Virus record (IMG/VR): IMGVR_UViG_3300024259_000012 | Length of the DNA stretch: 64,000 nt | Direction: 5' to 3' (one strand) | Source: a virus | Shown here: positions 1 through 64,000 of the stretch, piece after piece | Layout: each line of letters begins with the position of its first letter | Position numbering within the stretch: position 1 is the first letter of the stretch | Position numbers and translations under genes: made by a program | Notes under the pieces: model-generated | What the model was told of the DNA's origin: nothing | What the model saw: the letters and a program-made list of their open reading frames with translations, nothing else | Database searches by the model: none

Positions 1-100
1 ACCATGATTGCCAATGTTCCGATTGTGGTGCGGTAAACCTGTGACATTCATCTCTTTCAAGTGGGCATCCATGTCCATTACACATTGATATATCAGCCAT
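1..100 (-). CDS. Small Cys-rich phage protein (MADISMC...CP...C.R.TA), truncated by window edge
   Basis: ATG at 100 with an AAGGAGG RBS upstream; frame open to base 1. Confidence 0.6.
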   Translation of the reverse strand, partial: MADISMCNGHGCPLERDECHRFTAPQSEHWQSW

Positions 101-200
101 TTTTATCTTCCTCCTTATCGGTTTCACTGTTTCTTTTCTTACATAACTAATATACAACATGAAATCTCGTTATGCAAGTACTAAATTAAATTATTTTTTG

Positions 201-273
201 CTCCGACGGAAGAATTCGAATCTCCATCTTTCACGTTAACAGCGTGCCGTTTTACCATTAGTACTACGTCGGA
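201..273 (-). tRNA. tRNA-Asn(GTT)
   Basis: Cloverleaf: acceptor TCCGACG/CGTCGGA, anticodon loop CTGTTAA, T-loop TTCGAAT. Confidence 0.92.
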
Positions 274-327
274 TTGTATTGGCAAAGAAGGAATTATCTC
301 AATTAAGTCATATGACACCATTTGTTG

Positions 328-399
328 CTCACAGGGAGAATTTCGAAATCTCGACCCTTCGGTTAACAGCCGAACGCTCTGCCTCTGAGCTACCTGTGA
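328..399 (-). tRNA. tRNA-Asn(GTT), second copy
   Basis: Acceptor TCACAGG/CCTGTGA, anticodon arm TTCGG-CTGTTAA-CCGAA, T-loop TTCGAAA. Confidence 0.92.
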
Positions 400-406
400 A
401 TTTGTG

Positions 407-479
407 AGCCTCCATCCGGTATCGAACCGGCTTCCCCTGCTTACAAGGCAGGACATCATCCATTAAATGTTTTAGAGGC
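407..479 (-). tRNA. tRNA-Thr(TGT)
   Basis: Anticodon arm CCTGC-CTTGTAA-GCAGG, T-arm CCGG-TTCGATA-CCGG. Confidence 0.9.
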
Positions 480-480
480 A

Positions 481-690
481 AGTGTAAGAGGTTTGAATCT
501 CACATGTTGGTTGGGGAGTTGTGGATTCTCTTTTTAATCACCATGAAACGGGCGGTTCCCGCCAATGGTTCCTCTCAATGTTTTGAGGTTGATTCCAACG
601 CATCCTGCAGAATGTTTTGGCACCTCACGGACACAATAAGCTCATTCAGTGGCTTTTCACAGCATCACTCATGACGACCCGTTGCCCACG
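481..690 (-). ncRNA. Candidate structured RNA between tRNA-Pro and tRNA-Thr
   Basis: No ORF of 60 aa or more; hairpins GGCGG/CCGCC and CCTC..GAGG; long-range AACGGG/CCCGTT pairing; 3' T-loop-like GTGAGA-TTCAAACC-TCTTAC. Confidence 0.3.
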
Positions 691-691
691 G

Positions 692-766
692 TAGCAGTGA
701 AGAGATTCGAACTCTTGACCCCTGGTTCCCAAAACCAGTGCTCTATCCGGACTGAGCTACACCACT
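692..766 (-). tRNA. tRNA-Pro(TGG)
   Basis: Anticodon arm CTGGT-TTTGGGA-ACCAG, T-arm AAGAG-TTCGAAT-CTCTT. Confidence 0.9.
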
Positions 767-770
767 ATGT

Positions 771-797
771 AATGCCGCACCGAAGTGCGGCATTTTT
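771..797. terminator. Stable hairpin (CUUCGG tetraloop on - strand), terminator or processing site
   Basis: AATGCCGCAC-CGAA-GTGCGGCATT followed by a T-run on the + strand. Confidence 0.6.
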
Positions 798-928
798 ATA
801 TTTAAAATAATCACACAGGATACCCCGTAGTAATCATTTGTTTACTTTTTTACTTTCCCAAATTTTCAAAGAACGTGAGTAATATATTTGCAATTACTCG
901 AATGTCAAGAACTTTCTTAACATTTCTG

Positions 929-1001
929 CTGATTCACTAAGATTTGAACTCAGACTAACGGAATCAGAATCCGTCGTGCTATCCGTTTACACCATGAATC
1001 A
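929..1001 (-). tRNA. tRNA-Gln(CTG)
   Basis: Anticodon arm ACGGA-TTCTGAT-TCCGT; acceptor TGATTCA/TGAATCA. Confidence 0.9.
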
Positions 1002-1006
1002 ATGTG

Positions 1007-1081
1007 TAGTCCTGAGAGGGGTCGAACCTCCAACATCTGGTTTCTAAAACCAGTGCCTCTTGCCAATTGGGCTACAGGACC
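1007..1081 (-). tRNA. tRNA-Leu(TAG) lacking long variable arm
   Basis: Anticodon arm CTGGT-TTTAGAA-ACCAG, 5-nt variable loop, T-arm GGAGG-TTCGACC-CCTCT, A73. Confidence 0.85.
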
Positions 1082-1145
1082 GTTAGTAACATTTTTTCTG
1101 CACGATAACATTTGTAATGTTACTGTGCAACTTTTATGTTACATG

Positions 1146-1218
1146 TACTCTCGCAGGGATTTGAGCCCCGAATTTTGGCTTCGTAGGCCAATGTGATATC
1201 CAGTTTCACCACGAGAGC
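1146..1218 (-). tRNA. tRNA-Arg(ACG)
   Basis: Anticodon arm TTGGC-CTACGAA-GCCAA; acceptor GCTCTCG/CGAGAGT. Confidence 0.88.
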
Positions 1219-1237
1219 ATATTTCAAAAAACATTTG

Positions 1238-1308
1238 TGGGGATAACCAGATTTGAACTGATACGATGAGATTCAAAATCTCACATGCTACCGTTACATC
1301 ATATCCCT
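1238..1308 (-). tRNA. tRNA-Gln(TTG)
   Basis: Anticodon arm TGAGA-TTTTGAA-TCTCA, T-loop TTCAAAT. Confidence 0.88.
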
Positions 1309-1644
1309 ATTTGTCTAAAAAAGCGTGTTAATCTCTCACCAATATACATCTAAAATTTACGTTTGCAAGTAAAAAAAAAGCGAAAATAAATTTATTTTCG
1401 CCTTCATGTTTAGTATTTTTGTTTGGTGGTTTTGCTACTGCATGAAGGCTCTTTGATGTTGGGGTTCTGTGGCAAAAATTGAATACACGGAATCACATCC
1501 CAAACTTGGGCGTAAATTTTGTTTCGCTGAGCCGAGTATCATTGTTATTGTCGTCATCATTTTCCTCATTAAATTTAGATTCATATATACATAGCACGGA
1601 GTTTCGTTAAAATGCATTTTATTTTCGATTTTTTTAAATTATTT

Positions 1645-2127
1645 TTAATTGTATTCCAATGTTATGGTAAATGCTCCCGAACCATTACCGGCGGTTGCAG
1701 TATACGCACCCGTTGCTTGACTTGACAGTGTTCCTAAATGTCCACCAACTCACAATTTATATCCACTTGCACCCAGTGTAATATTTCCACCATTAGTTAC
1801 TGAAGTTGCAGATGCCTGTGTTGTTTCGTGACCATACATATTTGGTGTATAGGTCATCGTATTCGTTCCATCACCCAATGTTACCGTTGCATCGTGTGTT
1901 ACATTAACACCGACACCATTGCTTCCACCAACTGTAAATTCACCAATGGAATATGCTTGCCCAAGGTCGGTATGTGATACGTCTTTCGGGTCCATAATCG
2001 GTGTTGAAGTTGCTGATAGATTTCCAAAGTCAATATCAACATCTTTTGATAATGTTAATTCCGCTTGGACGTTCGCTGATACTTCAGCCGTTGCAGATGT
2101 TTGTGAGTATGCACCCACTGAAATCAA
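1645..2127 (-). CDS. DUF4402-like secreted beta-rich protein with in-frame TGA (1750-1752) read as Trp; 5' end uncertain or truncated
   Basis: SATA.VSA.V...L.L....DIDFG motif; frame stays open past TGA as KL*VGGHLG...GAY...FTITLEYN-TAA. Confidence 0.7.
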
Positions 2128-2174
2128 GATGACAGTTTAAGTTATCTAATTGATAATAATAATTTTGGTGTGTG

Positions 2175-2181
2175 ATAAATA
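2175..2181 (-). promoter_or_regulatory. Putative late-promoter motif TATTTAT (also 3640-3646, 4221-4227, 10087-10093; TACTTAT at 11478-11484 and 52656-52662)
   Basis: Recurrent motif upstream of minus-strand transcription units that lack an obvious TTGACA -35 box. Confidence 0.45.
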
Positions 2182-2186
2182 TCAAT

Positions 2187-3200
2187 TTACGGGGTTAATT
2201 CATCCCTAATATGCGCCGTTGGAACTTTCTCAGTCAACTCTTGGATGGACTCCTCTAAGTTAATCGGCTTCTTTTTCTTTTTTGGTGGCTTGACATCGTT
2301 GACATCGTTGACATCATCGACCCCGTACATGGATTCTTTTTTCTTCCAAGTAAACCTATCAAAAAATGATTTCTTAGGTTGACCGTTATCATCATTCCAA
2401 TTTTCAAGCATCACCTTATTGGTTGCAATAACCAATACAATTGCAAGTGGGTCAAATACAAATATCAATATGAATATAAAAAATTTAACCACCGTGTCAA
2501 CTGAAGTATCAAATGCCTGAGCAATAAAAATCACCGGACCTACATCTGCGCCGGTCTCAATCAATTCAATTTTCATATCAGACATCTGCTGTTCAACTCT
2601 TGATAGTTTAACAGCGACGCTATCCATATTATCATTGGCCTTTTTAACGTCAATGTCCAATGTTGCCAATTCCGGCTTATACCGATTATATATTTTTGAA
2701 CGTTGAAGTCTATCATAATACCGAGTAGTATCGGTTATGGTCATTGAAGCAATTTCATCGTTTCTATTTTCAATAGTGTTTTGTCGCTCCGAACGTAATG
2801 ACTCCGTTGTAATATTAATCCTATCTCGGTCATCATACAATCGTTCCTTGGTCTGCTCCAGCACCTGCATCTTTGATGTAATTTTATCAAGTCCGAGCGT
2901 GGCACCCTGATATGCATTTGATAGATATCCAAAGATTCCCCCGCTTGTGATTAATACAAGAACCACCAATGCTATCGTCAAATAGCTTTTGAAAGCGATG
3001 TTTATTTTGCTTCAGTATCTATACAGAAATGATGCAGAGATTAGCTTCCCAAATTCAAGGCTTGATGCCATCACAATAATTTGTGTGGATGCACCTGCAA
3101 ATAATTTGGATAATCCAAATACAGAAAAGAAAGCCGCTGAGCCTGCAATCGAAAACGACGCAAGCATCATTAAGAATAAAAAGAAACGATTATTTCGCAT
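2187..3200 (-). CDS. Multi-pass membrane/coiled-coil phage protein; one gene with in-frame TGA (3012-3014) read as Trp
   Basis: Track ORFs 3012-3200 and 2187-2981 are in the same frame, joined by SFLYRY*SKINIAFKSYLTIALVVL; FDPLA motif near C-terminus. Confidence 0.85.
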
Positions 3201-3383
3201 TTAATAGTCTTCTAATAGCTGAATCATATTTTCTAAATATTCTAATTCTTTGCCTATTTCTACAATGGCCGCCTGCAGTGCTCCATTTTCATATTGGGCA
3301 CTAATTTCTATTGTTGCGTTTAATAGAGATTGAATTCTGTCTATTTTGTATTGTAACCTGTCTGTATCCATGATATTATTTCC

Positions 3384-3617
3384 TTATGCGTTTGCTAAGT
3401 CAGCACGATTGTATTCCAATAGTGAGATTAGCGTTCTATCATTTAAGGGATTGCACAAATGCTTCTGAAGATTTTCACCATAAAATCCTAAGTGTTCAGT
3501 AAATTTAACATCTTTTAAGAACTCAATTAGGTTTTCATCCACGTTAAATATACTCGGTTCATTCATAGTGCCCCTTTCATTATAGGTATAATTATCAAAT
3601 TTCCCAAAAATGTACAT
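3384..3617 (-). CDS. Hypothetical protein
   Basis: ORF track; start probably at internal Met (MNEPS) after AAAGGGG. Confidence 0.55.
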   Translation of the reverse strand: MYIFGKFDNYTYNERGTMNEPSIFNVDENLIEFLKDVKFTEHLGFYGENLQKHLCNPLNDRTLISLLEYNRADLANA

Positions 3618-3665
3618 TTAAAGTCCGGTGGACTACCTCATAAATAGCCCACCTTAATGACCTAT

Positions 3666-4139
3666 TTAACTTATTGTAACCTTTTTTTTCTTGGGTTCTT
3701 CAGGGACTAATTTTGCAACCTTTATTTTGAGGACACCCAATGTGAATTCTGCTGAGATGTTATCCAAATCAAAGAACTCAGTTTCAAATGGACCAACAGA
3801 CCTTGCAAATGAAGCTTGCCTCAATTCTTTATGAATCAGCCACTCCTCATCCTCGTCAATTTCATGTCGGTTGCCACTAATTTTAATCATATTATCTTCT
3901 ACGTCAATATTCAAATCAGCCTTTTCCAATCCTGGAATCTCCGCAATGAGAATGATTTCATCATCCTTGTTATAGACATTCATTTTTGGATATGCAGATT
4001 TAGGTATTGATACCTTAAATTCCTTGTGGAAATTGGGGAATTGGTTTTTGATAATATCGTCAAATACCTTATCAAATTGATTTACAAATTCTGCTCTGTG
4101 ATTTAAAATTGTTCGTGGGTTTACTACAAGATGTTTCAT
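3666..4139 (-). CDS. hsp20: Small heat-shock protein, Hsp20/alpha-crystallin family
   Basis: P.MNVY...AEIPGL.K.D..I.VE...I.ISG; F.RS...I.A.F..GVL.I...K motifs. Confidence 0.92.
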   Translation of the reverse strand: MKHLVVNPRTILNHRAEFVNQFDKVFDDIIKNQFPNFHKEFKVSIPKSAYPKMNVYNKDDEIILIAEIPGLEKADLNIDVEDNMIKISGNRHEIDEDEEWLIHKELRQASFARSVGPFETEFFDLDNISAEFTLGVLKIKVAKLVPEEPKKKKVTIS

Positions 4140-4267
4140 AACGTTTTCTCCTAACTTTTAAATTAGCCTACCGGCCTAATATTAGAACGCACCTCCTTGG
4201 GAGCATGTCGTTCTTCTATAATAAATAGCAGGCTATTTGAGAAAACGCTAAAGTATTTTCAAAAATT

Positions 4268-4591
4268 CTAAAAAATCCTTAATTTAACTTCATTGGCGAC
4301 CGATACCATCGAGCCATTGAATTCTCCAATTTCTATGTCACCTAAAATTTGAGTAGCGGTTGCACTTGTAATTGGGGATTTATATGATTTGCCCTCAAAT
4401 ACAAATTGTCCGGTTCCCGATGTTGATATGTGTTTCAAGATAACTTTCAATTCCTTGAACTCCATGTATGCCGCATATGTTGGTGATAATATTTTCGTTT
4501 TACCGCACATTACCAAAAACTTTTCGTAATTTGTCCATTGATTCATATCCATGAATTCGTCCTTTCTAATTCTGATTCTGAAATCCATCAA
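4268..4591 (-). CDS. Hypothetical protein
   Basis: ORF track; overlaps the end of the upstream gene. Confidence 0.6.
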   Translation of the reverse strand: MMDFRIRIRKDEFMDMNQWTNYEKFLVMCGKTKILSPTYAAYMEFKELKVILKHISTSGTGQFVFEGKSYKSPITSATATQILGDIEIGEFNGSMVSVANEVKLRIF

Positions 4592-5720
4592 ATGAAGTTT
4601 CGTCTACTAAATCATCATCTGGATTGACCGTCGCAACGTCTGTTTCATACTGTTGAATGTGTTTTTTAATAAAATTCCGTTCACTTGCCGCCCCACCATC
4701 AGCATCATATTGAGAAAATACAGCCGCCTCAAAAGATTCACCGAAAGAAAACCCGTCGTATACGAGTCCCGCAAGTCGTTTTGTTGTTCGTGTTGAAATG
4801 AATGATGACAATTTTCCTTGAGCACTGGCAACTTCATCTCGTGTTGCTATTGCAGTTTCTGCAATATGCGCAATATCATCTGCGCTAAGATTTGGATATA
4901 ACATTGTTAGCAATTGAACCTCTTGTTCAAAATTCAAAATATCCATTTCTACATTTGTAAATCGTTCCACCATCGCCCAATCCATCTGACGGGTAGATGT
5001 ATATTCACTACCAATGTTGGCAGTTGCAATAAATGTAACACCTGGAGCTTTCTTAATTATCTTTCCATCTGCTCGCTCATCCAATGTAATCTGACCAATA
5101 AGCGGGTCTAACATCGGCATTATAATATTCCAACCTTCGGGATTTGCCCTTGACAATTCATCCAATCCAATAATAGCATTTTCGGTTTGAATTGCTTCAA
5201 TAAACTCGGACTCAACAAAATAGGTTCCAGTCTCGGTATTCAAATGAGAATTACCAAGTAAGGATGATTTTGGGTCTTGGGTTGCGCCTAAGTTAAAATG
5301 GAAATATGGTCTGCCCATTGCTTTTGGCAATGCTTGCATCAATGATGTTTTCCCACATCCGGCGGGTCCGGTAACCATTATACATTCACCTCGTAAAATA
5401 GTTCGTACCGCAAATTTCCATTTCAATGGATTGACAATAAGAGTTTCAGGGATTCGGTCAATGCTGTTTGCAATTTGAGTTTTGATGGCGTTGTTGGAAT
5501 CGTCTTTGGTTACGCTCTTAAATTTTGCAATTGGGACTTTGACCCACATGGTTTCATCACCATATACATTTCGTTCCAAAGCTCTATTGTTATCAAACGC
5601 AAGTTTCCTTGTATTCAAATCAATATCAGCCGTCCATTCTTCCCCAAAAATATCGGTGGCTATATAATCAGCACCCTCTTGAGTAATCTTAACCAACGTT
5701 TTTGTATTTTGGGTCATCAT
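4566..5720 (-). CDS. MoxR/CbbQ-type AAA+ ATPase
   Basis: Walker A GPAGCGKT, Walker B IGLDE, FIATAN and D.A...RF motifs. Confidence 0.92.
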   Translation of the reverse strand: MMTQNTKTLVKITQEGADYIATDIFGEEWTADIDLNTRKLAFDNNRALERNVYGDETMWVKVPIAKFKSVTKDDSNNAIKTQIANSIDRIPETLIVNPLKWKFAVRTILRGECIMVTGPAGCGKTSLMQALPKAMGRPYFHFNLGATQDPKSSLLGNSHLNTETGTYFVESEFIEAIQTENAIIGLDELSRANPEGWNIIMPMLDPLIGQITLDERADGKIIKKAPGVTFIATANIGSEYTSTRQMDWAMVERFTNVEMDILNFEQEVQLLTMLYPNLSADDIAHIAETAIATRDEVASAQGKLSSFISTRTTKRLAGLVYDGFSFGESFEAAVFSQYDADGGAASERNFIKKHIQQYETDVATVNPDDDLVDETSFDGFQNQN

Positions 5721-5728
5721 ATATCCTT

Positions 5729-7696
5729 TTATTTAATTAGCAATTTCTTATTTATGGTCTTGGCCACGTCAATTATATTTAACACGTCAATAAATGCGGC
5801 GTCTTTTCCATACATGTGCATAAATGCTTCCCGTGCATCGTGCCCAAGCGTGGTGTCAGACTTTAAAAAATACGATAATACTTCCATACCAAATTTTCTA
5901 ATTTCATTAACCATGAGTCGTGTATGCTCGTAAGCAGACTCGCCGCCGTAATGTATTTCGTTGTTCATAAAAAACGGCTCCCCATCTGAGAAGTTTAACA
6001 GGTACAATTTACGTGCGGGTTCCTTTCGAAACAAGTCTTTTATCATAGCTTCAAAACATAATCCTTCCGGCGTACTTGCGTTGCATCGGATGTGTGCAAG
6101 CACCAATCTCAATCTATGCAATGTATCTCGTCTGCTATCATACACCACAATGACCGTTGGCAATACATTATCGTTCACCATTTGGACACCACGAGTTGAT
6201 ACCACCACATCAATGTTTCTACTCATCTCAGCCGCTTTACAAATTGCAACTATGGAAGTCATTGAATTTTCCCATTTGGTTCCACCCATGGATGAGCTTG
6301 CATCCCATGTTATATGAATCAACGCATCCTGAAAGAATTCGATTTCAGTCATGGTGAAGATGTCAGTATTTCCAAATGACACTTCATGAAGCATCCTACG
6401 ATTTAATGCGCCGTGCTTTTTGCGAGTGTATTCCGTTACTTTGGTTTCATTCCGGACTTTTAATTTCTTTCCCAGAACCCTACCAAGATTCATTCCACCA
6501 TCAATACATTTCAATGCCGTTTCACTTTGAAATGGTTCAAAGGCAGTGAACACGGTTCCATCCAACATTGCATCGGTCACCTTTTTGACAACCAAGCATT
6601 CGGTTCCGGCATAGTCACCCTTTGGTTCAATCTCAACAAGTGATGATTCGCTGTCCATGAGAATATTTAATTTGTCTGCAAGGTCTCCTGAGATAGCTAC
6701 CTTTTCGGTATCACCGTCTAAAAAATCTTTTTGTTTCTTCAACGCCTCAGCCAATTCTTCCAATTCTGCATCGGTCAAATCATCGGCACCCTTGCCTAAT
6801 AAATTCTTCAAACGCTCTCGGGCTTTGTCCATCGCATTTTTCATTTTGCGCATTTTTTCAAAAGATTCATTTTCTTTAGCTTGGTCTACGGGGTCAACGT
6901 TGTCTAAAATAATATTGTATACTTCATATGACAGTTCAAGTATTCCAGCGGTGTTTGTAAACCTACCGATGTGCCGCAGGTCTGCCAATCTATAAATGTC
7001 CCTGAGTCCTGGAAGTACATCCAAATCAACATTTTTGTTGATGAGATAGCATATATAAAATAAATATGTATCCACGGTTTTCTTGATGACTTTCTTGGGG
7101 TCTAAAATTAATTTGTCCACCGCATCAGACTGCCAAGCATCGGCGTACATTGCTTTGTAGTACACCCTGTAGCCAGGTGACGCTTTGTAGGTATTGTTAT
7201 CAATACGTCGGTCTTCAAATATATTCAAGTTGGTTCTAACGTGGTCAGTCATCTGACCCTCTTCCTTGAGTTGATGCTTTTTTGTGTAGGTATGCACATT
7301 GGTGATACCCAACTTTTCAGCCTTTGCTACAAGGTCTTTTTTCTTAGGAACTAATTTTGGAAGTTTGAACCACAGCTTGAAATCCGTATCTCGGATATGT
7401 GAACCTTCATGCATCGCCGTTCCAACCACCGCATCAAAATTAAATGGGGAGATTGTAGATGTTATAATTACACGCTTACCATCGGTTCCGGAATCCTCTT
7501 TTGATTCTCTAAACACAACGGGCACATGCTTTTTACAAATGATTCTAACAAAATCAGCGATTGAACGCCGGTATTGTGACAATGCAAATACATCCGGTTT
7601 AATATCCGGATGCAATTCCTTTGGGCGTATTTGAGAAGGAAGCCAGTAATCGGCTCCCTTCAATTGATATTTTGGATTTGGTTGTGTTGTATTCAT
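5729..7696 (-). CDS. VWA-domain partner of the AAA+ ATPase with N-terminal HExxH motif
   Basis: HEGSH motif, N..ED.RI, MIDAS-like DASSSM, T-PE and SDG.P motifs. Confidence 0.85.
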   Translation of the reverse strand: MNTTQPNPKYQLKGADYWLPSQIRPKELHPDIKPDVFALSQYRRSIADFVRIICKKHVPVVFRESKEDSGTDGKRVIITSTISPFNFDAVVGTAMHEGSHIRDTDFKLWFKLPKLVPKKKDLVAKAEKLGITNVHTYTKKHQLKEEGQMTDHVRTNLNIFEDRRIDNNTYKASPGYRVYYKAMYADAWQSDAVDKLILDPKKVIKKTVDTYLFYICYLINKNVDLDVLPGLRDIYRLADLRHIGRFTNTAGILELSYEVYNIILDNVDPVDQAKENESFEKMRKMKNAMDKARERLKNLLGKGADDLTDAELEELAEALKKQKDFLDGDTEKVAISGDLADKLNILMDSESSLVEIEPKGDYAGTECLVVKKVTDAMLDGTVFTAFEPFQSETALKCIDGGMNLGRVLGKKLKVRNETKVTEYTRKKHGALNRRMLHEVSFGNTDIFTMTEIEFFQDALIHITWDASSSMGGTKWENSMTSIVAICKAAEMSRNIDVVVSTRGVQMVNDNVLPTVIVVYDSRRDTLHRLRLVLAHIRCNASTPEGLCFEAMIKDLFRKEPARKLYLLNFSDGEPFFMNNEIHYGGESAYEHTRLMVNEIRKFGMEVLSYFLKSDTTLGHDAREAFMHMYGKDAAFIDVLNIIDVAKTINKKLLIK

Positions 7697-7697
7697 G

Positions 7698-7898
7698 TTA
7701 CCTAATATAGACCTTAGCCAACGCTTTCCTACTATTAATTTTAACTATTGTGCCAGTGATACCAACAGATATCCCAAGTGTAATAAATGCGACACCCAGA
7801 AGTCCACGTTCAAGCATGACTAAATCAGTATATGAAAACAGAGCGTGAATTAGAATGCTAAGTCCTATGCCACAAAACAACCAATACAGTTTCATCAT
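7698..7898 (-). CDS. Small membrane protein (2 TM)
   Basis: Two hydrophobic stretches. Confidence 0.6.
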   Translation of the reverse strand: MMKLYWLFCGIGLSILIHALFSYTDLVMLERGLLGVAFITLGISVGITGTIVKINSRKALAKVYIR

Positions 7899-7899
7899 T

Positions 7900-9159
7900 T
7901 TATCCCTTCACTAATGACACTCTGGAGAGTGCAGTTTGTTTGATTCCATTATACTCAGTATGTCTCTTGACAGTTCCCTTGACATTTCTAAAGATTCCGG
8001 TGGGGAACTCTTTTTCATCATCAAGCGGCGCAGTGGTGAACCACACATACCGTCTGCCTTCTTTGTCAGCAAAGTTGTAGATGGTTGCGGTTCCGTAGTC
8101 AGTCTCGTGGAATCTACTTGAAACAATTTTGACTTCAAGTTCTAACCGGTCTTTGACATTTCCAACATGCTCATTTACAACATCAGCATTCTCAACTTTT
8201 TTCTTGTCAGCCCATGCGACGTGGTTGTTGTAAGCTTGAATCATGCTCACCGAGTATCCCATGCTCTTCCAAGTGTAAGCACCATTCTCAGCCAGAGTCT
8301 TCAAGTTGAAAAGGTAGGAATTGTCTTTGGGGTCTTGAGTTTTTGCCCAGTCGATAACGGTCTCAACAGTTTCTTTCAACTCAGCCTTCAAGTCGTCTGT
8401 TAATTCAACCATCTCTTCAACAAGCTCTTCGATGTATTCAACATCATCGTATGACAGTGGTTCCTGTGTCAGAGTTTGGATGATTCCTGAAGTGCTTCTC
8501 AAGGTTGAACGCTCTTGAGCCTTGGCGTAACTGATGTACTCGTGATTTTTCATCCAATGTGCTGTGACAGTCAAAAGCTCGGCCAAGTCAAAGCGTGCAT
8601 ACTCACGGATGGTGTTGTCACCTTCCTCATTGAAATTTACATTGAAGGACTGACCGAACCATTCAAGAACTCTGAAAAGCTGATTTCCATCAACTCCCAA
8701 ATACTTGCGGAGACACTGACGACCAATTTGCTTGGCCATGCCATTTTCATCTTGAACGATGAAAGTCTCTTTACGAGCACGTTGGGTGTTACAGTGGTCA
8801 CAGTACCCATCTTTGTCGAAGTATGATTTGGGGACAGTTTTGTAAGGAACCGTGTTGACGATTCCCTCTCGGTGGTCAATGACCCCAAGAAGTTCCCACC
8901 CGCCATCTAAAACAATGGCTTGGGCATAGTCAACTTCAACGTCAATATAATCAACTTTGATTTTTTTCTGACGTGGGCCGAGCGGAGTCTGCACCTCTAT
9001 ATACTGGTCAGTCTCGTAAATTTCACCAGACGTATACGTGGGTAACTCCACATCAATACTTTTACAAAGTTTCTCAAGCTTTTTGAAACGCTTAAGGAAC
9101 TCACCCAGCCTGTAAGCTGGAAATGAAAATTTTCCTGATAATTCGGTTTCGGTAGTCAT
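7900..9159 (-). CDS. Conserved phage protein with Zn-binding CDHC...C motif and C-terminal OB-fold-like domain
   Basis: CDHC..QR.RK.T...QIGRQC; C-terminal VKGTVK.H.EY.G.KQT.L.R; starts after early cassette. Confidence 0.75.
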   Translation of the reverse strand: MTTETELSGKFSFPAYRLGEFLKRFKKLEKLCKSIDVELPTYTSGEIYETDQYIEVQTPLGPRQKKIKVDYIDVEVDYAQAIVLDGGWELLGVIDHREGIVNTVPYKTVPKSYFDKDGYCDHCNTQRARKETFIVQDENGMAKQIGRQCLRKYLGVDGNQLFRVLEWFGQSFNVNFNEEGDNTIREYARFDLAELLTVTAHWMKNHEYISYAKAQERSTLRSTSGIIQTLTQEPLSYDDVEYIEELVEEMVELTDDLKAELKETVETVIDWAKTQDPKDNSYLFNLKTLAENGAYTWKSMGYSVSMIQAYNNHVAWADKKKVENADVVNEHVGNVKDRLELEVKIVSSRFHETDYGTATIYNFADKEGRRYVWFTTAPLDDEKEFPTGIFRNVKGTVKRHTEYNGIKQTALSRVSLVKG

Positions 9160-9168
9160 TTGGGTTTC

Positions 9169-9214
9169 CTCTCTCATTACACTGTAATATAACATGAAAC
9201 CCCTACCAAAACAA
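9169..9214 (-). promoter_or_regulatory. Early promoter/leader cassette copy 1
   Basis: TTGTTT-17-TATATT-acaGTGTAATGAGAGAGGA. Confidence 0.7.
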
Positions 9215-9424
9215 CTAAAAAACCTCTATAATTTTACTTTCTTTAATCCATTCGGTTTCAAATTCAACCTGTGCATTTTTCAGAAATTCATGAATCCGTG
9301 CTTCAACCACCGTTGGGGTGTCGCCGGAAACTAAATACTTTTCCTTGCGCTTCTTTTCTTTCACACCATCTTTGGTTTCAACCGTTTCAATGAATGCTAC
9401 TGTAGCTTCAAAATATTTTTCCAT
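9215..9424 (-). CDS. DUF4494-family protein
   Basis: YFE..V......G..KK.KE.YLV...T.T..EA.......F....IKESKI..VF pattern. Confidence 0.75.
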   Translation of the reverse strand: MEKYFEATVAFIETVETKDGVKEKKRKEKYLVSGDTPTVVEARIHEFLKNAQVEFETEWIKESKIIEVF

Positions 9425-9580
9425 AACCTTATTCTCCTTTTGTGATATATTTGAAAATTGTTTTCGCACTTTCTATTAAACTGGCGGGGTCTGCGCAAAG
9501 TCCAGTGCTCTGTGCCAAGTCCAACGCCATTAATCTATATTCTAATGCTTGTTCTTTTGTAATTACCATAACCTTTTCTC

Positions 9581-9826
9581 CTATGTTAGATTTGCTATAA
9601 CTGTGGCCTTTGGAACAACACCAACAAGTCGGTGTATCTCATTACCATTTTCTTCAATAACGCAAGTCGGAACCGACCGTACATTATATTCTCTTGCCAT
9701 GACTTCATTGGTATCCATGTCTATAAACTGCACGGAGTATCCTTCGTTTGCAATCTCTTGCATCACTGGCTTGAAATGCTTACAGGGTTGACACCATGTA
9801 GCACTAAAATATTTAACTGTTTTCAT
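9581..9826 (-). CDS. trx: Thioredoxin
   Basis: WCQPC active site and VRSVPT cis-Pro motif. Confidence 0.93.
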   Translation of the reverse strand: MKTVKYFSATWCQPCKHFKPVMQEIANEGYSVQFIDMDTNEVMAREYNVRSVPTCVIEENGNEIHRLVGVVPKATVIANLT

Positions 9827-10065
9827 TAATAATCCTCTCCATATAATGAGTAGCTTTTTGGCTTCTCGGGTTCTGCAGGTGGGTCTGGAATCACTTTATA
9901 AACCTTGCCCTCTTTTGCATTGATGTGAAACTCAAAACAATCATGCTGTGAAAACGCATGTTCTAATCCATCCGTCAACGAAATAAATATTTCATCCGAA
10001 CGGGGAGTCTTTGCATCTCTCCACCTATCTCCTGGCGGTACTCTTGTTAATACTAATTCTTTCAT
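9826..10065 (-). CDS. Hypothetical protein
   Basis: ORF with GGAG RBS; TAATG overlap to thioredoxin. Confidence 0.65.
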   Translation of the reverse strand: MKELVLTRVPPGDRWRDAKTPRSDEIFISLTDGLEHAFSQHDCFEFHINAKEGKVYKVIPDPPAEPEKPKSYSLYGEDY

Positions 10066-10498
10066 TAAAATTTAACTCCTATGGTTATAAATAATATTCC
10101 AATAAAAAACAACGCCCATATCATTCCACCAGTTATCCATTGAATGTCCAGCCCAAATATGTGCCACTTGTAATCCTTGTCTTTATAAATACTGAGACTA
10201 TGTAGTTTAATGCCATCTCATATAGTGAGGCACCAACAAACCACGCCCCGATTCCAAGCGTGAAAAAATTGAACGCTCCCATATCTGTAAAATATGCAAT
10301 TATAACGGCACCCCAGATTCCAATGTTTTCAAACAATCGCCATCCGTGATAGTCCATCAAGCCGTTATGTGCGGCATTTGGGTGAATTAACTTATTGGCC
10401 AATCTTTGTTTCTGACTCGCCCAAGTATACCCTTCAGTAACACCTTCGGATATCCAATATAAAATGATGCACGATATAAATAAAATTTCTAAAACCAT
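10066..10498 (-). CDS. Membrane protein with apparent 1-nt frameshift near 10195
   Basis: Shifted frame continues IYKDKDYKWHIFG...WALFFIGILFITIGVKF-TAA. Confidence 0.55.
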
Positions 10499-10556
10499 TC
10501 TGTCTCCTTTATAGATGCGGTGTGCCCGTTAAGACACACCGTTATCATCATTTTGT

Positions 10557-11372
10557 TTAGCGTTTGGTTCCACAGCTTGCGCAGAAGTTTTCACCCTTCT
10601 TCAAGCGTCTGCCACAGTTGGTGCAATACGTTCTGATATCGCTTGCCTGCTGTCGTTGCTGACTCTCAGGAAGTATCTGATACGTTACTGTGCAACGTGG
10701 AGATATTTCAAACTCATTGTCTACAGACACCAAATTCTGATTAGAGTGTCCACCCTTTTCAGTCATTCCGGTTTCTATTGATTTTGTAAGACAGCGTTTC
10801 CGTGTGTTGTCAGTTGTAGCATCGGTCAACAATGATTTAGATGTGTTGGCAGTTGATGCGTGATATACATTACACGAATCAAAAGTGCTACTGATAGTGC
10901 CCGAGCTTGACCCAATAAAGGAATTGTCAAACGGAGTTGAAGATGTGTATGTCCACTGGTCTGGCCAAGCGGCTGTGCTCGTGTTTGAACAGGTTCAGCT
11001 AATGCTATTGTTTAAGGCTTGCTCTTTATAGAAATCAATTTCTACAAGACCATTCTTAGCAATCGCATGTCGTACCTGTTGGTTGCTTCCGTCTACATCA
11101 TACGTGGAAAATTTGAACTTGCGTGGGTCATCCGGATATCTTTCAAGAAAGACTCGTTGACCTGGATTCAATACAAGACCGCCACCGGACAGTGGCTTTC
11201 CATCAAGTTTAATTATACCCATTCAAACATCTTGGGTAGGATTAAACATCTCAATTTCGTATTCGGTGTTGGGTTTCATGTAAACTTGTCCATCATAGTT
11301 CTTGATACGACATTTGTTTACGGTTAGGTGTGCTTCTGGTTGTGTGGCAACGCCACAATAGGATTGTTTCAT
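10557..11372 (-). CDS. Phage protein with C-terminal double zinc ribbon; one gene with two in-frame TGA (11223-11225, 10995-10997) read as Trp
   Basis: ATG 11372 with AAGGAG RBS; continuous frame ...FNPTQDV*MGIIKLDG...NNSIS*TCSN...YCTNCG...NFCASCG-TAA. Confidence 0.85.
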
Positions 11373-11515
11373 AACAGTTCTCCTTTATATTAGTATAGTC
11401 CACAAAATGATTTGTTGCCTCTATGACAACTCAAAAGGTCTCTTACCTCTCATCTCATAAACATGAGTTACTTTAATATAAGTAGTGCTGTTCTGAAAAA
11501 AACACCGAAAAAAAT

Positions 11516-11543
11516 GTGGGCAGGATGTGTGAACCCTGCCCAC
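11516..11543 (-). terminator. Rho-independent terminator
   Basis: GTGGGCAGG/CCTGCCCAC stem followed by a T-run on the - strand. Confidence 0.7.
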
Positions 11544-11555
11544 GGAGACACAACT

Positions 11556-12050
11556 TTATTTTATGTTTCTAATCAACTGAGGTGGAGTTGAAAGCTTCAA
11601 CGGCTCATCTACCAAGAGATAACCTTTGTTCCACTCTCCATACACTCCTTCGGTTGTGAAGAAAAAGATAGCGTCGCCATTTGTTCCATAGCTACCATCT
11701 TCAGCGGGTGACGGAAGAACCGCACCATTGCGAGTATATTTTTCAGGGTTAGTAATCTGACTATTTACACTTGAGACTTTTCCCTTGATGGTGTAAAACG
11801 CCATGACCTTACCAAAATCAATCAGATAAATGTAGCTAACTTTGTTGGGGTCGTTCCAACGATTTGTCCTGTTGTTGATATTCTCACGTTCAAGACTCCA
11901 ATCCAAACTGGCGGGCGGCTGTGCATTCAACAGCTTTGACTGATTTTGTTCAGTGCGCCTTTCCTCTTGACGGGCATAATTTTGCGGTGGTTCACATCCC
12001 ATGAACACAAGCGCAAAAATGATTACAATTAAAATGCTTCTTTTAAACAT
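11556..12050 (-). CDS. Lipoprotein, paralog B
   Basis: Signal peptide with lipobox FMGC; near-identical core to upstream gene. Confidence 0.8.
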   Translation of the reverse strand: MFKRSILIVIIFALVFMGCEPPQNYARQEERRTEQNQSKLLNAQPPASLDWSLERENINNRTNRWNDPNKVSYIYLIDFGKVMAFYTIKGKVSSVNSQITNPEKYTRNGAVLPSPAEDGSYGTNGDAIFFFTTEGVYGEWNKGYLLVDEPLKLSTPPQLIRNIK

Positions 12051-12061
12051 TCCGAATCTCC

Positions 12062-12568
12062 TTATTTAATATTACGAACAAGTTGTGGTGGAGTTGACAG
12101 CTTGAGTGGTTCATCAACAAGCAGATACTTGCCGTTCCATTCGCCGTATACACCTTCTGTGGTGAAGAAAAAGATAGCATCACCATTTGAACCGTAGCTT
12201 CCATCTTCCGCTGGGCTTGGTAAAACTACGTTACCCTGTCCGCCTCTAACTTTTTTTTCAGGATTAGTAATCTGACTATTCACACTGGAAACTTTTCCCT
12301 TGATTGTGTGGAATGCCATGACTTTGCCAAAGTCAATAAGATAGATGTAGCTGACCTTGTTTGGGTCATTCCATCGGTTCGTTCGGTTATTGATATTCTC
12401 TCGCTCCAAGCTCCAGTCCAAACTGACCGGTGGCTGTGCACTCAACAGCTTTGACTGATTCTGCGAAGTGCGTTTTTCTTCCTTTTGGGCATAACCATCT
12501 TCAAAACATCCTGTGAAGGACATCATCAATACTAATGCCATGACTACAATTGTAAATTTCTTAAACAT
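12062..12568 (-). CDS. Lipoprotein, paralog A
   Basis: Lipobox FTGC; GKVSSVNSQ and PAEDGSYG motifs. Confidence 0.8.
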   Translation of the reverse strand: MFKKFTIVVMALVLMMSFTGCFEDGYAQKEEKRTSQNQSKLLSAQPPVSLDWSLERENINNRTNRWNDPNKVSYIYLIDFGKVMAFHTIKGKVSSVNSQITNPEKKVRGGQGNVVLPSPAEDGSYGSNGDAIFFFTTEGVYGEWNGKYLLVDEPLKLSTPPQLVRNIK

Positions 12569-12580
12569 GTGTATCTCCTT

Positions 12581-13033
12581 TTACTGTAATTCAAATGGCA
12601 ATTCAGAACCCTTAAAAACGCTACGTGTCGCCATTTTTGACCGAGCATTATAGGTTGCGACCATATCGGCTCGCTGATTTTGTAGTCCAAGTACAATGGA
12701 ACTCAGACGACCATATTCAGTCTTGTCTTCAAAATCCCACTCTGAACGTGGACCCATCCCATCCTTGAAACTTGTAATGGAAGTTTCAGCATTTCCAATC
12801 TTGACATCTATTGCTTTGACGCTTTGATAGGTCTGCTTGAACCATTCATAGTTTGTGATTATGTTGTTGGTGCCGGATACTTGTACTGCTACCCGACCTG
12901 GGGCAGATGCAACGTATAACCATCTTCCACCAACTCCAAATACAACCACAATCAAAAGTACCAGTGGAATGATTTTCCAAACTGTCCACTTCGCATCACT
13001 AATTACGGTTGTTGCTTCGTTTCTGTAATTCAT
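12581..13033 (-). CDS. Single-TM protein with helical exported domain
   Basis: N-terminal TM; NYEWF...YNA.S motifs. Confidence 0.75.
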   Translation of the reverse strand: MNYRNEATTVISDAKWTVWKIIPLVLLIVVVFGVGGRWLYVASAPGRVAVQVSGTNNIITNYEWFKQTYQSVKAIDVKIGNAETSITSFKDGMGPRSEWDFEDKTEYGRLSSIVLGLQNQRADMVATYNARSKMATRSVFKGSELPFELQ

Positions 13034-13048
13034 TCTGTATCTCCTTTT

Positions 13049-14110
13049 TTAGAATGTTCCATCTATCATATTTTGATAGTTGGGTCGAATTAAATTTCCA
13101 ATATCTGTATTGACCAATTTAGTTACTTGCTTGCGCTCCTTTTTTGGAAGGTCGGTCAACCCGCCGCCATTTGGATTATCAAGCATGTGGTCTTTGATTA
13201 CATCAGCATTCATTTGACCCATGATTTTTCCAAAGTCTTTTTGACCTACTGCTCCAATTTTAGACAGCACGTTGCGAAGCCTGTTCTCAGTAACATTTGC
13301 TTTCATGTCCTGATATACAGCCACTTGTCGGTCACTCATTGGAGTTGCAATTTTTTCAACCTTGACCTTTTGCTTCTCGGTGAATCTTTGATTCTTATTT
13401 TTAAGAGAAACAAAAGACCCGCTACCCATGTACGTTGGCACATCTGGGGAAATGACAACACCCTCAATGATGTTACCCTTCTCCTCACCCCAAAGTCCTT
13501 TGAATCTCTCCAATGGAACGTTTGGTAGACCGTGCATCATTGAAATCTGTGAAACAGAATCATTTGGGACCTTCAACATTTCTTCAAATGAGCCGATTCC
13601 AAGAATAGGCACAGCGGGAATATCAAATTGCTCAAACATTTCAAGACCGTCCAACATGCCGATAAAATCACCATCTACCATGATTCGGTATCCGATGAAA
13701 TCATTATGCGGGCAGTAAAATACTTTATCGCTTGCAATGCGTGAGGCATTAGGTGCCGAAGTCGGGTCTGCTGTTGGGTAGTAACCACCGTACAATTCCC
13801 CGTACATACGAACATCGACTGCCTTGAACTCAGCTTTGACAAACTTACGAATCTCAAGAACGTTCGGTTGGTATTTTTCAACTACGGTATCGCAACTGAA
13901 AAAGCTCTTGTAGTCTCCTGGGGCAAGCATAGAGTTTCGCTTACCTGCACGAAAGTCCTTACTGTTAGCCCACATGGAGAAGTTTGCACCGTCAACCTTT
14001 TCGGTTGCGACCCAAATCCCACCGGCCAATCCGTTTTGCATAATGTAGTTGACAGTCAATTGCCGACTTGCATTATCAATATCGTTAAATCTTTTAAATT
14101 TCATAGTCAT
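13049..14110 (-). CDS. rnl2: RNA ligase, Rnl2 family
   Basis: EKVDGANF motif I, GELYGG, EGVV and K.KN..F.E motifs; Rnl2-like C-terminal domain (NVLSKIG). Confidence 0.9.
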   Translation of the reverse strand: MTMKFKRFNDIDNASRQLTVNYIMQNGLAGGIWVATEKVDGANFSMWANSKDFRAGKRNSMLAPGDYKSFFSCDTVVEKYQPNVLEIRKFVKAEFKAVDVRMYGELYGGYYPTADPTSAPNASRIASDKVFYCPHNDFIGYRIMVDGDFIGMLDGLEMFEQFDIPAVPILGIGSFEEMLKVPNDSVSQISMMHGLPNVPLERFKGLWGEEKGNIIEGVVISPDVPTYMGSGSFVSLKNKNQRFTEKQKVKVEKIATPMSDRQVAVYQDMKANVTENRLRNVLSKIGAVGQKDFGKIMGQMNADVIKDHMLDNPNGGGLTDLPKKERKQVTKLVNTDIGNLIRPNYQNMIDGTF

Positions 14111-14115
14111 TTTCC

Positions 14116-14796
14116 TTAATCCTCCAATTCGCTTTTTACTACTCTGCCACAGCCGTTAGGACATTCCATGTCATCTTCAATTTCCGTGTCTAAAAAATAG
14201 GTACTGCACTGTTTGCATTCCCATTCGTCTTCTTTCTCTTGAGGTGGCCACGGTTTCCAATAAACATCCTCGCCACCCAATGCTCCATGCTCTCCATGAA
14301 ACACCCGTTCATATTCTCCATTTGGAAATGGGTGTTTATTTCCACGCTCGTCCATCTCATAATAACTGCGAGAAAATTCGCCCGTATAAACTCCATCACT
14401 CATCCCAGGAAATGTGTACATAACTTTTTGACCATCTTCTGGTTCGTTGTCAAATGCACGTATCCAATCTTCATGCTCTTCAATCTGTTCTGTCCGAGCT
14501 TCATATCTCAGTCGGTCATCATTGCTTCCCCAACAGATATCACTGCGACCATAATAATTTTCGGCGATGTAAAATTCCAAATTGGAAGTTTCAACCTTAC
14601 CTGTTAACTTATCAATTAACACAGGACCGATACCATCGGCACTATCAGGGTCATCATCATACCATGGCAGTGAAACATATATCAATAAATTGAAATCATC
14701 CTCGAATATGATTTTTTCCATGTAATAGAAATTCTCAACCTTGCCACGGTCATCATATAATCTAACCCGCATTGAGTACGTGTCAAGCATTAACAA
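14116..14796 (-). CDS. Hypothetical protein with C-terminal zinc ribbon
   Basis: CKQC...CPNGCG. Confidence 0.65.
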   Translation of the reverse strand: MLMLDTYSMRVRLYDDRGKVENFYYMEKIIFEDDFNLLIYVSLPWYDDDPDSADGIGPVLIDKLTGKVETSNLEFYIAENYYGRSDICWGSNDDRLRYEARTEQIEEHEDWIRAFDNEPEDGQKVMYTFPGMSDGVYTGEFSRSYYEMDERGNKHPFPNGEYERVFHGEHGALGGEDVYWKPWPPQEKEDEWECKQCSTYFLDTEIEDDMECPNGCGRVVKSELED

Positions 14797-14871
14797 TTTG
14801 CCAATACTGTAAACATCACAACCAATATGCCAACAATCAATACACCAAGTGGTGCCAAAAATAAATCTTTT

Positions 14872-15966
14872 TTAGTCAGTTTCATATATTTTTCCACCCA
14901 TTCCTATGCTCACATCCACATGTTCCGGACGCATCAGTTTCCATATCAGTCCAGCATAATCCTTTTCATCCAACATTGCAAACAAAATATTTGCGTGCTT
15001 GTGATTCTGAAAGTGCAATGCGTATTCTTTCCGAATTTCTGAATCAGGGGTGTCTTCATTTATGTTGCCGAAGATAGCCCACGCATCCATGGCCTCGCAC
15101 ACTTCTTCAAATATGCCAATGTACTCACGCTCTTTGGCTTTGAAATCTTTAGTCAAGTTACTTGCAACACTATTTGCCCACTTGAATAATTCATCAGGGG
15201 CACCCTCAGTGGCATCAACAACGTTGCCGCCACCCTTTAAGATTTCCCAAATCCCACGTTCGTTCAGTCCAGTAACAACCTTGTGAAGTGAAACATATGT
15301 TGGAAATTTAATTTTGCAACGGATGTTAGATGGGATGAATCTCAAGCATAATCCCTCAGACTTTTCCCAATCAAAAGTTTTCATTTCTGCAATTGACTTG
15401 TATGCATATTTCTTAGTCGTTGGAAAATCAGAATCACTTCCAACATTCATTGCTTCCATACCCGATTCTGTATGAATTTCAGCCAACAAAATCAAATCTT
15501 CCATGTCTCCATAATCCAAAACAATTCTGTTCTGAGGATATATGATTTCAAACACATAAGTATAATCGGAATTCAAATCTACATTAGGATACTTCTCTTC
15601 CAAAATAAGATTCGCCATCATAGCCTGTTCACTTTGAAATGAACCACGACTTGCTATGTGCAATTTACCATCTACAAAATATGAGATGCCTTCAGACCCA
15701 TCAACCTTTTCAGAAACCTCAAACGCTTCTCCAACCGGAGCAACAAATTCTGGCTCGGATTCATTGAAAAATTTTCCGAAAGGTCTTGATATAACATTGC
15801 CTTCACCGTCTAAAATTAAACCACGGCACATCAATGTCCATTCATTCCAGTATCTTTCAAACTGAGTTTTGTGGGTATAGTTGTATATCCACAAATCTAA
15901 TGTAGGATGTTTTTGACGCTTGATATATTTCTGGTCAAGCAATTCCTGTGGAATTAATATTTTCAT
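14872..15966 (-). CDS. rnl1: RNA ligase, Rnl1 (T4 RnlA) family
   Basis: CRGLI, RPF.KFFN, EKVDGS, SRGSF, FEII.P.NRIV..Y, EG and KIK motifs. Confidence 0.9.
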   Translation of the reverse strand: MKILIPQELLDQKYIKRQKHPTLDLWIYNYTHKTQFERYWNEWTLMCRGLILDGEGNVISRPFGKFFNESEPEFVAPVGEAFEVSEKVDGSEGISYFVDGKLHIASRGSFQSEQAMMANLILEEKYPNVDLNSDYTYVFEIIYPQNRIVLDYGDMEDLILLAEIHTESGMEAMNVGSDSDFPTTKKYAYKSIAEMKTFDWEKSEGLCLRFIPSNIRCKIKFPTYVSLHKVVTGLNERGIWEILKGGGNVVDATEGAPDELFKWANSVASNLTKDFKAKEREYIGIFEEVCEAMDAWAIFGNINEDTPDSEIRKEYALHFQNHKHANILFAMLDEKDYAGLIWKLMRPEHVDVSIGMGGKIYETD

Positions 15967-16657
15967 CTTTTAATGTGTCCTCGTTCCGCCAGTTCCAATT
16001 TAATTCGTGACATCTCCAATAGCATTTCATCCATTTGAGAATATGTCACCGCACCAATATTTATAATCTTACGACGGGCTTTGAAATATCCCATCAGCCG
16101 ATTGTCAGTTAATTTCCCCAACTGCTCCAATGTTTTAAAATCGTAGCGTTTCATTCTTCTACCTCATATGAATCAATATCATAACTAAAAGATTTATATT
16201 TCGCAAGCTCAGCTACAACATACGCTTTCGCCAACTCTTCGCTTGTAAATACTTTGTCAACATAAGCATGTCCACAACATCCGTCACCGCATGATGCATA
16301 CATGTCTTCACGGGTTACTACATAAACTTTCATGATGCCATGCCATCATCAATGTTATGCACACGTCGTTTGAATCGGTCTGAATATTCTTCAGTCACTG
16401 GACCAAGACAATTTGGTTCAAACCCAAAGATGCCAGTAAACATGTCATCAGAATCCTTAGAAGCAAAATGAATCCAAGTGTCTTCTGGTGTTGATAGACC
16501 GAGTAAAACCGCACGTTCTCCACGGCTTTCGGTTTCGGACTTCCACTTAGCAAAGCCTTCAGTTTCTTTTATGGCTTTGGTAAAGATACTTGACATGTCG
16601 CCCGTTGCATATTCCCATACTTTCATGCAATCTCCTTTTCGTTACCCATAAGATAAC

Positions 16658-17611
16658 CTATACAGAACATGATGCAAGTAATATTTCATTTTTAAATTTG
16701 TATATCATCTCATTAAGAGATAAATATTTTTCGGCTAACGTTCTATTTGCCTTCCCCATTGACATGTCATATTGTGATATCATATCCACCAAACTGTCCG
16801 ACGTTGATATGAATATCTTCTCAGCCCAGCCGGAACAATTCCGGAATAGCAATGTTTCAAAATTATGTTTTGTAATCCAACCATCTGACAGCCCACCCGT
16901 GCTTTCAAGTATACCATTAGACAATAACGTATCACGGCCAACTGAACTGTCCTCGTTGTGCCCAAATATTAATACAGGCTTGCCCATGGCCATGGCTTCA
17001 TATGCGCTTCTACCATATGCCATCACAAAATCAGCGGCTTCCAATTTTGATGTAATGTTATCAGTGATGCGCTCATTCCAAATCAGGTTAAGATTGAGTT
17101 TTTCACAGGCATCAAACACCATTTGTTGTGGGGCGACCCTGTTGTGAAAATAACATGTTGTTGGTACTTGTTGTGGCACACGCTTGGGGCTAAATTTTTT
17201 AAGGTCTATCCCATTTACAATGTGCGTGTCCGCCCCTAATACTTCACACGACCTTCCTGATATGGTTATGTGACGGGTATGTTTCAATTTTGGATTTACG
17301 TTGTCAACCATACTGCTATGACTAACAAAAATTGTTTTCTTAGCAACCCGCAAAGCTGTTGTCTCATTGAATGTATTACATAAAATTGCAACATCATACT
17401 GAGCGGCATTGTCTAATTGATACCACAATTGATGTCCTATTAAAGATTTATTGTAGTCAGCGTTCGAAATCATTTCCGGATTGGACGCTTCATATAACAC
17501 ATCTATTTCAAACTCAAATTTTGAAAGTCCCAATATCAAATCTCTTGCCCAAATGGAAACGCCGGTATAATGATTGATGGCAAGTATTACAAGAAGTTTA
17601 ATATGATTCAT
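16658..17611 (-). CDS. GT-B (GT4-like) glycosyltransferase
   Basis: I.NGID...F.P and GRSAYEAMAMGKPV motifs. Confidence 0.75.
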   Translation of the reverse strand: MNHIKLLVILAINHYTGVSIWARDLILGLSKFEFEIDVLYEASNPEMISNADYNKSLIGHQLWYQLDNAAQYDVAILCNTFNETTALRVAKKTIFVSHSSMVDNVNPKLKHTRHITISGRSCEVLGADTHIVNGIDLKKFSPKRVPQQVPTTCYFHNRVAPQQMVFDACEKLNLNLIWNERITDNITSKLEAADFVMAYGRSAYEAMAMGKPVLIFGHNEDSSVGRDTLLSNGILESTGGLSDGWITKHNFETLLFRNCSGWAEKIFISTSDSLVDMISQYDMSMGKANRTLAEKYLSLNEMIYKFKNEILLASCSV

Positions 17612-17769
17612 TCCGAGATAGAGTAGTCTTTTCTAACAGAACCATAACGATGCCCTGAACCGTTGGAAAACTGCAATCGCCGGTTGTAACACCAACCCGC
17701 TCCATGGATATGACTCGCCAACCCGCTTTCAATTCTGTTTCTAAATGTTCTGTTGTATCATCGCCTACA

Positions 17770-18240
17770 CTAACCGACATCAATTTTTGTTGTGTCTTCA
17801 TCTTGTATTACCTCTCCTAAATATTCATAATTTTTTAAAGCTTTGACCAATGAGTGATACAAATAGTCATCCTTCTCATCCCAAGTAATCCATTTGAATT
17901 CGAACAGTTCAGGAAATTTCTTTCCCTCATATTCATAGAACGATGAGCATTTCAATTTTGTTTGTGCTTGCCGCTTGGTCAGCCGGAACACATTTATGAA
18001 CAGCTTTTTATTTTTCAAATAATCAATTGGTCCGATGCCATACACAAACTGAGTCAGTCCCGTTCCGCCGGACTTAATATGAATTCCGGTTTCTTCCTTA
18101 GCTTCACGAATGGACGCTTCAACTGGGGATTCAAATTCTCCAATCTCACCTTTGGGAAAATCCCACCTGTCATGATTGGGTGCCTTACCAATAAGGAACC
18201 TACCATCGTAAATCATTAATGCTACAGCGGACTGTTTCAT
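17770..18240 (-). CDS. NUDIX hydrolase
   Basis: Nudix box PKG...E....A..REAKEETG. Confidence 0.9.
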   Translation of the reverse strand: MKQSAVALMIYDGRFLIGKAPNHDRWDFPKGEIGEFESPVEASIREAKEETGIHIKSGGTGLTQFVYGIGPIDYLKNKKLFINVFRLTKRQAQTKLKCSSFYEYEGKKFPELFEFKWITWDEKDDYLYHSLVKALKNYEYLGEVIQDEDTTKIDVG

Positions 18241-18558
18241 TTCTTCACCTTTATTCTATATGACCGTTCTCTCGGAGTGTCAACCGTTTTCTCAAACATC
18301 GTACATGCAGGTTGTTTCATCAACGACCACCAAGAAAGTCTCCCGTCTCGTGGCATATCAAGCAAATGATTCATTTCAATGTCCATTGAAATTTCATCTT
18401 CTTTCATATGAACTGCTTCAAGGTTGATATAATTCCGAGTATTCCAAATCTCTAATTTGGTATTGCCATATTCGTAAGAGCCAGTCGCCGCTGTTCTAAT
18501 TCTCTGAATAACGGTCTTGACATCACGGTGGGCGCAGAATCTTTTTATTGTATCCCGT

Positions 18559-19344
18559 TTAATATTCCAAATACTCCTTATAAAAATCCACCACCAATTG
18601 ATTGATTGCATCCTTGTCGGGGTGGTGTGGAATCAAGTTAGTTTCATTTGCTACTTCTGCAAGGTCTTTTAAATCCGCATCCATCTTTTTAACATAGTTA
18701 TAAAAGTCAGTTGCATCAGAAAATGCTTCACCGGTTCTAATGCTCTTCAAAAATTCCAAATCCGGACCTTGGAAATTTGGATTCAAAGTTCCATTGGACA
18801 AGATTTCTTGGGCGTTTAACATCAAGCGAACAGTGTGCATCGCATATTTAGAATCATATGGGTCATCCTTTGGGCCAACAATGTATTTATCACGCAGGGT
18901 TCCATGGCTTGATTTGTGTTTGGAACGCTGAACCTGAGACATCGCATATCCAGAATAAGTGTAATAGCACTTCTGAGTCAAGAACATATACCGATTATCA
19001 ATGAAATACCTCTTGAACATTGGATGCATATAAATTGAATAGTCATCAATAAACAACAATTCCAATACATTTGGATTTGCGTTCATAGCAAGCTTTACAA
19101 ATTTGTGCAGTCCATGCAAAGTGATGTCCTCAGATTTATGCACCCGAGAATTTTCACTACCTTTGGCGTCGCCAAGCGGATACAGTCCAATGACATCTTT
19201 TTCTTCGTTAGCAAAGATTCCACGATAGTCGTAATCTGAATCGGCATTGTTGGTTCCGTATACACGGGAACCGGACAATACTAAATACAGTAAGGTGGGT
19301 TCAGCTTTGAGAATCTGTTCTACAATATGTTTTTGATATTCCAT
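18559..19344 (-). CDS. Pol-beta superfamily nucleotidyltransferase (YcgL/RlaP-like)
   Basis: GSRVYG...SDYDYRG, NPN..E.L and K.AMH..RL motifs. Confidence 0.85.
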   Translation of the reverse strand: MEYQKHIVEQILKAEPTLLYLVLSGSRVYGTNNADSDYDYRGIFANEEKDVIGLYPLGDAKGSENSRVHKSEDITLHGLHKFVKLAMNANPNVLELLFIDDYSIYMHPMFKRYFIDNRYMFLTQKCYYTYSGYAMSQVQRSKHKSSHGTLRDKYIVGPKDDPYDSKYAMHTVRLMLNAQEILSNGTLNPNFQGPDLEFLKSIRTGEAFSDATDFYNYVKKMDADLKDLAEVANETNLIPHHPDKDAINQLVVDFYKEYLEY

Positions 19345-19394
19345 AATTTCCTTTCAACGTCTATGATACAAAAAATAAATTTTGATGTCAAGTG

Positions 19395-20024
19395 TTATTT
19401 CAATAATATATTCATAGGCTGAAGCGTATTCAAATCATTTCGGATGAATGAAAATTCATTCATGCCACCGAGTGGATGCGCATCACCGTGTTTTGTTGTT
19501 CGAAGCATTTCAACCTTATCGTTCCCACTTGACCAAACACAAGAATATCCCATGCCAAGGATAGCATCTATCAGCACAACCGAATCCTCAAGTGTATGAT
19601 GGTTATCCGTAAAATCATGTATCTCCAATGTGATTTGTTCAAAGGTCGGAGATTTTAATGTATCAAAAATATCATATTCAGCACCCTCTACATCCAATTT
19701 TAAAACATGGATATCACCATACTCTTTTTGGATTTGTTCAAGGGTAATTGTTGGAAATGTTTTTGTTTCCTTGCCACCCACATCAACAGACCAATATACT
19801 CCGGAGTATGTGAATTCCAATTCTGGCGCAGAGCCATCAGCAACCAATGCCTTTGTTATCATGTGGCAATGGCTTGGGAGCGGTTGAGGGAAAGCTACGT
19901 CAACACCTATTAAGGTCTTGACCTGTTTACTCAACAACTGTTCAAATTCGTTTTTCGTGCCTGCTCCGGCGCATACAGCAACTGTTTTAGTTTTGTCTAA
20001 CAAATTGTAATCAAGAAAATACAT
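19395..20024 (-). CDS. FkbM-family methyltransferase
   Basis: TITL......I.VLKLDVEGAEY..QI..E.H. Confidence 0.8.
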   Translation of the reverse strand: MYFLDYNLLDKTKTVAVCAGAGTKNEFEQLLSKQVKTLIGVDVAFPQPLPSHCHMITKALVADGSAPELEFTYSGVYWSVDVGGKETKTFPTITLEQIQKEYGDIHVLKLDVEGAEYDIFDTLKSPTFEQITLEIHDFTDNHHTLEDSVVLIDAILGMGYSCVWSSGNDKVEMLRTTKHGDAHPLGGMNEFSFIRNDLNTLQPMNILLK

Positions 20025-20889
20025 TATACCAACTCCAAAACTCTATGTGGCCAATAGTTTCCATCGTGACAAAGCACTCCAATTTCAATACCACAATCTT
20101 TGGCAACAGTTAATACTGGGGACTCACCTCTATTTTTATTCAGAGATATTGTGTGGTACATGTCTTGCGTCCACACCCGTTTCCAACCACCGGTGTTACC
20201 ATGCAGTCTTCCAATGACCTTTACCTTGTCATCCTTTTTATACTCCGTTATCATCATTTACCTCATTCTTTACACCACCTGCAATAAGCGTAGCCGCAAT
20301 AACCTTTGCCATTGTAGCTCTTGCAGTATCCGACCCAATATTAAATTGAGTATGTTGAAGGTCATCCAACACCTCTTTGATGGTTTCGTTAAGCGTCTTC
20401 ATCTGTTTTCTCCTTTTTCAAATACCAAATATAAATACAACCTGTCCAATATGATGGCAGGTATTTGAAGGACTCCAACCAAGTTTCAGACCATTCAAAA
20501 ATATCACCAATGGCCAAGCCACCAATCACAGTAAAGAGGCACATCCATGCCCAGTTGTTTTTAAATCTAATCTTCATCATACACCTCTTTATATATTTTA
20601 TCGTATAGCTCTTCAACACCTTCATGTTTGCTGAGCATATTGTATAGTGCTATACCCATTTTATATCCGAATTCTATTGAGCGGAAATTGGTTTCGCAAT
20701 ACAATCCATGTTCAGATGGAATGCGACGACGAAGACTCTCAATCTCTTCAAGTAGGTCACGCTTCAAAACAGCCTCATCGCACATGCAATCATACGTGGT
20801 TGAACGTTCGCTGTAATTTAATTCCCCTTCAATATCTTCGCCGCAAAATAAACATGGCGTGTCCATCAATGCAAGTTTTCTCTGAGTCA

Positions 20890-22824
20890 TTATTCAACCA
20901 TCTCAAAGAATTTTGCCTCGCTAAGAATCTCAACTCCGAGACTGATAGCCTTCTTTGTTTTGGAACTTTGACTTTCGGGGTCGGCCTGTACGAGATATGT
21001 CAAACCTTTTTTGACGCTCGTGGTATCTCCACCGTTCATGAGAACAATCTTTTCCATGTCCTTACGTTTCAGACGAACTCCATCGTCTCCAACTTTTTGA
21101 ATCGCTCCTGTGAAGCAAAAGCTCATTCCGTCTAAATCATTTGCAGTCGGTGTCATAACGACCTCCTTTTTATTTTCAATTGTTACATAATTTAATAACG
21201 TTGCAATCACTTCTTCCTTGTCCGAAAATGAATCAACAAAATCCTCTGCACGGGAATCTCCAAACCCATCAATGCGTACGATATCAAATGACCGCAAGGC
21301 TCGCAACTTGTCAATGCTATCATGTCCGGCATCAACCAATAGCTGTGTAAGTGATGTTCCAAAATGTCCAAGGTTCAATCCACCTACAAAGTTTGCAAGA
21401 GATACTGTCCGATGAGCTTGGATTGTTTCAACAAGTTTGGTTGCAGACCGAATTTGAAATCCATCAACCCGCATCACTTGAGATGCTGTGAGAATATATA
21501 AATCTGCAGGGTCTTCAATTGCGCCGACCTCAACCAACTTTTCAATCGTTGCTTGGCCAACACCCTTGCCGCCCATCCCAGATTTGACAACCCACTTCAT
21601 GATGTTGCCAACAATGGCACCTTGACAATTTTCATTGTCACAGTATAAAAATGTCATGTCAAACCGTGTTGGTTGTTGACATTCGGAACAATATTTCGGA
21701 ACTTCAAATAACTCGGTAGAACCATTTTTAATAACTTTCTCAACATAAGGAATCACATCACCTCTACGTGAGATAAGAACCTCATCATCAAGGCACAGAC
21801 CAAGCTCATTAAAGCGAGCCAAGTTTGCAAGGCTTGCCCGTTGAACAGTTACCCCACCCATGTGAACGGGATTCAGTAATGCAACCGGAGTAATGGTTCC
21901 GCTTTTTCCAAGCGACCATTCAATACCATCAAGGATGGTTGATGCTTTCAAACTTGAAAATTTGAATGCTTTTGCAAAGTATGGTTTACCATCTTTGTAT
22001 CCCAACTCATTTCGGAGTTCAACGTTGTCAATTTCCAGCACGAGTCCGTCAATTTCATAATCGAGGCTTGCACGTTTTGAATTTTCATACTTGTAATATG
22101 AATGCAGAATATCCTTTGCGGTAGCCATCCCTCTCCAAAACGGAAGTTTAAATCCATTATGTTCTAACCATTGAAATGTTTGTTCTTTAGTTGAAACCGG
22201 TGTTGTCGCATCATAACATTTAATTGTAAGGTAGCCCGCATAAATGCCCTCACGGTCACGAGCTTTGCCACCAGCACCATTGCGTGGGTTTTTGATAGGG
22301 TCGTCGCCCCGTAATGTTTGAAGCTCTACAATGGCATTAAAATCATCTTCAAGTATAATGACTTCACCTCGCACGGATACTGTATCATTGTTAATTAACT
22401 GAGGAATGAATCCCTTCATTTTTTTAACATTGGCTGTAATATCTTCTCCAATAATTCCATCACCTCGGGTAATACCTCGTACAAAAATACCCTCTTGGTA
22501 TTCTAAATCAATTGAGATACCATCAAGTTTTTCCGACAAAATCACATCCGTAAATCCGGCTAAGGACTCATACCATTTTAAAAATTCTGGCTCGGTGCTA
22601 ACCTTATCAAGAGACCCCATTGGAATCTTATGAGTGGCCTTTTCCCAAGGCGAATTCTTAACAACTGGAGAACCAATTGTAGATTTCAAAGCGGGGTCGG
22701 TGTAGTCTAAGAAATATGAAGTCTGAGCTTCATCAAAAACATGGTCAGGAACAAGTGACACATTATCATTGTAATATGAATCGCTCCATTTAACTAAATC
22801 TGCTCTACGTTCTGCTTGGCTCAT
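20890..22824 (-). CDS. ligA: NAD-dependent DNA ligase
   Basis: EKLDG, TRGDG..GEDIT, RGE, NPRN, DGLV, Zn finger, HhH repeats, C-terminal BRCT. Confidence 0.96.
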   Translation of the reverse strand: MSQAERRADLVKWSDSYYNDNVSLVPDHVFDEAQTSYFLDYTDPALKSTIGSPVVKNSPWEKATHKIPMGSLDKVSTEPEFLKWYESLAGFTDVILSEKLDGISIDLEYQEGIFVRGITRGDGIIGEDITANVKKMKGFIPQLINNDTVSVRGEVIILEDDFNAIVELQTLRGDDPIKNPRNGAGGKARDREGIYAGYLTIKCYDATTPVSTKEQTFQWLEHNGFKLPFWRGMATAKDILHSYYKYENSKRASLDYEIDGLVLEIDNVELRNELGYKDGKPYFAKAFKFSSLKASTILDGIEWSLGKSGTITPVALLNPVHMGGVTVQRASLANLARFNELGLCLDDEVLISRRGDVIPYVEKVIKNGSTELFEVPKYCSECQQPTRFDMTFLYCDNENCQGAIVGNIMKWVVKSGMGGKGVGQATIEKLVEVGAIEDPADLYILTASQVMRVDGFQIRSATKLVETIQAHRTVSLANFVGGLNLGHFGTSLTQLLVDAGHDSIDKLRALRSFDIVRIDGFGDSRAEDFVDSFSDKEEVIATLLNYVTIENKKEVVMTPTANDLDGMSFCFTGAIQKVGDDGVRLKRKDMEKIVLMNGGDTTSVKKGLTYLVQADPESQSSKTKKAISLGVEILSEAKFFEMVE

Positions 22825-23785
22825 ATGAGTTCCTTTTATTTTATGCCGTCAATATAGTATGCCAATAGTGGCAAGTCAACAATTATTATTATGTAACGTA
22901 ATATCCACAACATTGTGGTGAACAACTGCAGTTTAAAAATTTGATTCGGGTCTTACTCCAACCATTGCGATTACATATAGCGTTACATCGCTCCAAGTCT
23001 TTATCCAAATCATGCATGGTGCGTGAAGTATAAAACCCCCGTTGCTCCTTGAACTCACTAAATGCACATTTCTTCTGCGGAAATCTTGAACCCCGAATTT
23101 TTTATATTTTCTTTTTAGTGCCATCAATGCCTCCCAGCGGGTCAGTTCGTTTGTTATATTGTTTGTTGTGTTGAATAATATCGGTAGTTGTTACTGCCAT
23201 GTATGTAACCAATTCTTTCATTTGGTCAGGTGAAAACACTTTCTTTTCAATGTGTACATCGGCAATCGTTACCAATGTCTCACTCACGTCTTGAAGCAAT
23301 CCCAACAATGACATCACTCTCATTTGATGCACATAGGCTATAGTTCTGGCTTCCTTCAGTTCACTTGACTGTGCCGTAATAATATTTTTATAGTTTTCAA
23401 TAATGTCGGTGTACGCATCATCATTATTTCTATTGAACCAATCTCGCCATCCCACTAAAATAACCTCGTTGCATCATCATTCTGCAATTTGTCATTGTAC
23501 GATGATGGAACGGTGATTGTTAAATTTTCAGAGCGTAACATTATTTCTCCACGGTATAGTTGGGCTGGCGGTTAGCTTTTTTAATTTTCCTGAATCCAAA
23601 ATTCCACCTGAACCAGCGGTACACCGGAGGTCGGCTTTTCAATGAGATTCGTTTGGGTCGCCAATAATGTTTGCGACCGCCATCGGATGCTTTGGTTACC
23701 CAAAGTGAAATGTTAAATACAATCTTGAGTATCCACGCAATTGCTACTACGATGCCTGTTTCAGCAACTCCAAAACAGAGACACA

Positions 23786-24124
23786 TTAAACATGCGTCCC
23801 TGCATTAAGTTTCGCCATCAATTCTGAATACTTCATGGGAGTAAAATATTTGTCACGCTCAAGGTTGCCATTGAAAGGTGGAACCGTTGTGGTTTCAAAC
23901 TCAGTCTTGCTTGGCATTCCACCCATCTCGGGGCCAATGTCAGCAAAGAGAATTGCGACGCCCCACAAGTACTCAGGGTCTTCGGGGTCTTGGTTCATCA
24001 AGTACCAAGTTTGTCCGCCATAAGGATTGAAAATTTTTCCAAGAATCATTGGGTCTTCATCGGTTGAATAAGTACCAAACGCTTTTTGTAACTTTGCTTC
24101 AAGTGCCTTCGTGAACATTTTCAT
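23786..24124 (-). CDS. DUF2958-like early protein
   Basis: K.F.P.G..TWY...G......E.G....E...LERD.YF.P. Confidence 0.7.
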   Translation of the reverse strand: MKMFTKALEAKLQKAFGTYSTDEDPMILGKIFNPYGGQTWYLMNQDPEDPEYLWGVAILFADIGPEMGGMPSKTEFETTTVPPFNGNLERDKYFTPMKYSELMAKLNAGTHV

Positions 24125-24147
24125 TTTGATTTCCTTTGATTAGTTAG

Positions 24148-24194
24148 CTCTCTCATTACGCTATTAATATAACCTATTGAGTGGTCGGAGTCAA
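24148..24194 (-). promoter_or_regulatory. Early promoter/leader cassette copy 2
   Basis: TTGACT-17-TATATT-aatAGCGTAATGAGAGAG. Confidence 0.85.
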
Positions 24195-24389
24195 GGACTA
24201 ATCCTCACTATTTATCCAAACTTCCCATTCATCGTTTGTGTAGAACTTGCCCTTCCAAACGTGAGATTTACAGCACGTTGATATCCAGTTTCCATGTTCA
24301 CCACGACCATTCAAGTCATACCAATGTCCGTGATATGACTTGTCATTAGTTTCACCACATTCACATTTGAAGTTTGGTGCGGGTCTCAT

Positions 24390-24791
24390 TTAATCCATCC
24401 GGCTCATTGGATAAGCATTGATTCCGTTTTCGGCAAGAACCTTGGCATAGGCACCTGCATACTTTTCCTTCAGTTCCATTGACTGGCCATACCCACGAGT
24501 CCAGATGTCAGTTCCACCGTAGTAACTCTTGTGGGCACCTAAATTCTTTTTAGCCCAACGAGCAAAAGAGCTACGGCCATTGGGAAGGTGAACCCAAGCA
24601 AACCCACAGACGCCACCCTCGACGAAGTAAGTTTTCTTGGAGTAGTCAACATCATTTCCAAGTGGAGTACTCGGACTTCCAACAATCATTGGGGTTGGGG
24701 TGTGGGCTTCAGCCGCAAGCTTTCCGGCCTCATCAGCTTCAGCAACCAGTGCTGTATAAATTTCATGGCGTTGCTTTGCAGAAGTAGTCAT
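24390..24791 (-). CDS. Conserved phage early protein (CGFAWV family)
   Basis: CGFAWV...QSM..KE..A.AYA.VL...GI....SRMD. Confidence 0.75.
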   Translation of the reverse strand: MTTSAKQRHEIYTALVAEADEAGKLAAEAHTPTPMIVGSPSTPLGNDVDYSKKTYFVEGGVCGFAWVHLPNGRSSFARWAKKNLGAHKSYYGGTDIWTRGYGQSMELKEKYAGAYAKVLAENGINAYPMSRMD

Positions 24792-24815
24792 TTTGGAATC
24801 CTTTATTTTAGTTAG

Positions 24816-24862
24816 CTCTCTCATTACGCTATTAATTTAAGTATAAACATACCTTAGTGCAA
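24816..24862 (-). promoter_or_regulatory. Early promoter/leader cassette copy 3
   Basis: TTGCAC-17-TAAATT-aatAGCGTAATGAGAGAG. Confidence 0.85.
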
Positions 24863-24952
24863 CCTTTATTTTGTTTTTATTTAAATAGCAAAAGTTCTTG
24901 ACTTGGGGCATGTGATGGTATATATTCGTAGCAACTAAAATGAGGAGCACCC

Positions 24953-25264
24953 ATGTTACATGGAATTTTTACACCAACTCGCAGACCAACCCTATCAGAC
25001 TTCAGGCGAAAATGGGATGACCCACAAACCGTGGATGGTGTAGTTGTAATTTATGATGATACAAAATCTGTAATTCCAGATGAATTAAAAATCGGAACAA
25101 CTGTTATATTTGAATTGTTAAAAGAAGATGAAGATTCAACATGGTATTTTGAAGAACACGCCATGGATATTATATATGAACAGTTGATGCCGTTCGGTCT
25201 GCTCGCAGGGCAGGTCAAATTTCATTTGGACGACGCCACTCACGAAGCAATTGAAAAACTATAA
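24953..25264 (+). CDS. Hypothetical protein, first gene of + strand block
   Basis: TTGACT...TATATT promoter and GAGGAG RBS upstream. Confidence 0.7.
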   Translation: MLHGIFTPTRRPTLSDFRRKWDDPQTVDGVVVIYDDTKSVIPDELKIGTTVIFELLKEDEDSTWYFEEHAMDIIYEQLMPFGLLAGQVKFHLDDATHEAIEKL

Positions 25265-25274
25265 AGGATAAATT

Positions 25275-26060
25275 ATGTCTACTACTACACAATCCCCACC
25301 GACCCCTGACCAAAAAAAATCTTCGTTCGTTGTTAGCATGGCCGGAACATTAACCAAAAAAGAATTCCACGATTTATTCCATGTCAAAAGTACATTGGAG
25401 CGGCGTGGTCATGTCAAAATGCAACACAATGGCAAGGTGCATGATATGGATGTAAACATTACAATTGAACGTACCTTATTTGATTTTGATTGGTATTTTT
25501 CAAAGGATACCGATAAGGCATTGGATGGCGTATTTACCAAGCTTGGGTTGGCTCGGGGCGACACTATGTTTTATTTGGAAGACCAAGTTTTGCAAAACAT
25601 GCACAATGCTACCGAGTCACTTCACAATACATATGTTGAAACCGAGTCTGAAAATCTCGAAACCTTCTTAGAGCATAATGCAATGTTCACAGCAATAAAA
25701 CCCATCAAGGAATATCATGCTCAAAATTTAGCACACAGTTCTCGGCTGGGCTTGACCTTACGATTTATTAATTCTGAAATTATGAACGGGACGGATTTGG
25801 AAAATCCTGAACGGGTAACCGAATGGATTAATCAAATTGATAATCCGGACAAGCGCAAATTGACATTGGAAATATCATTGGTAAATTTTGATAAGTCTCG
25901 TACCCTAAATGTATGTTCTATCACATCTGAACCCAACACCGAAAATGAACTTGTAATTAAATCGCCCGCTGATTTAAGTATTCATACCAACTCAATAGCG
26001 ACTCTCATGGGAACGTTTTCTGAACTGTCCTTGGAAGCACTTGACAATCTAACAGCATAA
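25275..26060 (+). CDS. Hypothetical protein
   Basis: 261-aa ORF with AAGGA RBS. Confidence 0.75.
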   Translation: MSTTTQSPPTPDQKKSSFVVSMAGTLTKKEFHDLFHVKSTLERRGHVKMQHNGKVHDMDVNITIERTLFDFDWYFSKDTDKALDGVFTKLGLARGDTMFYLEDQVLQNMHNATESLHNTYVETESENLETFLEHNAMFTAIKPIKEYHAQNLAHSSRLGLTLRFINSEIMNGTDLENPERVTEWINQIDNPDKRKLTLEISLVNFDKSRTLNVCSITSEPNTENELVIKSPADLSIHTNSIATLMGTFSELSLEALDNLTA

Positions 26061-29000
26061 GGAAACACCTATGAAAACATTTGAAATCGTATATCGTGAA
26101 AAGCCAGGCAATGTATTAACCAAGTTTGTTATATCAGCAGAAAATAAAACAGATGCGGTGAATAGATTTTACAAATATGCTGATAAAAAAGTTACTGAGA
26201 AAACTGACATAGAAGTATTTGAAATATGAAACCCCAAATTAATATAATCGTCCTCACACCATTGGACGCTTGGGGCGTCCGAGTCTTGGATTTCATTTCG
26301 GTTATTTATTTATTCGTCGGGTCATTCAAACTCATCTCAGTGCTTTGGCTTGGGTGGACTATGCTTGTGCCCGCCACAATGATGATAACGGGGTCTTATA
26401 TTATGAGTAAAATACCAAAGTTACTATTCTATGAAAAACAAAAAACCGTATAATCATGTAACAGAAGATGATTTGGAAACGCTGTCCAGTATTGTTAAGG
26501 ACATTGATTCCAAGGGTATTGTTAAGTTGCGCAAAGATTTCTCGGACACCCTTGTGGATATCCGGAACGTTGTTAAAAACTTCTTCCCCAAGCAATTACG
26601 CTTTTCCATTTCAAAGGATGCCACGACAGAATTACTATTAGCAAAAATAACATTCTATAAGTGGCCGGAAGGGTTTGAACCAACCTCAGACGAAGGTGCA
26701 TATTTGTACACCCAACTGTTGGAGATTTTAGAATTTGTATTCAAGACCCGCAAGTGGAATAAATTGTATTCACTTGAAATAGATATATCCGATAAAACAT
26801 TCTCGGGAAAGTTTGAGTTCAAGCGTGTGGTGTAATTATATAGGCCGGTGGGGAAAGTGTACCAAATGTCGGTATAGATTTAATGACCGTAAAACTTCAA
26901 TGTCTGGAGTGGTTATCCACATTGGTCGAGACATTCGGGAAGTGTTGTGTACGGCACCATCCCTAATTTGTGCAACCAATGAAGAGCAGGCTTACCTGCG
27001 CAATTTTGACAAACCAATACATGACTGTGAAGCTTTTCGTGTGGTGTAATTTTAAAGGCCATCTTTACAAATGCGAATTTTGTATACATTATAAATGTGT
27101 AATCAAACATGACACGGTAGTTGATTTATGTGTGGCCAACACATTCTACGTGGGCAACCATAGAATATTAGAAGGTGAAGAAAATCGGTGTTTAACATTT
27201 AAGAAGGAAATCAATGACTAAATATAGATGTCACGGTTGCAGTATGACTTGCACGCTTGAAACTCCAATAGAACCGATTTACTGTCCTATGGGTCGTGGG
27301 GTATCTCCATGGGAAAAATATTTTTTCATGACATATATTCCATATCCAATGTTGATGCGGTTTACAATGAATAATTTTAGGTTGGGAATATCGGAAGATT
27401 TTCATAAAATTATTAACACCCCCGATAGAAATCCCGTGACCAATAATAGGGAAGAATCTTGGGTTGTTACATATGCGAAAACAGAAGAATAAAACAGTTG
27501 CATATCACCATGTTGTAAACTATATTGACGCCAATATAAAAAGGAGAGTAATATGAACCCATTTAAAATATTAGCATCAGCGGTTGGTTCCATCATAGCC
27601 GGACTTGCTATTGTGATTTTTATAATACTTGCAGTCATTGCATTTAAGGTATTAGTTATGTTATTTGTCGCCGCAGTCATATTGCTTGGCTTTGGTGGAT
27701 TGTGCTATTGGATATATAAATTCTTAAAGGGAGATGTATAATGCGAAATCAAGGACAGTTTGCTATAATGATAGTTGCAGTTATCTTTGGTGTTGGTACA
27801 TTTTTAATTGGACTGCAGGAAAGCAATTGGATATTTAAAGCCGGTGGTCCAATCATTGCCGTGACTTGGATACTAAATTATTTTACTGATGGGAACCCAT
27901 TTGAAAAGGGGTCTTGGAAATGGAAAAAATAACCAACAGAAAATTATATGAACTAATCAAGCAGGAACAGAGCTTTGGTAATTATGATGAGTGTATTCAT
28001 TGTAAACAAGAATCACGATATTATCCGAACCCATATTACATGCACGTTTGTGATGTGTGTGGACATAAAGGGTCATCAAGTGATTTATCAACCTCGTGGA
28101 CAGACACCCGAATCATAGAAATAATGGAGTTATTAAGATGAGTACATGTGTAAATTGTAAAACATTATCAGCTTTCCCGAGGCAAAAATTATGTGAGCCG
28201 TGTGCGTTTGAGGCAATCATCCGTTTGGAAAATGATGTGATGACAGAACGCAATCGAAGAAACGTAATAGAAATTGAATGTCCATGTGGAACTGTGTTCA
28301 AGTATAATCATGGCGACACCGAGACCGGAAGAGATTTGGCGAACGTTTTTATTAACATTCATGAGGGGCATTAATTATGATTGATTGGCTTGTAGAATTA
28401 GCAAAAGAAACGGCAACATTCAATTCACTATTTGGTATCATATTATATTGGGTGCCAGTTAGTTTATGTTTGGTTGGATACACCATTCGCACCGGAGCAA
28501 ATGTTCGTGCGGATAGAATAAAACGAAGCCGAGTTGAGGCGATGCCTACGATTGACGCATCTGTTTCAGACAGTACATATCGGGAATATTACCATCCAAC
28601 GGATACAATCGGAAGTTTGGTTGGGCGTGCAATTGTCAGCGTGATTCCAATCGCAAATTTATGGGCGGCTCTATTTGATGTTGCTCCATTTATGTTTGGT
28701 AATTTTTTCATTTGGATAGCTAAGGTTTTAGACCAACCATTAGTCCCACGGAAACAAGGAGAATAATATGGAAGACCAACTATTACCATTGTTCGTTACG
28801 GGAGCCGCTGTCTTAGTGGGACTCGCAGTAATAATCGGAGCAATGATGAGTAAACGCAGACCACCGTATGAACATAAAAAAGGAGAATGTCAATGTGGAC
28901 ACCAACAACATTAGAAGCAACAGTAATTGCAATAGGACTTTTAACATCAGCACTTGCTTTCAGATATTCATTTAACCGTGCGTTGGATGGAAATCCTATA

Positions 29001-29429
29001 TTGGGAATCGGTGGAAGAAAACCGGTAGCAATACGAACCGCAGTTGGGCCAGCAGGTCATGCCGCAAGTCAAGGAACCACCCACAGCAAATCAAAAGGTG
29101 GTTGGGGTTGGAGCAAGGGCACTGTTAAAGAAGAACATTCAGGACAAGTGCAGACCGTGAACGTCAACGTTGGAACTCCCAATGAGAATTAGAGACGCTA
29201 AACTTACAGATAGTGGGAAACTGAGAGTCGGGCTTGAAAAGGTAGGAGCAGAAGACCATTGGTACACGGTGGAATTCAAAAATGGTAAATTGCATTCCTA
29301 CAGTCGCATCGGTGGGTTGAGTTACGACAGAATGTGCCTTGACTCAGACGTTGAAGATATCAGGTCAAAGACTGTTGCATTGGTTGAACAGGGTGCCGCC
29401 ATGTGTAGAATTTTGGGTGAGGAATTGTA

Positions 29430-29903
29430 ATGTCTAAAATAGCATTCTACGCAGGTAGCTTTAATCCAATGCATCTTGGACACCTCAATGTATTAGAAAA
29501 ATCTATGAGGCTGTTCGGAGAAAAACAAGTGGTTGTAATGCTTGGGCAGAATCCAACTAAGTCTGGGAACCCCGCTATAGAATCTCGGGCAAAACATTTA
29601 AACAAAAGACTCAAGTGTGATGTTGTATCATTCACAGGTCTATTAACAGACGCTATGATTCAGCAAGCATTTAATTACGGATATGGTCCACAAGACATTG
29701 TGCTTATTCGTGGATTGAGAAATGGATACGACTTGGATTCGGAATTGGTTCAGTGGGAATTTTTAAAAGATTTATCACCTGACCTTCAGATTGTATTCAT
29801 TCCATGCGACAAGGAATTCAATCACATTTCATCAACCGCATTACGAGCACTTGCAGATGTCAGTCCGTTTGGGCTGTCAGCAATACATAAGTATGTGGTT
29901 TAA
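29430..29903 (+). CDS. coaD: Phosphopantetheine adenylyltransferase
   Basis: YAGSFNP.HLGH, IRGLRN..D...E, HISST..R. Confidence 0.88.
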   Translation: MSKIAFYAGSFNPMHLGHLNVLEKSMRLFGEKQVVVMLGQNPTKSGNPAIESRAKHLNKRLKCDVVSFTGLLTDAMIQQAFNYGYGPQDIVLIRGLRNGYDLDSELVQWEFLKDLSPDLQIVFIPCDKEFNHISSTALRALADVSPFGLSAIHKYVV

Positions 29904-30064
29904 GAGGAAACCCAAAGGTGGCTCTGTACGAGCAGGAACCTATGCTGAGTGCCACGCATGTGGTTGGGTAGGGTACGCATATGGGGCACCCACTACGGCG
30001 GGCGTCACGTCCGGCTGGTGTCAACAATGCGGAGTAAATAATCAATTAGAAGAAAAGAAATAAA

Positions 30065-30892
30065 ATGGCAAAAAATACAATTAATCCCCAAATGATATTA
30101 GACTCATTCAAAGAGTTTGTTCTCGTACATATGGCGAATGAAACTAACCCAGATAAGTTGGAAGTGTTTCATTTATTTATAGATGAAATTAACAGGCAGG
30201 ATGACTTGCTTGTTGCAGAAATAGAAGCGAAAAGAATAAAAGATGAAAAGTCGTTCGATGAACACCACAATAATTTTGAAGTTTTGAAAGAGCGTGGTCA
30301 TATAGCATATACAACTGATTATCATTTTTATCTATCAGAATATTCCAAAGGTGTTGTGGACAGTGATTATGTTTTTGAGAATTTAACCTCTGATGATAAA
30401 TCTAAAATTCTTAGCTCACTGTTCAATAACGATTTCAATGAGCAAATGACCGCCCTCAGATACAAGTATTGTTATATCACTGCCAAGCATGGACATGATG
30501 GGGTTGATGTAGACAATAATGTATACGAGGCAAAATCAACAAACGTCACTAAATATTCTAAAGTTGCGCCTAAAATTGGTTTCGCAGGTCCATCCAAAAA
30601 TGTACTTAGAAAACTTACGGAAGGGCGGCCTCTATTTATTCTCAACGTAATGGAATCTCATAAGCTGATATGTGAATTACTTGTTGAATGTACCGATGAA
30701 CTATTGGCAAAGTTCCAACAACAATTGGAAAGTGGCCGCAACCAAGTTGAAATTAACTATAAAGATTATGCGCCCCACATTAAAGAAATCGCATTTATTA
30801 GAGATGGGTTTGAGGAATATGAACCCAAGTTAAATAAAAAGCTATTTGAATTATTAGTAATAAAGTCCGAACAAAAAAAAGCCACCGATTAA
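30065..30892 (+). CDS. Putative PD-(D/E)xK nuclease-fold protein
   Basis: G.DGVD....YEAK resembles a restriction-endonuclease catalytic motif. Confidence 0.4.
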   Translation: MAKNTINPQMILDSFKEFVLVHMANETNPDKLEVFHLFIDEINRQDDLLVAEIEAKRIKDEKSFDEHHNNFEVLKERGHIAYTTDYHFYLSEYSKGVVDSDYVFENLTSDDKSKILSSLFNNDFNEQMTALRYKYCYITAKHGHDGVDVDNNVYEAKSTNVTKYSKVAPKIGFAGPSKNVLRKLTEGRPLFILNVMESHKLICELLVECTDELLAKFQQQLESGRNQVEINYKDYAPHIKEIAFIRDGFEEYEPKLNKKLFELLVIKSEQKKATD

Positions 30893-30904
30893 GGTGGCTT
30901 TTTT
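30873..30904. terminator. Bidirectional terminator between convergent blocks
   Basis: A-run, GCCACC-GATTAA-GGTGGC, T-run. Confidence 0.85.
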
Positions 30905-30924
30905 ATTTAACCGTATGTTGTAAT

Positions 30925-31398
30925 TTAGTACGAGCGTTCCATTCCTTCCGCAGTCCTGCGAGCCTTTTCCAAGTCATAGTCATAACTGGTACTGCTATAA
31001 AAGTTAGTTGAAAAATAATCAATCATTCCGTCGCTATCACTCCGGCGATACGCATCAACCATTGCTCCGACCTCATCCAAAAGGTCTGACATTTCCTTAG
31101 TGTATTCAGAGTTGTTTGGGTCGTGATACGAACCGTTGCGGTCATAGTTCTTGTTGAAGAAAACTAATGAACTGGGGACTTCCTTGATTTCAACTCGGAT
31201 GGCTTGGCCACCGGCGAAGCGTTCGATGCGAACTGAAAATTTGTATTCCGATGAATACTTGGCTTTGTAGTCAGCACGAACTCGCTTGGCTATTTCTTTA
31301 ACATCCAAGCCAGGTGTATATTTGAAACCGGCACTTCCATATCCAGTATAATTAGGGATTGAAACTTCGCCGTTTTCGGTCATTACAGAATCAGACAT
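30925..31398 (-). CDS. LPD29-like (polyvalent-protein-associated) early protein
   Basis: IAK.VR...K......KFSVR...FAGG..I.V...D.MIDYF..NFY. Confidence 0.65.
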   Translation of the reverse strand: MSDSVMTENGEVSIPNYTGYGSAGFKYTPGLDVKEIAKRVRADYKAKYSSEYKFSVRIERFAGGQAIRVEIKEVPSSLVFFNKNYDRNGSYHDPNNSEYTKEMSDLLDEVGAMVDAYRRSDSDGMIDYFSTNFYSSTSYDYDLEKARRTAEGMERSY

Positions 31399-31594
31399 GT
31401 TTGATTTCCTTTACAAGTTTTGCGTCCTCTTTGGACAGGTTATAGAACCACTCATCACTTACGATTTCATCAACGTGCATACCGTCATACATGTTGGGCG
31501 TTCCGTCTGGGGCAAGCGAATAGGTCATCCCACTCTCAGTATCGAGGGCGGTGGACACACTTTCTAAAACTACTAACTTCATTACTTGGGTTCC

Positions 31595-31639
31595 TTTCTC
31601 ATTACGCTATAATATAAGCCTACACATGGCCTGTGTCAA
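31595..31639 (-). promoter_or_regulatory. Early promoter/leader cassette copy 4
   Basis: TTGACA-17-TATATT-atAGCGTAATGAGAAAGG. Confidence 0.85.
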
Positions 31640-31649
31640 GAGTTAAATC

Positions 31650-32132
31650 CTATTTTATCAGGGTCTCGACTTTTATTGAAGCGAGGTCTACAAAGTAAAC
31701 AACACCATTCAACAGAGTGATGTTACCCCATTTGATATCAGTATGATACAAACAAAAGTCTGCTTCCATTTTCTTAAATGCTTTTTGAATCAGGGGAATA
31801 TACTGTCGTCTATCTTCAGTTTTCTTATGTAATTTATTTAAAGCTACACCAACATAGTCCATTATTAAAATGTGTTCATCGTCATCACATGAAATCAAAT
31901 TAGGAGTGTGTGGGCATTTCTCTAAAAGTTTAAGGTTTTTCTTTTCTCTTAAATACACTGTCTCACTGTTAGCCATTTTCCTAACAACCTTTTTACCATC
32001 AAGCATACATACATCAATGTAATAACATCCACAGCCATCGGTTAATACTTCTACGATTTCATCAATCATATAATCAGCATACCCGCTGTTTACTTTATCA
32101 AGATACAATTGACGAACTTCCGCTTTTTTCAA
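31650..32132 (-). CDS. Protein-kinase-like (RIO/Kdo/APH fold) protein
   Basis: VVRK, RE...L, LIMDYVG, HTDIKWGNI, VYFVD motifs. Confidence 0.75.
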   Translation of the reverse strand: MKKAEVRQLYLDKVNSGYADYMIDEIVEVLTDGCGCYYIDVCMLDGKKVVRKMANSETVYLREKKNLKLLEKCPHTPNLISCDDDEHILIMDYVGVALNKLHKKTEDRRQYIPLIQKAFKKMEADFCLYHTDIKWGNITLLNGVVYFVDLASIKVETLIK

Positions 32133-32719
32133 AATTTATGTCTACCAGTTTGTTTACGAACCTTGAGCATCCAGTTAGAATGTTGGTTGGACACTCGACT
32201 CAAATTTAATATTCCAGATTTCTTCTTGGGGACAATTCCCTCAAGCTCGGGGTCTTGCATTGCCATCTCATACACCTTATCAAAATCAGTATCAAATTGT
32301 TGGGTGATGGACAGTGGGCCGCTCAGTTTCAATGATTCAATAAACGACCGGCGGTGTTCAAAGGTTTGATTCATTAATAAATTATTTTGCCAGACGTGAG
32401 TATCGTACAATACAATCTTGTTCCGGACACCCGTTACTTTGTTGTGACGAAGCTCGCCATCGAATACATTGTAACCCGTCAGCCCTAAAGCGTACAGGCT
32501 GTCAAGCACTTCATCGGTAGGGGTGTAAACTAATTTCTTACCATGCCTATCCCAGAATTCAAATTTACCATCGAAGCAATGCAGTTCTAATCGACTGCCA
32601 TTATACTTAAACTCGGCAATCCAATTTGGGTCATTGCTGACCACTTGGAATAATGATTGTTGCTGAGTAATCAGCTTGGGTTTCTCGGGATAGAAGTATA
32701 GAAATTTATTTAGTTTCAT
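32129..32719 (-). CDS. Stand-alone ATP-dependent ligase-like adenylation domain
   Basis: EFKYNG.R, FDGEL, YD, R...L, EGIV.K, W.K motifs; no OB domain. Confidence 0.8.
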   Translation of the reverse strand: MKLNKFLYFYPEKPKLITQQQSLFQVVSNDPNWIAEFKYNGSRLELHCFDGKFEFWDRHGKKLVYTPTDEVLDSLYALGLTGYNVFDGELRHNKVTGVRNKIVLYDTHVWQNNLLMNQTFEHRRSFIESLKLSGPLSITQQFDTDFDKVYEMAMQDPELEGIVPKKKSGILNLSRVSNQHSNWMLKVRKQTGRHKF

Positions 32720-33037
32720 TAGACCTTATCACCTTCCATCGTTTCATACACTAAATCATACATCTCAGTCATACCCATAAATTCATCTGTCGCTGTATCA
32801 TACCAACCGTTCACCTTTCGGATAAATTCACGACCATTAAATTTCATGAGTTTCATTTGATTTCCTCTACCGCCTTAATCGCATCAATGCTACCATCTAA
32901 ATATGCCATCTCAAGTTCAGATTGAATTGCCAAAAGGTGAACCATATTTAACTCGGCTACCTTTGGCAATCTCAAAATCTTATCCATTGCTACCTTCACC
33001 ACTTCATCTTTGCGTTTGTCTAAGTCCATTTTCTTTC

Positions 33038-33616
33038 CTACTTTAATGAAGGTTTGTTTTGCTTAGTCAGCATTCTAACGGCGTCCAACTTTTCTTTTCC
33101 AACTTGGAAGACCTTTTCATCGAAACCCTTTTTAGTAACGAGCTTCGAAGTGACATCCATAAAGCGGTCGAAGTTGTCTCCGAGTAATTCTTCAAGCTCT
33201 TCCTGCAGTTCATCGCTCTTGAGAACTTCAGGTTTGAGAACGACAGTGAAGGTCTCTTCAACCAACTTGTCATAGTCATCGCCCAGTGTCTCTTGAAGCA
33301 TTTCACCGTCATCAGCATTGACAGAAAACTTATCAACCGTGACAAACTTCACAGACTCTTCTGCACCGACCAGTTCATAGGACTTCTTGAAATCTCCAGC
33401 AAGAGCTTCCTTGTCCTGAACCTCACGGCCATATTCAATCAGTTCAGCACCGGCGACTTCCATCTCAGCCTTGGCTTCGGCCATCTTTTTCTTTTCAGCA
33501 TTGAACGTTTCAATGGTCTTACTGAGTTTCTTACTGACCTTGAGGCGTGGCATACTTGAAGCTTTGGCGGGTGATTTTGTTACGGCGTTCTTGGCCAATC
33601 TGTCTTTGAATCCCAT
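33038..33616 (-). CDS. Early protein, acidic/helical
   Basis: ORF directly downstream of early cassette. Confidence 0.75.
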   Translation of the reverse strand: MGFKDRLAKNAVTKSPAKASSMPRLKVSKKLSKTIETFNAEKKKMAEAKAEMEVAGAELIEYGREVQDKEALAGDFKKSYELVGAEESVKFVTVDKFSVNADDGEMLQETLGDDYDKLVEETFTVVLKPEVLKSDELQEELEELLGDNFDRFMDVTSKLVTKKGFDEKVFQVGKEKLDAVRMLTKQNKPSLK

Positions 33617-33640
33617 TTTAATTTCCTTTACGTTGGTTAA

Positions 33641-33687
33641 CTCTCTCATTACGCTACTAAGTTAGTAGTATACAAGGTCTCTGTCAA
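33641..33687 (-). promoter_or_regulatory. Early promoter/leader cassette copy 5
   Basis: TTGACA-17-TAACTT-agtAGCGTAATGAGAGAG. Confidence 0.85.
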
Positions 33688-34330
33688 GTGTTTATTTTAA
33701 TTTTTTGAGTGATAAGAATAACAATCATAATCTTGGGCATCAGGCACACAGCACTCCCAAGCATCATCTTCGTCTGCGTGAGTATTCCCACATTGGCATT
33801 CCCACATCATGCATTGAAAATCTTCATTCTCTTCGTTCCAAGAATCTTCGTCTTCTATCACTTCATCGTTGTAATCTATACCAACTTGTTGGGGAGCATT
33901 GTCTTCATTACTGAAATACCGTTCACGTTCAAGTTCTTCATTGAATGTCATTTTGAGTATACTCCATATATGTGAGTTAGTTTTCTGCAGTCTCGTTTTC
34001 TGGGGTCGGTGTCAACAATAGTGTTGCCCTTTGAATCCAATAGCAGTACATGCCGGTGGATTCTCACGATGTAAAATTTAGCATCACCCTTTGATTTAAT
34101 AAGCTTGCGGGAACCGCCAACAGTTGCAGTGGCCAAAGTTGACTTGCGACTGCGAACGGTATAATTCATTCGGGCGGCTCGAACCAAATCTTTAAGGTAG
34201 TGAAAATATCTTACATTCTCATCAACCTTAAGAAACTTGGCACATGCCAACACACAAATATTTTTATTGGGATTAACGCTGTTGTTGCTTTGTCGTCTTA
34301 ATTGCGCTCGGTTGGGTCTCATTTGATTTC

Positions 34331-34377
34331 CTCTCTCATTACGCTATTAAGTTAATACTATACAAGGTTCCTGTCAA
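34331..34377 (-). promoter_or_regulatory. Early promoter/leader cassette copy 6
   Basis: TTGACA-17-TAACTT-aatAGCGTAATGAGAGAGG. Confidence 0.85.
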
Positions 34378-35351
34378 TAGTTTATTTGAGAGAATTGAAT
34401 TCCTTTACAAGAGCATCCAATTCTAATTTGGCATTTGATACTTCCAAGGATAACAAACTATGAATCAATTTCTTTCGCTTCCCGAAGTTCGGAGTTTCAC
34501 TATATGATGATAACGTAACTGATTCCTCTATGGCCGCTCCGCCACCATCATATCCAACAAGAGTAATTTCAAGCTCAGCAACATCTATTAACGTGGCATC
34601 AAAATTCTCCAACATATATTCTAACTGTGCTACATGTTCTGATAGACCTTTGATTTGGCTGTTCAGGTCATTTGCTTTATTAAGCGTGTCCATGTCCATT
34701 ATTCTGAATCCTTCTCTTTTACTTTTCCCGCTTTGCTATGATATCCATGATGGTTGGTTTAACCGGAAATACAATTTCAAGTTGCATATTAATATCCTTG
34801 CGCTTTCGCAAATCCGATTTGAAATTCCCGCCACTCTTCTTTGGTTCCATAAATGCAAAATCGGGTGATGGCCTTTTTACGACATTTTTTATTCTTATTG
34901 TCATACCAATCTTTCATCAATGCAAACCCAAGTTTGACATCTCCAGTTCCCTTCAAATCAAAACATTCTAAATCAAATGTCCCCTCATTGTTATTATGGG
35001 AATTGCGGACTTGTCGTAGCGCACCTTCTTCAATTTGATATTGAAACATGCCACCCGTCCATTGTTCAAGCTTAATCTCACGGAGTCCCTTTGGCGCAGT
35101 GTTGAAATCATTCATCGTTGAAATCTCCATTTGGTAATTGATAGCGAGTGACCCCACCAAGCTCAATAGCTTCAATGGCATCCTTGACGGTTGGAAATGC
35201 TTTTCCACTGTAACCCATATTCTTTCCATCTACCATAACAACCCTGCCAGCCATGGCATCGGATTGAGTTATGGGGTGAACATCCAAAGCAGTTATTGGA
35301 ACACTACCAACCACGGAATATGTCCCAAGTGGATTTTTGATAATAGCCGTA

Positions 35352-35642
35352 CTATACATTTGTAAATCCTTCATAGTTACGGATTGGTGAACTGTTGTGG
35401 TGACTGTAACGAATCATGCTGAAAAACTTTTGGAGTGCTTTCTGAAAATCGTCTTCACTCTCGTATTTTGCCAGCAGAAACTTGTATAAGTCACTATCCT
35501 CTTCCAAGTAAACGGTCTTTCCACGTTGATATGAATAGGTTGAAATCTCGGACAGGAGATTAAGTCCAACTAACTCATTACGCTTGACGGCCAACCAACC
35601 ATGTCCATTGTCGGTGTGCATCACATACTGTTTTAATTCCAT
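35352..35642 (-). CDS. Conserved early protein (D.GHGWL.V...YLEED.D family)
   Basis: Motifs TDNGHGWLAV, IS.YSY, VYLEEDSD, S.IRNY. Confidence 0.7.
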   Translation of the reverse strand: MELKQYVMHTDNGHGWLAVKRNELVGLNLLSEISTYSYQRGKTVYLEEDSDLYKFLLAKYESEDDFQKALQKFFSMIRYSHHNSSPIRNYEGFTNV

Positions 35643-35651
35643 TTGAGTTCC

Positions 35652-35696
35652 CTTTCTCATTACGCTATAATATAGTATATACTGAGTTGCACGCAA
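35652..35696 (-). promoter_or_regulatory. Early promoter/leader cassette copy 7
   Basis: TTGCGT-17-TATATT-atAGCGTAATGAGAAAGG. Confidence 0.8.
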
Positions 35697-35817
35697 TAGT
35701 TATTTTAAATTATCTCGCCAAGTTGGCGAGTAAATGGCGAGTAAAAATATTACAAATAGTTCTTGCATACTACCATGTTGCCGAGTATATTGGTTCCAAT
35801 GTATAAGGAAACTATAG

Positions 35818-36075
35818 ATGACTAAATTTGAATTCAATGAAAAAGACCTTCCACCAGAGAATGACTCGGAAAAAGAATGGCAGGATATGCCAGAGTTTGT
35901 CCAAGACAAGACAGAACCGTTCGCAAAAATAATTGTTCGGTTCGACAGTGAAGAGGACTTAAATGAATTTGCCAACTTGATTGGGCAGAAGTTGACACCA
36001 AAAACCCAAAGTATATGGCATCCAGAAAAATCACATTGGGGTAATACGCCATGGAGATGGGACGATGAATCCTAA
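35818..36075 (+). CDS. Small partner protein of TAGT glycosyltransferase
   Basis: WQDMPEFVQ...IVRF...D...F...IGQ..T.KT.SIW.P motif; coupled to next gene. Confidence 0.75.
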   Translation: MTKFEFNEKDLPPENDSEKEWQDMPEFVQDKTEPFAKIIVRFDSEEDLNEFANLIGQKLTPKTQSIWHPEKSHWGNTPWRWDDES

Positions 36076-36940
36076 ATTTCCAGTTTACATTGTGTCAAAA
36101 AATCGTTGGGAAAGTTTATTGACAGCACGAGTATTGGAATATCTCAAGGTGCCGTTTCACATCGTTGTTGAAACGCAAGAGTATTTACAATATGCTAAGG
36201 GCATTTCCCCAGAGAAAATCTTAGTACTGCCTCAAAAATATATTGATGACTATGATACGTTCTGGCCAAAGGAAGATGACAATAGAGTTGGTCCTGGAGC
36301 CGCAAGGAATTTTGTATGGCAACATTCTATTGATAGAGGATTTGATTGGCATTGGGTCATGGATGATAATTTGGATTCGTTCTACCGGCTTAATCGGAAT
36401 ATGAAAGCTCGGGTTGACTCAGGAACAATTTTTAAGTGTATGGAAGATTACGTCCTTCGATACAGCAACGTTGCCATTGCCGGTCCCAACTACGCTGGAT
36501 TTTGTAAGTCCACTGACGCTGTACCGGCTACCGTGTTCAACACCAGAATATATAGTTGCTTGCTTATACGGAATGATATACCATATCGCTGGCGGGGACG
36601 ATACAACGAGGATACGGATTTGAGCTTGCGAGTATTAAAGGATGGTTGGTGTACGGTTCAGTTCAATGCATTTTTGCAGGGGAAGGTTACCACTCAACGA
36701 ATGCGAGGTGGGAATACTAAAGAATTTTATAAGCCAGATGGAACCATTCTGAAATCCAAAATTTTGGAAGACATGCATCCGGATGTATGCTCGGTTGTTT
36801 GGAAATTTAATAGGTGGCACCATCACGTTGACTACAGACCGTTCAGCAATAATATATTGGAACGGGTGGTTGATGTTCCACAGGGAATTAATGAATACGG
36901 GATGACATTACGATATGCGCCCGACGTAGTAATAGTATAA
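36065..36940 (+). CDS. TET-associated (TAGT)/GREB1-like glycosyltransferase, probable DNA base modification
   Basis: PVYIVSK.R, GPGAARNF.W, WVMDDN, RIYSCLLI, WRGRYNEDTDLSL, TQ.M.GGN, RWHH.VDY. Confidence 0.85.
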   Translation: MNPKFPVYIVSKNRWESLLTARVLEYLKVPFHIVVETQEYLQYAKGISPEKILVLPQKYIDDYDTFWPKEDDNRVGPGAARNFVWQHSIDRGFDWHWVMDDNLDSFYRLNRNMKARVDSGTIFKCMEDYVLRYSNVAIAGPNYAGFCKSTDAVPATVFNTRIYSCLLIRNDIPYRWRGRYNEDTDLSLRVLKDGWCTVQFNAFLQGKVTTQRMRGGNTKEFYKPDGTILKSKILEDMHPDVCSVVWKFNRWHHHVDYRPFSNNILERVVDVPQGINEYGMTLRYAPDVVIV

Positions 36941-36950
36941 GGAGCAACAT

Positions 36951-37340
36951 ATGAATAAAGGATTTTCACTTGTAGAGTTAATGATTGTCATTGTGATTAT
37001 CGGAATGCTCGCCGCAGTTTCCATTCCGATTTATAACAATGCGGTGGCGAGGCGAGATGCTATCCTATCGGAGCGTGTTGAAACTGTAGATGGCCATTCA
37101 TATATCAATGGCGTTGAGATTGAAGTATTGCCGCCCGAACTGTCATTGGTTAATATTGAGAGGTTGCCCGTCCCATCACATTGGGTAGCGGAGACAGTAG
37201 ATTTGTCTGTAATCATGCACGATTGTTATTTTGTAATATATAGAGACCCAGGATACGATAACCTTTATATGGTTCAAGTTGTTTTGAAACACGAATCCAT
37301 GGAAATATTATCGGTCTCGACAACTCGGGTGGGGTTATAA
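36951..37340 (+). CDS. Type IV pilin-like protein with class III signal peptide
   Basis: KG^FSLVELMIVIVIIGMLAAVSIP.Y. Confidence 0.85.
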   Translation: MNKGFSLVELMIVIVIIGMLAAVSIPIYNNAVARRDAILSERVETVDGHSYINGVEIEVLPPELSLVNIERLPVPSHWVAETVDLSVIMHDCYFVIYRDPGYDNLYMVQVVLKHESMEILSVSTTRVGL

Positions 37341-38768
37341 TGATAAACCGTGGATGTAAAATATGCGGCGGGGTTCCATACACGCCAACCCAAGCAAAAA
37401 AGAATAAAGCATGGACACGGTGTGCCAGTAACACATGCCCGATAGGTGGAGTATGGATGACCGTTAAACAGTGGGAAGCACCACCTAAAGTTTGGACAAA
37501 CACCGAAGAAGATTTATATGATGTGATTGCAGATATCGTAGCACAGAGTGATGTGGAAACATTCATGTCTCAATCGGGAAATAGAAATTTTAATAGAGAG
37601 GTAAATACTATGGAATGGTTTTGGTATGATTGGTTTTTCTTAGCAGGGGCTGTCACAATGTTGGGAGTCATCGGATTTTTTGTTTGGGGACTGTGGGGAT
37701 ATGGTCACGTCTTGGAAGAAATGGAAAAGAATAGTTGGGATGATTAGATGAATTACACGCTACCAAAGTGTACAACGTGCAGGAAATCATTTGACCCGCA
37801 ATTGCTAACATATGGTATTTGTGACAGTTGCTCTACACCCGTGGAATCCAAAAAATATTACTGCGGGTTAGTAATAATGGATAGGGTCGTTGAAGTGGTT
37901 AATAAAACCGACGAACCTATTGCCACCAAGCTTATCAAATCAGGATGGAACAATTCATTTTTTGAAATAATAGAATATGGTGATATGGATGAGTTCAACT
38001 GTACACTTATTGGTAAGGATGAGATGATGAAGAAGTACTCGGTGTCACCAGAAGATTTTGAAGACCACGATATTCCATGTTGCTGTGGAGCGTGTAACAG
38101 ATAATGCTTGCATATTCTATATTCTGGATTAAGTTATGTTCGCTATAAGATTAATCGCAGGCGCATTTGTGGCAACGGGTATGTGGGCACTATTAACAAC
38201 AGTAGCATATTTCATCCCAATTGATGAGATGCGACCACTGTTAGATATATGTAAATGGATGGCAGTTGTAGGAACTTTTGGATTGATAGCAATTGGTCCA
38301 GTAAATAAAGGAAACTCTTAATATGAATCATGATGACATTCGTAGACAATTGGAAACTACATTAAATAGTATCCAAAAGGACATGAGATATATGCGTGAA
38401 TTGAAGAAAATGTATGATGAAGAATCTACTCGTTTGTCGGAATCGCATCTACAAACATTATTGAAGTCGTGTCAGACCGCATTTCCGGAGTGCAGGTGTA
38501 AGATTATTGACCATGAAATTTTTATTTGTCCAACAGATAGAAAGGTGTGGTTCACTTCAACAAAGGCTACATATGCAGAGCGCATACAATCTGAATTCGG
38601 CCACCCAATCAAATTCACAAGAACCCTTCAATTTAATGACAGTGGTAATTTCCGCAAATTTTATATTGGATTAACCGCAGGGTATCTCAAGAATGTGGTT
38701 AAGATAAAAACCATCGCTCCAATTTTTACCAGATTAAAATCAACCACAAACGTATAAGGAGAATTGTT

Positions 38769-38867
38769 ATGTTGAAATTTTTAGGCCGTTTGACACTTAT
38801 TGAGTATATGATAATCGCAGTGATTATCGGTATAGTGATATCACTTTTTTCTGAAGGAGTATATTAA
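38769..38867 (+). CDS. 32-aa pilin-helix-like membrane peptide
   Basis: MLKFLGRLTLIEYMIIAVIIGIVISLF..., AAGGAG RBS. Confidence 0.45.
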   Translation: MLKFLGRLTLIEYMIIAVIIGIVISLFSEGVY

Positions 38868-40135
38868 AATGATGAGAAAATTAGACAGCAGTGAATGGAT
38901 GATTGTTGCAGTTATTGTAACTGTATTTGTTGTATTGCTCGCAACCAACGGGTGTTCTTGTGGGTAAATTTACATCAGACTTCGATTGGGCTGATATAAT
39001 ATTAGGTATAATATTACTGGTGCCGATGGCACTACTCAGAGGGTTTGTTGTATTTACACTTTGGGGTTGGTTTTTAATACCATTAGGATTGCCCGCAATT
39101 GGAATAGCTCACGCCATGGGAATATCAGGTATGGTTTTAGTTTCTTGACAACATCCAAAATGCCAGACTGGGATGGGGTTGGTGAGATATTCTCGGAGTC
39201 GCTGTCAACGTCATTGGTAGCTTTATTATTTGGTTGGATTTATACCTTATTCATGTAGGAGAAAATAATGTGTCTTAAAAAAGTTAAACAAACGGGTCTT
39301 AATATGTCCGGACATGGATTCAAAGTAATGTCCGAGCGGCCAGATGGAGACCTAAATCCATGGGTGTACCACCCAGAGGATGCTACGGCTCACGGGTATG
39401 CTGGTAAGCGGGTTGAATTTGGTGTTCAGTATACTGCCATTGAAGAGCAAATTCGTGGAGAAGATGCAGAACCATACACAACTGGATTCCATATTTTTAT
39501 GGAAGAGCAAGATGCCATCAATTGGACAAACACATATCACGGTGTTGCTGTCCGAGTTGAATTTTATCACGGTCATACAATTGGTGAAGAGCTACGAGGT
39601 GGCAAACCAATCAAGACAATCATTGCAAGACTCATGACTGTGATTGAACGTGTGGAGAAATAATGAAAAAAGTATATTGTAAAAATTGTAAATGGTTCAA
39701 GCGGGACGAGTGGAACTCCGATAGATGTAAACGAGAAACTGGAGTCTATCTTGAAAACAACATCACCGGAGATTACAAAGAGATAATTACAATAAAAGTA
39801 GCAAGTCGCAACTATCCAAATAAAAATGGAGACTGTGAATTCTATCTCCGCCACTGGTGGAAGGTTTGGGTTAGAAAAAATGAACAGACAATAGAAAGAG
39901 GTATGTAAATGATTGTATTGATATGGTTGCTTGTCGGACTATTAGCAGTAGCTTGGATAGGTAAGATGGCATATAATGAGGACGGTGAAATTAACGTTAC
40001 GGTGGGTGGATTGTTGCTTGGTATTTTAGCAATGATTGGTGGCCCAGTTTCGTTGGTAATCACGGCGGTTGCATACGCATCTCATTATAAAAATAAAGTA
40101 ATATTTACAATAGGAAAAAAAGAGGAAACAGAATA

Positions 40136-40348
40136 ATGGACAAAAATTACAATCCAAGTGCGTTCGCTCGCACAAAAAATGGCAGTGCAGGTGCCCAAAA
40201 AGGTATGACACTTAGGGACTACTTTGCCGGTCAAGCACTGGCAGGTCTATGCGCTAAATATTCAGCCGATGATGATGAGTGGTTCGGCAGGCGGGCATAT
40301 CAAATCGCTGATGAATTGTTGGAAGAGCGAAGTGAAAAAGAGGATTAG
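40136..40348 (+). CDS. Conserved phage protein (GMTLRDYFA family)
   Basis: GMTLRDYFAGQAL...AY.IAD.LL..R. Confidence 0.75.
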   Translation: MDKNYNPSAFARTKNGSAGAQKGMTLRDYFAGQALAGLCAKYSADDDEWFGRRAYQIADELLEERSEKED

Positions 40349-42669
40349 GTGTTGGCTCGGATTCCACGAGTGGTTTGAATGTGGAAAAGATGGGTGCGGA
40401 ATGAGACACTGTAAATATTGTGGTGCCAATAAGCGAGGTATATAATGCTAATCATTACCAAAGATGTTAGAAAAGAATTTGATGATTTCATCAGTGCCCA
40501 ATATAATAAATATAAATTTTTAGAGGGCAAGAAGGTTAGAATATCCTTCTCCGATGGTGATAGAAGAAGAAAGAAAAAACTATCAGTAGTCGGTAAAATC
40601 AAATGGCTCGGAACTACAATTGGAAGTGAATATTCCCCGACTATATGTTTTGATTTTTCGATGAGAGGATACCGACAATCCGACCCAAGAGCAAGGAAAC
40701 AGTTTATTGAAACTCATGGGTATGATTCTAATATATGGATGGACAGTTATTATGGCATGGAAATAGAGGTGGTGTAATGGAAAAGATTATAGGTGACTGG
40801 AGTACCGAAGTTAGAATGACCGGAGATGAGGTAAAGGAAATTTGCAACATAGGTGGAGAAAATTGTTGTGCATTTATAGCTGTAACTGGCAAAGGATTTG
40901 AATGTATCCGAATGTCATATCCAATGAATACTTCAATATTCACACGATTGGAAGAGGGCACCATGAACGCCACGGGTAAAGGTGGATGGAAAGGTTGTGC
41001 TTGGGAAGAAGAATTGAATGAGACCAATTAAATCTACACCCGGGGATTTTGATGAAGATAGAGATTACTATGTGTATAGTCATTTCACCATCGGTCGTGG
41101 TAAGGCTGAATATCATATAATTCATCTTCCCGATAATAGCTGTGGATTGTACTATGCACTAAAAAGCACACCTACGGGATTGTCCTGCAGGCGTGCGATG
41201 GAACCAACAACTGAAATAACCATATGGCACTATGGAAAGGAAAACTAAAATGATACCAGAAAACATGATTGATTTAACAGGCGTAGATAAGATTAAGCTT
41301 ATCCAAAAGGTTTATGAACTGTCCGTACCATTGGGCATGGGGTTTTTACATTTTCGGGACGAGCCATTATCCGAAGAGGATGCCAAGTCCTGCTTGCGTG
41401 AGTATGACACAACTCGCAATCCAGAATACGGTCAAGTAATTATCGGCATGGATTATGTGCACGGTCGTGCATGTAAATTTAATGCGTGGGTTAATAGTGA
41501 AGGTGAACTGTATTGCCACGACCGATGGTTTGACCATACTCCCGAGCAGTTAGAAACGCTGTTGGAAAGTATTAAGTAATGGGAGTAATTAATCACGAGG
41601 CATTAATAGCCACAGCAATGAGCAGAGAGTATGCCCGTGAAATTGAGAACTGGGCAATGGAAATCAACATGGAAACTGCATTCCTATTCGGTGAAGAAGA
41701 GACCAACGGGTATGTAACAATTGTACTTGTTCCCAATGGTAGCAAGAAGGGTTGGCCTGAAGCCGAGGCGGGCGACAACCTGCGAGCAGATTTCAAAAAG
41801 AAACTTGAAAGCTATGCATACGAAGATGGCTCAAATCCCTTCTCATGGGTTGAAGTTGGCTATGGTGAATATGGTCAGAAGCTGTTGGATGGCAATAATA
41901 AAAATATGTATAATGATAAAGAATACGCAGATGACCAATAAACAAATAGCCAAGGCGTTGAAGGATGCAATCAGTGCAAGCAAACAACCGACGTTGCCTC
42001 CTGGAGAATATGAGCTTGATGGCTTTGCACTTCTGAATCGTATTCGGGGTATCATATCCATATTGGAAATTGAAGATGGGCTGGAAGGAGAGAATTAAAA
42101 TGATGAAGACAACATACTGGTCACTCTGCAGAATTAAAAGAGGTAGTGCGAGAACATTTCAAAAAGGTCACCGGAAAAGACGGTCAAGTTTGGATTGAAA
42201 ATGACAAGGTGAGCAAAGGCGAAGCTTGGTCAAAATATTTCTTGTTGGATGATGAAGATGAGTTGTCATAAACGACCTAAAGAAAAGTTTTTATTTTGGA
42301 TGGTACGGATGCCCCACAACTTGGTAGAGTGTGGGATTGGGGTTCTTATTCATGGCACATGTGGCAGTGGAGCAGTAAGTGCAAATATTGTGGGATAACT
42401 AAACGCCACGCCCCAACTGAAGAAGACAGTTTGCCCAAAGAAGTATATAACAAACTTGTTGAGCAGGGAGATATAACGCATGACTAAACAAACAATTGAC
42501 ACAAGTAAGATTACCCGACTGACCGTTGTAATGGACGGGCTTCCGAATGAACCAAACTCAGGTCGGTTAATTGAGAAGTGGGACATATCATTATATCTTG
42601 ATGTTCAGGATGATGGTAAAACTCTCAAAATATTTATGAAGGACATTGGTAAATCAATGCTACTCGGTA

Positions 42670-42852
42670 ATGAATAAGCCTTGCCCGTTTTGTGGCGGCG
42701 AATTACAAGTGTGGGAACGTAGCGGTTCTTGGGAAGTAATGTGTGTTGGTGAAGTTTGGTGTTTCCTGAGTCATACAATAAATGGATGTATGTCCGGAAC
42801 CTTTAGGACAGAGGAAGAAGCTCTCACAGCATGGAATAGGAGAACAAATTAA
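42670..42852 (+). CDS. Lar-family restriction-alleviation-like zinc ribbon
   Basis: KPCPFCGG...V.C...C...EEA..AWNRR. Confidence 0.7.
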   Translation: MNKPCPFCGGELQVWERSGSWEVMCVGEVWCFLSHTINGCMSGTFRTEEEALTAWNRRTN

Positions 42853-43990
42853 TGCAATACCAAATACTTGAAGAATCAACAAGGGGCGAACTTACAAGAA
42901 CGGTCACGTCGTATATTAAGTCTGGTTGGTTTCCACTGGGCGGCGTATCAGTTGCCGCCATTAATAGTATGATGAGCCTACACTTTTTCCAAGCAATTGT
43001 AAAAGATGAAAGTAGTTAGCGGATATCACGTAGGATATCGAGGAAACTTTTATAGCCTACCAACGTATGAGGACGCCAAGGCAAAGTGGGCATCCCTATG
43101 GTTAAAGGATGATTCTTATATTGGGAGATGTCGGATTGGAAGCGGAACATATAATATTATGTATGGCGTTGCAACGGTGGTTGACCATAAATTGGTAGAC
43201 TTTAAAGAACTCGTTCCAAATAATTTAGATTATAAACTGCACCGGATTGAAAGGAACACATAATGATAGATTTAATTTTTAAAATATTAGTTACATCCGT
43301 TTTTGTATTCGCAGTTATTACAATTATGTCCATAAGTTATGTGGGCGAGAAGTGGTATACGTCACCGGTTACATATGCATATCTTACCGGCGCAAGCTTT
43401 GTTGGTATGTGGATGTATGCACTTTGGTTTTTATCATAAGGAGATAAGATGCAAATCAATCCAAAAGAACGAGAGATTAGTAGAAATGTACTTGACCTCA
43501 AAATTGCTATACAAGATGCTATTGACGATTTGTGTAAGGAACATAAATATGAGCTTACATACGCAGAGATATAAGAAATAAAAAATATAAATAATATAAA
43601 AAAAGCCTTGCAATAGGCGATTTTAATGTTATATTGGTAGTACGTTAGAAAAGCAAGATAAACTATGCGTTGATTCAGACCCTGAACAGTAATGTTGGAT
43701 ATGAATTAAAAGACATGTGGAAGGAAAAAGAATAATGATAAATAACTTACATGGTAGAGTAATATGGTCACTCGTGTGGCCAACCTTAAAATTTATATTC
43801 GGCATGGCAATTGTCTTAGGATTTATGTTGTTGTGTTTAGCATTTCCGACTATAATAGGTTGGATAGTATTTGTAATATTCCTTCTCTTGGGTGCCTTGG
43901 AATTGTATATCGTATATGATAAGAAATACAAAGAATTTCAGAAGGCTGATGAAAGGCTTAGGGAATCTATAAACTCAGATTGGAAGGAAT

Positions 43991-44269
43991 TTGAATAATA
44001 TGAATCATTTTATAACCAAATGTAAACAGTGTGAAACAGTTATCAATCAATGTAGATGCCCAAGTGAATCAAAGACTGTAGAGTGGGGAATGTGCGCATC
44101 ATGCAAAGCGGAACCAAAGCCCTGTCCATTCTGTGGACACGAAGTTGCGGTGCGTGAAGAAGATGGTAGAGTGTTGTGTGGGAATTCTGCCGGATATGAA
44201 GCTGGAGGAACATACTGTCCGGCTTCAGGAATATGGGCAACCATAGAAACTTGGAATGCGAGGGTATAA
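43991..44269 (+). CDS. Second Lar-like zinc-ribbon protein
   Basis: PKPCPFCG...C...C...WNAR. Confidence 0.55.
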   Translation: MNNMNHFITKCKQCETVINQCRCPSESKTVEWGMCASCKAEPKPCPFCGHEVAVREEDGRVLCGNSAGYEAGGTYCPASGIWATIETWNARV

Positions 44270-44435
44270 TGAAATCAAAAAAAGAATTTACGTTAGCGAA
44301 CATACAACAAACAACAGCAAATAATAGAGAAGAAGCTATACGAAAAGCAATCAACAAAGTAAAGTTTGATATTGAATATCAATCCAGACGTGGTGCCAAT
44401 ATATTGAATACCGATGAACTGCCGAAAATGACATA

Positions 44436-44549
44436 CCAAATTTTTTAAAATGGCCGGTGCATCTTCACCACAGCCACGACACCGGAATGACTTTGGGTGC
44501 CGTACACGCTTACTGCAATGCAGTACTATGGGAGTATCACGGTGAATAA
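44436..44549 (+). pseudogene. C-terminal fragment of endonuclease VII-like protein
   Basis: Start-less frame PNFLKWPVHLHHSHDTGMTLGAVHAYCNAVLWEYHGE-TAA. Confidence 0.5.
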
Positions 44550-45200
44550 ACAACTACGTGGCATTAAATTGTTGATAGACACGGCACCCGATAGAAATGA
44601 AAAATGACCTGTCCAACTGAAATAACAAGCGACTTATTTGATGAGGTACAAAGCTCTGCAGGTGGTGTTTATTTATTCATCGCTTACAGGGCAGAGATAG
44701 CCATTTTCGTAACCGGCCAGATAGCCATTGAATCCCTTGTTGAAACGATTAATCTAAGTGAAGCTCAAGTGGATGAAATATATAGAATCAAAAAAGAGAT
44801 AAGACAATATGAGTAATACAAAGATGTTTAAAAGTAAAGCATGGTATTTCGTAGGATTAGCAGTCACAGCATTCTTATTGTATCTTGGATATATTTGGAA
44901 TGATACATTCCTCATGGCCATCGGTACATTGAATTTAGCCATGGACATAAAACTTGCTGTGGATTGGATACTAAAATGAAAAATGAATTAAAAAAGATAT
45001 ACAAGACCCTCTCGCCTGAAGCTAAAAAACGAGGAGTTATATTTTCAAGTGCATTAAGCAATGAAGAAGTTGAAACAGAAGACGACACCATTCATGAGGT
45101 ATTAGATTCTTCTCCAGATAAGGATAGACGAATTAATCTCCTGAAACGGGATAGCTTCTTTGACGGTCTATATAAATATAATATAATACGGGAGTAAGAA

Positions 45201-45626
45201 ATGTATATATTTATTTGCAAATGTGGTAATACAAAACAGTATAAATATAAAGCATCGTTTTTAAAAGGAACTGTATGTAATACATGTCGTGCGAAAATGA
45301 ACAATGCAAACTATCAGAAGAAATTCAAGCTTGTTTTAAAAGAAAAGAGACAGAAGAAACGAGAGTCAAATCCAAATTATATACCTCGGGTAGTTCTAAC
45401 TCCCGAACAACGACTTCAATATGTTCGGAAATATAACAAGGAATATTATGCTAAAAATCGAGATGCCATAAATGCTACAAACCGATATAAACTGAGAACA
45501 GATGAGGAGTATAGAAAAAAAGCGTATGCCGCACAACGCAAATCTCGGAAAAAGAAAGCGCAGGACATTATAGATTTGAAACGTGAGGTGTCCCGTTTAA
45601 AAAACTTGTTAGCCAACAAACTTTAA
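45201..45626 (+). CDS. Zn-ribbon/basic helical protein
   Basis: CKCG..K.YK...C..C unit shared with 47213-47983. Confidence 0.65.
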   Translation: MYIFICKCGNTKQYKYKASFLKGTVCNTCRAKMNNANYQKKFKLVLKEKRQKKRESNPNYIPRVVLTPEQRLQYVRKYNKEYYAKNRDAINATNRYKLRTDEEYRKKAYAAQRKSRKKKAQDIIDLKREVSRLKNLLANKL

Positions 45627-46145
45627 GAAGGACTGACACTTCCCACAGGAATAAGCAGTAGGCGACCTACGAAGCTTATTATGGCGAGTCGTTGAAAGTT
45701 CCATAGTCCGACATGAACATTTGTAAGTCCATCGTGTCTGACGCTTTGATTGACTTTGGGGCATCTTGGAATAATCAACTTCATACTTGATAGTCACGTC
45801 AGGCATCAAGCCAAACACTGAACGCATGATGCGTTTCCAGTAGTAAGTGTGACTCGACCCCTTTGTGTAACCATTGACATAACCATCAATGTAGTGAGCA
45901 ACTTCGTGCGGCACAGTCACTCTCATAAACGCTTCGGGGTTTCCAGCCAAGTAGCCCATGTTAAATTTTAGTTGGTGATTCTTTACTTCACCGGTCAAGC
46001 GGTTATAAGTGAAAGCGTGCTGACCTGCGCAAGAAGTCCCACGCAATTTAAAAGTGATAGGTGGAACAGGGAAAGTCATCCCGAGTTGGTCACCGGCTTC
46101 AGCGAGTAGGCGATGGACGGTTTCAATTATTTGGGTCTGATTCAT
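45609..46145 (-). CDS. sprT: SprT-like zinc metalloprotease
   Basis: RG..AG, PHEVAH, H...WK..M, Y.C.C....LS..RHN, Y.C.KC. Confidence 0.85.
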   Translation of the reverse strand: MNQTQIIETVHRLLAEAGDQLGMTFPVPPITFKLRGTSCAGQHAFTYNRLTGEVKNHQLKFNMGYLAGNPEAFMRVTVPHEVAHYIDGYVNGYTKGSSHTYYWKRIMRSVFGLMPDVTIKYEVDYSKMPQSQSKRQTRWTYKCSCRTMELSTTRHNKLRRSPTAYSCGKCQSFLKFVG

Positions 46146-46151
46146 AGTAGT

Positions 46152-46197
46152 CTCCTCATTACGCTATTAAGTTAATACTATACATAAGGCAAGACAA
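46152..46197 (-). promoter_or_regulatory. Early promoter/leader cassette copy 8, antisense within + block
   Basis: TTGTCT-17-TAACTT-aatAGCGTAATGAGGAG. Confidence 0.8.
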
Positions 46198-46751
46198 GTT
46201 AATAATAAAAAAAGGAAAAGAAAAATGGAACTAACAAAAGAACAAGAACAGCAGTCACAAAGTTTTATGGAAACCGCCATGGAGTCCGAAACTGGAAACC
46301 CGATGGTAGAGGCAACCGCAAGATTTGTCGTGAAATTGGACGAGGTTGACGACGCCCTTGCTATGGAATTGCTTGACATAGTGGCAGACATCACAGCGTC
46401 CGCTATTGCGTATGGTAAGGAATTATCCGAAGGCGATGATATCAATGCATTCGTTCAAGAGCTTATAGATAACGGCGTCCCGCTCGGTGCCATGGTTGAA
46501 GAAATAAATTAAGGAGTAAGACAAATGACAATTACAGACTCACCAGACAGACGAAAAGCTTATGCTCACTTTCAAGCCGCCATTGCACTTGCTAAACAAT
46601 TAGATATGCCTAACGGGGATATCAAAAAGTTGGAACATGAACTAACCAATGTATTACGATTCAGCTTCACCGCTGGCATTATACATGCCGGTACTTTACT
46701 TGGATTAGAGATGCCGCCGGATGTAAAAAATATGGATGGCATCATAGGGGA

Positions 46752-47228
46752 ATGTTAACTCAAGAGGATGTCCATATATTATTTAACTATAATCCATATA
46801 CCGGCATACTAACCCGTAGAATAAACGTAATTGGTGGTAAGCCTATTGGCAGTGTTGTTGGAACTCCTGGTGGAAAGGGGCATCTACGGGTAACCATTGA
46901 TGGCGTACTATATTTAGTGCATCGAATCATTTGGTTGTATGAGCATGGTAAGTGGCCAAAAGAATTGATAGACCACAAGAATAGAAATCCCGTAGATAAT
47001 CGGTTAGAGAATTTACGGGAATGCACCTATGCACAGAACAATCAAAATACGCCGCCAAGAAATGGACATAAGGGTGTATCAAAACATGGTAAGCAATGGT
47101 CAGCAAGAATAAAAATAAATGGCAAGGATGAATATATAGGATTTTATAAGACGCCCGAGGAAGCGGCTTTGAAATATAACATTCGGGCAAAGGAAGAATA
47201 CGGAGAGTTTGCATGGTTAAACGAATAG
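46752..47228 (+). CDS. HNH homing endonuclease with AP2 domain
   Basis: HR.IW....G.WP...IDH.N....DNR.ENLR; KGV....W.ARI......IG.Y.T.EEAA..Y...A...YGEFA. Confidence 0.9.
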   Translation: MLTQEDVHILFNYNPYTGILTRRINVIGGKPIGSVVGTPGGKGHLRVTIDGVLYLVHRIIWLYEHGKWPKELIDHKNRNPVDNRLENLRECTYAQNNQNTPPRNGHKGVSKHGKQWSARIKINGKDEYIGFYKTPEEAALKYNIRAKEEYGEFAWLNE

Positions 47229-47983
47229 AAGAATATTTAGTATTTACATGTTCGTGCGGGAATACTAAAAAGTATAAACGAAAGAAATCATTTGATAAAG
47301 CTACAAAGTGTACACAATGTGCACAAATTGGATATCATAAAAAATATGGAGAACGACGTCGTACTGCCAAACAGGAACAAATACGACACCAAGTATTAAT
47401 ATGTAAATGTGGTAAATCAGTACAGTACATACGTGAGGGGGTTTTTAAAAAACACAAGTCTGGTGAAGTGTTATGTCTTAATTGCAGACAAGTACAATCC
47501 ACACATGCACGATGGGAAAAAAATCCAGACCAACATGTTGCTGATATAGAACGTGCTCGGCAGTGGCGTTTGGACAATCATAAAAAAATATTGGAACTTG
47601 CGAAACTTAAATATGTTCCCGTGATAGATTGCAATAGTCCATATGATAAGGAATGTAATAAGTGTAAACGAATCATACAATTTAAAAAATTGCATAATTT
47701 TAAAAAAGTGGAGTATGATGAATCGTGGAAATGTACCCGCTGTAAAGGGTTGGAAGCACGCAAAGGAAATCCAACGTATATAGAATTGAATAAATTGTAT
47801 TATGAATCACATAAGAATGACCCCGACTATAAAAGGCAAATTCGTGAAAATATAAAACGTTGGAAGGAATCACTATCCGATGAGCAAATCGCCGCTAATA
47901 AAGAAAAAAATCGAGAATATTCCCGAGCATATTATAAAGCAAATAGGGAAAAGATTAATAAGAAACGAAGAGCAAAGGAGTAA
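47213..47983 (+). CDS. Multi-Zn-ribbon basic protein
   Basis: Three C.CG/CxxC units. Confidence 0.65.
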   Translation: MVKRIEEYLVFTCSCGNTKKYKRKKSFDKATKCTQCAQIGYHKKYGERRRTAKQEQIRHQVLICKCGKSVQYIREGVFKKHKSGEVLCLNCRQVQSTHARWEKNPDQHVADIERARQWRLDNHKKILELAKLKYVPVIDCNSPYDKECNKCKRIIQFKKLHNFKKVEYDESWKCTRCKGLEARKGNPTYIELNKLYYESHKNDPDYKRQIRENIKRWKESLSDEQIAANKEKNREYSRAYYKANREKINKKRRAKE

Positions 47984-47986
47984 GAA

Positions 47987-48217
47987 ATGTATTTCGATGA
48001 TGAACCATACGACAAAAGAAAACACGATTGGAACAAGAAGCAATATTCCAAGAGACCACATAGGGTATGAAAGCGTAATTTTAAGACGCCGGATTTAGTT
48101 ATCCCTAAAACAATTAAATATAAATGTACAGGTTGTCTAACTGTATGAGTAGATGATGAATTAATGAATGGCGGCTGTCCGGCTTGCCATACAGATGATT
48201 GGTTAAAGGAGTTATAA
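47987..48217 (+). CDS. 76-aa zinc-ribbon protein with two in-frame TGA (48068, 48146) read as Trp; absent from ORF track
   Basis: AAGGAG RBS; ...HRV*KRNF...YKCTGCLTV*VDDELMNGGCPACHTDDWLKEL-TAA; TAATG coupling to next gene. Confidence 0.8.
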
Positions 48218-48526
48218 TGAATTTGAAAGATAAGGTAGACCTTGCACTACTCACTTTAAAGTGTCCATGTGGTGAAGTTAGAAGGTATAAAACATTGAAA
48301 GCTTGGGAACCCCTGTTACATCATAGTAGAGTAACGGAGACGCCTATGTTATGTCTCATAACAAGGCTGGGTGGAAGCCTATTGAAGATGCTGGAGAAAG
48401 CCGGACGTTCAGCCATTATGCAGTTGGTTATGGATGGGAAAGTCCTGATTGGAAACATAAATTTTAAAAAGACTTGACATGGCTTGTGTTGCATATTAAG
48501 TTACTCATGCTTTTTGAAGGGGATTA

Positions 48527-48724
48527 CTGTTGAGTGAGGATGTTAGGCAATAGTAAGTCCAACTGAGGAGAAGTTGATATCTGGGCGGCGTAGTGGCTTG
48601 AAGGATAAAGACTGAAACCGAGGGGACTCCCATTAACACTAAATGGGGAAGTCTGCTGAAACCGATTAACGGGATACCTTGTCAGTGTTGGCAAGCGTGT
48701 GAGTTCGAGCCTCACCGGACAGCA
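48527..48724 (+). ncRNA. tRNA-shaped non-coding RNA with ~120-nt variable region
   Basis: Own promoter (TTGACA-17-TAAGTT, 48474-48502), T-arm GTGAG-TTCGAGC-CTCAC, 5'/3' end pairing, downstream terminator. Confidence 0.65.
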
Positions 48725-48732
48725 AAAGAATT

Positions 48733-48763
48733 AAAGGGAGTCTATCGAAGGCTCCCTTTTTTT
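48733..48763 (+). terminator. Rho-independent terminator
   Basis: AAAGGGAGTC...GGCTCCCTTTTTTT. Confidence 0.85.
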
Positions 48764-48795
48764 ACTATACAATTTAAAGAAAAGGAAACTATCAA

Positions 48796-49149
48796 ATGAG
48801 TTGGCATACAGGTGTAAGCAAATCTACGCAGATTGAGATTAGAAAGAACGCCCTTGAGGTGTTGGATAAATTGGACATTGAACTAACTGAGCAAGAGCTT
48901 ATGATGTTTGAGATTTTTTTAGACCATCAGCAACTCAAGTGGTATAAGATTTATTCCGAAGCAATGAGTGTTGGCACTAAGGCAGTTCGAGAGAATACAG
49001 TGTTTTCATTAATAGATAAAAATTTATTACACGATGACAATGGTAATGGGTATATTGGTTTAAAGCATCATGTACTTGATGTGCATTTTGAATTGATGCG
49101 TCCTGTACTATCAGAAATGATGGAAATGGTGTATGACCTTATGCATTAA
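48796..49149 (+). CDS. Hypothetical protein
   Basis: ORF with AAGGA RBS. Confidence 0.65.
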   Translation: MSWHTGVSKSTQIEIRKNALEVLDKLDIELTEQELMMFEIFLDHQQLKWYKIYSEAMSVGTKAVRENTVFSLIDKNLLHDDNGNGYIGLKHHVLDVHFELMRPVLSEMMEMVYDLMH

Positions 49150-49225
49150 TATTTTACCTATATCAGTATAATTTTTTTCCCAGCAAAAATTTCGTCCGAT
49201 GTATGCACACGACTTAAACCCAGGA

Positions 49226-49404
49226 TAAAACTCTTTTTAGTTTTATGAGGCCGACTTATTGTACCGCCCCCTTCGAGTTTTATGTATGGGAGTTTTAAGT
49301 TTTATGTTTGAGAGTTTTATGTTTGGAATTAAAACTCTTTAGAGTTTTATGTTTGGCGTCCTGCCATGTATAGTTATATGTATGTATAGTTATATGTATG
49401 TATA
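49226..49404. repeat. Iteron-like GAGTTTTATGT(TTG) repeats and a 16-nt tandem repeat
   Basis: About 6 AGTTTTA(T) copies plus inverted TAAAACTCT copies; ATGTATAGTTATATGT twice. Confidence 0.75.
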
Positions 49405-50295
49405 TAAAAAAAGGCCACCCGAATGGATGACCTTATAAGGCGGCGTTGTGGCGTCGTACTATTGAGACGCCATTTCGAATAGCTTATCAATCAGGGGCTT
49501 CTGCATGAAGTACACAAATAGAGCACCCACTGCGAACCCAGTCATAAAGCCTATGGCGATGTCTTCAAGATTTTTCATTATACTAACTCTCCGTCCTTAT
49601 TGATTACACCCTCTGAATACAATACGTGCATAACGAATAGCTCACGGGTGTCTGTTGAGTAGACGCCGCCCATATTGTATATATATACCGTTTGTGTTAA
49701 ATCCTTCATGTGTATTCCTTTTATTTTTATTTGTATCCGATTCTATAATACGCCGTGATGGCGAGCTATTCAATATAGTTCAGATTCATAGACCTTACGA
49801 CCGAGTAGCTTCTCAAGGCGTTTCCATTCAGCCTTCAATTTACGGAGCCTCGCCATGGCTCGGGTCTTACTAATCTCCCCATCCATATAAAGGTTCTCAG
49901 GAGACATCTGATTTAACAGATTCTCAAAGGGCGTCATATCGCTTGGATACTGATGTTCGTTGTGCATGTCAATCATGGCGTCGCTCATTTTACTCATTTG
50001 GTGCTCCTCAATTGTGGGTTAACAGAATTCCATAAAGACGCCCTTACGATAGCGTCCTTCTTATAGTGCTCAAAGTCCACAAGTGCCCCGTGAACGCCGA
50101 TGCGTGTATCTACTATATCCCAGCCCTGTCCGGATTCGGTCTTGCGTACAATGTAATTGGTGGTGCTCATTTATGCACTCCTAAATTTTGTGTTTTCTTT
50201 ATATACCCAAGTGTTTCCGCAAATGAAAACTCCACCCTTAGCATTCCAAATTCCAAAGGTTGCTCCAAGGTCATATTTCTGTCCGTCGATTAACT

Positions 50296-50727
50296 TCATG
50301 CGGTCACCTCATAATTTCTGTCCCAACGTCCAACATTAACATTGACATACCAGCCAACGTGGAAGTAGTCAGTCATCGCATCAGACTCATCAAAGTTCTC
50401 ACGGCTCGTATTTGCGCCGTTCAGGATTGGTAAGACCTCAGCGAAGAACGCCTTGGCCTCTCCATCATACCAACGGTCAGTATGGAAGATGTTCACTTGG
50501 TCTCGTGTGGCGTCCTGATATTGGGCGTCGCTCCCATAACGGCGTTTGGTTAGTATCCTGCCCATGCGGTTGTAAGACTCCATGAAATCTATCTTGCCAC
50601 TGAATAGATTCAGTACTAAGACACTGTGGTGGTTAACACCCAGACGCCCCTTCACTCCATACTTCTTCAGGATGGGCTTCAGGTTGGCGTTGATTTCCTT
50701 CTTATGCTCTTGGGTCATGTAACTCAT
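50296..50727 (-). CDS. Conserved phage early protein
   Basis: D.SD.MTDYF..GWY.....G.W...Y; stop TGA overlaps next ATG. Confidence 0.75.
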   Translation of the reverse strand: MSYMTQEHKKEINANLKPILKKYGVKGRLGVNHHSVLVLNLFSGKIDFMESYNRMGRILTKRRYGSDAQYQDATRDQVNIFHTDRWYDGEAKAFFAEVLPILNGANTSRENFDESDAMTDYFHVGWYVNVNVGRWDRNYEVTA

Positions 50728-50737
50728 TTGTATCTCC

Positions 50738-50956
50738 CTATCTGTATAACGTTACGAAGCTACCGAAGTAGCCTTCAAAAGTTTCAACCAAAGTCTCATA
50801 ATCTCCAGCAGTCATCTCAGCCAATACCACTTCGGCGGGCAAATCCAATTGCTTAGCAAGCTTCTCAGCCATGCCAATCAAATAGAAGGCGTTTCCCTGT
50901 GGACCGGTCAGGTCGATTGACAACTCCTGCTTTAACTCTGTTACTGATTTCATCAT
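50738..50956 (-). CDS. Conserved early protein (GPQGNAF family)
   Basis: IDL.GP.GNAF.L.G...M..GDY..L...F...FG. Confidence 0.75.
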   Translation of the reverse strand: MMKSVTELKQELSIDLTGPQGNAFYLIGMAEKLAKQLDLPAEVVLAEMTAGDYETLVETFEGYFGSFVTLYR

Positions 50957-50965
50957 CGTGGGTTC

Positions 50966-51011
50966 CTTTCCCTTACGCTACCAATATAATGATATACAAG
51001 GGCGGTGTCAA
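50966..51011 (-). promoter_or_regulatory. Early promoter/leader cassette copy 9
   Basis: TTGACA-17-TATATT-ggtAGCGTAAGGGAAAGG. Confidence 0.75.
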
Positions 51012-51036
51012 GCATTAAAATAAATAAATAAAAAGC

Positions 51037-51445
51037 TTGCATATGCGCCTCCTGGATGTTAACTTACAAGGCTATACTGCTCGGCAAAAATAAAGTCTGG
51101 TATATCCCAGAAGGTAACCCTGGCGTCGCACAAAGTCAAGCTAATTCTTTTCTTTATTTAGTGCTTGACATTGGCGTTGTAGAATGTTAACTTAGAGGAG
51201 TGAGGGAGCGAAGGGTGCCCAACGGGGAAGGTCGTCTCGTCTAAAAAAACTTATAAGACGACAGGGGGCGTTAGGCGCACTCTCTCCCTCACACTATAAT
51301 ATAACATGCGGGACGCCCATATGCAAGGGAAAAGAAAAAGCTTGACATTGGTGCCGTGGCGTCTTAACTTACTATGCTATGGTGGCTGAAAAAAATCAGG
51401 ACGCCTATAGCCTTTTAAGTTAAGCACCAGGTGGCACAATGTCAA
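51037..51445. promoter_or_regulatory. Three face-to-face sigma70-like promoter pairs
   Basis: -35 boxes at 51037(+)/51139(-), 51165(+)/51326(-), 51342(+)/51445(-), each with a 17-nt spacer and TAACTT/TATATT/TACCTT. Confidence 0.75.
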
Positions 51446-51702
51446 GCTATTTATTTTCTTTTTTCGTGTGTTTAATAGAAGCTAAGTGTTCAAAGGCTGA
51501 AGGCGTCCCACTATCCAATAGCACATATGGTGGCGGCTGGGAAGAGCATGAGATTGGAGACATTGTAACCGTTGGTCTTCAAACTGTTAGAATAAAGGAC
51601 TTAAACACCGGCGTTGTATATGAAAGTATAAAGGACGCCGCTAAAGACTTGGGGCTAACCAGTGGCATCGTTGGAAGTCGTAAACAGTTTCTACGGATTT
51701 AG
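51439..51702 (+). CDS. NUMOD1-like DNA-binding domain protein (start uncertain)
   Basis: V...DLNTG.VYESIKDAAKDLG. Confidence 0.5.
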   Translation: MSSYLFSFFVCLIEAKCSKAEGVPLSNSTYGGGWEEHEIGDIVTVGLQTVRIKDLNTGVVYESIKDAAKDLGLTSGIVGSRKQFLRI

Positions 51703-51883
51703 CTTGTATATATGTATATTCGTATGTATATTCTGCCTGCCTAAGAGACGCCTCATGAGCGTTTCGACTCAGGGGCACCCGCATGAGGCGGAGAGTATAA
51801 AGCCCAAGAGAAGAGTGAACTCCGGCGTCGCAAGGCGTCGGACTCACTTAATAGGAATCAAATGAAATATTATGGAGTGGTCA

Positions 51884-52489
51884 TTAGCTACGGTTAAAAA
51901 GGTCAATCAGACGACCGCCAAGCTCTTCCATCATATCATCCCCAGAAGGGGTGTCCTGCTCCAGAACGCCTTCAGTAGATATCTCCTGTTTGGGCGTCTC
52001 AAACCTCTCAAGCCTGTTGTGCTTATGTTTACGCTTGCGGGTTCATTCCATGAAGTAACAATTCAAACAAAGCATTTCCAAATTCTCGGCGGCGTAGTTC
52101 TTTTCGTCGTTGTCCTTGAAGGATAGCATAATAGGCATCTTGCCGTCGTGCTCTCTTGTCTCCTCATATCCACACGAATTACAACACATAGCTAACTTGC
52201 CCTCACGTAGCAATTTGAGGCCGAATTTGACGTGCTCAGGACGACCTGGGATGGCGGCACCGGTTCAGTGCGTCTTCCTTGTACGGGCTATTCCTGCTGA
52301 CGATTTATTCGGCGTTCAAATTTCGTATCTTATAGCGTATTTGCGAAACGTAACGTAGGCGACGCCAAGATACTCAGCCGCCTGTTTCATCGACTCAGTG
52401 TGCATAATGGCCTCTTGGCAGTCCTTAAATGGGATTGGTTTGTGTCGGTATGGGTCGTGACCCTTACTTCATTTAGATGTGTTTTCCAT
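51884..52489 (-). CDS. HTH + HNH-like zinc-binding protein, 201 aa, four in-frame TGA read as Trp; absent from ORF track
   Basis: SMKQAAEYLGVAYVTFRKYA..YEI*TPN...CNSCGY...R..DGKMPIML.FKD.D..NY..ENL.MLC.NCYF; TGA at 52469, 52316, 52265, 52043; no TGG. Confidence 0.88.
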
Positions 52490-52490
52490 A

Positions 52491-52601
52491 ATTAAAACTC
52501 TCCTTTGTTAAAACTCTACATAAAACTGGTGGGACGCCTACATAAAACTCTACCTATAACTCTGTAGTTTTAATTCCGGCGGAAAAGAGTTTTATGTTTG
52601 G
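52491..52601. repeat. Second iteron-like cluster (TAAAACTCT), mostly inverted relative to the 49.2-kb cluster
   Basis: TAAAACT(CT) four times plus GAGTTTTATGTTTG. Confidence 0.75.
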
Positions 52602-52723
52602 GCAGGTGCCTTTCTTCATATATATAGGTATATATATTGTACCCTTATCTATACAATAAGTATCAGCGTACCAAGAAATGCCACTAAAGGCGTTCTATTG
52701 GCGTTCCATGGCGGCGTAATGAT

Positions 52724-52927
52724 TCACCAAGACTTGGGTTCCATTGGCAAATTGTTGACCTCCCCAATGGATACCGCTCGCTTCATCAATTCAGGACACC
52801 CCTCACACATATTATATAATTCATTCAATACAAGCCACTTATCTCCGGCTACTAAATGCAAGTTGCGGCGTCCATTCAATGTAACACAGTAGTTCTCGCC
52901 TTTTATAATTTTGTATTGTCGGTACAT
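52724..52927 (-). CDS. YKQY microprotein 27
   Basis: MYRQYK...CVTLNG. Confidence 0.75.
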   Translation of the reverse strand: MYRQYKIIKGENYCVTLNGRRNLHLVAGDKWLVLNELYNMCEGCPELMKRAVSIGEVNNLPMEPKSW

Positions 52928-53166
52928 TATGTGACTTGAATAAAAGCTCGGGCGTTCAGGCGTTCTTCAAAGTCCTTGACTGTTATCATTTCAAACGTCG
53001 GACCATAAATACAACCATCATTGGGCGCACGAAACCAAGCTACTTCATTGTTCATGTACAGCCGCTTGCCATTCATCCAGATGCATTTTTTATTTTTGCA
53101 CTTGGAGCATAATTGGTATTGTTTGTACCTTATAGTGCTTCGTAACGAAGATTGATTATTAAACAT
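52927..53166 (-). CDS. YKQY microprotein 26
   Basis: RYKQYQLCSKC...CIWMNG. Confidence 0.75.
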   Translation of the reverse strand: MFNNQSSLRSTIRYKQYQLCSKCKNKKCIWMNGKRLYMNNEVAWFRAPNDGCIYGPTFEMITVKDFEERLNARAFIQVT

Positions 53167-53386
53167 CAAAATACTTTCCATACTCTTCAATAGTATGCTT
53201 TAGTGTCATTGGCTTAAACAGCTTATCAGGACATCGTGAATCATCAATTGACGTGTAAGGAAACTTGATAGTTCTTGCCGCCCAAATGTGTTGCATGACT
53301 ATTATTCCATTCTTGGTTATACAATATGACAGATGGCAGTTCTTGCATATATTGTATTGCTTATATTCTGATATTTTGTATCTCAT
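53159..53386 (-). CDS. YKQY microprotein 25
   Basis: EYKQYNICKNC...CITKNG. Confidence 0.8.
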   Translation of the reverse strand: MRYKISEYKQYNICKNCHLSYCITKNGIIVMQHIWAARTIKFPYTSIDDSRCPDKLFKPMTLKHTIEEYGKYFDV

Positions 53387-53562
53387 AATACTGCCTTTAT
53401 TCTTACCGTTCTACAATCCGCTTCGGGTCTACAGTTGTCTGGCATATCTTTGTTAGTCGGCACAATATGTGTTAGATTATCAAAATACTCATATACTATG
53501 CCATTCAATGAAGTGCATGTAAACGACTCACACGAGCATACTCTGTATTGTCTATATGCCAT
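53383..53562 (-). CDS. YKQY microprotein 24 (59 aa, not in track)
   Basis: MAYRQYRVCSC...CTSLNG. Confidence 0.75.
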   Translation of the reverse strand: MAYRQYRVCSCESFTCTSLNGIVYEYFDNLTHIVPTNKDMPDNCRPEADCRTVRIKAVL

Positions 53563-53748
53563 GCTTCACTTCCTTTACATTCACAAATTCAAATTCAGCG
53601 TCCTTGCATTCTGTTTCGGGGTCATCCTCAACTACTGACATTTCATCTCGCTCTTGAGACCACCATGCGTATCTTGTACCATTCAATGAGTAGCAAAAGT
53701 AATTACGACATTTCGTACAACGTCTATACTGTTATATGATGCGGCCAA
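53552..53748 (-). pseudogene. YKQY microprotein 23 with 1-nt deletion in the YKQ codons (decay or sequencing indel)
   Basis: TTG GCC GCA TCA TAT AA CAG TAT, then open QYRRCTKCRNYFCYSLNG...VKEVKHGI-TAG. Confidence 0.7.
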
Positions 53749-53941
53749 GTCCATCTCTCACTTCCGGTACTTCGTTTATTTTTATTAGTATCCTATCCGA
53801 TTTTGTATCACTACAATCTTGAGCCGCTACTGAAACTAACCACGTTTGGTCGGGTCGCATCAATGCTATCCGGACGCCATTCAAAACTATACAGCCTCGT
53901 GACCATTGGCACATACATTTATGATACTGCTTATACTTCAC
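53732..53941 (-). CDS. YKQY microprotein 22
   Basis: MKYKQYHKCMC...CIVLNG. Confidence 0.8.
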   Translation of the reverse strand: MKYKQYHKCMCQWSRGCIVLNGVRIALMRPDQTWLVSVAAQDCSDTKSDRILIKINEVPEVRDGLGRII

Positions 53942-54122
53942 GATAATCTATTTCCTTACGAGTCATCGGGCGTTTCTCACGTTCTGCGAGTGGCGCACTA
54001 CATACGCCCTCATCCTCATAAGTAAACAGTCCCAATTTAGATAACCTTGAATATACGTTGCCATTCAATATCCAACAGATACTGTACTTGCATTCGCAAT
54101 GAGTGTGTTGCTTGTATTGCAT
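53931..54122 (-). CDS. YKQY microprotein 21
   Basis: MQYKQHTHCEC...CWILNG. Confidence 0.8.
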   Translation of the reverse strand: MQYKQHTHCECKYSICWILNGNVYSRLSKLGLFTYEDEGVCSAPLAEREKRPMTRKEIDYREV

Positions 54123-54319
54123 TAACATACGCACGGCCATTCGAAGCAAGTCCAACACGGCATTCTATCTTCTGCCTGTTGTATTGATACATGTTGGGGC
54201 ACCCTCACTATACACCTCCGGCAATGCTCTTCATAATTTTCAGTGAAATGCTGTTGTCCATTCTTCATGAGCAGAACAGCCGCCGAGCATTCACACATCT
54301 TGTATTGCTTATAGTTCAT
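54122..54319 (-). CDS. YKQY microprotein 20
   Basis: MNYKQYKMCEC...MKNG. Confidence 0.8.
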   Translation of the reverse strand: MNYKQYKMCECSAAVLLMKNGQQHFTENYEEHCRRCIVRVPQHVSIQQAEDRMPCWTCFEWPCVC

Positions 54320-54506
54320 ATGGTAATTTACTTATTATCAATTTGGCAAATTTGTGATTGACCGTGCATAGGATATAATCTAAGTCGCATGTTGGCGTAG
54401 CATATAGCCATTGGCCAAGAGCAAACATTGCGTATCTATTATCATTTAAAAATAAACAGCCCTTCTTATCACATTCATTACACAGTTTATATTGTTTGTA
54501 TTGCAT
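54309..54506 (-). CDS. YKQY microprotein 19
   Basis: MQYKQYKLCNEC...CLFLND. Confidence 0.8.
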   Translation of the reverse strand: MQYKQYKLCNECDKKGCLFLNDNRYAMFALGQWLYATPTCDLDYILCTVNHKFAKLIISKLPYEL

Positions 54507-63670: not shown

Positions 63671-64000
63671 TTATTGTCCTGCTACTGCTCCACTACTGCT
63701 GACAATTAAGTATATAATACCCACAATCGTAACAATGCTTCCAACTCCTGGGACTCAGGCATACTTGATAGTAGAATACAATTTGGGCAATATTCCATCC
63801 TTGTCCGATGTGTCTTTTACTATTTTCTCAACGTCCGCTTTAATGAGAGATATGTTACTGCTCATTCCATTGGTGACCTTCGCCGTGATTAGTTTTAACT
63901 CGCCGGTCTGAACCTTCAGTTCATCAAATAGCTGAGTATTGACCTTCGTTTGTTTTTCAATAGATGTTATCAATTTATCATTTGAAGTGGCTGTTGCCAG
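63671..64000 (-). CDS. Coiled-coil protein with C-terminal TM (holin-like?), in-frame TGA 63755-63757 read as Trp; 5' end beyond window, 3' end uncertain
   Basis: ...LYSTIKYA*VPGVGSIVTIVGIIYLIVS. Confidence 0.55.

Follow-up and report, generated by a model that had tools for sequence, protein, structure and literature searches.

A gene-free, mirror-symmetric stack of early promoters in a large marine phage and its possible role as a transcription-primed replication origin

Introduction

Convergent promoters that lie tens of base pairs apart and whose polymerases interfere with each other are known from several phages, among them pR/pL of 186, Pe/Pc of P2 and Pant/Psar of P22. These pairs head genes, as in the lysis-lysogeny switch, or direct an antisense RNA at a particular gene. 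Beside the replication start of ColE1, convergent transcripts likewise overlap and form strong hairpins; RNA I and RNA II are synthesized there, and a G-rich RNA segment stabilizes a persistent hybrid. The primer transcript of ColE1 is long, its antisense RNA is terminated and its RNase H site is defined. Interference between convergent promoters has been treated in general (PMC5001618).

Two further systems are found in T4-type phages. Promoter-early stem-loop (PeSL) cassettes (Arbiol et al. 2010, PMC2839356; Comeau et al. 2014, PMC4122927) are repeats of an A/T tract and a sigma70-like early promoter that are scattered through a plastic region of small orphan genes. Each cassette heads an ORF and contains an upstream terminator stem-loop, often polyG/polyC, and genes are gained or lost between relatives at the cassettes. 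The T4 origins oriF and oriG consist of a promoter and an unwinding element and are primed from an R-loop, and oriE combines iterons with a promoter of the early mode (PMC3016281).

The locus described here lies in an uncultivated marine phage of ~146 kb. An initial annotation of 64 kb of its DNA (the whole stretch analysed, hereafter the window) had pointed to six near-consensus promoters that form three face-to-face pairs without enclosed genes, and to a seventh, at 51011, that faces away. An RNA polymerase sponge, a transcription-activated origin, a DNA-entry element and a source of complementary small RNAs had been offered as possible roles. Early-promoter cassettes that are repeated, phage origins that depend on promoters and promoters that face each other are already known separately; we found no earlier description of eight promoters that are stacked in mirror symmetry at fixed spacing, conserved and free of genes.

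The phage and its relatives

The window, with a GC content of ~40%, represents the accessory or early part of a large phage. Besides numerous small orphan ORFs it contains 8 tRNA genes and the genes for a glucosyltransferase, a NAD-dependent DNA ligase and a pair of RNA ligases of the T4 type. Neither the 50,697 phage records nor IMG/VR contained a close relative, and a DNA search of positions 50700-51800 against the 50,697 phage records yielded no match. Identical copies of the protein that neighbours the array occur on at least 23 marine-metagenome contigs, the longest of which is 146 kb. Independent assemblies of the same phage (JGI, ENA, Logan) rule out an assembly artefact: five agree completely over 861 bp, and a sixth does so over 423 bp. 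The samples that carry the phage are JGI 3300024339, 3300024299 and 3300022902, SRR7624270 and the runs underlying ERZ27250242 and ERZ27250255.

A single diverged relative was detected, L087, a 2.5-kb contig with ~68% DNA identity and a neighbouring protein that is 82% identical. A third relative was located through its HTH-HNH protein (P0071, 67% identical). Another contig from the same sample as L087, L122, proved to be unrelated coding DNA. Scans for the patterns of the promoter unit and of the central conserved block gave no match in IMG/VR, one chance match without homology in the JGI metagenomes (L090) and 37 single chance matches without homology in GTDB genomes. The array is absent from 80 IMG/VR loci that contain a homologue of the neighbouring gene (at most 47% identical), to which a loose promoter-cluster screen was also applied that turned out to be too unspecific for use. 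At two loci with a neighbouring protein of 37-40% identity (L032:5200-6000 and L061:5800-6000), repeated promoter and leader cassettes of their own occur just upstream of the homologous gene. Those of L061 include a back-to-back pair, and both loci are without a gene-free palindromic array.

Architecture of the promoter array

The array consists of eight copies of the phage's own early promoter, which is of the host sigma70 type, arranged mirror-symmetrically and free of genes as four back-to-back bidirectional cassettes. It is situated between two early transcription units that read outwards. The halves of each back-to-back pair have a short A/T tract in common, and the pairs are PL1/PR1 (51011/51037), PL2/PR2 (51139/51165), PL3/PR3 (51326/51342) and PL4/PR4 (51445/51704), the last of which is split by ORF87. 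The six sites that face inwards and the one at 51011 that faces away are present exactly as originally reported, and the distances between the facing -10 boxes of successive cassettes, given there as about 45, 100 and 45 nt, were measured as 45, 104 and 46 nt. The inner six promoters form three facing pairs with nothing to express between them, and genes are headed by the outermost two promoters only, PL1 and PR4. That no genes are enclosed is correct for the intervals, but ORF87 starts under the last inward-facing promoter, such that plus-strand transcripts could read into it.

The unit TTGAC(A/T)-17-TA(A/T)(C/A)TT heads ~10 other genes of the window and in every case precedes a conserved leader, A-[AG]-TAGCGTAATGAGAGAGG, and a start codon. 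A weight matrix was trained on the -35 and -10 regions only of eight leader-bearing promoters outside the cluster; the seven sites of the cluster scored 12.1-24.2 bits, compared with 18.2-23.9 bits in the training set. Within 506 bp, seven matches reached at least 12 bits and six at least 15 bits, against 0.04 and 0.006 expected from 1000 Markov simulations with the same dinucleotide make-up. The whole window contains 20 matches of at least 15 bits, six of them within a 435-bp stretch, and the probability of six or more, calculated from the window's own promoter density, is 2.4e-9. The leader TAGCGTAATGAGAGAGG... was seen after the early promoters at 34377(-), 33687(-), 31639(-), 24194(-), 46197(-), 58708(+) and 60850(+), among others, and is better conserved than the promoter spacer.

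All seven sites have a spacer of exactly 17 nt and an upstream A/T tract, as had been stated. The description as near-consensus is appropriate for the -35 hexamers (TTGACA in four sites, TTGACT in one, TTGCAT in two) but not for the -10 hexamers. The latter contain the invariant A2 and T6, yet TAACTT agrees with TATAAT at only three of six positions and a generic E. coli-type scan accepts the site at 51011 alone. TAACTT is the -10 sequence preferred by the gene-heading promoters of this phage.

At the left end of the array, PL1 (50983-51011, minus strand; TTGACA-17-TATATT; 17.1 bits; orthologue at -650 in L087) carries the standard leader (GGTAGCGTAAGG...) and heads a 72-aa gene (50738-50956) and a 143-aa gene (50296-50727). 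It shares a 25-bp, UP-element-like A/T tract (51012-51036), which is longer in L087, with PR1 (51037-51065, plus strand; TTGCAT-17-TAACTT followed by ACAAGGCTATAC; 16.4 bits; L087 +719). The 45 nt of interval 1 (51066-51110) between the facing -10 boxes are without a stable or conserved fold. A weak terminator-like hairpin with a T-run (51096-51111, minus strand) is the sole structure of its kind within the array and is missing from L087. PL2 (51111-51139, minus strand; TTGACT-17-TACCTT; 12.1 bits) is the weakest unit and is likewise missing from L087; it is 85% identical to the PL4 unit over 34 nt (repeat D2). PR2 (51165-51193, plus strand; TTGACA-17-TAACTT; 23.5 bits; L087 +784) and PL3 (51298-51326, minus strand; TTGCAT-17-TATATT; 15.7 bits; L087 -951) face each other across the centre, and the sequence downstream of PL3 resembles the standard leader. 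On the right, PR3 (51342-51370, plus strand; TTGACA-17-TAACTT; 20.0 bits; L087 +976) and PL4 (51417-51445, minus strand; TTGACA-17-TAACTT; 24.2 bits; L087 -1079) enclose interval 3 (51371-51416). The outer right promoter, PR4 (51704-51732, plus strand; TTGTAT-17-TATATT; L087 +1105), is back to back with the PL4 orthologue in L087.

A leader and a ribosome site are present on every gene-heading copy and absent from the inner promoters. A GGCTAT-type initial sequence follows PR1, PR3, PL4 and, in degenerate form, PL2, and occurs nowhere else in the window. The promoter units are paralogues, as revealed by repeats (D1/D2), inverted repeats (I1-I4) and an identity matrix. Positions 51012-51478 form an imperfect palindrome of ~470 bp centred at ~51245. 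Aligned over 202 columns, its arms have 76% identity and score 135, versus 36 +/- 6 for shuffled arms. The whole stack is palindromic because each cassette is itself symmetric.

The central hairpin and the intervals

The long inverted repeat that had been noticed in the middle interval is real. It is an imperfect palindrome (I11, 51200-51292) that can form a 93-nt rod-like hairpin from either strand, composed of an outer stem GTGAGGGAG/CTCCCTCAC, a mid stem around CGTTAGGC, an internal loop with G-runs, an apical stem TCGTCT/AGACGA and an A7 loop. The predicted folding energy of 51199-51294 is -43.6 kcal/mol (z -5.1) for the plus strand and -44.6 kcal/mol (z -7.5) for the minus strand. L087 has a hairpin of the same shape, with -33.7 and -43.0 kcal/mol. 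When transcription starts are placed 6-8 nt after the -10 box, those of PR2 (~51200) and PL3 (~51291) coincide with the two bases of the hairpin, and those of the outer pairs are ~32 nt apart. The DNA directly downstream of PR2 and PL3 is the G+C-rich hairpin itself. No intrinsic terminator was found for either central transcript, and the region 50000-52500 contains no Rfam match at E <= 1.

The hairpin arms look exchanged between the two phages: the left arm is closer to the reverse complement of the L087 right arm than to the L087 left arm, and the reverse is likewise true. The G-runs of the internal loop accordingly lie on opposite strands in the two phages, the minus strand in L087 and the plus strand here. 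The comparison of these two sequences is suggestive only, but the element may tolerate inversion and may even undergo it.

Small ORFs inside the central interval were considered as genes and rejected, since they are completely different in the two phages. The 45/46-nt intervals do not possess hairpins as a conserved feature: interval 3 folds with -14.6 kcal/mol here and weakly in L087, and interval 1 is unfolded.

Conservation of promoters and spacing

L087 retains PL1, PR1, PR2, PL3, PR3, PL4 and PR4 in unchanged order and orientation, that is, six of the seven matrix-detected sites and the eighth promoter. It lacks PL2, the 72-aa gene and ORF87. The two phages are identical at 65 of 72 hexamer positions (90%; 86% for -35 and 94% for -10) versus 59 of 102 spacer positions (58%; Fisher p = 2.7e-6). 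Identity is 74% over the 12 nt past the -10 box and falls to 31%, the chance level, over the following 12 nt. The orthologous outer interval, interval 3, measures 46 nt in both phages, and only its terminal GCTAT.../...ATAGC repeats are conserved, whereas the central 24 nt are unrelated (about 30-33% identical). Interval 1 is not orthologous and measures 45 nt; the other two comparisons of interval centres reach 52% in one orientation. The differences between the phages, namely the 72-aa gene, ORF87, the PL2 unit and a membrane gene, fall at cassette boundaries.

The initial annotation had named conservation in relatives as a check, and the promoters are indeed kept in L087 with a clear footprint. 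What is conserved, judged from the aligned sequences, is the polymerase-binding sequence and the spacing, and most of the transcript sequence is not. This pattern therefore points to a transcription-dependent DNA element and argues against conserved RNA products of the outer pairs. We consider it highly probable that the promoters are functional elements under selection.

Flanking genes, iterons and other context

Compared with L087, ORF87 (51439-51702, plus strand, 87 codons) is inserted and splits the fourth cassette. Its product has a weak likeness to the NUMOD/I-TevI DNA-binding domain (E 9e-4, below the Pfam cut-off), and it is probably a remnant of a homing-endonuclease insertion. Behind PR4 lies a conserved non-coding leader or RNA (51738-51866, plus strand); in L087 it is followed by the gene for a small membrane protein, which the present phage lacks. 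Identity of the stretch to L087 is ~85% in the first ~88 columns, compared with ~68% in the surroundings, and three of its predicted pairs show compensatory changes; it has no Rfam match. Positions 51704-51866 are a candidate structured leader or small RNA. The adjacent HTH-HNH-like gene (51884-52489, minus strand) contains four in-frame TGA codons; at codon 149, the one checked, L087 has TGG, which is consistent with TGA being read as tryptophan.

The array lies within a stretch of 3.3 kb whose GC content, 45.5%, is the highest in the window. This module is bracketed by two arrays of GAGTTTTATG-like iterons, each with a TA-rich tract, at a distance of 1.0-1.9 kb from the promoters. The repeats of the left array (49224-49413; repeats 49224-49351) are mostly forward and those of the right array (52493-52662; repeats 52493-52596) mostly reverse, so that the two are inverted relative to each other. 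The iteron motif has 14 matches in the window, versus 6.7 +/- 2.5 expected, and 10 of the 14 are in the two arrays; in IMG/VR the iteron pattern gave 51 chance matches and 0 homologous ones. The adjoining TA tracts are the fifth and sixth least stable 50-mers of the 64 kb, and the promoter array is not among the 25 least stable. The bracket of iterons and TA tracts has a pattern that resembles an origin or the ends of a transposon. No DnaA-box cluster was found. GC skew tracks gene orientation in the window, and the main switch in transcription direction is at ~58 kb and not at the array.

Two further features concern the promoter family and its surroundings. At 43572-43660, an 89-bp cassette of A/T tract and promoter lies within a gene between 5-bp AGATA repeats, and its in-silico removal restores one reading frame; promoter cassettes of this family therefore seem insertable. 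The hexamer GGCGTC/GACGCC is ~17-fold enriched around the array (23 of 44 window copies within 49300-53000, including three promoter spacers). It was rejected as part of the element, as the homologous array of L087 is not enriched in it.

Discussion

The promoters of this locus resemble PeSL cassettes in their repeated A/T tract and sigma70-like early promoter, in their distribution through a plastic region of small orphan genes, in the gain and loss of genes between relatives at the cassettes and in the evidence for cassette insertion. They differ from them in that six copies head nothing, alternate in orientation at fixed short distances and are conserved as a whole array. Instead of a stem-loop in each unit there is the one weak hairpin at 51096-51111. 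With the convergent pairs of 186, P2 and P22 the locus shares promoters tens of bp apart, between which polymerases would interfere; unlike those, its three pairs have no enclosed or targeted gene, and the genome appears to be lytic and T4-like. Strong hairpins in the predicted overlapping convergent transcripts and a G-rich segment are reminiscent of ColE1, whose long primer, terminated antisense RNA and RNase H site are further features of that system. An antisense pair such as P22 sar or ColE1 RNA I is not seen either: there is no terminator, no target gene in the overlap and no Rfam match.

The likeness to T4 origins consists of promoters of the type used by host polymerase, the combination of early promoter and iterons as in oriE and the position between divergent units, in a phage that shares with T4-type phages accessory genes such as those for RNA ligases and a glucosyltransferase. 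In T4, however, a single promoter is followed by A+T-rich DNA, whereas eight promoters in facing pairs and G+C-rich central DNA are found here. No A+T-rich unwinding element directly follows the promoters as in oriF and oriG, and the iterons, in contrast to those of oriE and of iteron origins, flank the array at 1.0-1.9 kb, next to the TA tracts.

We tentatively propose that the array acts in cis, as a DNA element working through transcription itself, and that a transcription-primed bidirectional start of replication would be its most probable function; the proposal is one of several that the sequence permits. The facing promoters are orientated correctly for priming both leading strands, and together with the bracket of iterons and TA tracts this makes an origin the first choice. 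An origin is also favoured because in T4-type phages origin firing is the best-documented role in which transcription itself is the function. According to this model, host RNA polymerase would fire from each face-to-face pair and synthesize two short overlapping transcripts per pair, from starts ~32 nt apart in the outer pairs and from the bases of the 93-nt hairpin in the centre, where one of the two transcripts would be rich in G-runs. The transcripts would remain annealed or be processed and would then prime two leading strands that depart in opposite directions. Within the same 3.3-kb module, the flanking iterons may serve for protein binding and the easily melted TA tracts for unwinding. 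Rather more doubtful is whether the locus exemplifies a new origin design, in which facing pairs of host-polymerase promoters ~46 bp apart and a central pair on the bases of a G-run hairpin would prime both leading strands at once; such an origin would be symmetric, tolerant of inversion, independent of primase and bracketed by iterons.

Several observations argue against an origin. The comparison involves a single diverged relative of 2.5 kb, and the transcription starts are predicted. The central promoters are followed by G+C-rich DNA in place of an A+T-rich unwinding element, and the array ranks outside the least stable stretches. The iterons lie outside it and no DnaA-box cluster was found. 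GC skew simply follows the genes, and the main switch in transcription direction is located elsewhere. T4 origins need a single promoter, against eight here. Moreover, the cassettes appear able to insert and duplicate, a process that can build arrays without function.

This last point leads to a reading that was absent from the initial annotation and is nearly as likely as an origin. Bidirectional cassettes without a function of their own may have accumulated by duplication or insertion at the divergent control region and now feed the flanking operons; the plus-strand promoters would add to transcription of ORF87 and of the conserved leader with its gene, the minus-strand promoters to that of the 72-aa/143-aa operon, and the palindrome and hairpins would be by-products of a repeated symmetric unit. 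The paralogy of the units (D1/D2, I1-I4), the position of the L087 differences at cassette boundaries, the frame restored on removal of the cassette at 43572-43660 and the leader-like sequence downstream of PL3 all agree with such an accumulation, as does the failure to find a strong intrinsic terminator between the promoters and the outer genes. PeSL cassettes of T4-type phages behave likewise (PMC2839356), and in distant relatives, too, promoter-leader cassettes are repeated close to the homologous gene. Transcription that runs head-on across 430 bp, however, should reduce the output of the outer genes. A mere pile-up also does not account for the inner promoters being without the leader and ribosome site of the gene-heading copies, for the confinement of the GGCTAT-type initial sequence to the array within the window, or for the lengths of 45/46/46 nt, which are kept in spite of an unrelated centre (~30% identity between interval 3 and its L087 counterpart) and thus indicate a constraint on spacing. 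Less probably, the array gives rise to complementary small RNAs, in which case the central pair would form two mutually complementary rod-like hairpin RNAs of ~95-110 nt. These might serve as double-stranded RNA or as regulators whose CU-rich 3' arms could pair with purine-rich leaders of early mRNAs. Both phages have a hairpin that is stable whichever strand forms it; its ends are conserved, the predicted starts are at its base, and the likeness of the PL3 downstream sequence to an early leader means that the opposite transcript bears the complement. Neither central transcript has an intrinsic terminator or a match in Rfam, though, and the changes between the phages are one-sided or whole-arm swaps and not pair-by-pair compensations. 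The mini-ORFs inside are not conserved, and the outer intervals, devoid of conserved sequence or fold, would leave four of the six inner promoters unexplained. For the outer pairs, the origin and the sponge among the four roles originally listed fit better than small RNAs; the central hairpin might nevertheless be an RNA.

The sponge itself, in which packed and mutually blocking promoters of high affinity would hold host polymerase and titrate it as genome copies rise, is unlikely. It would explain why the hexamers and the spacing are conserved and the transcripts are not, and why there are no encoded products, and with predicted starts ~32 bp apart two open complexes would clash. Yet six sites add little to the 14 other sites of at least 15 bits in the 64-kb window, and the -10 sequence TAACTT is a poor match to the general consensus. 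We know of no precedent for a polymerase trap made of a promoter array. Least probable is that the array is a decaying relic, with promoters left unselected after gene loss, or a DNA-entry signal through which transcription pulls the DNA into the cell. Genes have been gained and lost around the array, as a relic would lead one to expect, but hexamers conserved to 90% at ~68% overall DNA identity, and the identity of five assemblies over 861 bp and of a sixth over 423 bp, speak against decay. An entry signal would need a single direction and the end of a genome; the initial suggestion of this role finds no support in an array that is internal, symmetric and bidirectional.

Replication origins are unknown for almost all large uncultivated phages, and even for T4-type origins it is only partly understood how bidirectional starts arise. 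Should the array be a cis-acting element of the kind proposed, it would represent a clear case of promoters that serve as DNA-mechanical parts and not as gene switches, and it would provide a sequence signature by which such elements could be found in metagenomes. Should it be only a pile-up of cassettes, it would document their multiplication and persistence in a marine lineage far from the coliphages that carry PeSLs.
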